A stretch of DNA of 64,000 bases, taken from Synergistaceae bacterium (lineage in GTDB: Bacteria > Synergistota > Synergistia > Synergistales > Aminobacteriaceae). The stretch's first letter is position 1. Every line of letters begins with the position of its first letter. This document shows positions 1-64,000 of the stretch, one piece after another. The notes under the pieces are model-generated. The model worked only from the letters and a program-made list of their open reading frames with translations. It was not told the origin of the DNA and did no database searches. Both the position numbers and the translations under genes were made by a program. The stretch spans positions 5,835 through 69,834 of the forward strand of contig JAFYBQ010000033.1 in the NCBI GenBank assembly GCA_017540085.1, written 5' to 3'.

Positions 1-1
1 G

Positions 2-703
2 GACGCGGTTGTAGTTGTTGCGACTGTAAGAGCGTTGAAGATGCACGGAGGACGGAAGAAGACCGAGCTTAACACAGAGGACTTGCCCGCGCTTGAGGCA
101 GGTATTCCCAATCTCATGAAGCACATCGAGAACATACAGAAATACGGCCTCCCTGTTGTTGTCGCGATAAACAGATTCCCGAACGACACGGAAGCGGAAT
201 TATCACTTGTTGCGGAAAAATGCCGGGAGCTTGGCGCGTCATTCGCACTGTCTGAGGTGTGGAGCAAAGGCGGTGAGGGTGGCACAGAATTAGCGCGGAA
301 AGTTGTCGAGGCCTGCGAGAAGCCGTCATCATTCCGATTCATTTACGACACGGCCATGACTCCCAAAGAGAAAATGAATGCGATTGCCCGCGAGATTTAC
401 GGCGCGGACGGCGTAGACTTCACAGCACAGGCGGAGAAAGATTTAGCGCAGATTCACGAACTCGGCAAGGATGATTTACTTGTCTGCATGGCGAAAACTC
501 AGTACTCATTATCCGATGACCCCGCGAAAATCGGACGGCCTTCAGGATTCCGCATTACTGTCCGTGAAGTGAGATTGTCTGCGGGGGCGGGCTTCCTTGT
601 GGCTGTTACGGGTGAGATTATGACGATGCCGGGCCTGCCGAAAAAGCCTGCCGCGCTGAATATTGATGTCGATTCTGACGGAAAGATTACGGGGCTGTTC
701 TAA
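2..703 (+). CDS. fhs: formate--tetrahydrofolate ligase, C-terminal ~230 aa (5' end outside window)
   Basis: Frame open from window edge (DAVVVVATVRALKMHGG). PVVVAINRFPNDT, MAKTQYSLSDDP and ITVREVRLSAGAGF are hallmark FTHFS segments. Followed by other C1-folate genes. Confidence 0.93.
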   Translation, partial: DAVVVVATVRALKMHGGRKKTELNTEDLPALEAGIPNLMKHIENIQKYGLPVVVAINRFPNDTEAELSLVAEKCRELGASFALSEVWSKGGEGGTELARKVVEACEKPSSFRFIYDTAMTPKEKMNAIAREIYGADGVDFTAQAEKDLAQIHELGKDDLLVCMAKTQYSLSDDPAKIGRPSGFRITVREVRLSAGAGFLVAVTGEIMTMPGLPKKPAALNIDVDSDGKITGLF

Positions 704-1332
704 TGGCTGACGAGTTAATGAGCAAATCATGCGCTGAGTTCACAAAACTTTTAGGCGCAAAAGTATCAATGCCCGGAGGCGGTGCCGCGTCTGCTCTTGT
801 GGGTGCGCTGGGTGCGGCATTGTGCGAGATGGCCGCAAATTTCACGGTCGGCAACAAAAGATATTATGACGTTGAGCCGGAAATGAAAGAAATCGTGAAG
901 AAAGCCGAGAAGCTCCGGGTGCGTTTTCTTGAGCTTTCTGACGAGGACGCAAAAGCCTTCCCGGAACTTTCAGCGGCGTGGAGGCTCCCGAAAGATTATC
1001 CCAACAGAAAAGAAATCTTCACACGCGCTTCACTCAATGCCTGCAAAGCTCCATTTGAGATGGTAAAGTGCTGCTGCGAGGCTATAGACCTTCTTGCGGT
1101 CGTCATGGAAAAAGGGAACATAATGCTGATTTCTGATGTCGGGTGCGGGGTGTCATTGTGCGAGGCCGCTATGAGTTCGTCAGCAATGAATGTATACATC
1201 AACACAGGTAGCCTCAAAGACTGCCCGGAAGCGCGAGAAATGGAGTCGCAGATTGACTCGCTCATGGCCGAATACCTGCCCAAAATCGATGACATCTCCG
1301 GCAAAGTTACAATTATCGTCAGGAGGGTTTAG
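703..1332 (+). CDS. fchA: cyclodeaminase/cyclohydrolase family protein (FTCD C-terminal-like), probable methenyl-THF cyclohydrolase
   Basis: FTKLLGAKVSMPGGGAASALVGALGAAL..ANFTVGNKRY matches the PGGG-containing FTCD_C/FchA pattern. ATG overlaps the fhs stop (TAATG). Lies between fhs and folD. Confidence 0.75.
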   Translation: MADELMSKSCAEFTKLLGAKVSMPGGGAASALVGALGAALCEMAANFTVGNKRYYDVEPEMKEIVKKAEKLRVRFLELSDEDAKAFPELSAAWRLPKDYPNRKEIFTRASLNACKAPFEMVKCCCEAIDLLAVVMEKGNIMLISDVGCGVSLCEAAMSSSAMNVYINTGSLKDCPEAREMESQIDSLMAEYLPKIDDISGKVTIIVRRV

Positions 1333-1335
1333 CGC

Positions 1336-2187
1336 ATGGCAGAATTGCTGAAAGGAGTCCCGGCCGCAACGAAAATCACAGAGGAATTATCCGCCCGCTG
1401 TGAAAAGTTAAAGGCACGGGGAATCATTCCGACGCTCGCGATGTTACGAGTCGGAGAAAAGCCCGGCGATTTATCCTACGAGTCTGGCGCGGAAAAACGA
1501 TGTGCAAAAATCGGAATCACCGTCAAGAAAATCATCCTCCCGGATTCAGCGTCAAAAGGTGAAATTCTCGGCCATGTCAGCGAAATCAATAATGACGACT
1601 CTATTCACGGCCTGCTGATGTTCCGTCCTCTTGACGACAAAGACATAGAATCTTCAGCGCGTGAAATTCTTTCTCCGTCAAAAGATGTTGACTGCATGAC
1701 AGATGAATCACTCGCGGGAGTCTTCACGGGTGCGAATGTGGGCTACCCTCCCTGCACGGCGCAGGCATGTATTGAGCTTCTCGGCTATTACGGGATTGAC
1801 ATTGCCGGGAAAAATGTTGCTGTTATCGGGCGGAGTCTCGTAATTGGCCGCCCCGTGTCAATGCTCCTGATGAGCCGGAACGCAACCGTAACAATCTGCC
1901 ACTCAAAGACACGTAATCTTCCCGCACTCTGTCGGAACGCTGACATAATCATAGCCGCGATAGGCAGGGCGAAATTTGTCGGGGCTGAATTTGTGTCAGA
2001 AGGCCAGACGGTTATTGATGTCGGGATTAATGTTGACGAGAACGGGAAATTATGCGGTGATGTTGATTTTGACGCGGTATCAAAAATTGTGCGGGCATTG
2101 TCGCCTGTGCCGGGGGGAGTCGGTGCGCTCACAACGGCGGTGCTTGCGAAACACGTAATAGAATCAGCGGAGAAATTATTGAAGTAA
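1336..2187 (+). CDS. folD: bifunctional methylene-THF dehydrogenase / methenyl-THF cyclohydrolase
   Basis: 283 aa. GRSLVIGRPVSMLLMSRNATVTICHSKT and SPVPGGVGALT motifs are typical of FolD. Confidence 0.93.
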   Translation: MAELLKGVPAATKITEELSARCEKLKARGIIPTLAMLRVGEKPGDLSYESGAEKRCAKIGITVKKIILPDSASKGEILGHVSEINNDDSIHGLLMFRPLDDKDIESSAREILSPSKDVDCMTDESLAGVFTGANVGYPPCTAQACIELLGYYGIDIAGKNVAVIGRSLVIGRPVSMLLMSRNATVTICHSKTRNLPALCRNADIIIAAIGRAKFVGAEFVSEGQTVIDVGINVDENGKLCGDVDFDAVSKIVRALSPVPGGVGALTTAVLAKHVIESAEKLLK

Positions 2188-3404
2188 TGCGCGATATAGA
2201 TTACATTCTCACATTCTGCGTGAACCTGAGCCGCAATATGATTATGAGCGGGGCGAACCTCGAACGGATTCACACGGCGGTCAACACTGTATGCCGGGCG
2301 TATAAGTTGCATGAAGTCAGCATATTCCTTCTCAGCACTCATATGTCAGTCAGCGCAATTGATGATGAGGGCAATTATTCCTCGCGGCAGATTTCGATTC
2401 CTGCTTCAGGGATTCACCTTGACCGCCTGCGGAGCCTCAATCAGTTATCGTACAAAGTCGCCGAAATTACGCCCAATCCCAAAACGTTATCGCAGATGTT
2501 AGACCGTGCAATGAATGTAGGCGATTACCCGGAGTATTTTGTTCTTGCGGGGAAAATATGCGCTATGCTTTGTCTTGGGATAATGTTCGGGGCTACGGCG
2601 TGGGATTTGATTCCTGTTGCTGTGATTACGGCGGTGATACATTTCCTGATGTCGTGGCTTGAACGGAAGGGGCTTGACCGTATGCTAGTGAACTCGCTGA
2701 CAATGTGGTCGGCGGCCTCTGTCGCGCTTGCGTATATATATTCGGGCTTCAGCGGAAATTTCGCTGTAATAATGATAACGGTATCAATGCTCGTCATACC
2801 CGGCATACCCCTAGTAAATGCCATGCGTAATTTGCTGTGCGGGAGCGAAATTAATGGGATATTGCAGATGCTGAAAGTTTCAGTTGAGACTATGGCACTT
2901 GCCCTCGGAATTTACGCGGCGTTCATGATGTTCGGCGTTGAAGGGATGATAAGCCCGGCTTTGTCTGCTCCGTCTGACCCGGCGTTACTGGTAGGGCTGT
3001 CGTTTCTCGCGTCAGTGGGATTCGGGGTAGTGTTCAGGATTCCGCCCAAAGATTTATGGCTTGCGGGACTCGGCGGTGCGCTGTCGCGTTTGTCGATAAT
3101 ATATCTTCCGGGAATAATGCCCGGGCGTTTCGCGTATATGACCCTCTCAGCCTCAGTAGCGGCACTTTACGCGGAGTTTCTCGCCATAAGACGCAAACAG
3201 CCGTCAACATATTTCGTTTACCCGTCAATTATTCCATTGATACCGGGCGATTTGTTCTATTACGCGATAACGGGGATATATCTCGGTGCGCGTGAATGGG
3301 TTGAGCTTAACGGGGTAAACTGCCTCATATCGCTTGCGGGACTCAGCGTGGGATTCGTTCTTGCGTCAACAGTCGTTATACACGTCCGCAGGAAGAAGCC
3401 GTAA
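2187..3404 (+). CDS. ThrE-family (threonine/serine exporter-like) membrane protein, fused two-part architecture
   Basis: 405 aa. A soluble-looking N-terminus is followed by many hydrophobic helices, and the overall pattern resembles DUF1212+DUF3815 ThrE-type proteins. ATG overlaps the folD stop. Confidence 0.6.
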   Translation: MRDIDYILTFCVNLSRNMIMSGANLERIHTAVNTVCRAYKLHEVSIFLLSTHMSVSAIDDEGNYSSRQISIPASGIHLDRLRSLNQLSYKVAEITPNPKTLSQMLDRAMNVGDYPEYFVLAGKICAMLCLGIMFGATAWDLIPVAVITAVIHFLMSWLERKGLDRMLVNSLTMWSAASVALAYIYSGFSGNFAVIMITVSMLVIPGIPLVNAMRNLLCGSEINGILQMLKVSVETMALALGIYAAFMMFGVEGMISPALSAPSDPALLVGLSFLASVGFGVVFRIPPKDLWLAGLGGALSRLSIIYLPGIMPGRFAYMTLSASVAALYAEFLAIRRKQPSTYFVYPSIIPLIPGDLFYYAITGIYLGAREWVELNGVNCLISLAGLSVGFVLASTVVIHVRRKKP

Positions 3405-3410
3405 AGCGCG

Positions 3411-3441
3411 AAAACGGGGGGAATCATTCTCGACTCCTCCC
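3411..3441. terminator. hairpin terminator between convergent thrE-like and SH3 genes
   Basis: AAAA + GGGGGGAATC-attctc-GACTCCTCCC. On the minus strand the ~10-bp stem is followed by GTTTT. Near-copy of the hairpin at 4048-4080. Confidence 0.6.
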
Positions 3442-3451
3442 GCTGTTCTTT

Positions 3452-4024
3452 CTACTGAAGCTCAATATATTTCCCCGAAACATAGCCCGATACCCCGGAC
3501 TCCTCGTCATAGATGTAATACCATATTCCCCCGCCTGAAGATTTTGCCTCGCCGTTCACGGTAACATGCGCCCCGTTGTCGAGTGCGTCAAGTATGCGTG
3601 ATTTCGAGGTGGGTTTCTCGCGGATGTTGAGGCGGTCATTTTCCGCGATGTTTATCACGACTCCTTCAGCCGGATAATTTTTCCTGCGCTCTTTGGGCTT
3701 TTTTTGGCCGGGCAGTTCGATATATTTCGCCGACACATAGCCCAGAATCCCGGACTCTTCCTCGTGAATGAAGTACCATAATGAGCCGTTCGGGGATTTT
3801 GCTTCTCCGTTTACCGTAACTGGCGCACCGTTTGGGAGCTTGGCTAAAATTTGTGATTTAGCATCGGGCTTCTCGCGGACATTGAGGCGGTCATTCTCCG
3901 CCGTGTTTATCACGACTCCTTCTGCGGGATATTCTACGCGCTTGCTTTGAGCGGCCGCGGCAGAGTCAGCAGTCAGAAACATCATCACGCACAGAAAAAT
4001 CATAATTCCTGCAAGTTTTCTCAT
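3452..4024 (-). CDS. secreted protein with two tandem bacterial SH3 (SH3b)-like units
   Basis: Start refined to ATG 4024 (MRKLAGIMIFLCVMMFLTADSAAAAQ signal peptide, AGGAG about 10 nt upstream); the track ORF extends to 4066. Two copies of YPAEGVVIN.AENDRLN.REKP..KS.IL..L.NGA.VTVNGEAKS...W...EES...GYVS.KYIEL. Confidence 0.75.
   Translation of the reverse strand: MRKLAGIMIFLCVMMFLTADSAAAAQSKRVEYPAEGVVINTAENDRLNVREKPDAKSQILAKLPNGAPVTVNGEAKSPNGSLWYFIHEEESGILGYVSAKYIELPGQKKPKERRKNYPAEGVVINIAENDRLNIREKPTSKSRILDALDNGAHVTVNGEAKSSGGGIWYYIYDEESGVSGYVSGKYIELQ
3458..3931 (-). repeat. in-frame tandem duplication (2 x ~73 aa units, period 85 aa / 255 nt) inside the SH3 gene
   Basis: Residues 46-118 and 131-203 of the track ORF align along their whole length. 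The DNA copies are clearly related but diverged. Confidence 0.85.
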
Positions 4025-4047
4025 TCCCTGAAACACTCCTTTCACAC

Positions 4048-4080
4048 AAAAAACGGGAGGAATCATTCACGACTCCCCCC
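4048..4080 (-). terminator. rho-independent terminator of hppA
   Basis: Minus strand reads GGGGGGAGTC-gtgaat-GATTCCTCCC followed by GTTTTTTG, 20 nt after the hppA stop. Confidence 0.75.
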
Positions 4081-4099
4081 GGAAAATTTCCCGTTTAAC

Positions 4100-6301
4100 C
4101 TAGAATAACGGGGCAAGCACTAAGGCTACAACGGTCATTAGCTTGATGAGAATGTTAAGCGCGGGGCCGGCTGTGTCTTTGAACGGGTCGCCGACTGTAT
4201 CGCCCACGACCGCCGCGGCATGATTGGGTGAGCCTTTGCCGTTGAAGTGGCCTTCCTCGATGTATTTCTTTGCGTTGTCCCAAGCTCCGCCGGAGTTAGC
4301 CATGAAAAGAGCCATCATTACGCCCGTAACGATCGCACCGCCGAGAAGACCGCCGAGAGCCTCTTTGCCCAGCAGGAATCCCACAAGCACAGGGACAGCC
4401 ACAGCCATAACGCCCGGTACAATCATCTGCGTTAAAGCCGCGTGTGTCGAAATCTCTACACAGCGATTTGAATCAGGCTTGCCGGTTCCCTCCATAATGC
4501 CGGGAATCTCGCGGAACTGCCTGCGGACTTCCTCAATCATAGAGCCTGCCGCCTTGCTCACAGCGTCAATTGACAGAGAGCAGAATATGAACGGGAGCAT
4601 TCCGCCGATAAGCAGTCCGACAATGACATACGGATTCATGATGTCAATTTTGTCGATATGAGCCGCCTGCGAGTATGCCACGAAAAGAGCCAGTGCCGTC
4701 AATGCCGCAGAGCCGATAGCAAGCCCCTTGCCCATAGCCGCGGTTGTGTTTCCGATTGCGTCGAGGTGGTCTGTGATTTTCCGCACACCTTCAGGAAGCT
4801 CGCTCATCTCCGCGATTCCGCCGGCATTGTCCGCTATAGGGCCGTATGCGTCAACGCTCAGTGAAATTCCCGTGATCGAAAGCATACCTACCGCCGCCAC
4901 AGCAACGCCGAACATGCCCGCAAGGTAGTAGCTGATGAGGGTTGACAGGCAGATGAGAAGCACCGGGATTCCTGTCGACATCATTCCGAGAGAAAGCCCC
5001 GACAAAATTACGGTCGCCGGGCCTGTGTCAGATGAGGCCGCCACGCTCTGAACGAACCTGTAATCCCCTGACGTGTAAATCTCCGTAACGATTCCGATGA
5101 TTATTCCCGCGATAACTCCTGACGTAACCGAAAGGAAAACGCTGAACGAGTTGGAGAAGAAGAAGAATATGCTGAGAATGAATGTTCCGGCAATCATCAG
5201 ACCGCCCGCGACAAATGTACCAGTCCTGAGAGCAAATGCCGCGTCCCCGTCCTCAATGCGCTTGACGACTCCGGCCATGCCCGGAAGTTTTGCGATTATC
5301 CCGCGAACCTGCCCGGCGTAGGGGGCTTTCTGCGAGATCATCATGCAGCCAACGATTGACGAGAATATGCCCCAGGCCGCAAGGAACAGAGGGAAGCCGA
5401 TTCCCCAGAGTCCGAGATGTGAGTCAGCGACTCCCGGCGTGAAGGTGTAGACCGCCCCGATTGCCATTGCCGCGAGAATTGAGTTGACGTATGACTCGAA
5501 CAGATCCGCGCCCATTCCGGCAATGTCGCCAACATTGTCCCCAACGTTATCCGCGATAACAGCAGGGTTGCGGGGGTCATCTTCAGGGATTCCGGCCTCA
5601 ACTTTTCCGACAAGATCCGCGCCAACGTCAGCCGCTTTCGTGTAGATACCGCCTCCCACACGGGCGAATAACGCTATCGAGCTTGCGCCCATTCCGAACG
5701 CCGTCAAAGCTGTAACATCATTCAGGAACAAATACGCGATGGCAAGACCAATGAGTCCCAGTCCTACAACGACCATACCGACAATGCTTCCGCCTGAGAA
5801 CGCTACCTCAAGAGCATTCCCCGCCGCAACTGAGAGTATCCCCTCGGATTTCGGTGCTTCAGGAGCGGGGGCTTCTTCTGTTACGGCTTCTGACTTGTCG
5901 AGGTCAACGGATGATTTCTTTGCTGACTTTGGCGCAGGTTTCTCTGCGGGCATTCCTGAGAGAGCCGCATATGTTGTTCTCCCGTTGGAATTTGTCGCAA
6001 CGTACATCCCTATCCACCCTGCTGTAGCCGAGCAAAGCGCACCGAGAACGAACGCGAACGCAGAGCCGAGTCCCAGTCCGGGAGCGGCAATGAGCAGTAC
6101 CGCAACGACCCCGACGAACGGAGCGAGCCATGAATATTCCTTCTTGAGGAACGCCATCGCGCCTTCATGAATGATTGACGAGAGTTCAGCCACGCGGGGA
6201 TGACCGATCTGACTCTCTTCTAACTTCTGGTAAACCGTCCAAGCATAAAGCCCGGCAAGCAATCCGAATACCAGCGTAACGAACACTAAGAAAAGCCACA
6301 T
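4100..6301 (-). CDS. hppA: membrane-integral (K+-dependent type) pyrophosphate-energised cation pump
   Basis: 733 aa, multi-[53 protein letters not shown] and [14 protein letters not shown] are diagnostic of mPPases. [10 protein letters not shown] (Ala, not Lys) is the K+-dependent subfamily signature. Confidence 0.95.
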
Positions 6302-6340
6302 AAAATTTTTACCTCCCTGTTTTGAGTTTTGAATTGTTCA

Positions 6341-6346
6341 ATTATA
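6341..6346 (-). promoter_or_regulatory. candidate -10 box for hppA
   Basis: Perfect TATAAT on the minus strand about 40 nt upstream of the hppA ATG (SD GGGAGG at 6312-6317). No convincing -35. Confidence 0.3.
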
Positions 6347-6469
6347 GCCTAAAAATCTTATTGCACGGAATTTTTGTTATACTTCATGGAAATTTTCGGG
6401 GGACTCTCTTTTCCCGTGCGGGTGCGATGCAAAACTTGACCCTAGAAAATTCGGGGCGGGTGGGAAAAT

Positions 6470-6495
6470 CGACAGGGATATACGACAGGGATATA
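6470..6495 (+). repeat. perfect tandem direct repeat CGACAGGGATATA x2
   Basis: 13-bp unit at 6470-6482 and 6483-6495 in the 310-bp hppA/CGGC divergent intergenic region, just upstream of a TTGACG hexamer (6503-6508). Confidence 0.9.
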
Positions 6496-6611
6496 TATTT
6501 TGTTGACGTTAGGCAGTAAGACTCAGACCGTGCAAAAACTTTCCTGGCCTCGCGGGGAATTGATGCCGCTGTGGATGATAACTCTGACGGAAAATTAGGG
6601 AGGGTGTAATT

Positions 6612-7013
6612 ATGGGACTTGTTGTGATTATTCAGTGCGATGATGTCGTGAAAAGGTGTTCGGGATTTCTCTGCATGAGGGACTTTTACGACCGCGCCGG
6701 GAAATTCGCCGATTACCCTGAAGGGACTCGCTATATGTCGATGACCTGCGGAGGGTGCTGCGGTAATATCACCGTCAAACTTGAGAACCTCGCCATGAGA
6801 CTCCGCAAGGACGGAATCAGCAAGGACGATGTTACGTTTCATTTTGCCTCGTGTATATGTTCCGAGAACGCGCATAGGCTTCCCTGCCCGTTCATGAACC
6901 GCATGAAGGCATTGTTACAGCATAAGGGATTCGGGAATATCGTTCTTGGGACTCACATCTCAAAGAAGGCAGAAGCAAAACGGCAGGCGGGAATCTATCG
7001 CAAGTGGGAATAA
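6612..7013 (+). CDS. CGGC domain-containing protein
   Basis: 133 aa with MTCGGCCG and further Cys (CSGFLC, CICSENAHRLPCP). AGGGAGGG SD 8 nt upstream. Confidence 0.7.
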   Translation: MGLVVIIQCDDVVKRCSGFLCMRDFYDRAGKFADYPEGTRYMSMTCGGCCGNITVKLENLAMRLRKDGISKDDVTFHFASCICSENAHRLPCPFMNRMKALLQHKGFGNIVLGTHISKKAEAKRQAGIYRKWE

Positions 7014-7192
7014 TGCTGTCAGGCGAGTCATTGCGGGCGGAAATATCACGGTCAGCCATCACAGAATCGCACTGCCGGAAGACACCGAATATATAGCAGC
7101 TGTTACAGCGCAAGACAAAAGGCTTTCAGGAAGCAATGTCTCCAGGCGCAAAGGCCATTAGTATTTGACATTCCCGAAAACCTGCTCTTATT

Positions 7193-8245
7193 CTAAAACA
7201 TGAAGTTGAACACGTAGCCCGTGATTATGATTCCGGCCGCGCATGTCATCACGAAAACCCAAAGCAGTCGGGGCTTTATGACTTTCCGCAGCATTATGAG
7301 CGAGGGCAGGCTCAGATCCGTAACAGCCATCATGAAGCTGATTACCGTACCAATTAACGCGCCTTTTGCCAGCAGTGCCTCAGCAATCGGGATTGTTCCG
7401 AAAATGTCAGCGTAAACCGGGATTCCCACAATTGTAGCCAGAATCACCCCGAAAGGATTATCGCCGCCAAGCACGGAAGTTATGAGCTTCTCCGGCACAT
7501 AGTTGTGTATCACCGCGCCTATTCCCACGCCCGCGAGAATATACGGGAAAACAACCCGGAAAGTTGCGGCGACTTCCCCGCGTGAATACTTTACGCGCTG
7601 TGCTGTCGTGAAGCTCAGAAATTCTATATCCGAATCAATTACTCCCGAACGAGACCGCGCAAAATCCTCGATGTATTTCTCCATGTGAAGATGTCCGATA
7701 AATGACCCTCCGAGAACCGCCAGCGTTAAGCCAAGAATAATATACGCCGCCGCCGTCCTCGCTCCGAAAACGCTCATCAGAATAACCAGACTCCCCGGAT
7801 TAATCATAGGCGACGAAATCAGAAATGAGAACGTCATACCCAGAGGAAGCCCCGCGCTTGTGAAACCTATGAATATCGGAATCGATGAACACGCGCAGAA
7901 AGGCGTTACAGCTCCCAGCAATGCCCCTATGATATTCGCCCAAAGTCCCCGGAATCTGCCCATGATTCTCTTGCTACGTTCAGGCGGGAAAAATGTCTGT
8001 ATGTACGACACACAGAATATCAGCGCACAAAGAAGCAGGCTTATCTTCACAGTGTCAAACAGAAAGAACTGTACACTTTTCCCAAACGCTGAAGATGTAT
8101 CAATCCCTGCAAGTGAAAGCAAACGCCCCGAAATATCATTAAGCCACTTCATTCCGAGAACTTGAACCTGCACAAAGTCCCACAAAATTTTATTCCCCCT
8201 GTTTATGAATTGTGAGAATGATACAGGAGACGCAGACAAAAGCAA
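7193..8245 (-). CDS. predicted permease (PF03773/DUF318, ArsP-like family)
   Basis: 350 aa, 8-9 hydrophobic helices. TPFCACSSIPIFIGF motif is typical of this permease family. TTG start with GGAG 5 nt upstream; start uncertain. Confidence 0.65.
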   Translation of the reverse strand: MLLSASPVSFSQFINRGNKILWDFVQVQVLGMKWLNDISGRLLSLAGIDTSSAFGKSVQFFLFDTVKISLLLCALIFCVSYIQTFFPPERSKRIMGRFRGLWANIIGALLGAVTPFCACSSIPIFIGFTSAGLPLGMTFSFLISSPMINPGSLVILMSVFGARTAAAYIILGLTLAVLGGSFIGHLHMEKYIEDFARSRSGVIDSDIEFLSFTTAQRVKYSRGEVAATFRVVFPYILAGVGIGAVIHNYVPEKLITSVLGGDNPFGVILATIVGIPVYADIFGTIPIAEALLAKGALIGTVISFMMAVTDLSLPSLIMLRKVIKPRLLWVFVMTCAAGIIITGYVFNFMF

Positions 8246-8271
8246 TAACGCTCCGGCAAAATATTTGTGTC

Positions 8272-8299
8272 TTGAATTTTAACGGAAATGTTCTAAAAT
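8272..8299 (+). promoter_or_regulatory. candidate sigma70-type promoter for nhaC
   Basis: TTGAAT - 16 nt - TAAAAT, about 125 nt upstream of the nhaC start. Confidence 0.45.
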
Positions 8300-8424
8300 T
8301 TGCGCGATTTCCGAATTAAGCCGTTAAGACCAATAGGCAAAAGCATTCCTCAAAACGTTCTGGCGGACACTGCCGGGTATAGTCGGAAAATGTAACACCT
8401 ATCATAATTTAGGAGGAATGTTAT

Positions 8425-10008
8425 TTGTGTCGCCGTCCAAATCTTTTATTGTCGATTTCTGTGCTCCTTGTTAGCGCGCTGATTGTTACGTTTGGAGTTG
8501 TTGACGTTGAATTAGAGTCAGGCTCTCATTTCGGACTCGGACTTCCCGCGCAGGTTCCGCTTCTTTTCGCCGCAATATTCGCCGCCCTTGTCGGAGCATT
8601 GTATCTCCGCCGCTCATGGTCAGACCTCGAAAAAGGCATGGCCGGAGCGATTCAGGTCTCAATTCAGGCAATCGTTATCCTTGTGCTTGTTGGCTGCCTC
8701 GTAGGGTCATGGATACAGAGCGGTGTTGTTGCCACGATGATATATTACGGGCTTGAAGTGATGACACCGAGATATTTCTATCTTGCGTCGCTGATAATTT
8801 CCGTAGTTGTCGCGATTGCTACAGGGTGCTGCTGGACAACAAGCTCAACTGTAGGAGTCGCCCTAATCGGAATAAGCGCGGGACTCGGACTGCCCCTGCC
8901 AATCACAGCGGGGTTCGTGATTTCCGGCGCGTATTTCGGGGACAAGATTTCGCCCCTCTCAGACACAACAAACCTAGCCCCGGCTGTAGCGGGAAGCGAA
9001 TTGTTTGAACACGTCCGGGCTATGATGCTGTCGACAATTCCGACTCTTATCATCACAGCTATAATCGCGTTCATGATGGGCGACTCTGCTCAGGGTTCGG
9101 ACGGGGGAAGAATCGCGCTGATTCAAAGCATGATGAGGGCAGAGTTCAACATATCGCTGTGGGCGTTCATTCCGCCGATGGTAGTCATAATCATGGCCGT
9201 AATGAAAATTCCCGCGATACCCGGAATCGTCTCAGGGATTGCCGCAAGCATAGTGTTATCGCTCGTGAGAGGGTCAACGGCATTCGAGGCACTTAACGTA
9301 TTATTCTCCGGCTATGTCCCCGAACATCTCGGTACATTCGCGCAGGCCGCTACCCCGGAGGCAATCACAGCCGCGACAGCTTCATTCACGCAGGCATTCA
9401 CGGCGGGCAGTCCTGCGTTCAGCGTAACGCCTGACATTTTCGCGAAAGTCGGCGGGCTTCTCACACAGCTTTTCACGAGGGGCGGAATGACATCAATGCT
9501 TGAGACTATATGCCTGATAGTAGTCGCGCTGTCTCTCGGCGGAATTATGGAGGTTTGCGGATTTCTCGATGTTATACTTGACGCGCTGATGAGGCACGTT
9601 AAGAGCGTCGCGGGGCTTATAGGGTCGGTGCTTGCGTCTGCGTTCATGGCGAATGTATTTCTGTCGGAACAGTATCTTTCCATCATTGTACCGGGCAGAA
9701 TGTTCAAGAGGGCATTTGACGAAAGAGTCTGGCCGAACGGTAAGAAACTCGCGCCCGTAATGCTGTCGCGTTCACTTGAGGACTCCGGCACAATGACAAG
9801 CGTTTTAGTCCCGTGGAACACATGCGGGGTATACGTAAGCTCGGTGCTGGGCGTTGCGACTCTCGACTACCTGCCCTACTGTTTCATGAACTGGCTGAAT
9901 CCCCTTGTGGCGTTCGCAATGACGGCGTTAGGACTCGGAATTATCTGGAAGAATGAGAAGGCCGAGGAAGGCGTTTTCCTTGCTGAGGCTGAACCGGCTG
10001 TAGAGTAA
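8425..10008 (+). CDS. nhaC: Na+/H+ antiporter NhaC family
   Basis: 527 aa polytopic membrane protein. Overall pattern (ISGAYFGDKISPLSDTTNLAP, LSRSLEDSGTMTSVLVPWNTCG) matches the NhaC family. TTG start 8 nt after AGGAGG. Confidence 0.8.
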   Translation: MCRRPNLLLSISVLLVSALIVTFGVVDVELESGSHFGLGLPAQVPLLFAAIFAALVGALYLRRSWSDLEKGMAGAIQVSIQAIVILVLVGCLVGSWIQSGVVATMIYYGLEVMTPRYFYLASLIISVVVAIATGCCWTTSSTVGVALIGISAGLGLPLPITAGFVISGAYFGDKISPLSDTTNLAPAVAGSELFEHVRAMMLSTIPTLIITAIIAFMMGDSAQGSDGGRIALIQSMMRAEFNISLWAFIPPMVVIIMAVMKIPAIPGIVSGIAASIVLSLVRGSTAFEALNVLFSGYVPEHLGTFAQAATPEAITAATASFTQAFTAGSPAFSVTPDIFAKVGGLLTQLFTRGGMTSMLETICLIVVALSLGGIMEVCGFLDVILDALMRHVKSVAGLIGSVLASAFMANVFLSEQYLSIIVPGRMFKRAFDERVWPNGKKLAPVMLSRSLEDSGTMTSVLVPWNTCGVYVSSVLGVATLDYLPYCFMNWLNPLVAFAMTALGLGIIWKNEKAEEGVFLAEAEPAVE

Positions 10009-10213
10009 CCCCTCTTCCGCTGTCGCTCCCTCCCCCCTTGGCAGGATTACCCCCCTGTATCCCCCCTTGACAGGGGGGACAAGACTCGCCCGTGTTCTTG
10101 CCTCCCCTGCGTAAGGGGAGGTGTCAGCTTGCTGACGGAGGGGTCGGAGGGGTCGACAACCCTGCGTAAAGGGAGATGGCCGAAGGCCGGAGGGGTCGTA
10201 GGGTGGTGGGGGG
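10009..10213. repeat. cluster of G/C-tract palindromes and short direct repeats (REP-like) in a convergent intergenic region
   Basis: Hairpins: CCCCCCTGT..ACAGGGGGG (10050-10078), CCTCCCCT-gcgta-AGGGGAGG (10101-10121), GTCAGC-tt-GCTGAC (10123-10136), GGCC-gaa-GGCC. GGAGGGGTCG occurs three times (10137, 10146, 10189). CCCTGCGTAA(A)GGGA occurs twice. Confidence 0.8.
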
Positions 10214-10951
10214 TCAGCCGGAATATACTTCAATCCCGCCCATGTCCCTGAACCCGTAAGCAGAATAGAACGGGACTCCCGCTGCTTCAGCCTGGAGGAC
10301 GATTCTTTTCCCGCCTGACAATCTGCGAATCTCGTCCATCATTGCCGAGGCGATTCCTTCCCGCCTCATCTCAGGGACAACCGAGAAATAGTAGACACCC
10401 GCAAATCCCGCGTCATCGTTCACCGTCAGGAACGACCCCGAATCCCAGCCATGAAGCACAGCGACATACAGCCCGAAATCCTCACAGCCCGCAAGATTCC
10501 ACGCAAACGCACAGAAATCCTCCGAGGGATTCTCACCGTCATAATCAAACCCGCGCCACGCACATTTTGCCCACCGCGCAGAGTCTTCACGGGACGTTAC
10601 AGCGGTGAAAGTTACGGAATCATTCCCGCGAATCAGGGCAGGGGAGTCAGAATCAAGAGTCATAGCCCTTATTTGTTCGGACTGAATGAGTCCTCCGTCA
10701 GAAAGAATCTCATTGCCCCCGTCAAAAACAGGCCACATGAAAGACTCGCCGCGCTCACGGAAAAATTCAGCCGCTTTCCTCACGGTCTCAACATCATTCA
10801 CAGAGCCGGGAAAACACACCCAGTTTTCAGCCTCCGTCCTTGTCGAAACACAGAAGCCCCCGGAATTTCCGAGAGTCAGAGTCTCATTTGACGGAATATC
10901 TTTCAGGCACTCCATCATGTATTTCATGTTGCGTAATGCGTCATCCATCAT
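10214..10951 (-). CDS. GNAT-family N-acetyltransferase with N-terminal extension
   Basis: C-terminal VVPEMRREGIASAMM...QAEAAGVPFYSAYGF is a GNAT acetyl-CoA (R/Q-x-x-G-x-A) region. Start refined to ATG 10951 (GGAGGA 9 nt upstream), sharing one base with the upstream stop (TGATG). The track ORF extends to 10975. Confidence 0.75.
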   Translation of the reverse strand: MMDDALRNMKYMMECLKDIPSNETLTLGNSGGFCVSTRTEAENWVCFPGSVNDVETVRKAAEFFRERGESFMWPVFDGGNEILSDGGLIQSEQIRAMTLDSDSPALIRGNDSVTFTAVTSREDSARWAKCAWRGFDYDGENPSEDFCAFAWNLAGCEDFGLYVAVLHGWDSGSFLTVNDDAGFAGVYYFSVVPEMRREGIASAMMDEIRRLSGGKRIVLQAEAAGVPFYSAYGFRDMGGIEVYSG

Positions 10952-13422
10952 CAGAAAACTTCCTCCAGTCCGCATGTCAGCATCAAATCTTTCACCGCCG
11001 GGATGATTTCGCCGTCAATTTTTTCGCGGTACGCTCCCGACTCGGAGTCACCATTCACATCTTCAGCCAGGGCGGATTTCAGGCGTTCGGCCATTTCTGC
11101 AATCTCATCATTTGTCCGGGTCATTCCGTCCGACTGCAATTCGAGAATTTTTGCGCGTGTGTTCTCCCTCTCGGCTTTGAGGTCTAAATCTTCCTGCGTA
11201 AGCTCGCGCAGTCTGTTCTGAAGGTCGCGCCGTTCGTCAGAAGTCAGACATGCCGCGGCGTAATCGTCCTCGTTCCTGAAGCCCAGCGCAAGAAGTCTCT
11301 TGTTGAAATTAATCTCGTGCCTCTGCAAATCTTCCCGGCCTTTAGCTGTCTCAGTCTCAAGCGTGTGAATTGCGGTCTGGATTCGCTCTAGTGCCTGTGA
11401 TTTTGCGTTCCTGTCCTCGCGGCGTTCATTGAGCTGTGAACGGAGCGACTCGACATCGGCATTCATGCGCGACATTTCGTCATCGGGCTTCCGTGAGGCA
11501 AACAATATTATTCTCTGCTGCTGGACTGAGTCCCGGTCGGCCTCTATAGCTTTGACTCTTCCGGCGGCTTCCTCGCGTTTTGCGCGGAGGGCCTCGCGCT
11601 CCTTCTTGAGGGCTGTCATTTTCGTGCCGGCTAATGTCATTTCGCGTTCGAGGTCATCACGTTTCTTTGAGCCTTCCTGCCAGTCATTGAGGCGTTTTTC
11701 GAGGGCTTCAACGACTTCTGCGGGGTTCTTGTCGGGGAGAGTCTTGTAGCCGTATGCTGAGACCTGCGAAATCAATTCACGTTTCAGGCTGGCTACAATT
11801 TCGGCCTGAGTCTTTGTCTCGGTGTCTAACTGCTCTTCCTCTGTGCGGGCTGTCTGAAGGGCGAATAATGCATCCTGATGGATTCGCGTAACTTCCCCGC
11901 GTGTCTCGCGAATCTTGCTGAGTTCGTCCTCGGCGGCTTTCATGTCGCGTTCGGCTGACTCTGCTGTGTCGGCGGCGTTTCGTGCTAACTGTAATGTGTC
12001 GCGTGTCCGCTGGCGTTCCCGGTCAAGCTCCTCAAACGGCGAAATTCCCGCGCTGATTTTGAGTTCCAGCAGTGAAACTGATGATGATATTTCCGCTGTA
12101 AGCTCGTTAATCCTCCGGCGTAATTCTGACTCGTCCCGGCCTACCGCTGTGCTTTCCTCGCTGAGTTTCCCGGCTCTTGTCTGCCTCGTCGTGAGAGCGT
12201 CGCGCAGTTCGGATAATGCTTTCTGTGTCTCCTGTAATTGTCTGTGCACTTCCTCCGGGTCAGGGATTGCCGCGCCTGATGTGTAGGGGTGAGTCATTGA
12301 GCCGCAAAGGGGACACGGCGCACCGTCCTGCAATAATTCCCGCACCGCGTCAAGATCTTCAATCCTACGCAATAATGCCGCACGTTTTTCGAGTCGTTCG
12401 GCCTCCATCTGTAACTCGTGAATCCTCCCGGACTGCTCTACGTCCCGAATGTTAAGAGTCCGTGTCTCCTGCTGGATTCGGAGTCTTATGTCCTGAAACT
12501 GTTTCAGCTTTTCTTCAAGACTCCTGACTTCCTGAAACTTTCGGTAAAGCTCGTCAAGGTCAGCAAGTTTCTTTATGCTCTTGTCGCAGACCTCGCGCCA
12601 TTCGGTTATGGACTTTCCTTTGAGCGTACCCTCGTAAAATGCCCGCGCCCTTGCGTAATTTTTCTCTGTTACGGCGTAACGGTGATTCACGTCTGAGAAC
12701 ATCGCGCTTCTGTCATTGAGGACGCTTTGAGCCTGCAACTTTCGCTGAATTGCTTTTGACCACGAGACTTTGAGCGAGGTATGTTTCTCTTCTGCCTGCT
12801 CATACATGGCAAAACATTTCTGTATACCTGAGAGTCCCGTCTGCAATTTCTCATCAATAGAATGCTGCTGAAGGAATTTCCGCGCCTCACGCAATGCCAC
12901 TTCTACGCGCTCTAGGGAAACTTGTTCGGACTCGGCTTTGGCGGAGCATTCGCGGTATTCTCTCTCGGAGTCTTCGTATTCTTTCCTGGCCTGAATTACT
13001 GCGTCAGACCTGTCTGTGATTTGAGCGTCAAGAGCCTTCACCCGCTGTACGAGATTGGCGAGCTTTGATTGTTCGGCGAGTTTGTCGCGGTATTCTGACT
13101 CTATGATGGTGAGTGCCTCTTCTGCGTTTTGCAGGGCTGTGCGCGACTCGGTAAGATCGTCCCTCAAAGAGTCCTGGCGGATTTTGTTTTTCCCGCGCTG
13201 TTCCCTCAAGTCCTTTATTGCTTCGTACTCCTCGCCAAGCTCAAGAGTTTTCCCGCCGCGTTCGAGTCTCTGTTTTGACGGCACAAATAACGCTGTCCGC
13301 CGTTCTAGGTCTGCCCGTTTCGCGTCAATGTCCCTCAGTTTTTCCTGCTGGTGCAATTCCTCCGCCCTGTGCTGTAATATCTTCCGTAATTCCTCGAACC
13401 CCTCAAGTAATTTTTCCGTCAA
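10951..13422 (-). CDS. 823-aa coiled-coil protein with central SbcC/Rad50-type CxxC zinc-hook motif and no ATPase head
   Basis: Highly charged E/K/R/L/Q-rich sequence throughout. QDGAPCPLCGSMTHPY at aa 366-380 (12283-12315). No GxxxxGK[ST], signature or Walker B motif seen. Starts 5 nt after the tilS stop. Confidence 0.7.
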   Translation of the reverse strand: MTEKLLEGFEELRKILQHRAEELHQQEKLRDIDAKRADLERRTALFVPSKQRLERGGKTLELGEEYEAIKDLREQRGKNKIRQDSLRDDLTESRTALQNAEEALTIIESEYRDKLAEQSKLANLVQRVKALDAQITDRSDAVIQARKEYEDSEREYRECSAKAESEQVSLERVEVALREARKFLQQHSIDEKLQTGLSGIQKCFAMYEQAEEKHTSLKVSWSKAIQRKLQAQSVLNDRSAMFSDVNHRYAVTEKNYARARAFYEGTLKGKSITEWREVCDKSIKKLADLDELYRKFQEVRSLEEKLKQFQDIRLRIQQETRTLNIRDVEQSGRIHELQMEAERLEKRAALLRRIEDLDAVRELLQDGAPCPLCGSMTHPYTSGAAIPDPEEVHRQLQETQKALSELRDALTTRQTRAGKLSEESTAVGRDESELRRRINELTAEISSSVSLLELKISAGISPFEELDRERQRTRDTLQLARNAADTAESAERDMKAAEDELSKIRETRGEVTRIHQDALFALQTARTEEEQLDTETKTQAEIVASLKRELISQVSAYGYKTLPDKNPAEVVEALEKRLNDWQEGSKKRDDLEREMTLAGTKMTALKKEREALRAKREEAAGRVKAIEADRDSVQQQRIILFASRKPDDEMSRMNADVESLRSQLNERREDRNAKSQALERIQTAIHTLETETAKGREDLQRHEINFNKRLLALGFRNEDDYAAACLTSDERRDLQNRLRELTQEDLDLKAERENTRAKILELQSDGMTRTNDEIAEMAERLKSALAEDVNGDSESGAYREKIDGEIIPAVKDLMLTCGLEEVF

Positions 13423-13427
13423 ACCTA

Positions 13428-14462
13428 TTATTCCCCCTCAAAATATATTTTCCCGTTCCTGCCTGAGACTGTCATATTCCCGCGCCACTGAAATGTGAAA
13501 TTTCCGCCCTTCAGGATTAATCCGGCAAGCTCGGCGCACCTTCTCCGGGATAAAGTCCTGAGTCCCAATTGCCTGCCCATGTCCCGAATCACAATCGATA
13601 TATCATCATGGCCGTATTCTTTGAGCCTCCTGCGGTCAAGAGTGTGCGAATCCTCCCGGCATGACGAAAGAATTTCCCGGCTCCGTTCGTCCTCATTGCC
13701 GCGTATCTTCCTCATGTCCTCGCCGAATGCCGCTAAATGTTCGACTGCTGACGAGTTTATACCGGACTCGATTTCAGGCAGTAACCGCAGGCGTATGAAG
13801 TTGCGCGTATATCTGTCATCATTGTTGGTAGAGTCCTCGCGCCACGAAAGCCCCCTAACCCGCAGAATGTCCCGGAGAAATTCCCGCCTCAGTCCCAGCA
13901 AAGGCCGATAGAACGTAACGCCCTGAGTCTGAGTCGCCTCTGTCATTCCGACAGCCCCCCGTATTCCAGTCCCCCGCAGAATGTTGAACAGCACGGTTTC
14001 TGCGAGGTCATCGCGGTTGTGTCCCAGCATTATTGATGATATTCCCATTTCCCGCGCAGTGTCGGCCAGCGCGTTAAGGCGGAGTCTTCTTGCTGACGTT
14101 TCGAGGGACTCGCCCTTCATTTTTTCTGACGGAACATCTACCCTCACCGCCCGGAAATTTGCGCCGAGTCTCTCCGCAAACATGGCCGTGAATTTTTCGT
14201 CCCCGTCCGACTCCTGTCCTCTTATGCCGTGATTGACGTGTACCGCTGTGATTTCTCCGCCGTAAAACTGTCTGAACATCCACAGGAGCGCAAGAGAGTC
14301 CCCGCCTCCCGAAACAGCAAGGGCAATATTCCTCCCGTTTTCAGGAAGCCACGACTGACGAGTCCCGGTCTCGCGGAAATATTTTCCCAGCGCGTAATCT
14401 GAAAGGTGAAAAGGAATCCCCTGCCTATTTTCCATTGCCGTAAAGCATTCTGTAGACTTCAA
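13428..14462 (-). CDS. tilS: tRNA(Ile)-lysidine synthetase
   Basis: LAVSGGGDSLALL PP-loop (SGGxDS), VNHGIRG, LGHNRDDLAETVLFN. Alternative start at 14435 (MENRQG). Confidence 0.88.
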   Translation of the reverse strand: MKSTECFTAMENRQGIPFHLSDYALGKYFRETGTRQSWLPENGRNIALAVSGGGDSLALLWMFRQFYGGEITAVHVNHGIRGQESDGDEKFTAMFAERLGANFRAVRVDVPSEKMKGESLETSARRLRLNALADTAREMGISSIMLGHNRDDLAETVLFNILRGTGIRGAVGMTEATQTQGVTFYRPLLGLRREFLRDILRVRGLSWREDSTNNDDRYTRNFIRLRLLPEIESGINSSAVEHLAAFGEDMRKIRGNEDERSREILSSCREDSHTLDRRRLKEYGHDDISIVIRDMGRQLGLRTLSRRRCAELAGLILKGGNFTFQWRGNMTVSGRNGKIYFEGE

Positions 14463-16386
14463 GATTTGCGCTTACCCTCTGAACGTAGCCGTTTGTCTCG
14501 CTGAACACAACAGCCTCAATCCATCGCGGCAAGTCAGGATTCCCGCCGGAGTTGCGGAGCCATTTCCGTGCGTTTCCTGAGCCTGCGTTGTATGCGGCCA
14601 TTGCGTATTCTTCCCGGCCTAAGTTCCGCTTCAGCCAGTTGAGGTGGGACGCTCCCAGCCGAATGCTGTCGCTTGGGTTGTAGAGGTCATAGCTTGCGAG
14701 TCCGGCCCGTTTTGCTTCCTCCCTTGCTGTGGCGGGCATGAACTGCATTAATCCTGCTGCCCCTGCCCAGCTTCTTGCGTCAGGCTTGAACGCGCTCTCC
14801 TGTCTCATTATCGCCCAGATAAAATTTGTCTCCGTGCCGTATTGTTTTGACGCTGAGTCAACGATTGCCCTGAACGGACGCGGGTATAGTGCCTCCAAAT
14901 CTTGACGGTACATTGTTGTGCTTGATGTCATGAGAGTCTCAAGCCGTCTTGCCTCGCTGTAGCTCTCCTCAAGCCCAAGCCAACGCGACAAATGCAAAGC
15001 CCGGTATAGCTCCCGCGTGCTTGCCTTTGGCCGTGAAAGTTTCAGGTATGCGTGATATATGTAGCCCCATTGCTCTAGCTCTGTCGGCTTCAGGGTCAAA
15101 TTCGGGTTCGTGCCGCTGATGATGTTGAGCTTCTGCCCCGTGATTAGCGCGTAAATCGTGAGGGGATATTTCCGCTTGAGTAGGGCTAATGTATTCGCGG
15201 CGGCCTGATTCTGTCCCGAAAGAGTCTGAGCCTGCGCGAGCCAGTAGAGAATACGCGCCCGCCTGTATTGATTCGTGTTCGGAGCGTCGCACTGTCGGAA
15301 TAATTTTGCGGCCTCAGCGTAATTCCTTGCGTCCATGTTCCGCCATGCCCTTGCCCATAATGTATTGAACGCGAATGTTGTACCCGGAAATGATTTCAGT
15401 ATTCGCGCCTCTAATGCGTCTCTTCTTGCGGTGTTCTTCCCGCTGAGATTCACGAGTGCCTGCAAAGCCCGCGCCTGAACATTTCCGCGCCTCTCGCGTG
15501 ATATTCGGTCTAAGACTTTCGCGCAGGAGTCGTGCATTCCTTTGTCTTTGGCGAGGTTAGCGATTCTTGTTACGGAGCTTGCCGCGTATGAATTTCCGCT
15601 GATGGCAAGACTGCCCCAGAGGTTTAGTGCCTCGTTGTTGTTCTTGAGGCGGGAATTTGCCCACGCACGGTAATATTGCGCCTTCCGTCCCTGTGCCCCT
15701 GTGAGAATTTCGCGGGCTGACTTGTTTTCGCCGATTGTGTGATAGTGGACTCCCAAGGCTGTCCGTATATTGTTGTTCGGTTTCGGGACTCTTGCCAGTA
15801 TTGCGGCGGCCTCTTTGTTTCCGGCCTGAAGCTCTAACAGCTGCAATGCGTGTGAATTGATGTCCCTGTTTCCCATCTGCTTGATGAGGCGCGAGAGAGT
15901 GTATATCTTCCGTTCGTCTGTCCCGGCGTGCTGAAGCATTCGTGTTAATCCCGTGAGGGCTGAACCCGGATTGCCCTGCGAGTCATTGATACGGTACTGA
16001 GCCATTGCCGCGTAATATTTCAGGTCAGAGGGTGCAGACTTGTAGAGGGAGTCGGCGAGGGCAAGAGCTTTCTGAGACTGTCCGAGATTCTCATAGCCCA
16101 GCAATAATATCATCTCCGCATACGGTCTCACGGACGCGGGAAAATTTTTTGACTGAGATTCAAGAATGCTCACGGCTTCCGGCCATCTCTCCTGGAATCT
16201 GTATGCGTTTGCCATGAGCGAATAATCGCGGGCGGATTTCTTCTTGATGGAGTTGAACTGCGATTCCATTTCCGGCCATGCCCGCTTCCAGAAGTAGTCC
16301 TCAAGTTTTGCGGCGGCGTTTGATTTCGGAGTAATCGAGAAGGTTATTATCAGTGTCAGAATTAACGCACGGAAAATTTTGCACAT
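14425..16386 (-). CDS. soluble lytic murein transglycosylase (Slt70-like: superhelical N-terminal region + SLT domain)
   Basis: Signal peptide, long helical-repeat region, then IMRQESAFKPDARSWAGAAGLMQFMPATA and AAYNAG SLT-domain motifs. Confidence 0.88.
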   Translation of the reverse strand: MCKIFRALILTLIITFSITPKSNAAAKLEDYFWKRAWPEMESQFNSIKKKSARDYSLMANAYRFQERWPEAVSILESQSKNFPASVRPYAEMILLLGYENLGQSQKALALADSLYKSAPSDLKYYAAMAQYRINDSQGNPGSALTGLTRMLQHAGTDERKIYTLSRLIKQMGNRDINSHALQLLELQAGNKEAAAILARVPKPNNNIRTALGVHYHTIGENKSAREILTGAQGRKAQYYRAWANSRLKNNNEALNLWGSLAISGNSYAASSVTRIANLAKDKGMHDSCAKVLDRISRERRGNVQARALQALVNLSGKNTARRDALEARILKSFPGTTFAFNTLWARAWRNMDARNYAEAAKLFRQCDAPNTNQYRRARILYWLAQAQTLSGQNQAAANTLALLKRKYPLTIYALITGQKLNIISGTNPNLTLKPTELEQWGYIYHAYLKLSRPKASTRELYRALHLSRWLGLEESYSEARRLETLMTSSTTMYRQDLEALYPRPFRAIVDSASKQYGTETNFIWAIMRQESAFKPDARSWAGAAGLMQFMPATAREEAKRAGLASYDLYNPSDSIRLGASHLNWLKRNLGREEYAMAAYNAGSGNARKWLRNSGGNPDLPRWIEAVVFSETNGYVQRVSANLEVYRMLYGNGK

Positions 16387-16490
16387 TATAAATATTTCCT
16401 GCTCCTTGCTGAATTATGATTGAAAATTTCTGTGTATTATATAATAACCGTTACAGACAAAGGATTTCACGCAAAGGAGACAAAATTTTT

Positions 16491-17768
16491 ATGAATGCGT
16501 TTGAGACTCTCAGGGAGCGCGGCTATTTCGAGTGGTGCACAAATGAAGAGCGGCTCTCTCAGGTCATGAATGAAGAGATGGTTACGGCCTATGTTGGCTT
16601 TGACCCGACAGCGGACAGCCTTCACGTAGGGCATTTGATTCCGTTAATGGCACTGGGATGGCTTCAGCGGGCTGGACACAGACCCATAGCACTCGCGGGA
16701 GGGGGTACGGGACTCATCGGCGACCCTTCCGGAAAAAGCAAGGAGCGCAATCTCATCACACTTGAAGCGGTCATGCATAACATTGAGGGCGTGAAAAAAC
16801 AGCTCGTGAAGTTTCTGAATTTTGACTGCGGGGAAAATTCCGCTCTCCTCCTCAACAATTACGACTGGCTCAGCAAAATTTCTTTCCTCGATGTCCTTCA
16901 CGATGTGGGAAAATATTTCTCCGTCAACAATCTTATTGCCCGCGAATATATCCGCTCACGCCTCGAAGACCCCGAAAAAGGAATCTCCTACACCGAGTTT
17001 TCTTACGTGTTACTTCAGGCGATGGACTTCAAATATCTGAATGAACACTACAATTGCCGATTACAGATGGGCGGAAACGATCAGCAGGGCAACCTTCTCG
17101 CAGGCTCTGACTACATACGCCGGACGACAGGCGCGGAAGTTTTCGGACTCACTCAGCCTTTGCTGCTCACGTCATCCGGGACAAAGTTCGGGAAAACTGA
17201 GGCCGGAGCTGTCTGGCTTGACCCGTCAAAAACTAGCCCCTACAAGTTCTATCAGTTCTGGTTCAACACGGAAGACAAAGACGCAGAAAGACTCCTCAAG
17301 CTGTACACGTTCCTTCCCATAGACGAAATCAAATCCATCATGGCCGAACACAATCAAGCCCCCGAAAAACGCACAGCCCAAAAGAGACTCGCATACGAGG
17401 TTACGCGGACAGTACACGGAGAAGATACAGCAAAAAGCGTAATCACAGCCAGCGAGATTCTATTCAACCCGAAAATTGATTTTGCTGACGTAAGCGGGGA
17501 AACATGCGAAATGCTCAAGCAGGAAATCCCCTACGCGAAACTTGAAGGCGTGAGTCTTCCTGCGGGCGTTGTGGGAATCTTGTCGGCTTCCGGGACGTGC
17601 GAGTCAAACGGCGAGGCAAAACGCGCTATCCGGCAGGGCGGAGTCTCCGTCAATGGCGTGAAGATTACGGACGAGAAAGCAGAGATTTCCCCGTCAATGC
17701 TGATTGCGGGAAAATATTTGTTCCTCAGAATAGGCCGTAAGAAATTCAGCATGGCCGAAATATCGTAA
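16491..17768 (+). CDS. tyrS: tyrosine--tRNA ligase
   Basis: Start refined to ATG 16491 (AAGGAGA 10 nt upstream). HVGH (HIGH) and KFGKT (KMSKS) motifs. C-terminal S4-like domain. Confidence 0.93.
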   Translation: MNAFETLRERGYFEWCTNEERLSQVMNEEMVTAYVGFDPTADSLHVGHLIPLMALGWLQRAGHRPIALAGGGTGLIGDPSGKSKERNLITLEAVMHNIEGVKKQLVKFLNFDCGENSALLLNNYDWLSKISFLDVLHDVGKYFSVNNLIAREYIRSRLEDPEKGISYTEFSYVLLQAMDFKYLNEHYNCRLQMGGNDQQGNLLAGSDYIRRTTGAEVFGLTQPLLLTSSGTKFGKTEAGAVWLDPSKTSPYKFYQFWFNTEDKDAERLLKLYTFLPIDEIKSIMAEHNQAPEKRTAQKRLAYEVTRTVHGEDTAKSVITASEILFNPKIDFADVSGETCEMLKQEIPYAKLEGVSLPAGVVGILSASGTCESNGEAKRAIRQGGVSVNGVKITDEKAEISPSMLIAGKYLFLRIGRKKFSMAEIS

Positions 17769-17769
17769 C

Positions 17770-18537
17770 ATGCACACATGCACATGGTATATTGCCGGGA
17801 ATGTCAGCGATGTATTGGCGCAGGTCATAAAGGACATGGCAAACGCCCTGCGGAGTCATTCGCGGAATATCGACATTGACGTTATCAGCGCGAAAGAGTC
17901 CTACAAGGCCGGATTCGAGCGTGTCAGAAACATTTTCAGGAGGCGCGAAATCTGGCACTTGTTCGGGCGCGCTCCGTTGTGGTGGAAAATTGTCCAGCTA
18001 CATTCGCGGACTGTTCACACATTGCTTGAGAGTAATTACTGGGCGGGACATCCGTCAAGATTCTTCACAGAGGGCGCGAAATCGGGCGAGGCTGTAATCT
18101 TCCCTGTGTTTGACCCTCTGAGCAGTTACACTGAGGACGGGAAGAGGGCTGTATTTGTCCGGGACGGCAGAAAAATTCCTGAAGGGGATTACGAGGTAGC
18201 CGACATCACCGAGAAGCTATTACGGCCTGAAGCGTTAAGCGGGATATACATCACCAATGACACAGGCCCCCGCGAGGCCATGAGGGCGGGAATACTCACA
18301 ATGCGGGGAGTCTGCGTAGCGTCTCAGAAATCCGGGTATCTCGACGAAATTTTAGGGCCTGACGGGTATTTTATGATTCGTGATGATGATGATATTCCCC
18401 GGATAATTCAGCAGGGACTCGGCAGCAGGGGCAGGCATACGGCCATGACAGCGCGTCATTTCCTCAATTCCCGGCGGTCTCATGAACGCTGTGCAAGCTC
18501 AATCGTAAGCCTTTACAGGAAAATAATATCCCAATGA
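17770..18537 (+). CDS. hypothetical protein, possibly a short/degenerate GT1/GT4-like glycosyltransferase
   Basis: 255 aa. REAMRAGILTMRGVCVAS resembles the E-x-A-x-G-x-P-V-V-A-S region of GT4 enzymes. Sits between tyrS and an LPS-type acyltransferase. Weak call. Confidence 0.3.
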   Translation: MHTCTWYIAGNVSDVLAQVIKDMANALRSHSRNIDIDVISAKESYKAGFERVRNIFRRREIWHLFGRAPLWWKIVQLHSRTVHTLLESNYWAGHPSRFFTEGAKSGEAVIFPVFDPLSSYTEDGKRAVFVRDGRKIPEGDYEVADITEKLLRPEALSGIYITNDTGPREAMRAGILTMRGVCVASQKSGYLDEILGPDGYFMIRDDDDIPRIIQQGLGSRGRHTAMTARHFLNSRRSHERCASSIVSLYRKIISQ

Positions 18538-19400
18538 GCAAACTAGCAGTAAAAGCGATAAAGTTATTCACACACCTTTCTGACACGGGCATGAAGGGAA
18601 GAGTCACGCAAAAATTTCTGTCGGGCCTCCTGCGAATGATTCACCCTCGCGCAAAAGTCGTTGATGAGAATCTCAGGCTGGCTTACCCCGAAGCCCCGTC
18701 CCAGTGGCGCAATGATATTCGCTCGGCCATGTACGACAATATAGCGTGGACGATCACGGAGATATTAGCCCTTCAGCGCGACCCCTCGCAGATTTTCGGC
18801 TGGGTTAAGGCTGTCGGACATCCTGAAATCGCAGATGACCTCATGGCCTCAAAACGGGGGGCGGTGTTTCTGTCGGGGCATTTCGGAAACTGGGAGATTA
18901 TGGCGGCATGGTACGGACAGTACACAAAGAAGCGCGGACATCAGATGTACGTTGTAACACAGCCCATTCACGACAGGGACATATCAGAATACATTGACAG
19001 CGTTCGGAATCACATAGGCTTTGACGTTCTTCCGAGTGATTACTCTGTGCAGAAGTATGCGCGGCTCCTAAAGGCCGGGAATCATATCGCCCTCCTTAAT
19101 GACGTTGCCGGAACGGGGAAAATGATTGTTCCGTTTATGGGACATGACGCTACGAACATGCCCGGCCCGGCGATTATGGCGATGCTGTCCGGGGTTCCGA
19201 TAATCCCGGTGTGCATATACAGGAACGCGCCATTTCAGCATGAGGTAGAATTTTTCCCGCCGATAGAAATGCCCGATCCTGAATTGCCGCGTGAGGAAAG
19301 ACTCCGCAGGATTATTCTTGACTGTAATTTAGCGATAGAGAGATTCATACGGAAAAGGCCGGAGCTTTGGTTCTGGCTTCACAAAAGATGGAGGCCATGA
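18534..19400 (+). CDS. lysophospholipid/lipid A (LpxL/HtrB-family) acyltransferase
   Basis: 288 aa. GHFGNWE (H-x4-E/D catalytic motif), RPELWFWLHKRW C-terminus typical of the family. 4-nt overlap with the upstream gene. Confidence 0.8.
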   Translation: MSKLAVKAIKLFTHLSDTGMKGRVTQKFLSGLLRMIHPRAKVVDENLRLAYPEAPSQWRNDIRSAMYDNIAWTITEILALQRDPSQIFGWVKAVGHPEIADDLMASKRGAVFLSGHFGNWEIMAAWYGQYTKKRGHQMYVVTQPIHDRDISEYIDSVRNHIGFDVLPSDYSVQKYARLLKAGNHIALLNDVAGTGKMIVPFMGHDATNMPGPAIMAMLSGVPIIPVCIYRNAPFQHEVEFFPPIEMPDPELPREERLRRIILDCNLAIERFIRKRPELWFWLHKRWRP

Positions 19401-19406
19401 GAAAAG

Positions 19407-19781
19407 ATGTTACTGGCAAAAGATTTCACGTTTGACGCGGCGCACAACCTAGTCAACTATCACGGCAAATGCGAGAGGCTTCACGGGCATACGTATAAAT
19501 TGCGCGTAGTTGTTGAGGGAACGCCCGACTCTGAAGGAATGATTATCGACTTCATAGAGCTTAAAGCCATAGTGAAAGAAAAAATACTCTCCCGGCTTGA
19601 CCATTCATATATCAACGACATAATCACACAGCCCAGCGCGGAGAATATAGCGGTATGGATATGGGCGGAGCTTGAAGAGTCTGTGAGGCGGGAAAATTGC
19701 AGCCTGTATGAGATTCATGTGTGGGAGACAGCAGACAGCCGGGTTATTCTCAGGAGGGAGGATATAAATTGCCGGAGGTGA
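19407..19781 (+). CDS. queD: 6-carboxy-5,6,7,8-tetrahydropterin synthase (PTPS family)
   Basis: 124 aa. FDAAHNL..HGKCERLHGHTYKLRV and LDHSYIND motifs. Confidence 0.88.
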   Translation: MLLAKDFTFDAAHNLVNYHGKCERLHGHTYKLRVVVEGTPDSEGMIIDFIELKAIVKEKILSRLDHSYINDIITQPSAENIAVWIWAELEESVRRENCSLYEIHVWETADSRVILRREDINCRR

Positions 19782-20023
19782 TATTTCACAGGCTGAAGAG
19801 TATTACCCCGCTTCCTGATTTCACGCTGAAGGCAGAATTTCTTGACGGCTCGAAAAAATTTTATGACGTTAAGCCGCTGATGAAAAAAATTCCCGTGTTT
19901 GATATGCTCCGATATGTTCACGGACTCTTTGAGCAGGTGAGAATTGATACGGGCGGTTACGGAATAATCTGGAACGATGAAATTGACCTTAGCTGTGAAG
20001 AATTGTACGAGAACGGAAGATGA
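19769..20023 (+). CDS. DUF2442 domain-containing protein
   Basis: ITPLPDFTLKAEFLDGSKKFYDV...GGYGIIWNDEIDLSCEELYENG fits DUF2442. Likely TTG start at 19769 (AGGAGGGAGGA 7 nt upstream) or GTG 19778. The track ORF starts at 19721 inside queD. Confidence 0.65.
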   Translation: MPEVIFHRLKSITPLPDFTLKAEFLDGSKKFYDVKPLMKKIPVFDMLRYVHGLFEQVRIDTGGYGIIWNDEIDLSCEELYENGR

Positions 20024-20027
20024 CACA

Positions 20028-20798
20028 ATGAAAGACGTTCAGAAGGAATATGACCCGCGTAACATTCAGATTGACCGCGTTGGAGTCCGCAATGTCAGTT
20101 ACCCTATAATCACGCTGTACCATGACGGCGGGACTCAGTCCACAATCGCAAAAATCTCAATGAGCGTACTACTTCCGAGAGAATACCGAGGGACTCACAT
20201 GAGCCGCTTTATTGAGACACTAGAAGAATACCGCGGAAGAGTCTCCCCGCATAATCTTGAGGGCTTCACCCGCAGGCTGTGCGAGAAACTTAACGCCCCG
20301 GAAAGCTCCGTGAGATTCCTTTTCCCGTATTACTTCCGCAAGAAGGCTCCCGTCTCAGGGATTGAGAGCTTCAGCAAGTGCGACATAGATCTTCAGGCAA
20401 ATTACACCGCCGGACATTTCGACATGGTTACGGGCCTCGCGCTGAGTGTTCAGACGCTATGCCCATGCTCCAAGGAAATATCACAGTACGGGGCGCATAA
20501 TCAGCGGGCTGTTGTCTCGCTCAAAGTCAGGTGCAGGGGGCTTGTTTGGTTCGAGGAGCTTATAGCAATGATTGAGGAGTCAGCGTCTTCACCCCTGTAT
20601 ACCCTCCTGAAGCGTGAGGACGAGAAATATATCACCGAACACGCCTACGAGAATCCGCGCTTTGTCGAGGACGTTATACGGGAGCTTGCTGTGAGGCTTG
20701 ACGATGATGACCGCATTACGTGGTACAGTGCGAGCGTTGAGAGTGAAGAAAGCATACACGATCACAGCGCGTTCGCGGAGATTGAGCGCACGAAATGA
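20028..20798 (+). CDS. folE2: GTP cyclohydrolase FolE2/MptA family (type IB)
   Basis: Start refined to ATG 20028 (MKDVQKEYD..IQIDRVGVRNVSYPI). HMSRF, CPCSKEIS and HNQR motifs are typical of FolE2. Confidence 0.85.
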   Translation: MKDVQKEYDPRNIQIDRVGVRNVSYPIITLYHDGGTQSTIAKISMSVLLPREYRGTHMSRFIETLEEYRGRVSPHNLEGFTRRLCEKLNAPESSVRFLFPYYFRKKAPVSGIESFSKCDIDLQANYTAGHFDMVTGLALSVQTLCPCSKEISQYGAHNQRAVVSLKVRCRGLVWFEELIAMIEESASSPLYTLLKREDEKYITEHAYENPRFVEDVIRELAVRLDDDDRITWYSASVESEESIHDHSAFAEIERTK

Positions 20799-21724
20799 GC
20801 CGAAGAAAACGCCGGGGACTCCCTCAAAGACTCCTGTATTATTCCGTCATTCTCTTCTTGTTCCTCATGGCCTACAGGGTATACAGCTCATGGTACGAGG
20901 ACTACAAGTATTCACACCCTCATGTGATCGAGGCCGTAACAACAAACTACAGCGAGGAACAGCCGCTTGACGGTATATTATTGTGGGATGAGCAGCTAGT
21001 CTACGCCACAAGGGACGGAATAATCACCTACCCTTCACCGCGGGCAAGAATGGTGGCAAAGGGCGAAATGATTGCGGCGGTTGACGGCTCTGCGGTGTAC
21101 GCGCCTTACCCTGCATACTTTTTCCCCGGTCTTGACGGCCAGGAAGGAAGCTGGGCTTACTCTAAACTGTGGCCGGATTTCTCACCGTTCCCCGATTTTC
21201 AGGACGCGACACTCATCAGGGACGGGCAGTATATCCGCCGCGGAGACCCAATCGGCAAACTTATTCCGCAGCCTCAGACCCTAAGATGTATCGCCTATCT
21301 TGACACGACTCCCTCGCTTGAACGCGCCCTCCGCAACAAGAACAGCCCGACAATACGAGTCAGGACTGAATACGAGGGCAAAGAAAGAAAGTCCGATGTT
21401 GTCGCGGTGAAATCTTCAGGGCAGAAGCTCAAAGTATATCTGCGCCTGCCGTTTTTCCCGCCGGGGTTATTGCGGTCAAGAAGATTCACGGCCAGTGCTG
21501 TTACTGACATTCAGAAGGGCATAATGATTCCTGACACGGCAGTGATTACACGCGGGGGGAAAAATAAAGTCTTCCTGCTTCAGGGCAACAGCCTTGTGTC
21601 GCATGATGTTGAAGGATTCCCGGCAGACGAGGAAAATTTTTTCATCGAGACAGGAGTCAGGCACGGCGACAAGCTCATACTTGACGCGAACACGATAAAA
21701 GACGAAAACGGAAGGATATGGTAA
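20795..21724 (+). CDS. membrane-anchored hypothetical protein, HlyD/barrel-sandwich-like
   Basis: N-terminal basic stretch plus one TM (LLYYSVILFLFLMAY). GEMIAAVDG, IRRGDPIGKLIP and C-terminal beta-rich region resemble membrane-fusion/lipoyl-like hybrid motifs. Weak. Confidence 0.35.
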   Translation: MSRRKRRGLPQRLLYYSVILFLFLMAYRVYSSWYEDYKYSHPHVIEAVTTNYSEEQPLDGILLWDEQLVYATRDGIITYPSPRARMVAKGEMIAAVDGSAVYAPYPAYFFPGLDGQEGSWAYSKLWPDFSPFPDFQDATLIRDGQYIRRGDPIGKLIPQPQTLRCIAYLDTTPSLERALRNKNSPTIRVRTEYEGKERKSDVVAVKSSGQKLKVYLRLPFFPPGLLRSRRFTASAVTDIQKGIMIPDTAVITRGGKNKVFLLQGNSLVSHDVEGFPADEENFFIETGVRHGDKLILDANTIKDENGRIW

Positions 21725-21727
21725 AAG

Positions 21728-22411
21728 TTGAACGCAGAAATAATCCGCGAGCGAATAGACTCGGCAATGTCAAAAGCAGGACGGCGGGACAAGGTATATT
21801 TTGCGGCGGTCAGCAAGACTCGCAATGTTGACGAAATGAGAGAGGCCGAAAAAATTTCGTGGGTTGACTTTTTCGGCGAGAACAGAGTCCAAGAGGCAGA
21901 GTCAAAGCGCAAAGTTTACGGCGAGTCCCGAATCCCTTGGCGGCTAATCGGACACCTTCAGGCGAACAAGGCAAGGAAGGCCGCTGAGATTTTTGACACG
22001 ATAGACAGCATAGACTCCCCCGAATTATCACAGAGGCTTGACCGCATAGCAGGCGAACTTGGAAAAGTCATCCCCGTATTGATTGAGGTCAACACTTCCG
22101 GCGAAATGAGCAAGTCAGGAGTCAGCCCGGAAAATTTCCCCGCATTGCTTGACGCTGTAGTCTCAGGGAAAAATTTGCGGCTTGACGGACTAATGACAGT
22201 CGGCCCGATTACGGACGATGAGCGCGAAATCAGGAGAGCTTTTGCGACTCTGAGAGGGCTTGCGGAAAATGCAAGGTCTGAGACGGGACTCGCTTTGCCG
22301 ATTCTGTCTATGGGCATGAGCGGAGATTTTGAGGCGGCTATTCTTGAGGGCAGTACATTAATCCGGATTGGGACTCTTCTTTTCGGCCCGCGGGATTACA
22401 CTAAACACTAA
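21728..22411 (+). CDS. yggS: YggS-family pyridoxal-phosphate homeostasis protein
   Basis: AVSKTR, ENRVQEA, GHLQANKARK, LIEVNTSGE.SKSGV, GLMTVGP, LSMGMSGDFE..GSTLIRIGTLLFG. TTG start. Confidence 0.9.
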   Translation: MNAEIIRERIDSAMSKAGRRDKVYFAAVSKTRNVDEMREAEKISWVDFFGENRVQEAESKRKVYGESRIPWRLIGHLQANKARKAAEIFDTIDSIDSPELSQRLDRIAGELGKVIPVLIEVNTSGEMSKSGVSPENFPALLDAVVSGKNLRLDGLMTVGPITDDEREIRRAFATLRGLAENARSETGLALPILSMGMSGDFEAAILEGSTLIRIGTLLFGPRDYTKH

Positions 22412-22475
22412 TCACTGTATTTTATGATATATTAACATTCATAATCCACACAATTTTTACTGGAGGTAGTTAGCG

Positions 22476-22889
22476 TTGAATTTGATGAAATTTTTCGGCT
22501 TCGAGACTGACGAGGACGATTACGACGACAGCGAAGACTACAAAGAAGAACCCCGCAGGAAATCACAGCCATCACGCAAAGAAAACACACGCTCATCATC
22601 AGGCGGAACAAGCGCAGGGGGAAAATTAATCCTCTTCAACGGCGTTGCTTCAGACAATGACAAACGCAGACTCCGCGAGGCGTTCAACAGCGGCGCGATG
22701 ATTCTTATTGACCTTCACACGCTCAACCAGCGCGAATTTGACGAGGACGGAAAAGACTTCATTACCTTCATGGGCGGAGTTGCCTTTGCCCGAAACGGTG
22801 AGCTGAAATTCATTGAGCCGGCGCAGTATCTAGTTACCCCGCGCCCTGACATGTTCGAGGTCTGGCCGGAAGAGGAGTCCCACGAATGA
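22476..22889 (+). CDS. sepF: cell division protein SepF
   Basis: 137 aa. Acidic/low-complexity N-terminal half and conserved C-terminal half (ILIDL....DFITFMGGVAFARNGELKFIEPAQYLVTP). Position between yggS and divIVA. Start TTG 22476 or ATG 22485. Confidence 0.8.
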   Translation: MNLMKFFGFETDEDDYDDSEDYKEEPRRKSQPSRKENTRSSSGGTSAGGKLILFNGVASDNDKRRLREAFNSGAMILIDLHTLNQREFDEDGKDFITFMGGVAFARNGELKFIEPAQYLVTPRPDMFEVWPEEESHE

Positions 22890-23749
22890 GCGATTTACTC
22901 ACAGCAAAAGATGTAGAGGTCAAAATCTTCAAGAAGGTCAGATTCGGCGGTTACTCAGTCCCGGAGGTTGAAGACTTCCTGAATCAGGTTGCCGATGATC
23001 TTGAAGCCTACGTTACGCAGATTGACGAGAAGGACGCACGCATTCAGGAGCTTGAAGCGTTCGTGAAAAAGCAGGAGGCCATGACCGACGCAATAAAGGA
23101 CGCATTAATTCAGGCACGCAAAGCCGCCAAAGACATGGAGGAGCAAGCCCGCACTCAGACCGAGAAAATTCTCGCTGAGGCTGACGAGGAAGCAAAGCAG
23201 CATGTAGCCGAGGCGGACGCACTTGTTCAGCAGAAAATTGACGAGGCAGAACGCAAAGCCAACGACATATTAGCCCAGGCAAAAATCAGCGCAGAGGAAA
23301 TCACCCTGTCAACAGAAGACAGGCGCGCAAAGGCAGAGCATTCACTCTCAACTATTGAGCAGGAGCTTGAATCAAGGCGGCAGGAAGCAGAGTCCCAAGC
23401 TGAGGAAATAATATCGTCAGCAAAAGCAGAGGCGCAGAAAGTTCTTGACGAGGCAGAATCGGAGACAGTCCGCCACGAGGGGCAGATGAGATTTCTCAGC
23501 CTGCAAAAACAGCAGTTCCTGAAGGACGCTTATTCACTGCTGATAGATTTCGGGAAGATAATCGACCGGGCGCAGGAAGATATTGACGCGGAAATTGAAG
23601 CCGACAACGCCGAACATAACGCCCGTGAATCACAGCCCGAATCAGAGCCGGAAGAATACCCCGAACACGATACAGCCCCGGAAGCCGGGACACTCCCGGA
23701 ACAGGCACAAGAGCCGGAAATTGACAGCCCTGACACGGAACAGCAGTAA
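22886..23749 (+). CDS. divIVA: DivIVA domain-containing protein with long coiled coil and acidic Pro-rich tail
   Basis: LTAKDVEVKIFKKVRFGGYSVPEVEDFLNQVADDLE is the DivIVA N-terminal domain. Confidence 0.88.
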   Translation: MSDLLTAKDVEVKIFKKVRFGGYSVPEVEDFLNQVADDLEAYVTQIDEKDARIQELEAFVKKQEAMTDAIKDALIQARKAAKDMEEQARTQTEKILAEADEEAKQHVAEADALVQQKIDEAERKANDILAQAKISAEEITLSTEDRRAKAEHSLSTIEQELESRRQEAESQAEEIISSAKAEAQKVLDEAESETVRHEGQMRFLSLQKQQFLKDAYSLLIDFGKIIDRAQEDIDAEIEADNAEHNARESQPESEPEEYPEHDTAPEAGTLPEQAQEPEIDSPDTEQQ

Positions 23750-25790
23750 TCCCGCGCTTGACTCCCCCGTAACAATCCTCGCAGGAGTCGGCCCGAAAAC
23801 CGCAAAAGCATTCGGAAGGCTCAAAGTTTTCACGCTTGAGGATCTCTTCTTCCTTCTGCCGAGACGCTATGAGGACAGGAGATTTCCCAAGCCTTTGGCC
23901 GAACTCAGGCCGGGCGAAACTGAATGCGCCGTTGCGACTGTTGCAGAAATTACAGCGGTGAACGGACGCACAGAGGCAGTAATTACGGACGACTCTGGCT
24001 CTGCGCGTGTTGTGTGGTTCACGGACAAGATTTCGGAGTTTGTTTACGAGGGCATGAGGCTGGCTCTTTACGGTCAGCTGAGTAATTACTATCTTGTGCC
24101 GCAGTTTTCTCACCCTGAGTTTGAGATTCTCTACAGGAACAAGACTCCGACAATAATCGGCAAAATATTTCCCATTTACCCGGGAACGGCTGACTTGACG
24201 CAGAAAGCAATAAAGAAATTTGTTGACAACGCCCTGAATCTTTACGCGCCCTCGCTGCTTTCTGACTTCCTCCCGAAACGTATAACATCGCGCCACAAAA
24301 TGATGACGCTTGAAGAAGCCGTGAAGACCGTCCACAATCCCAAAGACGAGAACGCATTTATACGCGCAAGGAATCGGCTGTCCTTTGATGAATTATTCCT
24401 CCTTCAGGCGGGAGTCATAATGCGGAGGAGGTCATTCACCGGGAAATATCACGCTCACAGCCTGAAGCCCGGAAAAATTTTCGCGAAATTCTCCGACAGT
24501 CTCCCGTTCAGGATGACGGACGCACAGAGGATAGCAATCTATGAGATATTCGAGGACATAGAGAAGCCGTATCCCATGAACAGATTATTGCAGGGCGATG
24601 TAGGCTCCGGGAAAACTCTCGTGGCAATTTCGGCCATGTTAGCGGCGTGTGATTCGGGCGTTCAGTCCGCGTTCATGGCACCGACAGAAATTTTAGCCCA
24701 GCAGCATTATTTGAGCCTGAAAAAGTTTCTTGCCCCCCTCGGCGTGAAAACAGCACTCCTCACAGGAAGCCTCAGAGCCTCCGAACGCCGTCAAATTCTC
24801 GCGGGACTTTCTGACGGGAGTATTAATATTGCCATCGGGACTCACGCTCTTTTCTCGGAAGGGGTAACGTTCCAGAATCTTGCGCTCGCCATTATCGATG
24901 AGCAGCACAGATTCGGAGTCCTTCAGCGCGGGAGCCTCACAGCAAAATCGGAGGCCCCTCACGTTCTCGCCATGACCGCAACGCCTATCCCACGTACCCT
25001 GATTATGTCGATATACGGCGATTTAGAGGTGTCTACGTTAAACGAAATGCCCAAAGGACGCAAGCCCGTCAAGACAACTTCACTAAGTCCACGAAATGCC
25101 AAGCGCGTTTACGGAATGATACGCGAGGAAGTCAGCAAAGGCCATCAAGTCTACTGGGTATGCCCCGTAATCGATGAGACAGAGAAAGACCTCCACAGCG
25201 TAACAGACGCATTTGACCGCATAAGCTCTGCCATGCCCGAAATGAGGACAGCTATACTTCATGGCCGTCTCCTCGTTGACGAGAAAGCGAAAATAATGCA
25301 GGACTTCAGCGAGGGGAAAATTGACATCCTCATAGCAACAACGGTGATTGAAGTCGGCGTAGATGTCCCGAACGCGACAATGATTGTGATACAGGACGCG
25401 GGGCAGTTCGGACTCTCCCAGCTCCATCAGCTGCGGGGGCGTGTTGGGCGCGGCGAGGCAAAAAGCTGCTGCGTTCTTCTTGAGAACAACGAGATGTCCG
25501 GGGCGGGTGAGTTCAGGGTTGAAGCGATGGTGAAAATTTCTGACGGCTTCGAGCTTTCAGCGCGTGATTTGGACTTGCGCGGGCCGGGGGAAATCTGCGG
25601 GACTCATCAGCACGGCGTTACGGATTTCAGGGTTGCGGACTTGATTCGGGACGAGAAAATTTTGACTCTTGCGCGTGATGAGGCGAAAAAGCTGCTTGAT
25701 GATGATCCTGATTTGAGGACTGAGCCGGACTTGAAGCGCGAAATTCTGCGGAGGCTCGGCGGAGTTTTGGAGCTTGCCGCGACATCATGA
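23721..25790 (+). CDS. recG: ATP-dependent DNA helicase RecG
   Basis: LAGVGPKTAKAF..LEDLFFLLPRRYEDRR wedge region, GDVGSGKT (Walker A), DEQHRFGV, MTATPIPRT, QLHQLRGRVGRG. No ATG/GTG downstream of the divIVA stop. Start tentatively TTG 23721 (29-nt overlap); the track ORF starts at 23583. Confidence 0.9.
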   Translation: MTALTRNSSNPALDSPVTILAGVGPKTAKAFGRLKVFTLEDLFFLLPRRYEDRRFPKPLAELRPGETECAVATVAEITAVNGRTEAVITDDSGSARVVWFTDKISEFVYEGMRLALYGQLSNYYLVPQFSHPEFEILYRNKTPTIIGKIFPIYPGTADLTQKAIKKFVDNALNLYAPSLLSDFLPKRITSRHKMMTLEEAVKTVHNPKDENAFIRARNRLSFDELFLLQAGVIMRRRSFTGKYHAHSLKPGKIFAKFSDSLPFRMTDAQRIAIYEIFEDIEKPYPMNRLLQGDVGSGKTLVAISAMLAACDSGVQSAFMAPTEILAQQHYLSLKKFLAPLGVKTALLTGSLRASERRQILAGLSDGSINIAIGTHALFSEGVTFQNLALAIIDEQHRFGVLQRGSLTAKSEAPHVLAMTATPIPRTLIMSIYGDLEVSTLNEMPKGRKPVKTTSLSPRNAKRVYGMIREEVSKGHQVYWVCPVIDETEKDLHSVTDAFDRISSAMPEMRTAILHGRLLVDEKAKIMQDFSEGKIDILIATTVIEVGVDVPNATMIVIQDAGQFGLSQLHQLRGRVGRGEAKSCCVLLENNEMSGAGEFRVEAMVKISDGFELSARDLDLRGPGEICGTHQHGVTDFRVADLIRDEKILTLARDEAKKLLDDDPDLRTEPDLKREILRRLGGVLELAATS

Positions 25791-26215
25791 AAGACTGGGC
25801 GGAACTCATTGACCCCGAAAGAGAATCCCGGGATAAATTCTTTGCGTACCTTCTGCGGAAAACATCAACAAAGAAGCAGGCGCGTGAATATCTGCACCGC
25901 ATGAAGCTACCTGAGTCATTATTGGACGAGGCCACAGACGCGGGATTGATTGATGATTTGGCATATGCCCGGCTTTTTGCTGACGGCCACACCTCATGGG
26001 GCAACGCGAAAATTTCGCATGAACTCTCAACGCGGGGAGTGTCGCGGGAAAATATACGGTCTGCGCTTGATGATATTGCTGACGAATCCGAAAGGGCGCG
26101 GGAAATTTCCGGCAGCCTCCGGGAGTCAGGAGTCGAGGAAAGGAAAATAAAATCCCGGCTTATTTCGAGAGGATTCACGGACAGGGCAGTGAATGAGGCG
26201 TTAAGGGAGGAATAA
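25787..26215 (+). CDS. recX: regulatory protein RecX
   Basis: 142 aa helical-repeat protein. GLIDDLAYARLFADG...WGNAKISHELSTRGVSRENIRSAL pattern of RecX. ATGA overlap with recG. Confidence 0.72.
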   Translation: MKDWAELIDPERESRDKFFAYLLRKTSTKKQAREYLHRMKLPESLLDEATDAGLIDDLAYARLFADGHTSWGNAKISHELSTRGVSRENIRSALDDIADESERAREISGSLRESGVEERKIKSRLISRGFTDRAVNEALREE

Positions 26216-26217
26216 AT

Positions 26218-26252
26218 CCCCCTCACCGTTACAGCAAGGGGGATGGCGTTTT
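26218..26252. terminator. possible hairpin between convergent recX and oxidoreductase genes
   Basis: CCCCCT-13 nt-AGGGGG followed after 6 nt by TTTT. Weak. Confidence 0.3.
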
Positions 26253-27336
26253 ACGCAAATAGCTCCGAGATAATATCAGCTACCTTTTCTACTTTGTTCA
26301 CCTTCACGACATTAGACCCGCAGAAAAATAGTCCCGTCTCCCAGTTCCCCACCTGAGCGTCAACAAGCGCCGCGGCAATGCAGAATGTTTCCTTTGTCTT
26401 GCGGTATCGGCAGTGCGTCAGGCAGTTTGCGAAACATGGCTTACTCTCTACTTCACCTTCAAGATATTTCGCCACAAACGGATTCTTTATCGCCCTCCCA
26501 GGCAAACCTGCAGGGCTGTGAATCAATACAACGTCTTCCTCCTTCGCGTCAATATACGCCTGCTTGAACCTGTCGGAAGCGTCCCCCTCAACAGTGCAGG
26601 CGAACCGCGTACCCATCTGAACGCCCGATGCACCCAGCGCAAACACCCGTTCAAGGTCTGACCTGTCCCAGATTCCCCCGGCCGCTATCACCGGTATGTC
26701 GCTCTTCATTTCGTCATGTACATACCGCACGACATCGGGCAGCGCGTTTTCGAGCCTCAATGCGGGATCGTAGACCTGCTCTATAGTCATCGCTCCCAAA
26801 TGCCCCCCGGCTGTGGCTGGCTCCTCAACAACAAATGCGTCCGGGACTCGGTGATATTTCTTTTCCCAGTGCCGTGTGATTAGGCTTGCGGCTTTCGCTG
26901 ATGAGACTATCGGCACTAGGGCGACATCGGGAAAATCTTTCGTGTAGTCCGGCAGCCTCAGAGGAAGTCCCGCGCCCGATATGATGATGTCCGCTCCTCC
27001 TTCTGCTGACGAGCGCACCTGCCTGTCGTAGTCCGTCAATGCTACCATGCAGTTCACCGCGATTATTCCTTCAGGGCCGGCGATTGATTTGGCTTTTGCG
27101 ACTGCTTCCTTCAGGACTATCTCATTCACGTCAAAATAATTATGCTTCTCTATCTGGAACAAGGGCGAGTCATGAGCAAGTCCGACGCTGGCAATTGTCC
27201 CTATTGCGCCGTTTTTCGCGACATGGCCGGCTAGGTTCGGCCCGGATATATCGACTCCCATTCCCCCCTGTATTAGAGGGTACTTAGGCTTGTATCTCCC
27301 TATCTTTAGTACAGGCATGGCCAATTCTAAGCACAC
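26251..27336 (-). CDS. NAD(P)H-dependent flavin oxidoreductase (nitronate monooxygenase / FabK-like family)
   Basis: IQGGMGV, AIGTIAS, ADIIISGAGLP and IPVIAAGGIWD motifs of the NMO/2-nitropropane dioxygenase family. Start uncertain (GTG 27336 or ATG 27318). Confidence 0.8.
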   Translation of the reverse strand: MCLELAMPVLKIGRYKPKYPLIQGGMGVDISGPNLAGHVAKNGAIGTIASVGLAHDSPLFQIEKHNYFDVNEIVLKEAVAKAKSIAGPEGIIAVNCMVALTDYDRQVRSSAEGGADIIISGAGLPLRLPDYTKDFPDVALVPIVSSAKAASLITRHWEKKYHRVPDAFVVEEPATAGGHLGAMTIEQVYDPALRLENALPDVVRYVHDEMKSDIPVIAAGGIWDRSDLERVFALGASGVQMGTRFACTVEGDASDRFKQAYIDAKEEDVVLIHSPAGLPGRAIKNPFVAKYLEGEVESKPCFANCLTHCRYRKTKETFCIAAALVDAQVGNWETGLFFCGSNVVKVNKVEKVADIISELFA

Positions 27337-27406
27337 CTTTCATTTTGTGATGATTACGCAAAGTATATCATTAGACGGCTGATTCTCTATGAGTGATTGA
27401 GCGTGT

Positions 27407-28780
27407 TTATACTCGTTTTAGCTTGACAATGAAGCAAGTCCCCTCACCCTTTTTGCTGACCGCTGAAATTTTCCCGCCGTGTGCCTCGACAGTAGCCTTC
27501 ACGATAGCCAGTCCGACCCCGCTTCCGCCCGTAACACGAGTCCGCGACTCATCAGCCCGCCAGAAACGCTCAAAGATATTCGGCAAATCCTCCGGCGCGA
27601 TTCCGATTCCAGTGTCGGCAACCTCTATAACAGCGTCATCATCACGCGCATATAGCCTCAGCGTAACATTCCCGCCCGCGTCAGTGTAGCGCAGTGCGTT
27701 CGACAGAAGATTATCGATTACATGACGGAATTTTTCACGGTCAATTTCACATTTCACGGTCTCAAGTTCAGCCGTCAGATTTATTCCTGCTTTCGCAAAA
27801 ACAGGTTTGAAGCTCTCTGCTACATACTCAAGAAACTTTTTCATGTCTGTGATTTCGAGGTCAAGCCGCAAAGTTTCTCCCTCAATCCGCGACAATACGT
27901 CAATGTTCCCGATTAAGTCAGCGAGTCTTGTCATCTCGTTCACGCAAAGGGTGAGGCGTTCGGGAGTCGGCTCAAGTATTCCGTCAGCAATCGCTTCAAT
28001 CTGAGTCCGCGTTACAGTGAGGGGAGTCCGCAGTTCGTGCGCTACGTCAACCATCAGCCGCCGCCGCAATTTTTCCTGACCAGCCAATGACCGCCCAAGA
28101 TCCTCAACGCCTCGCGTTAATGCGTCAAGCTCACGGATTCCCACAGGCTTTGACTCTTCATGAACGTCATAATCTCCCCGCGCAATGTGTTTCGTTCTCT
28201 CAATGGCCGCAATAACAGGACGGCTTAATCTCCCGGCAACAACATAGCCGACTCCGCACGCGCAAAGTATCATCACTAACGCCCCTCCCATAGTGTAGCG
28301 CATTAGGTACGATATGAACGACATCTCATAGCGTCCTGAAGGAAGCCTGCGCTCAATTTCGAGTCGTCCGATGTTCCCCGAAAGTTTCACCGTAATGTGC
28401 TCGGTTTCGGCTGTGTTTGCTGACGGGGGAGTCTCCTGCGCGGAGCTGTGCATTCTCATGCGGGGCATTGGCATGGGACGGAGCGTGTATATCTCATTCC
28501 CGAAAGAGTCGACAAGGACAATAATCATCCCTGCCCACTGCGGAGCGGGGCGCAATATGTCCATCACCCTGCGGCGTTTCCATACTCCGCCTTCCTCGCT
28601 GTAGAGTTCAGACAATGACTCGCCGAGATTCTCAAGATCCGCCTGCCTGCGCTGAATCTGGTAATTCCTGAAAGCGTCAACGCTCAATTTCAGACCCAGC
28701 ACAGGCACAACGATTCCCGCAAGCACCGCAAGAATCACATACAGCATTAGGAAGTGAGAACGGAGAGACTTACTTTTCAT
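27407..28780 (-). CDS. sensor histidine kinase (2 TM, periplasmic domain, HAMP, HisKA, HATPase_c)
   Basis: Start refined to ATG 28780 (MKSKSLRS). H-box DVAHELRTPLT, N box LSNALRYT, DTGIGI, GGSGVGLAIV. Periplasmic loop contains the Met/His-rich RPMPMPRMRMH. Confidence 0.9.
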   Translation of the reverse strand: MKSKSLRSHFLMLYVILAVLAGIVVPVLGLKLSVDAFRNYQIQRRQADLENLGESLSELYSEEGGVWKRRRVMDILRPAPQWAGMIIVLVDSFGNEIYTLRPMPMPRMRMHSSAQETPPSANTAETEHITVKLSGNIGRLEIERRLPSGRYEMSFISYLMRYTMGGALVMILCACGVGYVVAGRLSRPVIAAIERTKHIARGDYDVHEESKPVGIRELDALTRGVEDLGRSLAGQEKLRRRLMVDVAHELRTPLTVTRTQIEAIADGILEPTPERLTLCVNEMTRLADLIGNIDVLSRIEGETLRLDLEITDMKKFLEYVAESFKPVFAKAGINLTAELETVKCEIDREKFRHVIDNLLSNALRYTDAGGNVTLRLYARDDDAVIEVADTGIGIAPEDLPNIFERFWRADESRTRVTGGSGVGLAIVKATVEAHGGKISAVSKKGEGTCFIVKLKRV

Positions 28781-29453
28781 CGTCAAACCTGTAGCCGAAT
28801 CCGTAGACCGTTTTAATCCATCCATTTTCGTGGCCTGGCTCGGCTAATTTCTTGCGGAGATTCTTTATGTAGGTGTCTATTGTCCTGTCGAAACCGTCAT
28901 AATCATCGCCCAGTGCTGACCGTATAATCTCGTCTCTTGACCATGTGCGGACCGGGCGCGACGCGAGAGTCGAAAATATGAGGAACTCGCTTTTTGTTAC
29001 GGGGATAGATTTCCCGTCCTTGCGGATTTCTACCCTCTCCGGGTCAATCTCTATTCTTCCGTCAGCAAAGAACCCGGACGCTATATTGTCCCTTGCCGCT
29101 GTCGGCCTCATCTGAGCGCGGACTCTTGCCATCAAAACGCGGGGGCTGAAAGGTTTTGCGACGTAATCATTTGCGCCTATGTCAAGACCGTAAACGACAT
29201 CAGACTCTCCGGTCTTGGCGGTGAGCATGATTATCGGGACTTGGGATTTTTCCCTGATACGCCGGCAGACTTCCTCGCCTGAAAGTTTCGGGAGCATTAG
29301 GTCAAGAATGACGAGGGAAATATCTTCGCGGTCAAAAATTTCGAGGGCTGATATTCCGTCAGCGGCTGTTACTGTGTCGTAGCCCTCGCGCTTTGCGTAT
29401 GCACTGACGACTTCAGCGATTGCGGCTTCGTCCTCAACGATTAAAATTTTCAT
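28770..29453 (-). CDS. OmpR/PhoB-family response regulator
   Basis: Start refined to ATG 29453 (MKILIVEDE, AGGAG about 10 nt upstream). LVILDLMLP receiver Asp, LTAKT, winged-helix C-terminus (VYGFGYRF). 11-nt overlap with the kinase gene. Confidence 0.92.
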   Translation of the reverse strand: MKILIVEDEAAIAEVVSAYAKREGYDTVTAADGISALEIFDREDISLVILDLMLPKLSGEEVCRRIREKSQVPIIMLTAKTGESDVVYGLDIGANDYVAKPFSPRVLMARVRAQMRPTAARDNIASGFFADGRIEIDPERVEIRKDGKSIPVTKSEFLIFSTLASRPVRTWSRDEIIRSALGDDYDGFDRTIDTYIKNLRKKLAEPGHENGWIKTVYGFGYRFDDEK

Positions 29454-29469
29454 GGGTGAATCAGACTCC

Positions 29470-29507
29470 TTCACAAGAATTATAGATTGATTTCACTGCG
29501 CGTTCAC
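29470..29507 (+). promoter_or_regulatory. three TTCAC pentamers in 11-bp phase (candidate response-regulator box)
   Basis: TTCAC at 29470, 29492 and 29503 (offsets 0, 22, 33). Last box lies 10 nt upstream of TATTCT (29518-29523) in the RR/small-protein divergent region. Confidence 0.4.
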
Positions 29508-29553
29508 AATCCGGGATTATTCTATCAGCGTTGAAACAAGGAGGTAACGAAAA

Positions 29554-29874
29554 ATGAAGAAGACGAAAATCACATCGGCATTGATGATAATAGCAGCAGG
29601 AAGCGCATTACTCTCAGCGAACATTGCAGGAGCAGAGAAGGTAGAAGCGTCGAGGCATCATCACGGGCATTTTCCCTCGCCCCCGCCGCGTGAATGGCGC
29701 AGAGGCCCGGAGCATCATCACCACATGCCCCCGCACGAGTTCGATAGAGGCCCGCAGCATATGGGATTTCATGAAGGGCCGGGAAGAGATTTCCCGCCTC
29801 ACAGACATCACAGAGGGCCGGGACATTTTCCGCCGCCCCCGCCGCCTGAAAGAGGATGCCCCCCGCGCTGGTAG
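29554..29874 (+). CDS. small secreted His/Pro-rich protein
   Basis: 106 aa. Signal peptide MKKTKITSALMIIAAGSALLSANIAGA. Mature part has HHHGH, EHHHHMPPH, HRHHRGPGH and PPPPPP tracts. AAGGAGG 9 nt upstream. Confidence 0.7.
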   Translation: MKKTKITSALMIIAAGSALLSANIAGAEKVEASRHHHGHFPSPPPREWRRGPEHHHHMPPHEFDRGPQHMGFHEGPGRDFPPHRHHRGPGHFPPPPPPERGCPPRW

Positions 29875-29912
29875 GGTATAATTACAGCAGTGAAGAAAGG
29901 AGAAATCTTGCC

Positions 29913-30254
29913 ATGAAGAAAGCAATGACAGCAGGATTAGTGATAGCGGGAATAATAGCGTTGTCGGGAACATCATTCGCGGAAAACAAAACAGGCAGAA
30001 TTATCCGGGACAGCGGTGTGAAAGCCGCAAAGACTCAGACAGGCGGACAGAGACCGCCGGAGCTGCCGGAAGGATTCGACAGAATGAACCGCCCTATGAG
30101 CCGGGACAAGAGGCCGCCCCTCCCGCCTGACGGAAGGCACCCAAGAATCAGCGGGGACAAAAGGCCGCCCTTCCCGCCGCACTCAGGAGACAGAAGACCG
30201 CCCGAACACAGAATGAACAGGACATCACAGCAGGGTGTACAGCCCAGAAATTAG
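29913..30254 (+). CDS. small secreted Pro/Arg-rich protein with DKRPP(L/F)PP repeats
   Basis: Start refined to ATG 29913 (GAAAGGAG upstream). Signal peptide MKKAMTAGLVIAGIIALSGTSFA. Repeats: RDKRPPLPPDGRHP, GDKRPPFPPHSGDRRPPEH. Confidence 0.65.
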   Translation: MKKAMTAGLVIAGIIALSGTSFAENKTGRIIRDSGVKAAKTQTGGQRPPELPEGFDRMNRPMSRDKRPPLPPDGRHPRISGDKRPPFPPHSGDRRPPEHRMNRTSQQGVQPRN

Positions 30255-30265
30255 GAGGAATAATC

Positions 30266-30715
30266 ATGAAGAAAGTATTAGCGTTAGTGTTAGTGTGCGT
30301 AGTGTGTTGTGTTACGGGGACAGCATTAGCCCGTACGAAAGACAGCCAGCCCCGCAGGAATCCTCCCGCGAGAATGGAGCAGCAGATTCCCGGCCATGAC
30401 GCACCTAAGCCCGCTCCCTGCGCCGGAAGCAGAATCTTCACACCCGACATGCCCAAGGAAATCCGCGAGAAGGCCGCCGAACTCGCCAAGCTGAGAATTG
30501 ATCTTGAGGAGGCCATGACATCACGCCCGCTCAACAGGGAGAAAGCTCTTGAGGTTCACGCGAAAATGCTTACGCTGAAGCAGGAGATTGAGACATGGAG
30601 ATTCACGCGGAGGCTTGACCGCATAGAGGAAAGACAGAAGAAAGGACTTTCCCCCGCGCCGGAAGATGTGAGTCCGTCAGCAGAAGAGGAAACAGCCGAG
30701 ACTCCCGCAGAGTAA
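30266..30715 (+). CDS. secreted CpxP/Spy/ZraP-like (LTxxQ) periplasmic protein
   Basis: 149 aa. Signal peptide, then a helical region PKEIREKAAELAKLRIDLEEAM..REKALEVHAKMLTLKQEIE containing LTLKQ (LTxxQ). Confidence 0.6.
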   Translation: MKKVLALVLVCVVCCVTGTALARTKDSQPRRNPPARMEQQIPGHDAPKPAPCAGSRIFTPDMPKEIREKAAELAKLRIDLEEAMTSRPLNREKALEVHAKMLTLKQEIETWRFTRRLDRIEERQKKGLSPAPEDVSPSAEEETAETPAE

Positions 30716-30738
30716 AATCACAGGAAGAAAATCATCCT

Positions 30739-30768
30739 CCCCGGTCAGAAAATGGCCGGGGATTTTTT
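30739..30768 (+). terminator. rho-independent terminator after the small-protein operon
   Basis: CCCCGG-11 nt-CCGGGG followed by ATTTTTT. Confidence 0.75.
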
Positions 30769-30824
30769 ATCTGCTATAATTCAGGCATTAATCCCCAAAA
30801 ATTTTATTGACTGCGTGAATAATT

Positions 30825-32435
30825 ATGAAAAATGTGATGAAAGTTGTACTGTTTATTTCTGTCGGAGGGCTTGTGGCCTTTAACATTTTCGACAGCCTTT
30901 TGCATAAGGTTGCGGACAATATTTTTGTCGGAGGAACTGTCATCATACACAATCACAGCGATAATGACAGCAAAATTTCAGGCGTGATTCATTCTGTCGA
31001 CATACAGCAGAATATCCCCGCAACAATTTCTGAGTCGCCGCCAAAAACTAACATTCCCGAAAATATACCGCCCGTTACCGTCAATCAAGCCTCAAAAGAC
31101 ACAAAGCCAGCCGTTGTTCCGCAAGCGTCGCAAGACATAAAGCCCGTTATCGTTCAGACAATCTCAAATGACACATTAGCCGCAAAAACTTTCAGCAAAG
31201 ATTCGAGTCCTCAAGAAAAATTTTACAGGACAGAATTAATCTATCAGTTCATAATCAAACACTCAGATATTTTCACACGCAGAAAAAATGAATCGCCCGC
31301 AAAAATTTCAGAGGACATGAAAACGTTTGAGCCTCAGAAAATTTCGCATGACATTCACGCCGTGACTCTCAGCGATGACTCAGCACCTGAAAATTTCACG
31401 TTCACAGGATGGCACAAGACCCGCAGTAGCGTAGATATTCCGCAAGCATCGCAAGACAAACAGCCATTTATTGTTCAGGAAATCTCATATGACATAAAGC
31501 CCGCTGTCATTCAGCAAGAACCAAATGACACACTGCCAGCAGAAACGTTCAGCAAAGATTCGAGTCCTCAAGAAAAAATTGACAGGACAGAATTAATCTA
31601 TCAGTTCATAATCAAACACTCAGATATTTTCACACGCAGGAAAAATGAATCGTCTGCAAAAATTTCAGAGGACATGAAAACGTTTGAGCCTCAGAAAATT
31701 TCGCATGACATTCACGCCGTGACTCTCAGCGATGACTCAGCACCCGAAAATTTCACGTTCACAGGATGGCTTAAGACTCGCAGCAGCGTAGACACTCATT
31801 CATTCACGCTGACTCATTCATGCGCGGCAAATATATCGTTCACACCTTCTGACGGCGACAAAGCGTATTACGTTCTGACAGTGAGAGGGGACTCCGGCCA
31901 TGTCATTACGCGCAAGACGATCGACAGCGAGAACCTTCACACAGGAACGGGGAATATATATCTGCGTCCGGGAAATTACACGGTGAACATTGAGCGGGGC
32001 TATTCATGGAGCGGGAAGCCCTACAGAATCACAGTCAGCACTTCACGCGTCAGCAACGCCGAGCAGGAGAGCAACAATTCTCCGCAGACAGCAAATGTTA
32101 TCCCGCTGAATAAAAATGTCAGTGCCTCGTCAGGAACGCATAATGACACGGATTATTTCACGTTCACGCTTGAGAAGCCGATGATGATTCGCCCTTGCCT
32201 TGAGTTTCGCGAAGTCATGAACGGAAGAAGGGTATACGACAAGAAATTTTACGGGCTTACAGTTGATGACAGAAATTTTGTCTTCAGGGGGGACGCAACG
32301 CCGTCGAGGAAGATCAAGCCATTTGTTTTGGACGCGGGGAAATATATAATATCAATATCCCGTTTAGAGCCTGAAGAATTAGAGCTTGGACTCCATGAAT
32401 ACACATTAAGAGTCGACGCTCAAGAATTAATGTAG
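30825..32435 (+). CDS. N-terminally membrane-anchored repeat protein with two C-terminal PPC-like (pre-peptidase C-terminal-like) beta domains
   Basis: 536 aa. TM VVLFISVGGLVAFNIF. QASxDxKPxxVQ short repeats and a 119-aa duplication. C-terminus NNSPQTANVIPLNKNVSASSGTHNDTDYFTFTL resembles the PPC-domain pattern. No clear SD. Confidence 0.6.
   Translation: MKNVMKVVLFISVGGLVAFNIFDSLLHKVADNIFVGGTVIIHNHSDNDSKISGVIHSVDIQQNIPATISESPPKTNIPENIPPVTVNQASKDTKPAVVPQASQDIKPVIVQTISNDTLAAKTFSKDSSPQEKFYRTELIYQFIIKHSDIFTRRKNESPAKISEDMKTFEPQKISHDIHAVTLSDDSAPENFTFTGWHKTRSSVDIPQASQDKQPFIVQEISYDIKPAVIQQEPNDTLPAETFSKDSSPQEKIDRTELIYQFIIKHSDIFTRRKNESSAKISEDMKTFEPQKISHDIHAVTLSDDSAPENFTFTGWLKTRSSVDTHSFTLTHSCAANISFTPSDGDKAYYVLTVRGDSGHVITRKTIDSENLHTGTGNIYLRPGNYTVNIERGYSWSGKPYRITVSTSRVSNAEQESNNSPQTANVIPLNKNVSASSGTHNDTDYFTFTLEKPMMIRPCLEFREVMNGRRVYDKKFYGLTVDDRNFVFRGDATPSRKIKPFVLDAGKYIISISRLEPEELELGLHEYTLRVDAQELM
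31079..31792 (+). repeat. 2 x 357-bp in-frame tandem duplication
   Basis: Cores 31191-31435 and 31548-31792 differ at about ten positions by manual alignment. The first ~112 nt of each unit are more diverged. Confidence 0.9.
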
Positions 32436-32447
32436 GGAGGAATTACA

Positions 32448-32963
32448 GTGAGGAAAATTTTTGCGTTTGCGCTAGTTATTGCTTTGATGTTCGCGGGGAT
32501 TTCGTTTGCGGATGACGGCGAGAAGCTCAAGATTGATGATGTAACGTTCGGTAAAGCCTACAAGATTAAGGGCTATGCGGTGATTACGTTTCAGGAGTTC
32601 AGCTTTGTGGATTCTATCGGGCAGCTACATACGCTGAATGTCGAAAGCGGAAATGAAGCTGATATAGCACTTCTCAAAGCGGACATAAGAAACTTACAGA
32701 AGAAAGATGTAAATTTTCTGGGCAGCATAAGCGTGCAAGCTGTATATGATGACGAATACGAATATAACGGGCTTACAGGGCAGTTCAATTACAACCGCAG
32801 CAAAACAGAATTTGCCCCGGACTTCTCTATAGAGCCTATGTACACAGGGCATTACGGATTTTTCTGCAAGATCCCGAATTACCCCGTGCAGGACAAAACA
32901 GTACCCCTCAGAATGACAATCACGATTGACGGCAACGAGTTCACATACAACATACGAAAGTAA
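32448..32963 (+). CDS. secreted hypothetical protein
   Basis: 171 aa. GTG start 8 nt after GGGAGG. Signal peptide MRKIFAFALVIALMFAGISFA. Beta-rich. 12 nt downstream of the repeat protein gene. Confidence 0.55.
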   Translation: MRKIFAFALVIALMFAGISFADDGEKLKIDDVTFGKAYKIKGYAVITFQEFSFVDSIGQLHTLNVESGNEADIALLKADIRNLQKKDVNFLGSISVQAVYDDEYEYNGLTGQFNYNRSKTEFAPDFSIEPMYTGHYGFFCKIPNYPVQDKTVPLRMTITIDGNEFTYNIRK

Positions 32964-32971
32964 CAAAAATT

Positions 32972-33000
32972 CCCCCCGTCAGAATGAATCCGGCGGGGGG
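32972..33000. terminator. hairpin terminator between convergent genes (T-tract on the larC side)
   Basis: CCCCCCG-15 nt-CGGGGGG. On the minus strand it is followed by AATTTTTG. Confidence 0.6.
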
Positions 33001-33010
33001 ATTAGTGTCT

Positions 33011-34249
33011 CTATATTTCCCTGATGATGATATTCCTTGCCTCGTTCACAGGGATATTTTTCTGACTTGCGATTTCTTTCACGTCTTCATATTCCGGGAC
33101 TCTCCGCAAAATTTCTCCGTCAAGCTCCGTAACTTTCACCCGGACTTTTCCCAGCGATGTATCAGCCTCCTCAACATGCCACTTCAGGCGGAGGCGGTCA
33201 AAATCTTTCAGCCTGACTCCCTGCGATGTAGTGTCAGTGAGAATCACCCGGCATAATTTCACGGCGTTTTCCGGGACAGTGAGACAGCATAATTTCACGC
33301 CCGGCCGGAATTTTTTCATGCTGATATTTTCCGTCCAAACGTCAAGCGCACCCGACTCAAACAGTTTCGCGCAGACAGACTCATAATCCTGCGGGTTCAT
33401 GTCGTCAATGTTGCACTCAATCAGCGTAACTTTCTCGTACACAAGCCCGCCGGCCTCGTCCGCGCTGTCAGTCAGAACAGCCCGCAAAGCGTTGGGCATT
33501 TCGTCTGACTCATGATTCCCGAATCCGAATCCCGAAATCGTGATTTTCCCCGCAGGTATTGCCCCGAATCCGTCAGCAAGAATCTTCACCAGCAATGCCC
33601 CTGTAGGAGTCGTGCGTTCCATCGGCGAGCCGTTTGCGAAAACAGGAAGCCCCCTCAGCAAATATTCAGCCGCCGGAGCAGGCACAGGCAATACGCCGTG
33701 AGCGCATTTAACCGTACCTGAGCCGACATTAACGGGCGAACATATCACACGCGGCCAGCCAAGAGCCTCCATAAGCACGAAAGCCCCGGCAATGTCGATG
33801 ATTGAGTCAACCGCTCCAACCTCGTGAAAGTGAATCTCGTCCGGCGTTGTCCCGTGTACGTGTGCTTCAGCCTCAGCCAGCAATGAGAACGCCCGCAATG
33901 TTTCGCGCTTCACCCTCTGAGAGAGTCCGCTCCCGGAAATTATCGCCTCTATGTCGCGCAAATGCCTGTGATGATGGTGCGAGTCATGCTCGTGGGCGTG
34001 GGCGTGGACTGTGGCGTGTTCATGGCCGTGTTCATGCTCGTCTCCGTGAAAGACTCGAACGTCAAAATTTATCCCGGCGATTCCGTTCCTTGTAGTGTGT
34101 TCTATGATTATGTCGTACTCGTCATCAATTGCATGAATCTTCCCGATTTCGTCGCGTATTATTTCGGGATTGGGTACGAGATTCAGCAATGCCCCTATGA
34201 ACATGTCGCCCGCAATCCCCGCGAAACAGTCAAGATATAACGTCTTCAA
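33011..34249 (-). CDS. larC: nickel-pincer cofactor biosynthesis protein LarC (DUF111), single uninterrupted ORF
   Basis: MKTLYLDCFAGIAGDMFIGALL N-terminus. His-rich HGDEHEHGHEHATVHAHAHEHDSHHHHRH. HFHEVGAVDSIIDI. Confidence 0.88.
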   Translation of the reverse strand: MKTLYLDCFAGIAGDMFIGALLNLVPNPEIIRDEIGKIHAIDDEYDIIIEHTTRNGIAGINFDVRVFHGDEHEHGHEHATVHAHAHEHDSHHHHRHLRDIEAIISGSGLSQRVKRETLRAFSLLAEAEAHVHGTTPDEIHFHEVGAVDSIIDIAGAFVLMEALGWPRVICSPVNVGSGTVKCAHGVLPVPAPAAEYLLRGLPVFANGSPMERTTPTGALLVKILADGFGAIPAGKITISGFGFGNHESDEMPNALRAVLTDSADEAGGLVYEKVTLIECNIDDMNPQDYESVCAKLFESGALDVWTENISMKKFRPGVKLCCLTVPENAVKLCRVILTDTTSQGVRLKDFDRLRLKWHVEEADTSLGKVRVKVTELDGEILRRVPEYEDVKEIASQKNIPVNEARNIIIREI

Positions 34250-34264
34250 TCATTGAGCCTTCTT

Positions 34265-35098
34265 TCATGTGTATGCTAATAATTCCTCGAACGGGTCAGC
34301 CTTCTTCTGCGGGATATTCTCACGGTGATACGGCCTCGCGCTTCCTGAGACTGCCCGCAGTACTGTGCGCTCTTCATTCTCCGCTAACATCGGGACAACT
34401 GTTGACGAGTCAATCTCACACGCGAATGATATATCCTTGCTGTACCCTATCTGCGTCAAGTACTGCGCGTGATTCGATTTCCTGACGCATGACTCTGTGT
34501 CGTTTCCGCTTGCCTGCCACAAAGTGAGAGCGATTCTTGCGCTGTCTGACATTATGACTTCTCCGCGCCTCAATAAATCCTCAATGACTGCCCCGGCGCA
34601 TAGGGTATCTTCCCATGAGGGGCGGCCTTTCCTGCCTGAGCAAAGAATCCCGACACGAGTCCCAATCGTCAAAGCGTAATCGACACACGCAGAATAATTC
34701 CTGAGACTTACGGCCATGACAGGACAGCCGGACGACTCAGCCTCAAGCAATGCGCCTGTTCCGTTTGTTGTTGACATTACACCGCAGTAATGCTCCCGGA
34801 TTATGTCATAATTCAGGTCAAGCGGAGAGTTTCCCATGTCGAAACCTTCAGGGGGGATTCCGTTCACCTCGCCCATGAGAAGAGGAGATGACCCCCGCGC
34901 TTTGAGTTCAGCGACAAGATTCCGCGCCTCATCGGGGGATTTCACCGGGTAAAGCTCAGTCCCGCCAAGCTCAAACCAGCGTGTCATTACGGTAGTCGCC
35001 CGGAGAACGTCAATAACCATCCACAAATCAGCGGACGGAAGATAGTTTTTTCCTCCCCCGCCCGCGAAAACTAAATCAGCCTCGTATTTTTCCCTCAT
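34265..35098 (-). CDS. 2-phosphosulfolactate phosphatase (ComB) family protein
   Basis: VIDVLRATTVMT and GEVNG/GFDMGNSP motifs typical of the ComB family. Bacterial function unclear. Confidence 0.7.
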   Translation of the reverse strand: MREKYEADLVFAGGGGKNYLPSADLWMVIDVLRATTVMTRWFELGGTELYPVKSPDEARNLVAELKARGSSPLLMGEVNGIPPEGFDMGNSPLDLNYDIIREHYCGVMSTTNGTGALLEAESSGCPVMAVSLRNYSACVDYALTIGTRVGILCSGRKGRPSWEDTLCAGAVIEDLLRRGEVIMSDSARIALTLWQASGNDTESCVRKSNHAQYLTQIGYSKDISFACEIDSSTVVPMLAENEERTVLRAVSGSARPYHRENIPQKKADPFEELLAYT

Positions 35099-35101
35099 GA
35101 A

Positions 35102-36538
35102 TCAATACGCTTTCGCAAAAACTGTGAGCCTTGCGCCGTCATTGCCCGTGATGATACATTTGCCCGTGTCATTCCCCGGCAAAACCACGCGGGGAGTCGC
35201 GCCGGTTTCCTCTCGGATTCGTGTCTCATCGTCCTTAGTGCCTCCGAAATATGCCCGGACGAATCCGCCCTTGTCCGCGATAATTTCTTTCAACTCGTCA
35301 TATGTCGCTGCGTCATGAGTATTTGCTTCCCTGAAGTCTTTTGCGCGTGTGAAAAGATTAGCTTGTATATCGTCAAGAGTTTTTATCACAGTCGGAATTA
35401 TGTCGTCATTTCTCACGTCAATTTTTGCTCCTGTGTCCCTGCGTACAAGTCTGACAGTCCCGGCCGCTAAATCTTTCTCGCCAAGCTCAAGCCGTAACGG
35501 GACTCCCTTCTGAAGGTGCGCGAAAAATCTATCTCCCGGCCTCATGTGGAAGTCAGTATCAACTTTCGTATACATTCCGCCTAATTCCGCGTCAAGTTTT
35601 TCTGACAGCTCTTTGGCTTTCGGGAGAATGTCATTTGCGGCGACTGCCTCATCTTTCGAGATGGGAAGAATTACGGCCTTCACGGGAGCGATTCGGGGAG
35701 GAATTACGAGTCCGTCATCGTCCGAGTGTGTCATGATAAGCGCGCCGATAGAACGAGTCGAGAGTCCCCAGCTTGTAGTCCAGCAGTAAGACAATTCGCC
35801 GTCCCTGTTCTGATACTGAATCTCGAAAGCCTTGGCGAAATTCTGTCCGAGAAAATGACTCGTTGCTGACTGTAACGCCTTTGTGTCGCTCATCATTGCC
35901 TCGCATGTGTACGTGTCTTCAGCTCCGGGGAATCTTTCTCCCGCTGTCTTTTCGCCCGAAAGCACCGGCACCGCTAATTCTTCCTCAAGCACCTTCCTGT
36001 AGACGTTAAGCATTCTGATAGTTTCCTCGCGGGCTTCCTGCTCTGTTTCGTGTGCTGTGTGTCCTTCCTGCCATAGAAATTCGGACGTTCGCAGGAACAG
36101 GCGCGGGCGTTTCTCCCAGCGCATTACGTTGCACCACTGATTAATGAGAACAGGAAGATCCCGCCATGACTGTATCCACTTTGAGTACATGTAGCCGATA
36201 ACGGTCTCTGATGTCGGGCGGACTGCGTAAGGCTCTTCGAGTTTCTCGCCGCCTGCGTGCGTAACCATAGCCAGCTCCGGGGTGAATCCCTCTACGTGTT
36301 CGGCCTCTTTGCGGAAAAATGAGTCGGGGATAAGGAGCGGGAAATATGCGTTTACGTGGCCGGTCTTCTTGAACTCAGCGTCAAGTTTGGCCTGTATATT
36401 TTCCCAGAGCGCATAGCCTGTCGGACGTATCACCATACAGCCTCGAACGGGGGCATAATCTGCGAGTTCCGCCGCTTTGATTACGTCAAGATACCACTGC
36501 GAATAGTTTTCTTTTCTCGGTGTGATGTTTCGTGCCAA
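35102..36538 (-). CDS. proS: proline--tRNA ligase (archaeal/eukaryote-like type)
   Basis: 478 aa. NYSQWYLDVIKAAELADYAPVRGCMVIRPTGYALWE, FLRTSEFLWQEGHTAH. TTG start 11 nt after AGGAGG. Confidence 0.92.
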   Translation of the reverse strand: MARNITPRKENYSQWYLDVIKAAELADYAPVRGCMVIRPTGYALWENIQAKLDAEFKKTGHVNAYFPLLIPDSFFRKEAEHVEGFTPELAMVTHAGGEKLEEPYAVRPTSETVIGYMYSKWIQSWRDLPVLINQWCNVMRWEKRPRLFLRTSEFLWQEGHTAHETEQEAREETIRMLNVYRKVLEEELAVPVLSGEKTAGERFPGAEDTYTCEAMMSDTKALQSATSHFLGQNFAKAFEIQYQNRDGELSYCWTTSWGLSTRSIGALIMTHSDDDGLVIPPRIAPVKAVILPISKDEAVAANDILPKAKELSEKLDAELGGMYTKVDTDFHMRPGDRFFAHLQKGVPLRLELGEKDLAAGTVRLVRRDTGAKIDVRNDDIIPTVIKTLDDIQANLFTRAKDFREANTHDAATYDELKEIIADKGGFVRAYFGGTKDDETRIREETGATPRVVLPGNDTGKCIITGNDGARLTVFAKAY

Positions 36539-36541
36539 TTT

Positions 36542-36793
36542 CTATTTGTCCTCCTTTTGTGTTTGCCAGATTGTTTTTACTCCGCCGTCCGCGCAAATTT
36601 CAGCAATCTCGTAAACGCTTTTTGTTACGGCAGAAAGTTTCCCTATAGTCTGTTTCACGGCGATTTCCCAGAGAGTAACGATGCTCACATAGACATTATC
36701 ACTGCTGAATATGATTTCCCTTGCGGTGTCAGATAATTTCTTGTCCCCTGTCATGTGCCAGACTAATGCGCAGGTGTCAAGCAGATATTTCAT
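36542..36793 (-). CDS. PIN-domain (VapC-like) toxin remnant lacking the C-terminal catalytic segment
   Basis: 83 aa. N-terminus LLDTCALVW..TLWEIAVKQTIGKL parallels the 129-aa paralog at 37091-37480. About 45 aa including HRDPFDR are missing while GVKTIWQ is retained. Last codons (CAA AAG GAG GAC AAA TAG) are the proS SD. Confidence 0.6.
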   Translation of the reverse strand: MKYLLDTCALVWHMTGDKKLSDTAREIIFSSDNVYVSIVTLWEIAVKQTIGKLSAVTKSVYEIAEICADGGVKTIWQTQKEDK

Positions 36794-37074
36794 ACAACGG
36801 CCTCCTGTGGTACAGCAGAGTTGCGTTCTGCCGCTTCCCTCAGCTTCTTAAGCTCGCTGGAAAACACAAGCTCCATAGGGTCGTCAAAATCATCCGCAAC
36901 TTTAATTTTGCCTCTCAGCAGTCCCGGCAAATCCCGCGGCTTTCCTCTTGGCTTGTCAGGCTGTCCGAGACTCACAGGGCATTCGCTAAGGAATCTCATG
37001 TAGTGTATCAGCTCCGACAGCTTGAAATCCGGAACAGTCTCAAGAGCGAGCGCGGCTTCTTCCCTCAGTGTCAT
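36790..37074 (-). CDS. antitoxin-like protein (DUF2281-like, DDF(D/G)DPME motif)
   Basis: 94 aa, paralog of 37480-37764. ATGA overlap with the downstream PIN gene. Confidence 0.6.
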   Translation of the reverse strand: MTLREEAALALETVPDFKLSELIHYMRFLSECPVSLGQPDKPRGKPRDLPGLLRGKIKVADDFDDPMELVFSSELKKLREAAERNSAVPQEAVV

Positions 37075-37090
37075 AATTAACTCCCCTCCT

Positions 37091-37480
37091 TTACGTTATC
37101 TGCCAGAGTGTTTTTACTCCGCTGTAGCGCGGGATAATTTCATCACTTGTGAGAATCGTATATCCCTCTTCAATTGCTGAGGCGATTATGATTCTGTCGA
37201 ACGGGTCGCGGTGTATCAATGGCAATTGCTTTATGCGCTCGAAGTACCTGCACTCTAACGGAAGAACGGTAATTTTTTCCTCCCTGCATTTGTCTTCAAG
37301 CTCAAAGCTCGTCATAGGCAGGCTGATTTTCCCGGTTGTCTGCTTTATTGCAATCTCCCACAATGTGGCTTGGCTGAGATAAATATTCTCGCTGGTGTCT
37401 ATTATCTCCCTCACTGCCTCCGGAAGTCTGCCGCTGGTCTCTATGTACCATATGAACGCGCATGTATCAAGCAAATACAT
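37091..37480 (-). CDS. PIN-domain toxin (VapC family)
   Basis: 129 aa. LLDTCAFIW (first Asp), TLWEIAIK (Glu), HRDPFDRIIIASA and TSDEII acidic motifs. Confidence 0.85.
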   Translation of the reverse strand: MYLLDTCAFIWYIETSGRLPEAVREIIDTSENIYLSQATLWEIAIKQTTGKISLPMTSFELEDKCREEKITVLPLECRYFERIKQLPLIHRDPFDRIIIASAIEEGYTILTSDEIIPRYSGVKTLWQIT

Positions 37481-37764
37481 CAGACTGCGACCTCCTGCAA
37501 TTTTTCCTGTCTGTTTCCGCGCATGGCCTCAAGCACCCGCATTTCATCAGGCGAAACAAATTCCATCGGATCACCGAAATCATCAGACATCCAGATTTCT
37601 CCTTTAACCCATCCGCCCGAACGATACTGCTTTCCCTTCCGGACTTCCGCAGTTCTCTCCTTCTCCGAGCTTGCTATGAGGTAGCGTGCGAAATCCATAA
37701 CCTCATGCCATTTTCCCGCCGGCACTGCCTCAAGAACCTTCAAATCTTCCTCACTCAGTATCAT
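37480..37764 (-). CDS. antitoxin-like protein (DUF2281-like)
   Basis: 94 aa. GEIWMSDDFGDPMEF motif. Stop overlaps the PIN start by 1 nt. Confidence 0.6.
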   Translation of the reverse strand: MILSEEDLKVLEAVPAGKWHEVMDFARYLIASSEKERTAEVRKGKQYRSGGWVKGEIWMSDDFGDPMEFVSPDEMRVLEAMRGNRQEKLQEVAV

Positions 37765-37779
37765 CTTTCTCCCTCCTTC

Positions 37780-39876
37780 CTACGGCAAAGGATAATGATC
37801 CCATATCGGCACACCCAGGAAAAATCCCGTCTTCAGTTCCTCAGAGCCGTACATTATTGCCAGCTTCATGTCGATTATGTTGTTCGGGAAATTCACGGCA
37901 AGCCCTACTTCCCACGGAGCGTCTATCTTTCCCCAGCCCTTGTCCATAGCATAGCCCCAGCTCGCGAAAATCTCACCCGCCAAGACTCCGACCGCCGTTC
38001 GGTTAAGTATCTTCCTGAAAGCTAGGTTAGCCCAGAACATTCGCTCGGCCTCAATGGGATTCGCCGCCACAGAGTAAAGCTCCTCAGCCGCCCCCAAGTA
38101 CACCGCGTGCGCTCTCCTGTTCATGTCGCCCTCAGCAAAACCAAGACGCAGATACGTCCTCCAAAGGCTCGAAACATCAAGCGGCTTGAAGTAAGTCAGC
38201 CTGTAATTTATCTCGTCAAAGCTCGGCCACCAGGCATTGACCTTCCACGCATAGCCCCTCGTAGGGTCTGAAGGCATGTCAAGAGTGTCATATTCCGCAA
38301 AGAACGTAAGACCGCCAGATTCCGTGCCGTCTTTTGTTGAAATTGCGTTCCCGTCAACATGCTCATACGCATATCCGAATCCCATATTGACATCGCCCAG
38401 CGTGAAAAGCCGCGCAATTCCCGTCGCGTATCTGTCCCAGTCCCGGAGGTGGTCATCTTCCCCGGCAGGCCGCCAGTTTTGTGCGCTGAATGTGAACTGC
38501 CATCCGTCCATAGGCTGAGGGGCTGTCTGATATGTCAGGTCAAATCCCCACTGCTCTCCGATTTTCGCCACGCCCACAAGTGAGTCATACTCCGACAAAA
38601 TTCCGTTCAGCTCGCCTTTCAGGTAAAGCCATCTGTTTGGGTGAAGGTTTGTCGTGTAACCTGAAATCCCCGCTTTAATCTCAGGGGACCTCCTCACGTC
38701 AATACGCACAAGGACATCTCCCGAAGCCGTCCGCCCTAACTGGTAGTCCGCCATGTCAATACCGACTGATTCCGAAAGCCTGTCGAGGCCGTCAGCTATC
38801 TTCTTGTCGTCCACTGGCTTGCCTATCCATCGCAGCATTCTTTTCCGCACAAGCTCGGCCATTTTCGGCGGAAGTCCGTGAACTTCAACATCACCGACAA
38901 TATTATTCTGCTTACTTTCTTCCTTCTTCAGCGTGAAAAGCTCCGGGCCTGTCTCGGAGAGTGCTTTTATCTCGTCAAGATGTTTCATTGCCTCTTCAGT
39001 GCCAAGCGCGATTACTATTTCAGGGTCTACATTGTCAAGCGTACCCATCCCGGAAACATCCGGCTTCAGCAGTATATCCGCCGCTAATGCTTCCTCGTCT
39101 GTCGTACGCCTCATCAGAATCGTCAATGACTGATTCAGCACATCCATGTATGAATTTACTTTGCTTTCCATCGCCCCGGAAATGTCGACTGCTACAATCG
39201 GTACGCCGGGGAATAATTCTTTGGCGGTGTAAACAGGAAGGTTTGAGACTATTCCGCCGTCAACAAGAAGATGATCATCAATCTTCCACGGCTCGAACAC
39301 CATCGGAATCGACATTGATGCCCTCATTGCCGCCGCTAAGTTGCCTTCTTTGAGGACTACTTTCTCCCCGGTGTTTATGTCCGTCGCAACTGCCGCATAC
39401 GGTATAGGGAGGTTGTGAAAATCCGTCTCGGTAACATGCTTCATGAGCTGGGAAAAATACCTGAACAGCTTATCCCCCGTTAAGAGTCCTTTAGGCCCTA
39501 CCTGCCCTTCCTGCTTCTTGTAGGTCAGAAGGCTGACGGTGTTTGTCTTTGCGCGTCTGTCGTTGCCCGTGAAGACGAACATAGGCCCGGTGTTTTCGCT
39601 GAGGAGGCTGGGAAGGTCTAACTCCTTCAAGATTCTGTGCATGTCCCTTGTTGAGTACCCGCTCGCCCTCAAAGCCCCCATCAAAGCACCCATGCTCGTG
39701 CCGACAATCCCGACAATCTCGACTCCGTTTAGCTCTAACGTCTCCATGACTCCCAAGTGAGCGAATCCCTTTGTCCCTCCGCCCGAAAGAACGAGAACGA
39801 CTCCCGCGTCCCCCTGAATCGGAGTCATTGCTATAATCACCGCGGCCATGAATGCGAATATACAGCGTCTGAACAT
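37780..39876 (-). CDS. patatin-like phospholipase fused to a POTRA/Omp85-type outer-membrane beta-barrel (PlpD-like)
   Basis: Signal peptide. GGGTKGFAHLG oxyanion motif, GTSMG (GxSxG), VDGG (Asp of dyad). C-terminal ~330 aa rich in alternating aromatic/Gly beta-strand patterns. Confidence 0.82.
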   Translation of the reverse strand: MFRRCIFAFMAAVIIAMTPIQGDAGVVLVLSGGGTKGFAHLGVMETLELNGVEIVGIVGTSMGALMGALRASGYSTRDMHRILKELDLPSLLSENTGPMFVFTGNDRRAKTNTVSLLTYKKQEGQVGPKGLLTGDKLFRYFSQLMKHVTETDFHNLPIPYAAVATDINTGEKVVLKEGNLAAAMRASMSIPMVFEPWKIDDHLLVDGGIVSNLPVYTAKELFPGVPIVAVDISGAMESKVNSYMDVLNQSLTILMRRTTDEEALAADILLKPDVSGMGTLDNVDPEIVIALGTEEAMKHLDEIKALSETGPELFTLKKEESKQNNIVGDVEVHGLPPKMAELVRKRMLRWIGKPVDDKKIADGLDRLSESVGIDMADYQLGRTASGDVLVRIDVRRSPEIKAGISGYTTNLHPNRWLYLKGELNGILSEYDSLVGVAKIGEQWGFDLTYQTAPQPMDGWQFTFSAQNWRPAGEDDHLRDWDRYATGIARLFTLGDVNMGFGYAYEHVDGNAISTKDGTESGGLTFFAEYDTLDMPSDPTRGYAWKVNAWWPSFDEINYRLTYFKPLDVSSLWRTYLRLGFAEGDMNRRAHAVYLGAAEELYSVAANPIEAERMFWANLAFRKILNRTAVGVLAGEIFASWGYAMDKGWGKIDAPWEVGLAVNFPNNIIDMKLAIMYGSEELKTGFFLGVPIWDHYPLP

Positions 39877-39975
39877 GAAAATTATTCCTCCCTCTTAATG
39901 TGAAAAACGGCTCCGGCCCATTCAGACCAGAACCGCCCGGTTGATTTCATCTGCGATATGCGAAACTGTTACAGG

Positions 39976-40467
39976 CTAGTCAATTTTGAACGACAGCACA
40001 AGATAAAGCCCCCCTGACGGCTGAAGCTCAAAAGGAAGCGTGAAGCTCCTCATGCCGTTGTCCTCTTTCGTTACGTTCCTGATATTTTCCCCTACGATTA
40101 ATTGCGGCGGCGTTACGTCTACAGTACCCAGTGCGCTCTGAACCAATGCGCGCCCGCCTATCATGTTAGACAGCTCGCCTATTACGCTCATTGATACGTC
40201 ATCGCCTAACTGAGGCATTATCATTCCGCCCGACATGGCTTTGATGATGTTGTCGAAGCCGTCCTTGTTAAGCATGATATTGACAGTTCCGCGTGAGCCT
40301 ACGCCGACGACTCCAATTAAGGCGGTTGTGCAGATATTGCCGACTTTTATTCCCGGGGAAACTTTTGACTTGTTGAGGGTGATATTAAGCCCTACTTCTC
40401 GCCCTACGGAAAGAACAGCCGATGCAAAACTATTTACCAGAGCGATTAGTTTATCGTTACCGGCCAT
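39976..40467 (-). CDS. CheX/CheC-like chemotaxis phosphatase family protein
   Basis: 163 aa. TALIGVVGVGSRGTVNIML and IGELSNMIGGRA match the CheX pattern. Confidence 0.6.
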   Translation of the reverse strand: MAGNDKLIALVNSFASAVLSVGREVGLNITLNKSKVSPGIKVGNICTTALIGVVGVGSRGTVNIMLNKDGFDNIIKAMSGGMIMPQLGDDVSMSVIGELSNMIGGRALVQSALGTVDVTPPQLIVGENIRNVTKEDNGMRSFTLPFELQPSGGLYLVLSFKID

Positions 40468-40525
40468 CTGAAATTAATCTCCCTCCCTGTAATTTATATT
40501 GTCATTGGAATTTGAATTTGCATTA

Positions 40526-41005
40526 TTATAGCTTATTCCCGCGTATATCTCTATATTCTTTCAGCCCGCGCAGAGCCACAGCCCACGCCGCTAAATCATC
40601 AATCACTCTCGGCGGGACTCTCATCCCCTCCGGCAGAAGACGCACGAAAATTCCCGGCCTGTGAAGCCTCCAATAGAGACTCCGCGCTTCAAGCGTCGTG
40701 TTCCTCTCGTCAACCGTAATAATCTCATGGCCGACAATCTTTCTCACTCGCTCCGTGAAAGCCCTGCCAGTAGTCCCGTTCCCAATCACGATAAATTTCA
40801 CGCGGGACATTATTCCGTCAGCAAAAGAAATATCACCCTCAATGACATACGGCGAGAAGTCCGCAAAAAATTTCTCTGTCTCCTCTGTCGGAAATATCCC
40901 GGACATCACTAACTCCCCGTCAAGACTCACGAACGCGAATCCGGTTTTGTCCCTCCCCGGGTCAAACCCTAAGGCTATACCGTCTTCCCTAATGTGTATT
41001 GCCAT
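40526..41005 (-). CDS. RNase H-fold nuclease, RuvX/YqgF-like
   Basis: ALGFDPGRDKTGFAFV N-terminus, FIVIGNGTTG and VDERNTTLEAR resemble YqgF/RuvX motifs. Confidence 0.5.
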   Translation of the reverse strand: MAIHIREDGIALGFDPGRDKTGFAFVSLDGELVMSGIFPTEETEKFFADFSPYVIEGDISFADGIMSRVKFIVIGNGTTGRAFTERVRKIVGHEIITVDERNTTLEARSLYWRLHRPGIFVRLLPEGMRVPPRVIDDLAAWAVALRGLKEYRDIRGNKL

Positions 41006-41919
41006 CTGTCAAGAAGCCAGAGCCATTGACCGGGACGCTCCTTTATGAGGCTCTCTATATGCTCGTTGCAGAGTCTTATACTTGCGGGAATGTCCTCGCC
41101 GAACGGCCTGCCGTTAATGTCGTTCATGTCGCTGAGTATTCCGTGAAGCCGTATGTGATGCCGTGAAGGGTGCTTAATGTCGCGCCAGTGTACCCCGTGA
41201 ATTATAGGGCAGCGGAATTTTCGGTACAGCTTGATGATACCCTCGTGAGTCCGCGCAGGGAGTCCGAGAAATTCGGAGGGGATTCCGTCCTGCCGTGCAT
41301 CTAAGTCCTGCATAATCACAAGAACTTCCCCGGCCTTCAGAACGCGGAATATTTCCCGCAGGCCCGTATCACTGTCAATCATGGCCATGTGCGAAATGTT
41401 TTCCCTTGTTGACATTATGACCGACTCGACTCCTTTGTCCCTTTGAGGAGTGTAGACCGCGTGAAGGTGAAAGCCCTCGTGAATGACTCTTGCCGCGGCG
41501 TATTCCCAGTTGGCGTAATGCTGGCACATGAGGATTGCCCCGTTCCCCCGCGACAATGCCGAGCGCAAAACGTCAATGCTTTCTGCGGGAAACTCTACAA
41601 GCTCATTGATACGTGATATGACTTTGGGCAGGCGGATAAATTCTGCGGCTGACATTCCGAGATTGGCGAACGAGTCCCGGATTATTCCGCGTGATATTGT
41701 TACGCCGACTCCCAGAGACGAAACGCACCGCGCCTCGCACCTGTCTGTTGTCTTCCATAAAATGAGACGGAGAACCCGCCCGATGAATTTCCCGAAGGCA
41801 AGCGCGAAATTATGAGGCATGATTCGAATCAGTCCGACAAAAAATTTCAGCGTGATTAATTTCCTCCTGATGAAAATTTTTCTCATAATATCATGTAAAA
41901 TTACCATGTATATTTTCAC
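40975..41919 (-). CDS. lysophospholipid/lipid A (LpxL-family) acyltransferase, second copy
   Basis: QHYANWEY (H-x4-E), RPGQWLWLLDRW C-terminus. Start uncertain (GTG 41919, ATG 41907 or 41886). Confidence 0.75.
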   Translation of the reverse strand: MKIYMVILHDIMRKIFIRRKLITLKFFVGLIRIMPHNFALAFGKFIGRVLRLILWKTTDRCEARCVSSLGVGVTISRGIIRDSFANLGMSAAEFIRLPKVISRINELVEFPAESIDVLRSALSRGNGAILMCQHYANWEYAAARVIHEGFHLHAVYTPQRDKGVESVIMSTRENISHMAMIDSDTGLREIFRVLKAGEVLVIMQDLDARQDGIPSEFLGLPARTHEGIIKLYRKFRCPIIHGVHWRDIKHPSRHHIRLHGILSDMNDINGRPFGEDIPASIRLCNEHIESLIKERPGQWLWLLDRWQYTLGKTV

Positions 41920-41933
41920 GGGGAGAGTTTTCC

Positions 41934-42314
41934 ATGTCGCTCAGAGAATGCAAAGTCTGCAAATCGCTTTATGATGATGAAACCTTCATAGGCACGACAG
42001 AAATATGCCACGACTGCCGCATGAGGCTTGAAGGAACTTATGCCCGAATCCACAACTACATACGCGAAACAAAAGACATCGACCCCGCCAAGATAATGGA
42101 AGCAACAAAGACAACTCCCGCCGAAATGGAGATAATTCTTGAGCTTGGCTGGATGGAGCGCGATATTCAGACCTACACCGACACAGTAACAGAGCGCAGA
42201 AAGTTAGCGAAGGAATTTGCCGAGGAGCTTGCGAAAATGGTCGAACATCACAAGGCGACTACATACGGCGGAGTTTACCAGCGTTATAAAAACAGGCGCA
42301 AGAGGAAAAAATAA
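41934..42314 (+). CDS. Zn-ribbon protein, YvyF/TIGR03826-like
   Basis: 126 aa. CKVC..x..CHDC then helical region and basic tail. Paralog of the next gene. Confidence 0.45.
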   Translation: MSLRECKVCKSLYDDETFIGTTEICHDCRMRLEGTYARIHNYIRETKDIDPAKIMEATKTTPAEMEIILELGWMERDIQTYTDTVTERRKLAKEFAEELAKMVEHHKATTYGGVYQRYKNRRKRKK

Positions 42315-42331
42315 CACGGAGGGGATAAAGA

Positions 42332-42742
42332 ATGCCATTAACAGAGTGCAGATTATGCCGGAGAATCTATAACGGCTTTGAGGGTCAGCGTGTCTGCGGG
42401 AACTGTATACGCAGGCTTGAGGAAATATACGGGCGCGTTCACGAGTATATGCGCGACAATCAGGACAAGGATTTTGACCTTGAGACTCTCGCCGATGATA
42501 TGGAGATAAGCCCTGTTGATATTCAGGCTCTCGTTGACCTGGGATATATTGAGCGGGACTTGCAGACCTACAGCCGCGAAAAGAAAGGCTCACGGCAGAA
42601 ATTAGCGGAGGCGATTAACGCGGAGGCCGAGAAACTCAAACGCAACATCAATACATACGGCGGAGTCCTTTACGCCCGGGACAGTCAGAACAAGAAGAAT
42701 GACGGTCGGCACTATGTTTACGACACCCAGAAGCGGAAATGA
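42332..42742 (+). CDS. Zn-ribbon protein, YvyF/TIGR03826-like (paralog)
   Basis: 136 aa. CRLC..x..CGNC. Shares LE..Y.R.H.Y.R, ..LG..ERD.QTY and TYGGV with the upstream gene. Confidence 0.45.
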   Translation: MPLTECRLCRRIYNGFEGQRVCGNCIRRLEEIYGRVHEYMRDNQDKDFDLETLADDMEISPVDIQALVDLGYIERDLQTYSREKKGSRQKLAEAINAEAEKLKRNINTYGGVLYARDSQNKKNDGRHYVYDTQKRK

Positions 42743-43548
42743 TGACTCAGACTCTAATCATCGCGGGGATTCTCGGAGCGTGTCTCGGCTCGTTCCTGAA
42801 CGTAGTCGCGCACAGAAGCATTCAGGGGCGTTCATGGCGGGGGAATGAGCGTTCAGCCTGCGAGTCATGCGGCCATGTGCTAGGGGTGATTGAGCTTGTC
42901 CCGGTAATATCATGGCTCATACAGCGGGGAAGGTGCCGACACTGCGGGGCGAAAATTTCTGCGCGTTATATCATCGTTGAAGTAATCTGCGCGGCTCTTG
43001 CCGTAACAATAATATACCGCTGGCGGCTGACATGGGCGGCACTGATTGCGGGAATTGGGACTTGCGGGCTTGTCTTGAACTCTCTGACGGACTACGAGTC
43101 GGGAGATGTCTTTGACGTTTTCGCGGTTGCGCCCGGGATTGTGTGCCTATTGCTGAGGATTGCGGGAGGATTTCCGGCGGTGCTTGACGGACTCGCGGGG
43201 GCTGTTTCGGGCTGGGCGGTCTTTGCGGTGATAATCGTGCTTTCACGCGGCGGAATGGGCTGGGGCGATGCTGTATTCATGGCCGGGATCGGTGCGGCTA
43301 TGGGCTTGAAGTTCACGCTCTTTGCGTTCTACGCGGGAATAATGTCCGGGGGCTTCTGGGTGATACTGATGATGATAATCGGCCGTCTTCACTGGGGAAG
43401 GGGAGAGTCGATTCCGTTAGTGCCGTTTCTGTCAATAGGCTGCTTTCTGACGATGATATTCGGCCCGGAGATTTTCGCGTATCTTGGCGGGCGTATGTTG
43501 TCGCCGGAAATATTTTCGGTATCATGGCCGTTTGCGGCTGTAAATTAA
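42739..43548 (+). CDS. prepilin peptidase (A24 family)
   Basis: CLGSFLNVVAHR, CESCGH..CRHCGAKIS Zn-binding region, GMGWGDAVFM and later Asp-containing motif. 4-nt overlap with the upstream gene. Confidence 0.88.
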   Translation: MMTQTLIIAGILGACLGSFLNVVAHRSIQGRSWRGNERSACESCGHVLGVIELVPVISWLIQRGRCRHCGAKISARYIIVEVICAALAVTIIYRWRLTWAALIAGIGTCGLVLNSLTDYESGDVFDVFAVAPGIVCLLLRIAGGFPAVLDGLAGAVSGWAVFAVIIVLSRGGMGWGDAVFMAGIGAAMGLKFTLFAFYAGIMSGGFWVILMMIIGRLHWGRGESIPLVPFLSIGCFLTMIFGPEIFAYLGGRMLSPEIFSVSWPFAAVN

Positions 43549-43563
43549 TGAGGAGGTCAAAAA

Positions 43564-43932
43564 ATGATTCGTGATGTAACAGGAGTAGAGGCTGAGAATT
43601 TAGCGGGCGGAAAAGGGAAGGCAATGCGCTATGTGATAGTGCCGCCGGAGGAGCTTAACGGACACGGGAGACTCTATGCGCGGATAGTGCTTGCGCCGGG
43701 GTCTTGCGTGGGATGGCATCAGCATGTCAACGACACAGAGCCGTACTACATTCTGCGCGGTGAGGGCGACTTCATCGAGGGAGACTCGGAAAACGACAAG
43801 AGGCGGACTCATGTTCACGCGGGGCAGGTGTGCGTGATTCGCGTGGGTCAGTGGCATTCACTGGAGAATAATTCTGATGATGAGCTTGAATTTATTGCGC
43901 TTATCTACAACAAGCCGGGCTATCTGAATTAG
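43564..43932 (+). CDS. cupin domain-containing protein
   Basis: 122 aa. GWHQHVNDTEPYYILRGEG and VGQWHSLEN are cupin motifs 1 and 2. Confidence 0.8.
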   Translation: MIRDVTGVEAENLAGGKGKAMRYVIVPPEELNGHGRLYARIVLAPGSCVGWHQHVNDTEPYYILRGEGDFIEGDSENDKRRTHVHAGQVCVIRVGQWHSLENNSDDELEFIALIYNKPGYLN

Positions 43933-43953
43933 GACGGGCAAGCAGAAAATAAT

Positions 43954-46900
43954 ATGTATTCGCTTTCAGAGTTATTCAGGAACTCAACGCATGATGACTC
44001 GGCCTTCACACCCGGAACAGTTCACGCGGTCGAGTCCATGATTTACACGAAAGAACAGCGCGGGAAAATTATCCCCTTCATCAAGTGCATAATCCGCAAA
44101 AAGGAAATACGCCTGAACCCGGAAGAAGCCGTCAGACAGCTATACATTTACAGGCTGATTCATGAGTATGGATATGACCCGGAAAATATCAGGCTTGAAC
44201 ACGGAATAAATTTCGGGCGTGAAATCAAGCGCGCTGACATTGTGATATTCGAGAAGGATCACCCGAACTCGGAATATATCATTGTCGAGGTCAAGAAGCC
44301 AAACTCACGCGACGGAAAAGCACAGCTCAAATCATACTGCAATGCTTCAGGCGCAATAATGGGAGTCTGGACTAACGGGCAGGATTTCGCATACTATCAC
44401 CGCAAAGACCCAAATTATTTCGAGAACATACCCGACATACCCAAAGCAAAGCAGAAACTCCGCGACATTCTCCGGGAACGCTGGACAATCTCAGACCTTG
44501 AAGCAAAAGACAGGCTCAGGGACGGCCATAAATCATTGACCGGGCTGATTCAGGAAATGGAAGACGAGGTATTAGCCAACGCCGGAGTCGATGTTTTCGA
44601 GGAAGTGTTCAAGCTGATATACACGAAACTTTTTGACGAAATGCAAAGCGGGCGGGACAAGTCGCGTATTCTTGAGTTCAGGAATTACGGCGACACAGAC
44701 TCTGACCTCAAAGCAAACATTCAGGCACTCTTCAAGCAGGCTATGCGGAAATGGCCGGGAGTCTTCAACGACAACGACACAATATCATTGACCCCCTCGC
44801 ATTTGTCCGTTTGTGTCTCGGCTCTGCAAAGCGTCAAGCTCTTCAACTCTAATCTTGATGTCATTGATGACGCATTCGAGTACCTCATGAGCAAGTCAAG
44901 CAAGGGCGAGAAAGGGCAGTTTTTCACCCCGCGTTATGTTATCGATATGTGCGTGAGAATGCTCAATCCCAAAAAGAACGAGTCAATGATTGACACCGCG
45001 GCAGGCTCATGCGGATTCCCCGTTCACACAATATTTCACGTGTGGAAAAATATTCTTGCCGAAAAGGGAATCGAACAGAGTCATTTGTTCACAGCGGAAG
45101 AAAAGCCCCCGGAGTGTCAAGAGTACGTGAAGGATAAAGTTTTTGCCATTGACTTTGACGAAAAAGCCGTGAGAGTCGCTCGTACGCTTAACCTTATAGC
45201 CGGAGACGGGCGGACAAATGTACTTCACCTTAACACGCTGGATTACGGACGCTGGGAGGAGACAATAAAGCCGCGGGCATGGCAGAAAATCTACAGTGAA
45301 GGCTGGCTCAGGTTTACGGATTTCTGCGGCACTGAAGAGGATTACGGCAATTTTGCGTTTGATATTGTCATGGCTAACCCTCCTTTTGCGGGCGACATCA
45401 AAGAGGGCAAAATCATATCCCGCTATGAACTCGCAAGAGACGCAAAAGGCAAATACGCGCAGAGAATCGGACGGGATATATTATTCATTGAGCGCAATAT
45501 TCATTTCCTGAAACCCGGCGGAAGAATGGCAATAGTACTCCCGCAGGGACGCTTCAACAATTCGAGCGACAAATACATTCGGAGCTTCATTGCGAGGGAG
45601 TGCAGGATTCTGGCGGTAATCGGGCTTCATGAAAACGTCTTCAAGCCTCACACAGGCACAAAGACTTCTGTGCTGTTCGTGCAGAAATGGGATGATGATT
45701 TATGCCCGCACCGTGAAGATTACCCGGTGTTTTTCGCGACAATGAGGAAGCCGGGGAAGGACAATTCCGGCGGGAAAATTTACGTAAGGGACTCAGACGG
45801 GCATATACTGAGGGACGCGCATAATCACCCGGTTGTTGATCATGATCTGTATAATCACGAGGGCTTGACTCAGGACGGAATAGCGGAGGCGTTCATAGAG
45901 TTTGCGAAAAGGGAGGGATTAAGTTTTTTCGGTGATGCCCGCTTCTCTGAGGAACGTTACGGGGAATTAGTGAGCGGGCTTGAAGTGAGTGAAGTGATGT
46001 TGAGCAGGCTTGAGAATTATTTTACGCTTGGTGCAGAATATTACGCAAAAGGCTATGTGTATGCGGCTTGCAAAGTTCAGGCTTGCAGGAAGTCAGAAAC
46101 TCTTGGCAATATGTCTCAAATAATTACGGACGGCGATCACGATTCACCAGAATATTTTGATGATGGCATTCCGTATCTTTTGAGTGAGACTGTACAGACG
46201 GGATATATAGACAAAAGCAAAATACGCTACATAACGCTGGAAAAACATGAAACCTTGCGAAAATCTGCAACACGTCCGCGAGATGTATTAGTTACAAAAA
46301 CGGGTGTATATTTCGGAAAAAGTGCTGTTACGCCTGACGATATACAAGAAGCTAATATGAGTTCACATGTTGCTATGATACGGCTTAAAGATGAATATAA
46401 TCCCTATTTTGTCTCGGCGTTTCTGAATTGTAATTACGGCTATTCACAGTTACGCAGGAGGGGAGTAAAGGCCACGCGCCCCGAAATAGCATTACTTGAA
46501 TTTGACGATATACGAGTCCCGAAAATGTCCGACGAATTTGACTCGCTCATAGAATCAATAACCCGTCAGGCCATGACCGCAATAGCCGACTCCGAATCCC
46601 TCTACGCCCGCGCACAATCAATCCTCAATGACGCAATACACTTCACCCCCTCGGCGCATTCAGACTCAAATATCACTGCCGTATCATTCTCGCAGGTCTT
46701 CAGCGCAGGACGTATGGACGCGGAATACTTCATGCCCAAATATGACGAACTCTTAGCGCACCTTGAGACCCTCCCGGCAAAACGTCTCGGCGAAATCGTA
46801 ACTATCACGAAATCCATCGAACCCGGCAGCGAATGTTACAGCACAGAAGGAATACCCTTTATCCGTGTCAGCGACATCACAGAGACAGGCATAACACCTC

Positions 46901-47358
46901 CGGCAATACGAATCCCTTGGACATCTGAGAATGAGAAACTTTACCCGAAGAAAGATACTATCTTGTTGTCGAAGGACGGCACTATAGGAATTGCGTACAA
47001 AGTTGACTCTGATATGGAGGCTGTAACATCGGGGGCGTTGCTTCATTTGCGTGTTACTGACTCTGAAGTCATGCCGGATTATCTTGCGCTTGTGCTTAAT
47101 TCAGAGGCTGTGCGCTTGCAGGCCGAACGCGATTCCAATGGAGCAATCATAAAACACTGGAAGCCCGGCGACATTGCCCGCACCGTTATTCCAATATTCG
47201 ACTCACAGACTCAGCAGTCAATCTCCGAACATGTCCGCGACTCTTTCGCCCTCAGAAAAGAATCCGAACGCCTCATAGCCCTTGCAGTAAAATCCGTTGA
47301 ACTCGCTGTAGAACATGACGAAAACGCAGCAATGAATCTCATAACGCAGTCAGAATAA
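43954..47358 (+). CDS. single-chain restriction-modification-like fusion: HsdR_N-type PD-(D/E)xK domain + gamma-class N6-adenine methyltransferase + two HsdS-like target recognition domains
   Basis: 1134 aa. ADIVIFE...IIVEVKK (D..ExK), DTAAGSCGF (AdoMet motif I), VMANPPFAG (NPPF motif IV). The C-terminal ~450 aa form two TRD-like blocks, each followed by a helical spacer. Confidence 0.8.
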   Translation: MYSLSELFRNSTHDDSAFTPGTVHAVESMIYTKEQRGKIIPFIKCIIRKKEIRLNPEEAVRQLYIYRLIHEYGYDPENIRLEHGINFGREIKRADIVIFEKDHPNSEYIIVEVKKPNSRDGKAQLKSYCNASGAIMGVWTNGQDFAYYHRKDPNYFENIPDIPKAKQKLRDILRERWTISDLEAKDRLRDGHKSLTGLIQEMEDEVLANAGVDVFEEVFKLIYTKLFDEMQSGRDKSRILEFRNYGDTDSDLKANIQALFKQAMRKWPGVFNDNDTISLTPSHLSVCVSALQSVKLFNSNLDVIDDAFEYLMSKSSKGEKGQFFTPRYVIDMCVRMLNPKKNESMIDTAAGSCGFPVHTIFHVWKNILAEKGIEQSHLFTAEEKPPECQEYVKDKVFAIDFDEKAVRVARTLNLIAGDGRTNVLHLNTLDYGRWEETIKPRAWQKIYSEGWLRFTDFCGTEEDYGNFAFDIVMANPPFAGDIKEGKIISRYELARDAKGKYAQRIGRDILFIERNIHFLKPGGRMAIVLPQGRFNNSSDKYIRSFIARECRILAVIGLHENVFKPHTGTKTSVLFVQKWDDDLCPHREDYPVFFATMRKPGKDNSGGKIYVRDSDGHILRDAHNHPVVDHDLYNHEGLTQDGIAEAFIEFAKREGLSFFGDARFSEERYGELVSGLEVSEVMLSRLENYFTLGAEYYAKGYVYAACKVQACRKSETLGNMSQIITDGDHDSPEYFDDGIPYLLSETVQTGYIDKSKIRYITLEKHETLRKSATRPRDVLVTKTGVYFGKSAVTPDDIQEANMSSHVAMIRLKDEYNPYFVSAFLNCNYGYSQLRRRGVKATRPEIALLEFDDIRVPKMSDEFDSLIESITRQAMTAIADSESLYARAQSILNDAIHFTPSAHSDSNITAVSFSQVFSAGRMDAEYFMPKYDELLAHLETLPAKRLGEIVTITKSIEPGSECYSTEGIPFIRVSDITETGITPPAIRIPWTSENEKLYPKKDTILLSKDGTIGIAYKVDSDMEAVTSGALLHLRVTDSEVMPDYLALVLNSEAVRLQAERDSNGAIIKHWKPGDIARTVIPIFDSQTQQSISEHVRDSFALRKESERLIALAVKSVELAVEHDENAAMNLITQSE

Positions 47359-47372
47359 TTCACAGCAGGGAA

Positions 47373-47402
47373 TTGACATTAACGGCTTGTATTTGCTAAG
47401 AT
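47373..47402 (+). promoter_or_regulatory. candidate sigma70-type promoter of the str operon
   Basis: TTGACA - 18 nt - TAAGAT, about 115 nt upstream of rpsL and only 15 nt after the RM-fusion stop. Confidence 0.55.
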
Positions 47403-47516
47403 TGTCAGGCTGTTTTTCCACAGACAAAATTTCAGGAAGGAGGGGAAATCTGCTGTCAATAGGGCGGTGAATTTCAGCCCGAAAAGTTACAGGAATAATT
47501 TTGACAGCGGAGACTT

Positions 47517-47894
47517 GTGCCGACAATTAATCAGTTAGTGCGGTTAGGCCGCGAGGAAAAGAAGAGCAAGAGCAATTCTCCGGCATTGCAGGGGAATCCG
47601 GCCCGCAGGGGAGTCTGCACCAGAGTGTACACGATAACCCCTAAGAAGCCCAATTCAGCGTTGCGGAAAGTTGCGCGTGTGAGACTCACAAACGGCATCG
47701 AAGTAACGTCATATATTCCCGGAATCGGCCATAACTTACAGGAACACTCAGTAGTCCTTGTGAGGGGCGGAAGGGTTAAGGACTTGCCCGGCGTCCGTTA
47801 CCATATAATCAGGGGTACGCTTGACTGCGGAGGCGTTGAGAACCGCAAGAGAAGCCGCTCAAAGTATGGCGCACGCAGGCCGAAAGCCAATTAG
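47517..47894 (+). CDS. rpsL: 30S ribosomal protein S12
   Basis: GTG start. [23 protein letters not shown]. Confidence 0.97.
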
Positions 47895-47910
47895 GGAGGA
47901 TTTCTGAATC

Positions 47911-48381
47911 ATGCCGAGAAAAGGACATATCAAGAAGCGCGAGCCTCAGCCCGATGTGAGATTCCATAACGCCGCGGCGGGAAGGTTTATCAGCGCATTG
48001 ATGATGGGAGGAAAACGCAGCACAGCCGAGAGAATATTTTACGGCGCACTTGAAGGAGCTGCGGAAAAGTTAGGCGTTGAACCCTTTGAGGTTTTCGAGA
48101 AGGCAATGGCAAACGTTACGCCGAACATTGAAGTACGTCCCCGCCGTGTAGGTGGCGCAACGTATCAGGTTCCCGTTGAAGTTACGCCGGAGCGCGGAGT
48201 CCAGCTCTCTATACGCTGGATAGTCTCATATGCCCGTGCCAAAAAGGGAATGCCTATGGGTGAAAGGCTCATGCGTGAGTTGATGGATGCATACAAGAAC
48301 GAGGGAGCTTCAATCAAGCGCCGTGATGACACACACAGAATGGCGGAAGCTAACCGGGCATTTGCACATTACCGCTGGTAG
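47911..48381 (+). CDS. rpsG: 30S ribosomal protein S7
   Basis: 156 aa. RRVGGATYQVPVEV, ANRAFAHYRW end. Confidence 0.97.
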   Translation: MPRKGHIKKREPQPDVRFHNAAAGRFISALMMGGKRSTAERIFYGALEGAAEKLGVEPFEVFEKAMANVTPNIEVRPRRVGGATYQVPVEVTPERGVQLSIRWIVSYARAKKGMPMGERLMRELMDAYKNEGASIKRRDDTHRMAEANRAFAHYRW

Positions 48382-48417
48382 TCTGAAAGAAAAATTTATT
48401 TGTGCAGGTGTTAGTTT

Positions 48418-50481
48418 TTGCAGGATATTAGCAAGGTAAGAAACATAGGAATAGCAGCCCATATCGATGCCGGAAAAACTACGACCAGCGAGAGAATCCT
48501 CTATTACACGGGGAGTAATTACAAGGTCGGAGAAGTTCATGAAGGCAACGCGACAATGGACTGGATGGAGCAGGAGCGCGAGAGGGGAATAACAATAACC
48601 TCAGCAGCTACTACATGTGCGTGGAAGGGTCATACTATCAATCTTATTGATACGCCAGGCCACGTGGATTTTACAGCGGAAGTAGAGCGGTCATTGCGCG
48701 TACTTGACGGAGTCGTGGCGGTGTTCTGCGCGGTAGGAGGTGTAGAGCCTCAGTCCGAAACAGTATGGCGGCAGGCGGACAAATACGATGTTCCGAGAGT
48801 GGCATTCGTCAATAAAATGGACAGAATCGGCGCTGATTTCCCGTCAGTAGTGAAGGCCATGCGCGAAAAGTTAGGGGCAAACGCAATCCCGATACAGTTA
48901 CCGATAGGCGCGGAGGACGATTTTCAGGGCGTTGTTGACCTCATAGAGCAGAAAGCGTATTACTTCCCCGGCGTTCTGGGACAGCCTCCGAGAGAGGGAA
49001 CAATTCCCCCGGAGCTGGCGATGGCGGCCAAAGAGGGAAGAGACAAGATAGTGGAATCCCTTTCGGATTTCAGCGATGACATAATGATGCTCTATCTTGA
49101 GGGAAAACCCGTAAGCCCGGAATTAATCCGCAAGACTATGCGCGAGGCCGTAATCAGCCTGAAGGCAGTCCCGGTATTGTGCGGTTCGGCGTTCAAGAAC
49201 AAGTGCGTAGAGCCTCTGCTTGACGCGGTTGTGGAATATCTGCCGAGTCCTGTTGACCTTCCTGCGGTGAAAGGATTTTTGCCGACTGACCCGGAAAAAG
49301 TTGTTGAGAGACACAGCAGTGTTGACGAGCCGTTTTCGGCGTTAGCGTTCAAGGTGGCTGTAGATCCGTTCTTGGGAAAAATATATTTCCTCCGTGTTTA
49401 TTCGGGGAAAATGGACAAGGGCGGGGCGTTGTACAATCCTACATCGAGGCAGAAAGAGCGAATCGGGCGCATAATGAGAATGCACTCAAACAAGCGCGAG
49501 GACATCGATTCAATGGAAGCCGGAATGATTGTAGCAGTGCCATCACTGAAGGCCACAAGGACAGGCGACACGCTTTGCGACGAGTCAAAGCCGATTGTGC
49601 TTGAGAGTCTCGAATTTCCTGAGCCGGTTATATCTCTGGCAGTTGAACCCGCGACTCAGCAGGACAAAGTGAAGCTGTCGAAAGGACTCAACGCTCTTGC
49701 GGATGAGGATCCGACATTCAGAGTCCATAATGACGAGGAAAGCGGCCAGACGGTAATATCAGGCATGGGAGAATTGCACCTTGAGATTATTGTTGACAGG
49801 CTCAAGCGTGAGTTTGGCGTTGACGTGAAAGTCGGAAATCCGCAGGTCTCCTACCGCGAGGCAATCAGGAAACCGGCGCGGGCTGAAGGCAAGTATATAC
49901 GTCAGTCAGGCGGTCGCGGCCAGTACGGTCATGTAGTGTTTGAGATTGAACCGATTGAAGGCGGAAAGTTCGAGTTTGAGGATAAGATTGTCGGCGGAGC
50001 GATCCCGAAAGAATTTATCGCCGCTGTAGAGAAAGGACTCGAAGAGGCTGTGCAGTCGGGCGTTCTCGGAGGCTACCCCGTAATAGGCGTGAAAGTTGCG
50101 CTTGTTGACGGAAGTTATCACGAGGTTGACAGCTCGGAGATGGCGTTCAAGATTGCCGCGTCAATGGGATTCAAAGAGGCCATGAAGAAGGCTGACCCCG
50201 TACTCATGGAGCCGGTGATGAAAGTTGAAGTAACAACGCCGGAAGAATACTTAGGGGACGTAATCGGCGACCTGTCATCGAGGCGCGGACGCATTGACGG
50301 AATGGAAATGAAAGCCAACGCCCGCGAGGTGAAAGCCTTTGTCCCGCTTGTAGGAATGTTCGGTTACGCAACGGACTTGAGGAGCAAGACTTCAGGACGG
50401 GCAAATTACTCAATGGAATTTGACCATTACGAGCAGACTCCCGCAGAAGTCAGCGAAAAGATTTTGCAGGGAAGAATTTAA
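48418..50481 (+). CDS. fusA: elongation factor G
   Basis: [17 protein letters not shown] and NKMD GTPase motifs. 687 aa. TTG start. Confidence 0.97.
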
Positions 50482-50502
50482 CAAAGTAAGGAGTTAATAA
50501 AA

Positions 50503-51705
50503 ATGGCAAAAGAAAAGTTTGAGCGCACCAAGCCTCATTTGAATATCGGTACAATCGGGCATATCGACCACGGCAAAACGACACTCACGGCGGCAATCAC
50601 AAAATGCCTTGCCACTGAGAATTTCGCGGAGTTCACAGCGTATGACATGATCGACAAAGCCCCCGAAGAGAGAGAGCGCGGAATCACAATCAACATCGCG
50701 CACGTTGAGTATCAGACACCGAAGAGGCACTACGCGCACATCGACTGCCCCGGGCACGCTGACTACATCAAGAACATGATTACGGGAGCCGCACAGATGG
50801 ACGGCGCAATCCTCGTAGTTTCAGCGGCTGACGGCCCTATGCCTCAGACTCGTGAGCATGTACTTCTTGCGCGTCAGGTCAACGTTCCCGCGCTTGTCGT
50901 CTTCATGAACAAGACAGACCAGGTTGACGACCCCGAACTTCTTGACCTCGTAGAGATGGAAGTCCGCGAGCTTCTCAACAAGTACGAGTTCCCCGGCGAT
51001 GACATCCCGATTATTCGCGGCTCTGCGCTTGAAGTCCTCGAAAAAGGCACGGGCAAGAAGGACGATCCCATCTGCAAGCCGATATTCGATCTTATGGACG
51101 CTTGCGACAACTACATTCCCGACCCCGTTCGCGAAATCGACAAGCCCTATCTTATGCCGATTGAGGACGTTTTCACCATTTCAGGACGCGGCACGGTTGT
51201 TACAGGAAGAGTCGAGCGCGGCGTAATCAATGCGGGCGAGGCTGTTGAAATCGTCGGAATGAGCAGAGACACTCAGAAGACAGTCGCAACATCACTCGAA
51301 ATGTTCAGGAAGATTCTTGACAGCGCAGAGGCAGGAGACAACGTAGGCGTATTGTTACGCGGCATCGACAAGAACGAAGTCCAGCGCGGACAGGTTCTTG
51401 CCAAGCCCGGCACCGTTACTCCTCATACGAAATTCAAGGGCGAAGTTTACGTACTGAAGAAAGAGGAAGGCGGCCGTCATACACCGTTCTTTGCGGGCTA
51501 CAAGCCTCAGTTCTACTTCAGGACAACAGACGTTACCGGCAACATCAAACTTCCTGAGGGTGTCGAAATGGTAATGCCCGGCGACAACGCAACATTCGAG
51601 GTTGAGCTGATTGTGCCTATAGCGATGGAAGAGGGACTCCGCTTCGCAGTTCGCGAGGGCGGACACACAGTAGGCGCGGGAGTCGTAACCCAGATAATCG
51701 AGTAA
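50503..51705 (+). CDS. tuf: elongation factor Tu
   Basis: [21 protein letters not shown]. 400 aa. Confidence 0.98.
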
Positions 51706-51711
51706 ATCATC

Positions 51712-52017
51712 ATGGCACGCAAAATCCGCATACGTCTGAAGTCATTTGATCACAGGGTCTTAGACATCTCGGCGGCACAAATTGCAGAGACGGCGCAGTC
51801 AACAGGGGCGAGGGTTTCAGGGCCGATTCCGCTTCCTACAGAGGTGGGACGGATTACGATCCTGAAATCCCCCCACAAGGACAAAGATGCCCGCGAGCAG
51901 TTCGAGATGAGGACTCACAAGAGGCTTATAGACATAATCGAACCGACACAGAGGACAATGGACGCGCTTATGCAGCTTAATTTAGCGTCAGGCGTGGACA
52001 TTCAGATAAAATTTTAG
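51712..52017 (+). CDS. rpsJ: 30S ribosomal protein S10
   Basis: [14 protein letters not shown]. Position after tuf. Confidence 0.97.
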
Positions 52018-52037
52018 GCGTAAGGAGCATATAAATT

Positions 52038-52664
52038 ATGTCAATTGGGATTCTGGGGAAAAAACTCGGAATGACACAGATTTATGACTCAGAGGGACAG
52101 GCCGTAGCTGTTACGGTCGTCCTTGCCGGGCCGTGTTCTGTTGTCGCTCTGAGAACCCCTGAACAGAACGGATATTCCGCCGTTCTTCTCGGTTTCGGGG
52201 CTGTGAAGGCTGCGAAGCTGTCCAAAGCGCAGAGGGTCATGTTCGAGAAACTGAAACTTGAACCCAAGAAAACACTTCGGGAATTTCGTCTTGATGATGT
52301 GAAAGGCTATGAAGTCGGCCAGGAACTGAAAGCGGATCTCTTTGAGGCGGGCGAGAAAATAAACGTCAAAGGCATCTCAAAGGGTAAAGGTTTCGCGGGC
52401 GTAATCAAGCGTCATCATTTCGGGGGTCAGCAGTTCAGTCATGGTACGTCAGTCGAACACAGGCACGGAGGCTCAAGCGGTGCAATTTCGTATCCCGGCA
52501 GAGTGTTTCCCGGCAAGAGGATGCCCGGCCACATGGGAAGCGACAAAGTAACCGTGAAGAATCTCACAGTCATGGCCGTAGACGCTGAGAACAATTTACT
52601 TCTCGTAAAAGGTGCAGTACCGGGCGCGAAAAACAGCCTGCTTGCCCTCTACAAGAAAGCATAA
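52038..52664 (+). CDS. rplC: 50S ribosomal protein L3
   Basis: GILGKKLGMTQIY, GKGFAGVIKRHHF. Confidence 0.97.
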   Translation: MSIGILGKKLGMTQIYDSEGQAVAVTVVLAGPCSVVALRTPEQNGYSAVLLGFGAVKAAKLSKAQRVMFEKLKLEPKKTLREFRLDDVKGYEVGQELKADLFEAGEKINVKGISKGKGFAGVIKRHHFGGQQFSHGTSVEHRHGGSSGAISYPGRVFPGKRMPGHMGSDKVTVKNLTVMAVDAENNLLLVKGAVPGAKNSLLALYKKA

Positions 52665-52680
52665 GGGGGAAAAAGATACT

Positions 52681-53307
52681 ATGCCTTTCGTAAAAGTATA
52701 TGAGTTCAGCGGCGACAGGGCCGGGGAAATGGAGCTTTCGTCAGCAGTGTTTGACGTTCCTGTGCATATGCCCGCGATTCATCAGGTAGTTGTGGCTCAC
52801 CTTGCGAATTGCCGTCAGGGTACTCACAGCACAAAGACACGCGGCGATGTTTCCGGCGGAGGCAAAAAGCCTTGGAGACAGAAGCACACAGGCCGGGCGC
52901 GTCAGGGTAGTACACGCTCGCCGATTTGGGTACACGGCGGTGTAGCACATGGCCCGCACCCTAGGGACTATCATCAGAAAGTCAACAAGAAGGTTATGCG
53001 TCTTGCGCTGAGAAGCGTTTTGTCCGACAAGGTACGCGAAGAGTTGATGGCTGTCGTGAAAGGTTTTGACGCAATCGAGAAGCCCTCTACAAAGGCCGTG
53101 AAGAATCTTTTTGACGCACTCGGATTCGGAAAAACGTTAGTCATCTATCATAACAACGGCGTGAATGTAGTCCGCTCGGTGAGGAATCTTCCCGGCGCAA
53201 AGTGCATCAACGTCGCAAGCATTAACGTTTATGACATTCTGAACGCAAAGAATCTGATTGTTACTCCCGAAGCTGTAGCGAAAATTGAGGAGGTTTATTC
53301 AAGATGA
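52681..53307 (+). CDS. rplD: 50S ribosomal protein L4
   Basis: Start refined to ATG 52681 (MPFVKVY); the track ORF extension overlaps rpl[20 protein letters not shown]. Confidence 0.96.
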
Positions 53308-53600
53308 ATCTGACCGCTCACGACATAATCATACGCCCTGTAATCACGGAGAAATCAAGCTCACTGATGGCGATGAACAAATACACGTTTGAGGTTCACA
53401 AGAGCGCGAACAAGATTCAGATTCGCAATGCCGTTGAGGAAGTCTTCAATGTGAAAGTAGACGGAGTGAACACAATCAACGTGAAGGGCAAAATCCGCAG
53501 GCGCGGAAGGGCAGTAGGCTACACGCGCTCATGGAAGAAAGCTATCGTTGCCCTCAAGCCGGATCAGCACATAGAGTTCTTCGAGGGTGCATCGATATAA
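53304..53600 (+). CDS. rplW: 50S ribosomal protein L23
   Basis: 98 aa. [11 protein letters not shown]. Operon position. Confidence 0.96.
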
Positions 53601-53618
53601 AGTAGGAGAAAACGGAAC

Positions 53619-54446
53619 ATGTCAATCAAACAGTTTAAGCCGTATACAGCCGCCCGCCGCCACATGTCGATTCAGGGGCGCGAGGACATTACGGCAGACA
53701 AGCCGGAACGCTCGTTAGTCGTCCATCTCCGCAAGCATGGAGGCAGAAACAACACAGGCCGAATCACCATGCGCCATATCGGAGGGGGCAGCAGGAGAGC
53801 TTACCGCATAATAGATTTCAAGCGCGACAAAATCGGCATTCCCGGAAAAGTTGCAACGATCGAATATGACCCTAACCGCAACGCAAGAATCGGACTGGTA
53901 CATTATGCTGACGGTGAGAAACGCTATATCATCATGCCGAAAGACCTCAATGTCGGCGATGTGATTTTCTCAGGCCCTGAGAGCGACATTACCCCCGGAA
54001 ATGCGTTGAAGCTCAAGGACATTCCTGTAGGCACTTTCATTCACAACATCGAGCTTCAGCCCGGAAACGGCGCAAAACTCGTGAGGGCAGCAGGAACTTC
54101 CGCACAGCTCATGTCGAAAGAGGGCAAATACGCCTATATCAGAATGCCGAGCAGTGAATTACGCTTAGTGCTTCTTGAGTGCATGGCTACGGTCGGGCAG
54201 GTCGGTAATGAAGACTACGACAATATTTCGTGGGGCAAAGCCGGAAAAACCCGCTGGAAGGGTCGCAGGCCGTCAGTAAGAGGTATGGTAATGAACCCCG
54301 TAGATCACCCGATGGGCGGCGGTGAAGGAAAATCGAAATCCAACAAGCACCCCGTATCACCTTGGGGGACTCCCGCGAAGGGTTACAGGACACGCAAGCG
54401 CAAGCCGTCAGACAGGCTTATTATCCGCAGGCGTTATGACAAGTAG
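53619..54446 (+). CDS. rplB: 50S ribosomal protein L2
   Basis: 275 aa. [32 protein letters not shown]. Confidence 0.98.
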
Positions 54447-54463
54447 AAGGAGCTGAAAAATAA

Positions 54464-54733
54464 ATGCGCTCAAGTAAGAAAGGGCCTTTTGTTGAACAGA
54501 GGCTCCTCGACAGAATCGAAGCTATGAACGTCTCCGGCGCAAAGAAAGTAATCAAAACATGGTCAAGGCGTTCAATGATAGTGCCTCAGATGATAGGACA
54601 CACAATCGCTGTGCATAACGGGAAAATGCACCTTCCTGTTTACATCAGCGAGAACATGGTGGGGCATAAGCTGGGCGAGTTCGCTCCGACAAGAAGATTC
54701 GGGCATCACGCAGGCCAGGACAAAAAGAAGTAG
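54464..54733 (+). CDS. rpsS: 30S ribosomal protein S19
   Basis: [18 protein letters not shown]. Confidence 0.97.
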
Positions 54734-54742
54734 GTGTGAACA

Positions 54743-55102
54743 ATGGCAGACATTAAGACAGCAGTAGCAAAGACGAAAAACGCCAGAATATCACCGTACA
54801 AAGTCCGTCAGGTTCTTGCGCTGATACGCGGAAAATCAGCCGAACGCGCACAGGTAATACTGAAATTCAGCGACAAGAGAGCCGCAGGGATAATCCTCAA
54901 GGTTCTGAACAGCGCAATGGCGAACGCAGAACACAATTACGGCATGGACATGGACAAGCTGTATGTTCACGAGGCATTTGCGGATCAGGGGTCGGTAATG
55001 AAGAGATTCAGACCCGTATCAATGGGCCGCGCTCATCCCTACGTCCACAAATTAACGCACATAACGGTGAAACTCTGCGAACGTCAGCAGGAGGCAAAAT
55101 AG
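54743..55102 (+). CDS. rplV: 50S ribosomal protein L22
   Basis: 119 aa. ARISPYKVRQVLALIRGK. Operon position. Confidence 0.96.
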   Translation: MADIKTAVAKTKNARISPYKVRQVLALIRGKSAERAQVILKFSDKRAAGIILKVLNSAMANAEHNYGMDMDKLYVHEAFADQGSVMKRFRPVSMGRAHPYVHKLTHITVKLCERQQEAK

Positions 55103-55105
55103 AGA

Positions 55106-55789
55106 ATGGGACAGAAAGTACACCCAATCGGCTACCGTCTCGGAGTATCGACCGAATGCCAGTCGAGATGGTACGCCGACAAGAAGAATTACGCGAAGAA
55201 ACTTCATGAGGATATAAAGCTCCGCAAGTACATCATGAAGAAATGGGAAGGCGCAGGAATTTCACGCATTGAGATTGAGCGCGTCGGGCCTGTTGTGCGC
55301 TTCACGATTCACACGGCTAGGCCGGGAGTCGTCATCGGCAAGGGCGGCAATGAGATTCAGAACATCAAGAATGAGCTTCAGGCCATCACAGGCGGCAAAG
55401 TCATGGTGAACGTCCACGAGATAAAGAATCCTGACGTTGAAGCACAGTTAGTAGCAGAAGGAATCGCAAGCTCGCTCGAACGCAGGGTATCATTCCGCAG
55501 GGCAATGAAGCAGGCAATTTTCCGCGCAACAAAAGCAGGCGTTAAGGGAATCAAAGCACAGGTTGCAGGGAGACTCGGCGGTGCAGAAATCGCCCGTACA
55601 GAATGGTACAACGAGGGACAGTTGCCTCTGTCAACAATTAAGGCTGATATTGATTACGGATTCTCAGAGGCTGTAACAATGTACGGCGTTATAGGGTGCA
55701 AAGTGTGGATTTACCGCGACCGCAAAAACGAGAAGGCAGCAGCTCCGGCACGCCCGGCGCGTAACAGGCCGGCAAATAAGGGGGCGTAA
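55106..55789 (+). CDS. rpsC: 30S ribosomal protein S3
   Basis: [15 protein letters not shown] domain. 227 aa. Confidence 0.97.
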
Positions 55790-55794
55790 TCACA

Positions 55795-56211
55795 ATGTTA
55801 ATGCCCAGCCGTGTGAAATACCGCAAGTCCCACAGATCCCCGCTCAGAGGAATCTCAAAGGGCGGCACAACAATAGCGTTCGGTGATTACGGGATTCAGG
55901 CTCTCGAAAATGTATGGCTCTCAGCGCGTCAGATTGAGGCGGCACGTGTCGCGATCTCCCGCAAAATGAAGAAGGGCGGAAAAATCTGGATTCGCGTTTT
56001 CCCCGACAGACCGTACACAAAGAAGCCTCTTGAGACTCGTATGGGTAAAGGAAAAGGCGCGCCCGAATACTGGGTTGCAGCAGTGAAGAGAGGCCGCGTT
56101 CTGTTCGAGTTCTCCGGGATTACTGAGGACGTAGCGCAGGAGGCTTTCAGGACAGCAAGCCACAAACTGCCCCTGAAGGTTCGCTTTGTACGCAGCGGAG
56201 GGAGTGATTAG
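55795..56211 (+). CDS. rplP: 50S ribosomal protein L16
   Basis: [25 protein letters not shown]. Confidence 0.97.
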
Positions 56212-56215
56212 CCTG

Positions 56216-56449
56216 ATGGACGCGAGCGTAAAGCCGGAAAAGCTCAGAGAATTAACGGGCGAAGAGATAGCCGGAAAAATCAAGGAGTACAAGACAGAAT
56301 TATTCAACCTGCGTTTTCAGAATGCTGTAGGACACCTCAAGAACACAAGCCGTATACGCGAAGTCAGGAAGACAATCGCAAGGCTCATGACTATAGCAGG
56401 CGAGAAGGCAGCAAGTAAGCCAGAAAAGGAAGCCGACAATGCCGAGTAA
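56216..56449 (+). CDS. rpmC: 50S ribosomal protein L29
   Basis: Start refined to ATG 56216. [26 protein letters not shown]. Confidence 0.93.
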
Positions 56450-56726
56450 AGTAAGAACGGGTATAGTCGTCAGCAACAAGATGGACAAGACAATCATCGT
56501 CCGTGTTGAGAGAATGGCGGAACACCCGCTTTATGGAAAGAGAATCAAGCGCGCAAAGAAATATGTCGCTCATGACGCGGAGAACGTCTGCGGGATGGGC
56601 GATGAAGTGAGAATCCGCGAGACAAGACCCCTCAGCAAGACAAAACGCTGGGAGCTTGTCGAGGTAATGAGGAAGGCTCCTGTATTCGGCAGTGAGGCGG
56701 AAGAATCAGAGGAGGTTCAGGAATAA
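56439..56726 (+). CDS. rpsQ: 30S ribosomal protein S17 (with short acidic C-terminal tail)
   Basis: [24 protein letters not shown]. 11-nt overlap with rpmC. Confidence 0.95.
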
Positions 56727-57095
56727 ATGATACAGCTTACGAGTGTCCTGAATGTCGCTGATAATTCGGGAGCAAGAAAGTTATTCTGCATTCAGGTTAT
56801 GGGCGGAAGCAAACGGCGTTACGGGACGATCGGCGATGTCATTGTCGCGTCAGTCCGTGAAGCCATTCCGAACAGCAACATAGCGAAAGGAAGCGTAGTT
56901 AAGGCCGTAATCGTTCGGACAAAGAAAGAAGTCCGGCGCAGAGATGGGACTTACGTGCGCTTTGACGACAATGCAGCAGTATTGATTGACGCTAACGGCG
57001 AACCCCGCGGGACTCGTATCTTCGGGCCTGTCGGTCGTGAACTGAGAGCGAAAAAGTACATGCGTATATTGTCCCTCGCTCCTGAAGTAGTATAG
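56727..57095 (+). CDS. rplN: 50S ribosomal protein L14
   Basis: [16 protein letters not shown]. 122 aa. Confidence 0.98.
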
Positions 57096-57108
57096 GGAGA
57101 CTCAGAAA

Positions 57109-57438
57109 ATGACAGTAAGACTGAAGAAGAATGACCGTGTGAAAGTTATCACCGGCAAGGACAAGGGGAAAGAAGGCAAAATCATACGCAGGATTCCCGA
57201 AAGAGATCTTGTAGTTGTCGAGGGCGTAAATATGGTGTCGCGCCATGTCAGACCCAGCCAGAACAACCCGCAGTCCGGCATCATCAAGCAGGAAGCTCCG
57301 ATTTATGCCAGCAAAGTTATGCTTGTCTGCCCTCAGTGCGGAAAAGCAACAAGAGTCGGAGCGTCATTCCTTGAGAACGGCAAGAAAGTCCGCGTCTGCA
57401 AAAAGTGCGGAGAAATTATCGATCGCGGAGGACTTTAA
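57109..57438 (+). CDS. rplX: 50S ribosomal protein L24 (four-Cys, Zn-ribbon-type C-terminal region)
   Basis: [23 protein letters not shown] motif. [10 protein letters not shown]...VCKKCGE. Confidence 0.96.
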
Positions 57439-57441
57439 GCC

Positions 57442-57999
57442 ATGACACCGAGAATGCTTGAGAAGTACAAGAATGAAGTCGCGCCCGCAATGCTCCGTGA
57501 ATTTGGGTACAAGAACGTTATGCAGATGCCCAAAATCGAGAAAGTTGTCGTGAATATCGGAGTCGGCGATGCAAAGCTCGACATCAAATTCATGGACGCG
57601 GCAATAGCGGAACTCAGAGCGATAACAGGTCAGCAGCCCTTGCTGAAACGCGCAAAGAAATCAATCGCAGGATTCAAAGTGCGTCAGAATATGCCGGTTG
57701 CCTGCTGTGTAACTCTCAGGGGCGCAAAGATGTGGGAATTTCTCGACAGGCTTATATCGTTAGCACTGCCGAGCATCAAAGACTTTCAGGGAATTTCACG
57801 CAAAGGATTCGACGGGCGCGGAAATTTCAACTTGGGATTACGCGAACAGTTAATCTTCCCTGAGATAAGCTATGACAAAGTAATACGTTCACGCGGTATG
57901 AATGTCTCAATTGTAACGACAGCAAAGACGGATGAAGAAGCATTTGCGCTGTTAAAGGGACTCGGAATGCCGTTCAGGACAGGAAATCAGGGGGCATAA
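57442..57999 (+). CDS. rplE: 50S ribosomal protein L5
   Basis: 185 aa. [30 protein letters not shown]. Confidence 0.97.
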
Positions 58000-58007
58000 A
58001 TAACAAA

Positions 58008-58193
58008 ATGGCAAGAAAAGCATTAAAGTTGAAGGCAAAGCTCCCCCCGAAATTCAGCACAAGACAGCACAACCGCTGCCCGTTATGCGGAAGGATTCAC
58101 GGCTATATCCGTATGTTCGACATGTGCCGCTGCTGCTTCAGGAAGATGGCTCGCGAGGGACTGTTCCCCGGAGTCGTCAAATCAAGCTGGTAA
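58008..58193 (+). CDS. rpsN: 30S ribosomal protein S14, short Zn-binding type Z
   Basis: 61 aa. CPLCGR..x..CRCCFR. Confidence 0.96.
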
Positions 58194-58203
58194 AGGGGGC
58201 GGG

Positions 58204-58614
58204 TTGAAATTGTACGTTAATGACCCGGTTGCAGACATGCTTACGAGGATTCGCAACGCAAATTTGACCTATGCCGAAAGCGTTGACGTTCCTTCAAGCA
58301 AAATGAAGTTAGCATTAGCCAGAATCTTAAAGGACGAGGGCTATATCAGGAATTTCAGAATGATTACTGACCCCGCAAAACCGTACGCAGAGATAAGAAT
58401 CTACCTGTCATACGGCAGCAGCAAGGAGAGAGTCATTCAGGGACTCCGCAGAATCAGCAAGCCCGGAAGAAGAATCTATGTAGGCCGCGACAAGATACCC
58501 GTCGTAATGGGCGGACTCGGCCTCGCGATTCTCTCAACGTCAAAAGGACTCAAGACCAGCACGGAGGCCGGAAAATTAGGTCTCGGCGGGGAAGTCCTCT
58601 GCTATGTCTGGTAA
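58204..58614 (+). CDS. rpsH: 30S ribosomal protein S8
   Basis: [16 protein letters not shown] start at 58204 or 58210. Confidence 0.95.
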
Positions 58615-58626
58615 GGAGGATAAATC

Positions 58627-59166
58627 ATGTCTCGTATCGGACGCAAGGCAGTAGAAATCGCAAAAGGCGCAAGCGTTGAAGTCAAAGGCACTGACATTGT
58701 AGTGAAAGGCCCGAAAGGCGAGCTTCACGCGCAGTTGATGCCCGGAATCGCTGTTGATGTTGACGGCGGACTCGTGAAGGTCTCGCGCTCAAACGAGGAG
58801 AAGCAGACGAGAGCCTGGCACGGAATGACACGCGCATTAATCGCGAACATGGTTACGGGCGTTACGGCTGGTTTCTCAAAGACAATGGAGATCGTTGGGG
58901 TAGGCTGGAGAGCCGCGCTTCAGGGCAAAAAGTTAGTGCTTAATCTCGGATATTCACACCCGATAGAGTTCACGCCCCCTGAAGGAATCGAAATCGTAGT
59001 AGAAAATCCCATCAAGTTCCATGTGAAGGGAATCGACAAGGAATTAGTTGGCCAGACATGCGCCCTGATAAAGAAATTCAGACCGCCGGAGCCTTATCAC
59101 GGAAAGGGAATCAAGTTCGAGAATGAATATATCCTCCGCAAGGCCGGCAAGACTGGGGCGAAATAA
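58627..59166 (+). CDS. rplF: 50S ribosomal protein L6
   Basis: MSRIGRKAVEI. 179 aa, two-domain pattern. Confidence 0.97.
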   Translation: MSRIGRKAVEIAKGASVEVKGTDIVVKGPKGELHAQLMPGIAVDVDGGLVKVSRSNEEKQTRAWHGMTRALIANMVTGVTAGFSKTMEIVGVGWRAALQGKKLVLNLGYSHPIEFTPPEGIEIVVENPIKFHVKGIDKELVGQTCALIKKFRPPEPYHGKGIKFENEYILRKAGKTGAK

Positions 59167-59172
59167 ATCATC

Positions 59173-59538
59173 ATGAAGAAGAGAAGCAGAAATGACATGC
59201 GCGTATTAAGGCATGAGAGATTACGCAGGACGCTCGCAGGCACAGCAGAAAAGCCGCGCCTTTGCGTTTTCAGAAGCCTCAAGAATATTTACGTTCAGGT
59301 TATCGATGACGACAAAGGACACACGCTCGTATCAGCGTCAACCCTCGACAAGTCATTACAGCCCGAACTCAAAGGACACTGCAACGTTGAAGCCGCAAAA
59401 GTTATCGGCAAAGCAATCGCCGAGCGCGCAAAGGCAAAAGGTATCAGCAATGTTGTGTTCGACAGGGGCGGACATGCCTATATCGGTAAAGTTATGGCGG
59501 TGGCTGAGGCTGCCAGAGAAGGAGGGCTTGTATTCTGA
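59173..59538 (+). CDS. rplR: 50S ribosomal protein L18
   Basis: [32 protein letters not shown]. Confidence 0.96.
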
Positions 59539-60071
59539 TGCCCAGAAGAAATGAGACAGAGGCAGCAGAGCTTCAGGAACGTGTAGTAGCGATTAACCGC
59601 GTCAGCAAAGTCGTAAAGGGCGGAAAAAGATTCCGTTTCGCGGTTCTCGTAGTTGTCGGGGACGGCTCATCGCAGGTCGGCACAGGAATCGGAAAAGCTA
59701 AGGAGATCGCCGAGGCTGTCCGCAAAGGAATCGAGAAGGCCAAAAAGAATATGGTCTCCGTAAAACACGCGGGAAATACGATTCCTCATCCCGTTGTCGG
59801 CGAGTTCGGAGCGGCAAGAGTTCTCCTCAAGCCATGCCCTGAAGGTACGGGAGTCATTGCGGGCGGAGTCGTCCGGGCGATTATGGAGCTTGGCGGAGTG
59901 AAGGACGTTGTTACGAAAGTTACGGGAAGAACGTCAAACGCAATCAACGTAGCACACGCAACACTTGAGGCCATAAGGATAACACGCACAGAGTCCGAGA
60001 TAATGAAGCTCAGAGGGCTTGCAGGGGATGACAGCGCAGAAGCGGAAGGTGATTCACATGGCGAAAATTAA
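59538..60071 (+). CDS. rpsE: 30S ribosomal protein S5
   Basis: [27 protein letters not shown]. Confidence 0.97.
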
Positions 60072-60240
60072 GGCTAAGTGGGTCAAAAGCGCAATAGGAT
60101 TCCCCGAAAGGCAGAAGCGCACAATAAAGGCTCTCGGATTCCGCAAGCTGAACTCAGAAGTAGAGCATGACGACACGCCGCAGATTCGCGGAATGATTGA
60201 ACACGTGCGCCACCTCGTGAAATGGGAGGTTGTCGAATGA
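60058..60240 (+). CDS. rpmD: 50S ribosomal protein L30
   Basis: Start refined to ATG 60058 ([24 protein letters not shown]). Overlaps the rpsE end. Confidence 0.92.
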
Positions 60241-60686
60241 TAACGTTACAGGATTTGCACCCCGCTAAAGGTTCAACCCATAGGGCCAAGAGACTCGGTC
60301 AGGGTATCGGGAGCGGAACGGGCAAAACTTCCGGAAAAGGCAACAAGGGCGACAAGGCCAGGACAGGCGGCGGAGTTAAGCCGGGCTTCGAGGGAGGACA
60401 GATGCCCATCACAAGAAGGACTCCCAAGCGCGGATTCAACAACGCAAGATTCGCGAAAGTCTTTCAGGTAGTCAACCTTGACGCATTAGAGAAAAAATTT
60501 GACGCGGGCGCAGAAGTTGACGCTGAAGCAATGTACGCCGCGAGGATTATCCGCAAGAAGGGAATCCCCGTGAAGGTTCTTGCTGACGGTGAATTAACGA
60601 AAGCCCTCAAGATTAAGGCCGGAGCATTCAGCGCGGGTGCTTTGAAGAAAATAGAGTCAGCCGGCGGGACTCATGAGGTAGTCTAA
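60237..60686 (+). CDS. rplO: 50S ribosomal protein L15
   Basis: Start refined to ATG 60237 (ATGA overlap). [24 protein letters not shown]. Confidence 0.95.
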
Positions 60687-61987
60687 TGTTCGGGTCATTG
60701 GGTGATATTTTCAGGCTGCCGGATCTGAAGCGCAGAATATTCTTCACCCTCTTCATTCTGTTCATTTTCAGGCTCGGCGCATACATCCCAAGCCCCGGCG
60801 TTGACCGTGCCGCGCTCGCAAGCCTCTTCAGCACAGGCGGGGGAGTTATGGACTTCCTCAACCTGTTTTCGGGGGGAGCTTTGAGCCGTTTCGGTATATT
60901 CTCGCTCGGTGTCGCTCCGTATATCAACTCAAGCATCGTAATGCAGCTCCTTGTTGTAATTTTCCCGTACTTAGAGAAATTGCAGAAGGACTCGACTGAC
61001 GGCCACAAGAAGATTACGCAGTGGACTCGCTACGGTGCTGTAGTTTTCGCGGTCGTTCAGGCTATCGGAATGACAGCATGGTTAGGGAGTCTCGGAATTA
61101 TGCAGGGAGGATTCCTCGATTGGCTGCTAGTCATCATCACGCTTGTTGCGGGATCGGTTGCGGTTATGTGGCTCGGCGAGGAGCTGACAGATCACGGAAT
61201 CGGCAACGGAATATCACTGCTCATTTTCGCGGGTATCGTCGCAAGAATCCCGGAGGCTATCCTTCAGACGTGGAATATGGTCAGACTCGGTTCGATGAGC
61301 GTTATCGGTCTCCTTGTCGGAATCGTGTTGATGGTTATCGTTGTCGCGGGCTGTATCTTGCTGCAGGAAGGACAGCGGAGACTCCCCGTTCAGTACGCAA
61401 AAAGAGTCGTGGGTAACAAGATTTACGGCGGTCAGAGTACATTTATCCCGCTGAAAGTGAATCAGTCAGGAGTTATCCCGATAATTTTCGCAAGCTCATT
61501 GCTGATTTTCCCCTATACGATCGCAAATTATTTCAGTGAGAGCGCGACAGGAAGATTCATCAGCGCATTGTTCACGCCCAACAGCTTTTTCTATATTCTG
61601 TGCTATGTGGCTCTGATTATTTTCTTCTCGTACTTCTACACGGCGGTTGTCTTCAATCCAACAGACATCGCAAACAACATGAAGAAATACGGCGGATTCA
61701 TTCTCGGCATTCGTCCGGGTCAGCCGACTTCAGACTACATCACGCGGGTTATGGAGCGTATCACTCTCGGCGGTGCTGTCTTCCTCGCGGTAATCGCCTT
61801 AATCCCTAACGTAATGTCGTCAGTACTCAACATCAACAGCTTCTACTTCGGAGGAACGGCGGTGTTAATCGTTGTGGGCGTTGCGATGGACACGGTGAAT
61901 CAGATTGAGGCTCAATTGCTCATGCGGCATTATGACGGAATACTCAAGAAATCCGGCGGCGGCCGCAAAGGCTTTCTGAGGGGTTAA
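60686..61987 (+). CDS. secY: preprotein translocase subunit SecY
   Basis: 433 aa, 10 TM pattern. LGVAPYINSSIVMQLL, GGFILGIRPG. Confidence 0.97.
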   Translation: MFGSLGDIFRLPDLKRRIFFTLFILFIFRLGAYIPSPGVDRAALASLFSTGGGVMDFLNLFSGGALSRFGIFSLGVAPYINSSIVMQLLVVIFPYLEKLQKDSTDGHKKITQWTRYGAVVFAVVQAIGMTAWLGSLGIMQGGFLDWLLVIITLVAGSVAVMWLGEELTDHGIGNGISLLIFAGIVARIPEAILQTWNMVRLGSMSVIGLLVGIVLMVIVVAGCILLQEGQRRLPVQYAKRVVGNKIYGGQSTFIPLKVNQSGVIPIIFASSLLIFPYTIANYFSESATGRFISALFTPNSFFYILCYVALIIFFSYFYTAVVFNPTDIANNMKKYGGFILGIRPGQPTSDYITRVMERITLGGAVFLAVIALIPNVMSSVLNINSFYFGGTAVLIVVGVAMDTVNQIEAQLLMRHYDGILKKSGGGRKGFLRG

Positions 61988-61989
61988 TC

Positions 61990-62607
61990 ATGAGGCTTGT
62001 ATTGTTAGGCGCGCCTGGGGCCGGAAAGGGTACTCAGGCCGTTTTCCTCAAAGAACGCCACAACTTAGCGCACATCTCAACGGGTGATATTTTCCGTCAG
62101 AATCTCAAAGACAATACGCCGCTCGGACTTGAGGCCAAGAAGTTTATGGACGCAGGGCAGCTAGTCCCGGACGAAATCGTCATGAAGATGGTAGGCGGGA
62201 AGCTCGCGGAGTTCAAGCCCGGCGAAGGATTCATGCTTGACGGATTCCCCCGCACAGTGGCTCAGGCAGAATTTCTCGAAACTCAGACGAAACTTGACGG
62301 CGTAATCATGTTCAAAGTTTCTGATGAGGCAATCGTGAAGAGACTCACAAGCCGTGCAGTGTGCAAAGAATGCGGGAACGTTACGAACATTCACGAACAT
62401 GACAAATGCCCGGCCTGCGGTGGCGAGCTTTACAGGCGCGATGATGACAACGAGGCAACAATCCGCGAACGCCTGAGAGTTTACCATGAACAGACAGAAG
62501 CACTTGTAGAGTTTTACAGGGCGCGGGGTCTGCTGATTGAGATTGATGCTACGGGAATGCCTGAGGAAGTTTTTGCGCGGGTTGTCGAGACGCTCGAACA
62601 TGATTAA
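61990..62607 (+). CDS. adk: adenylate kinase (Zn-binding lid)
   Basis: GAPGAGKGTQ P-loop. CKECGN..CPACGG lid. Confidence 0.97.
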   Translation: MRLVLLGAPGAGKGTQAVFLKERHNLAHISTGDIFRQNLKDNTPLGLEAKKFMDAGQLVPDEIVMKMVGGKLAEFKPGEGFMLDGFPRTVAQAEFLETQTKLDGVIMFKVSDEAIVKRLTSRAVCKECGNVTNIHEHDKCPACGGELYRRDDDNEATIRERLRVYHEQTEALVEFYRARGLLIEIDATGMPEEVFARVVETLEHD

Positions 62608-63379
62608 GCTGAAGACTCCCGAAGAATTAAAGCTCATGAGAATCGCCGGGCGCGTTACGGCAGAAGTGCTTGAAATCATGCGCGGTGCTGTGCGTCCGGG
62701 AATCTCAACGGGCGAGCTTGACCAGTTAGCCGAGGAGCATATACGCAGGAACAACGGCATTCCGGCATTCAAGAATTACCGCCCAATGTCGAGCATGACT
62801 CCTTTTCCCGGAACTATTTGCGCGTCAATCAATGAAGAAGTCGTGCATGGCATTCCGAGCTTCCGAAGAATACTTCAGGAAGGCGACATCATAAGCGTGG
62901 ACGTTGGCGCGTATGTGAACGGTTACTGCGGGGACGCGGCCTGCACATTTCCAGTAGGCGAAATAAGCCCGGAGCGCAGGAAACTTCTTGAGGTTACGGA
63001 GGAGTCATTGAAGAGGGCTATTGCTCAGGCAGTGCCGGGAAATACCCTAGGCGACATTGGCAACGCAGTAGAAAGTTACCTTAAACCGTTAGGCTATGGG
63101 ATCGTCCGCGATTACACAGGACACGGAATCGGCCAGAAAATGCACGAGGCACCGCAGATCCCGAATTACGGCCGGGCGGGGCAGGGTATGACGCTCAAAG
63201 CTGGCATGACTATAGCGATTGAGCCTATGATTATGTCCGGGCGCGAGAAAGTGAAAACAGGCTCCAACGGCTGGACAGTTTCAACAGTCGACGGGTCTGA
63301 CGCAGCGCATTTTGAACGCTCGATAGCTGTTCTTGACGACGGGCCGGAGATTTTGACACCGTGGCAGAGTTTTCTGTAG
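62600..63379 (+). CDS. map: type I methionine aminopeptidase
   Basis: Start refined to ATG 62600 (MIKLKTPEEL). VVHGIP, DVGAYVNGYCGDAA, HGIG, IEPM. Confidence 0.95.
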   Translation: MIKLKTPEELKLMRIAGRVTAEVLEIMRGAVRPGISTGELDQLAEEHIRRNNGIPAFKNYRPMSSMTPFPGTICASINEEVVHGIPSFRRILQEGDIISVDVGAYVNGYCGDAACTFPVGEISPERRKLLEVTEESLKRAIAQAVPGNTLGDIGNAVESYLKPLGYGIVRDYTGHGIGQKMHEAPQIPNYGRAGQGMTLKAGMTIAIEPMIMSGREKVKTGSNGWTVSTVDGSDAAHFERSIAVLDDGPEILTPWQSFL

Positions 63380-63624
63380 GGCAGATCGTTATCTCACGGC
63401 GCGGAAAAGATACGGGGCTTGAGTATGTAGTCGCAGGATTCGAATCTGACGGAAGAATTAAGCTGATACGGCCGGAAAGATTCAACGTCAGCAATCCCAA
63501 GAGAAAGAATCCCAAGCACCTTCAAGGCACGTCAAGAATCGCAGAGAATTTAGCAGAAAAGATAAAGGCAGGTAACAACATTAATGCGGGATATTTTCAC
63601 AGGAGCGTAACGGATGGCGAATAA
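63361..63624 (+). CDS. KOW-motif RNA-binding-like small protein (map-infA spacer gene)
   Basis: 87 aa. GTG start. [20 protein letters not shown]-like motif. Position typical of Firmicute-like spc operons. Confidence 0.65.
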
Positions 63625-63844
63625 CTCCGGCAAAGAGGACGTAATCGAGGTAAAAGGCGTAATCACAGAGCCATTGCCCAACGCAATGTTCAGAGTTGAG
63701 CTTGAAAACGGGCATAAGGTTCTGGCGCATGTCAGCGGAAAAATGAGAATGCACTTCATCAGGATACTTCCGGGTGATAAGGTGCTTGTTGAAATTTCCC
63801 CCTACGATTTGACAAGGGGCAGAATAATTTATCGGTACAAATAA
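63614..63844 (+). CDS. infA: translation initiation factor IF-1
   Basis: [33 protein letters not shown]...[24 protein letters not shown]. Confidence 0.97.
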
Positions 63845-63863
63845 TCCAAAAGGTGATAGACAA

Positions 63864-63989
63864 ATGAAAGTAGGGCCTTCAGTAAAGCCTATCTGCGAAT
63901 TTTGCAGGGTAATCCGCCGCCACGGGGTCGTCCGCGTAATCTGCTCACGGAATCCCAGGCACAAACAGCGTCAGGGCGTAAGGAGGTAA
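63864..63989 (+). CDS. rpmJ: 50S ribosomal protein L36
   Basis: Hand-translated (below the track length cutoff): [41 protein letters not shown]. The CxxC..C..H Zn motif is typical of L36. Confidence 0.9.
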
Positions 63990-63993
63990 CAGC

Positions 63994-64000
63994 ATGGCAC
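63994..64000 (+). CDS. rpsM: first codons of 30S ribosomal protein S13 (truncated by window end)
   Basis: TAAGGAGG SD then ATG GCA C.. (MAR.. expected). Call rests mainly on synteny after rpmJ. Confidence 0.45.

Follow-up and report, generated by a model that had tools for sequence, protein, structure and literature searches.

The 64-kb window analysed here, meaning the whole stretch of DNA that was read, carries a four-gene train, slt-tilS-X-GNAT, in which slt holds the first place, a conserved position, and X encodes a coiled-coil protein with a zinc hook (Table 1). The source of the window is a Synergistaceae bacterium from the ruminant gut. Translation of X starts at a TTG codon with a Shine-Dalgarno-like GAGGGGGAA upstream, after a gap of 5 nt from the tilS stop codon (13428-13430). 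At its other end, the TGA stop of X (10953-10951) shares one A with the ATG of the GNAT gene (10951-10949) in the string TGATG, and the GGAGGA Shine-Dalgarno of the latter lies inside X; these junctions are as an earlier, sequence-only reading had placed them. The GNAT start is taken to be the ATG at 10951, not the upstream ATG at 10975, because homologous GNATs are 245-249 aa long.

Table 1. Features of the slt-tilS-X-GNAT locus in window coordinates.
Feature	Position	Strand	Details
Promoter-like site upstream of slt	16470-16441	(-)	–
slt, TPR + SLT lytic transglycosylase	14425..16386	(-)	Pfam SLT, E 1.7e-31; overlaps tilS
tilS, PP-loop tRNA(Ile)-lysidine synthetase	13428..14462	(-)	Pfam ATP_bind_3, E 2.8e-46; directly upstream of X
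X, head-less SbcC-derived coiled-coil/zinc-hook protein	10951..13422	(-)	823 aa; no Pfam domain
Conserved non-helical knuckle near arm base of X	13204..13293	(-)	aa 44-73, ALFVPSKQRLERGGKTLELGEEYEAIKDLR; from translation
Zinc-hook motif CPLCGSMTHPY of X	12283..12315	(-)	residues 370-380; C370, C373, H378; from translation
Fuller hook motif of X	12283-12330		QDGAPCPLCGSMTHPY
Conserved C-terminal helix and tail of X	10954..11007	(-)	IIPAVKDLMLTCGLEEVF, after a variable linker; from translation
GGAGGA Shine-Dalgarno of GNAT gene	10961..10966	(-)	within X; 9 nt 5' of ATG at 10951
Tandem-GNAT acetyltransferase	10214..10951	(-)	245 aa; Pfam Acetyltransf_7 and Acetyltransf_10 on C-terminal half, above cut-offs
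GNAT motif A RREGIA	10349..10366	(-)	R/Q-x-x-G-x-G/A, acetyl-CoA pyrophosphate binding; from translation

Six residue types (E, L, R, A, K, and D) make up 59% of X, and its AF2 model (pLDDT 81) is helical throughout except for short breaks, in keeping with the initial description of an 823-aa coiled-coil-like ORF. Of the eight long helices, four show a significant 3.5-residue periodicity of hydrophobic residues (z 4-10). Foldseek matches X with probability 1.0 to the arms of MukB, JetC, condensin, Smc5/6, and Rad50, and also matches SMC arms. Model, structural matches, and heptad periodicity together indicate that X forms the long intramolecular antiparallel coiled coil of SbcC/Rad50, with a hairpin geometry taken from DSSP and Foldseek summaries of a model with a pTM of 0.31. 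The helix breaks lie at roughly mirror distances on either side of the hook, and the residues at these coil interruptions are already conserved in canonical SbcC. At the sequence level, C370-P-L-C373 gives X a CxxC zinc hook at the coil apex, as in SbcC/Rad50, and the stretch of Escherichia coli SbcC (PDB 6S6V) that aligns with it reads GQPCPLCGSTSHP, which bears out a resemblance already remarked on. Since CxxC..HPY, in the form CPLCGSxxHPY, is invariant in head-less, vestigial-head, and canonical relatives (alignments A1 and A5, spanning all classes), the hook is not a product of chance.

Conservation extends to both termini of the arm. The knuckle is almost invariant in alignment A1, with F46, L53, L60, and E61 invariant even when canonical SbcC is included, and in the AF2 model its position matches that of a break in the helix with low pLDDT (residues 45-56). 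At the C terminus, a poorly conserved stretch rich in indels precedes the invariant L813, C817, and G818. This tail aligns with "KLHDLIGSADG", where the C lobe of canonical SbcC begins, and judging by that alignment it is what remains of the first helix in the C-terminal head lobe that X has lost.

Profile, regular-expression, Pfam, and alignment searches found no ABC-ATPase head in X. Regular expressions returned no Walker A, signature, or Walker B motif, so the heads reported missing by the sequence-only reading had not simply been overlooked, and alignment and motif searches gave neither an H-loop, Q-loop, or D-loop nor the N and C lobes of SbcC/Rad50. The Pfam search of X yielded no AAA_23, AAA_29, SMC_N, or SbcC_Walker_B, and no domain whatever, and NCBIfam gave only weak matches of the coil/hook region to SMC, SbcC, and Rad50 models. 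Aligned to the canonical Synergistaceae protein P0129, X begins at about residue 235, past the N lobe, and stops after about the first 15 residues of the helix that opens the C lobe. By tblastn with a Synergistaceae SbcD, no sbcD was found in the 64-kb window, again as first reported, nor at any head-less or vestigial-head locus (10-kb flanks for the head-less loci); the same query showed that sbcD adjoins the canonical genes at L009, L049, L051, and L055. Neither canonical nor vestigial head lobes were found by tblastn in the window or in the flanks of head-less loci. Because the heads and an adjacent sbcD are missing, ATP-driven DNA clamping and nuclease activation are impossible for the X polypeptide alone. 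Scan patterns that recovered all classes of this SbcC subfamily, from canonical to head-less, found a canonical member together with a head-less, vestigial, or GNAT-linked one in none of about 45 assemblies, which are incomplete metagenome-assembled genomes (MAGs); given this incompleteness, the same genome may contain a separate canonical sbcCD of another subfamily.

A profile built from 31 head-less proteins matched canonical SbcC along the full arm, with P0129 scoring 375 bits (query 25-791 against residues 260-1026), and retrieved hundreds of proteins of ~1225 aa at E 1e-50 to 1e-27. P0129, which is annotated as exonuclease SbcC (Synergistaceae), has the domains AAA_23, AAA_29, and SbcC_Walker_B and is encoded directly downstream of sbcD. 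The mixed profile A5 also aligns with E. coli SbcC (6S6V), hook included, and a tree of 745 coil columns (200 bootstraps) nests X among Synergistaceae SbcC proteins with 100% bootstrap support. These comparisons show that X is a true SbcC descendant and not a look-alike, from a long subfamily of ~1230 aa that is sbcD-linked in other Synergistaceae.

Head-bearing homologs of X, whose existence had been raised as a question, occur in other lineages and form a graded series of degeneration. At its start are proteins with intact heads encoded with sbcD, the canonical motif set being GPTGAGKT, LLAQG, LSGGE, FLDEGF, and ISHV. The next step consists of catalytically dead heads (Walker B E to G, H-loop H to S) with the GNAT present and sbcD absent. 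In the motif comparison, L054 reads FLDDGF and SNA, and L053 shows Q to W, FLDGGF, and SSA. Vestigial heads paired with the GNAT follow, with every motif gone and Walker A deleted (L048/L058, L043, L044, L010, L007, L011, and L041), and heads are wholly gone in L050, L056, P0133, and the window family. In the tree, the window family (head-less-1) is nested within the vestigial-head clade with 100% support and head-less-2 (L050/L056) within the canonical plus dead-head clade with 98%, which shows at least two independent losses of the heads. The heads still attached in the closest relatives already have no catalytic motif, and therefore the ATPase was dead before it was deleted.

The ORF of X (~810-840 aa) is uninterrupted in ~33 GTDB species from independent studies, and conservation extends to where it starts and stops and to its translational coupling. 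X is better conserved than every neighbour gene, with a dN/dS of 0.07-0.09 (dS about 1) compared to 0.10-0.19 for tilS and 0.16-0.27 for the GNAT gene. We are highly confident that X is a functional head-less derivative of SbcC. Every stage of the loss is represented among its relatives, which makes an independent function of the arm probable.

The partner protein shows both the fold and the motif A of the GNAT superfamily by Pfam, AF2, Foldseek, and alignment. Its AF2 model (pLDDT 93.9) retrieves the tandem GNATs 4IUS, VipF, 3FRM, MAB_4324, and MshD (E 4e-12), and its Foldseek neighbours include sugar/thiol N-acetyltransferases (MshD, glucosamine N-acetyltransferase). The N-terminal extension noted earlier is present, but model and Foldseek refine it to a degenerate first domain of a tandem-GNAT fold. 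In alignment A4, R196, R197, A201, and Y229 are invariant and G199 nearly so, and the acetyl-CoA site is predicted to be intact. Both proteins are acidic (net charge -22 and -17), which offers nothing in favour of a mutual interface. Over the same genomes, identity is 34-75% for the GNAT versus 58-87% for X; this much faster evolution of the GNAT counts against a tight obligate partnership, where such a contrast would be unusual.

The GNAT lies beside this SbcC lineage in ~6 genomic contexts, and in the slt-tilS, flgE, cobU, mreB-flgG, and uvrA contexts it overlaps the X-type gene or is within 15 nt of it. At L052, where the C head of the SbcC is canonical, and at L050, a head-less-2 locus, the SbcC-type gene is followed by a shared orf160 and then the GNAT. 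The pairing thus reaches relatives whose heads are vestigial, dead, or probably intact. In the head-less-1 clade, tilS is upstream of X in every locus with readable upstream sequence, and the order slt-tilS-X is invariant. Conservation of the GNAT pairing, which the sequence-only reading had put as a question, holds well beyond the slt-tilS operon but is not universal: the adjacent GNAT is missing or replaced in 4 of ~30 head-less loci with a readable downstream region, there being none beside X at L032 and a GT2 glycosyltransferase in its place in the L035/L038/L046 subclade. Nor does a GNAT occur within 6 kb of P0133, the third form without heads, so X is able to persist where no GNAT adjoins it.

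X has lost both ATPase-head lobes and its nuclease partner and has kept the whole antiparallel arm with its CxxC hook. As a whole, these results are best explained, with a probability of about 0.6, by exaptation of X as a zinc-hook scaffold or tether that is free of ATPase and acts together with the acetyltransferase. The Zn-dimerising scaffold with a non-repair role put forward in the sequence-only reading is compatible with the data, and none of the four refuting conditions named there was borne out. Each chain would fold back into a rod of ~50 nm (~365 paired residues at ~0.15 nm each), and, in the manner of Rad50 and SbcC, one Zn2+ held by four cysteines of the hooks would join two rods. 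The base of the rod, with the N-terminal knuckle and the C-terminal CGLEEVF peptide, would bind no ATP, DNA, or SbcD and would dock another partner, most probably the co-translated tandem GNAT. Such an ATP-independent, zinc-dimerised assembly could position the acetyltransferase, or X could itself be the acetylation substrate; we advance the specific role of X as scaffold or substrate for the GNAT only tentatively. It is also conceivable, though we would not favour it over its negation, that the SbcC arm and hook already had an ATPase- and nuclease-independent function involving the tandem GNAT in the canonical enzyme and that this became the sole function left in Synergistaceae. The coupling might then resemble that of Eco1 and cohesin, or the arm might be a zinc-dimerised tether that places the acetyltransferase. 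The order of loss would run from inactivated to eroded to deleted heads, the last step taken at least twice, with the arm more constrained than an essential tRNA-modification enzyme.

The scaffold reading has to be weighed against one in which X is an autonomous structural or cytoskeletal coiled coil, for example in envelope or cell-division organisation, whose neighbours merely share its operon; the adjacent GNAT would then acetylate small molecules or sugars and never touch X. This would fit the conservation of X above all its neighbours, the invariant slt-tilS-X order in head-less-1, the loci where GT2 replaces the GNAT or where none is found, and the sugar/thiol enzymes among the Foldseek neighbours. 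However, a pair that recurs in at least five unrelated contexts, in overlapping or near-abutting frames and back to head-bearing SbcC, is hard to account for without a functional tie, and the vestigial-head relatives have no tie to slt or envelope genes; we thus consider autonomy of X unlikely. The chances are poorer still that the hook of X heterodimerises with a full-length SbcC/Rad50-like protein encoded elsewhere in the genome, so that X would regulate SbcCD or cap it in a dominant-negative way. No element of X is more conserved than the hook, which is of the same type as canonical SbcC hooks, and Rad50/SbcC hooks do pair two chains via a shared Zn, but head-less or vestigial forms never coincided with a canonical member in the assemblies scanned, sbcD and head lobes are absent from the window and the 10-kb flanks of head-less loci, and conservation of the arm over its whole length, not of the hook alone, argues for more than capping.

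Two further alternatives concern the integrity of the gene. Head lobes supplied by separate genes could restore an SbcC-like ATPase on the arm of X: the base of the arm is still there, with ~15 residues from the first helix of the C lobe, and the genomes are incomplete MAGs. We judge this split-gene arrangement very improbable, as the tblastn searches for canonical and vestigial lobes came back empty for the window and the head-less-locus flanks, and as heads attached in the closest relatives had already lost every catalytic motif. The idea that X is a decaying sbcC remnant, or an assembly or annotation artefact, draws on its missing every catalytic part and on its database annotation as "hypothetical protein" only; it is refuted by the intact ORF in ~33 species and the low dN/dS, together with the conserved start, stop, and translational coupling, and has a negligible probability. 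The possibility of a disrupted sbcC fragment, raised in the sequence-only reading, is rejected on the first two of these grounds.

X and E. coli SbcC share descent, a full arm with its interruptions, and a PCPLCGSxxHP hook, but SbcC has both ATPase lobes, whereas X has none and no adjacent sbcD. The Rad50 zinc hook, a constitutive dimerisation module (PMC6969161), likewise places CxxC at the apex of an antiparallel coiled coil, and by analogy Zn-mediated arm pairing is expected for X; the Rad50 hook, however, serves an ATPase/nuclease machine, while that of X is kept with nothing at the other end. In RloC, an anticodon nuclease with a Rad50-like zinc-hook/coiled-coil insert (PMC2610378, PMC3458546), a hook and coil of this type were also recruited outside DNA-break repair, yet RloC has a working ABC ATPase, a nuclease domain, and a short coil, and X has no ATPase or catalytic domain.

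The partner GNAT has the same two-domain fold (TM 0.55-0.68) as 4IUS, Legionella VipF (7WX5), 3FRM, MAB_4324 (7Q3A), and mycothiol synthase MshD (1OZP). Of its two domains, the N-terminal one is degenerate and the C-terminal one has an intact motif A and a conserved Tyr; sequence identity to these enzymes, whose substrates are varied or unknown, is only 12-16%. To our knowledge, none of these tandem GNATs is paired with an SMC-like protein. Eco1/ESCO is a GNAT-fold acetyltransferase that acts on cohesin SMC3, acetylating lysines on the ATPase head. It offers, purely by analogy, a precedent for a GNAT that modifies an SMC-like partner, but its target, the head, is absent from X, and the partner GNAT shares with it only the generic GNAT motif (Acetyltransf_13, E 0.026). 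Lamassu LmuB gave a weak coil-region profile match to X (PADLOC, E 2.5e-7) and none to the GNAT, and Wadjet JetC showed arm similarity by Foldseek. Membership in either system is rejected, since X has no ATPase, LmuA/LmuC and JetABD are absent, the neighbours are slt, tilS, and GNAT, and the matches reflect generic coiled coil.

The arm and hook of Rad50/SbcC are treated as accessories whose purpose is debated, and we know of no described activity of these proteins (DNA-end clamping, Mre11/SbcD activation, tethering) that does not run through the ATPase head. With the head removed at least twice and a predicted ~50-nm arm and hook kept under very strong purifying selection, this lineage is a separation-of-function series made by nature within the SMC family, with living intermediates whose heads are catalytically dead or vestigial, and it points to an unstudied partnership between the SbcC arm and a tandem GNAT. 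Vestigial-head forms are found in MAGs labelled Fretibacterium, a genus with cultured human-oral members, so the question may be experimentally approachable.

The head-less, SbcC-derived coiled-coil protein X of the slt-tilS-X-GNAT operon is real, conserved and previously undescribed. Its reading frame begins 5 nt beyond the tilS stop (13428-13430), at a TTG preceded by the purine-rich stretch GAGGGGGAA, and ends at a TGA (10953-10951) that has one base in common with the ATG (10951-10949) of a tandem-GNAT acetyltransferase gene (GNAT), 9 nt upstream of which GGAGGA lies inside X. Since GNAT homologues are 245 to 249 aa long, GNAT starts at this ATG and not at that at 10975. The sequence-only reading had placed the X frame, the gap to tilS, the TGATG junction, the internal GGAGGA and the hook correctly, and its claims that X has no head motifs and that the window has no sbcD also held. 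Motif searches of X matched no Walker A, signature or Walker B, Pfam returned no domain (the sole match, to DUF6877, is sub-threshold), NCBIfam gave only weak matches of the coil/hook region to SMC, SbcC and Rad50 models, and tblastn with Synergistaceae SbcD and canonical head lobes found nothing within the 64-kb window. Six residues (E, L, R, A, K and D) make up 59% of X, and a promoter and terminator scan gave no signal above background within the operon.

Coordinates of X and other features (window positions unless a locus is named)
Feature	Location	Strand	Description
X	10951-13422	-	ORF, 823 aa, TTG start
Hook CPLCGSMTHPY	12283-12315	-	translation; cysteines are residues 370 and 373
GNAT	10214-10951	-	245 aa
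End of window GNAT	10214-10240	-	..EVYSG
L050 head-less gene	L050:9887-12307		Synergistales bacterium MS499-57
P0133 gene	L060:6001-8265		754 aa
Dead-head SbcC locus	L053:6073-13720		
Extended vestigial-head frame	L044:8555-12775		
Conserved ~160-aa ORF	L009:11718-12200; L052:2797-3276; L050:12291-12809; L056; L059		no Pfam match
Family-2 glycosyltransferase (GT2)	L035:12415-13374; L038:12476-13432; L046:12456-13406		~317 aa; overlaps X or within 14 nt
~255-aa ORF after tyrS	17770-18537; L001:945-1718; L003:1341-2114; L004:2855-3646	+ (window)	no Pfam family
Restriction-modification fusion	43954-47358	+	1134 aa
ORF	30825-32435	+	536 aa, no Pfam match
ORF	37780-39876	-	698 aa

The protein database holds 176 relatives of X; the 120 listed are about 735 to 843 aa long except for one 583-aa fragment, share 58-100% identity with it, and bear the sole name 'hypothetical protein [Synergistaceae bacterium]'. 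When each GTDB species was scanned through a single genome, 47 loci were recovered, and about 33 species have the head-less form; these are MAGs from the guts of goats, deer, reindeer and sheep, and their labels are Synergistaceae, Synergistales or 'uncultured Fretibacterium'. The order slt-tilS-X is found in all loci of the window family that have upstream sequence. Against relatives at a dS of about 1-2, dN/dS is 0.07-0.09 for X, 0.08-0.12 for slt, 0.10-0.19 for tilS and 0.16-0.27 for GNAT. Thus, a coiled coil with no enzymatic domain is constrained along its full length at least as strongly as an essential tRNA enzyme, TilS.

The evolutionary path to head-less X is unusually clear. When a profile of the head-less family was searched exhaustively, the next-best matches were proteins of 1126-1172 aa (P0121 and P0123-P0125, 750-935 bits) in which the match spans the entire arm, leaving some 200 further residues at either end, and in which Pfam detects no head domain. 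They are followed by P0129 (1231 aa, 375 bits) and then by hundreds of ~1225-aa proteins; P0129 and its relatives contain AAA_23, AAA_29 and SbcC_Walker_B, are named exonuclease SbcC [Synergistaceae bacterium], and are encoded directly 3' of sbcD with ruvCAB nearby, which answers the earlier question of whether head-containing homologues exist. Sequence searches of the PDB with X and with a head-less-only profile had no matches, and only a mixed profile including canonical members reaches E. coli SbcC.

A census of head motifs by aligned column resolved six classes. Canonical SbcC (L009, L049, L051, L055 and L052, the last a fragment without N lobe in which the C-lobe motifs alone are readable) has Walker A GPTGAGKT, Q-loop LLAQG, signature LSGGE, Walker B FLDEGF and H-loop ISHV; the semi-dead L054 has GPPGAGKT, LLAQS, LSEGEN, FLDDGF and VSNA, and the dead L053 (P0324) has GPAGAGKS, a Q-to-W change in the Q-loop, LSGGE, FLDGGF (E to G) and VSSA (H to S). 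In vestigial-head proteins (L043, L044, L010, L007, L011 and L041), Walker A is deleted, the Q-loop mostly lost, the signature, Walker B and H-loop lost, and the C-terminus truncated, so that MRILQV..LALYG vestiges are the only head remnant. All five motifs are lost in the vestigial fragments (L048 and L058) and absent from the head-less proteins (the window family, L050, L056 and P0133), which start at about canonical residue 235 and extend only some 15 residues into the initial helix of the C lobe. Heads of the vestigial type have a dN/dS of 0.24-0.56 versus 0.16-0.33 for their own coils; selection on them is relaxed, not neutral.

Three of these loci have further peculiarities. At the dead-head locus, which has no sbcD, uvrA ends 4 nt ahead of a 1262-aa SbcC with an Asn-rich low-complexity insert in its N lobe, and GNAT follows after 9 nt. 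Two contigs of JAAYOR01 (Fretibacterium sp. AS21ysBPME_7) carry near-identical partial vestigial-head copies (L048 and L058, the latter followed by GNAT); the bin may mix strains, or the gene may truly be duplicated. In L044, the frame stays open for about 230 codons 5' of the conserved (M/I)RILQ start, across Arg/Pro/Gly-rich sequence; the DNA here is GC-rich, and the extension is probably spurious and not an added domain.

In a neighbour-joining tree of 745 coil columns with 200 bootstraps, the Synergistaceae sequences are monophyletic (100%) and form two clades. Clade I (98%) contains the canonical sbcD-linked genes, L052, L054, dead-head L053 and head-less L050 and L056, while Clade II (100%) contains the vestigial-head proteins with the window head-less family (100%) nested within, grouping with L007, L011 and L041 (100%). 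The presence of head-less forms in both clades indicates that heads were deleted at least twice independently. The L050 protein (806 aa), whose identity is 58% with L053 and 27% with the window protein, is truly head-less: it shows no head similarity, and 137 nt 5' of its gene is a divergent hypA-like gene. A third head-less protein, P0133, also in Clade I, has identities of 43% with L050 and about 40% with canonical SbcC; the identity of these Clade I proteins (806 and 754 aa) with the window protein is 27-28%. A 136-aa ORF 5' of the P0133 gene was ruled out as a head remnant.

The coiled-coil character assigned to X from its sequence is borne out by an AlphaFold2 model (31-sequence alignment, pLDDT 81), which is all-helical with breaks at residues 45-56, 267-271, 365-388 (the hook), 452-461, 556-567, 582-595, 641-645 and 713-717, and which Foldseek groups with the arms of MukB, JetC, condensin, Smc5/6 and Rad50. 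Of the eight long helices, four have a significant 3.5-residue periodicity of hydrophobic residues. The CxxC hook is conserved among homologues, being nearly invariant in the head-less family together with a non-helical 'knuckle' (residues 44-73) and a C-terminal L.L.CGLEEVF peptide. Moreover, coil interruptions including G558, P563, P567, P646, F715 and E718 are invariant from canonical SbcC through the head-less forms; the joints of the arm are preserved. X is thus homologous to SbcC but without the N-terminal ATPase lobe, the C-terminal ATPase lobe and the SbcD partnership, and, failing these three defining features, it is classed as an SbcC-derived protein and not as SbcC. RloC demonstrates that Rad50-type hooks can be redeployed; however, it retains its ATPase (PMC2610378, PMC3458546). 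Full-text literature searches returned no account of a natural head-less Rad50 or SbcC, or of an SbcC-acetyltransferase pair.

In GNAT, motif A (RREGIA) is intact and Tyr229 is conserved. AlphaFold2 models the protein (pLDDT 93.9) as two GNAT domains in tandem, of which the N-terminal one is degenerate; the closest structures, at 12-16% identity, are 4IUS, VipF, 3FRM, MAB_4324 and MshD. Full-length orthologues (30-75% identity) lie directly downstream of X-type genes in different contexts: with slt-tilS in the window family, flgE in L007, cobU in L010, mreB-flgG following in L011, and uvrA upstream of the dead-head gene in L053. With the same ~160-aa ORF between, they also lie behind the intact C head of L052 and behind head-less L050, whose gene is followed by orf172 and then GNAT. 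Since GNAT accompanies SbcC with varied heads, including an intact C head, the SbcC-GNAT link is older than head loss. The pairing first seen in the window therefore extends to several other contexts but is not universal: no GNAT lies downstream of X in L032 (nor does a GT2 gene), a tightly coupled GT2 gene occupies its position in the L035/L038/L046 subclade, and none is found within 6 kb of P0133 or within 10 kb of the canonical sbcD-sbcC loci L009, L049, L051 and L055. The ~160-aa ORF, located between sbcC-type genes and GNAT in Clade I, has the motif G(F)GNEYREDD(A/G)AGV, which may resemble hydrogenase maturation endopeptidases. Orthologous GNATs share an S-x-x-(D/E)-(V/I)-F tail, the window GNAT and a 96%-identical relative end five residues sooner, and X itself has a similar acidic-V-F ending, ..CGLEEVF.

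X cannot bind or hydrolyse ATP, has kept arm and hook, and has no nuclease partner nearby. Each chain would form a hairpin rod some 50 nm long that could pair with a second rod via Zn at the hook, and at its base the conserved knuckle and the C-terminal peptide, which follows a variable linker, may provide a docking site. The most likely client or modifier would be the co-translated tandem GNAT, for which Eco1-cohesin is a functional analogy only. Both X (net charge -22) and GNAT (-17) are acidic, so direct nucleic-acid binding seems unlikely.

Alternatively, X could act as an autonomous structural protein, or as a hook-mediated regulator of another SbcC. In no scanned assembly did a canonical member occur alongside a GNAT-linked one, though every class was recovered in a scan that covered this SbcC subfamily only and MAGs that are incomplete; this fits vertical replacement and not a resident paralog. 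ATPase heads might instead be supplied in trans, but tblastn with canonical and vestigial lobes had no match in the window or in the flanks of the head-less loci. That X is a pseudogene, an artefact or a fragment of a disrupted sbcC, the last a concern of the sequence-only reading, is excluded by its low dN/dS and by ORFs intact in about 33 species. A role in a defence system was also rejected, as PADLOC matches are to generic LmuB and JetC coil only. X is not phage-borne: IMG/VR viral contigs yield only distant SbcC (23-26% identity). A TacT/AtaT-type toxin-antitoxin pair was set aside on size and architecture, X being a conserved coiled coil of 823 aa where a small antitoxin would be expected, and GNAT an enzyme of 245 aa with two tandem domains.

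Elsewhere in the window, the ~255-aa ORF lies after tyrS in every case and is divergent from the slt-tilS-X operon; in the window, L001 and L004, the gene after it belongs to the lipid A acyltransferase family. The restriction-modification fusion joins HSDR_N_2, N6_Mtase/Eco57I and a Methylase_S specificity domain in a single chain (type IIG/I-like), and the 698-aa ORF encodes a patatin-like phospholipase whose C-terminal part is long and uncharacterised.
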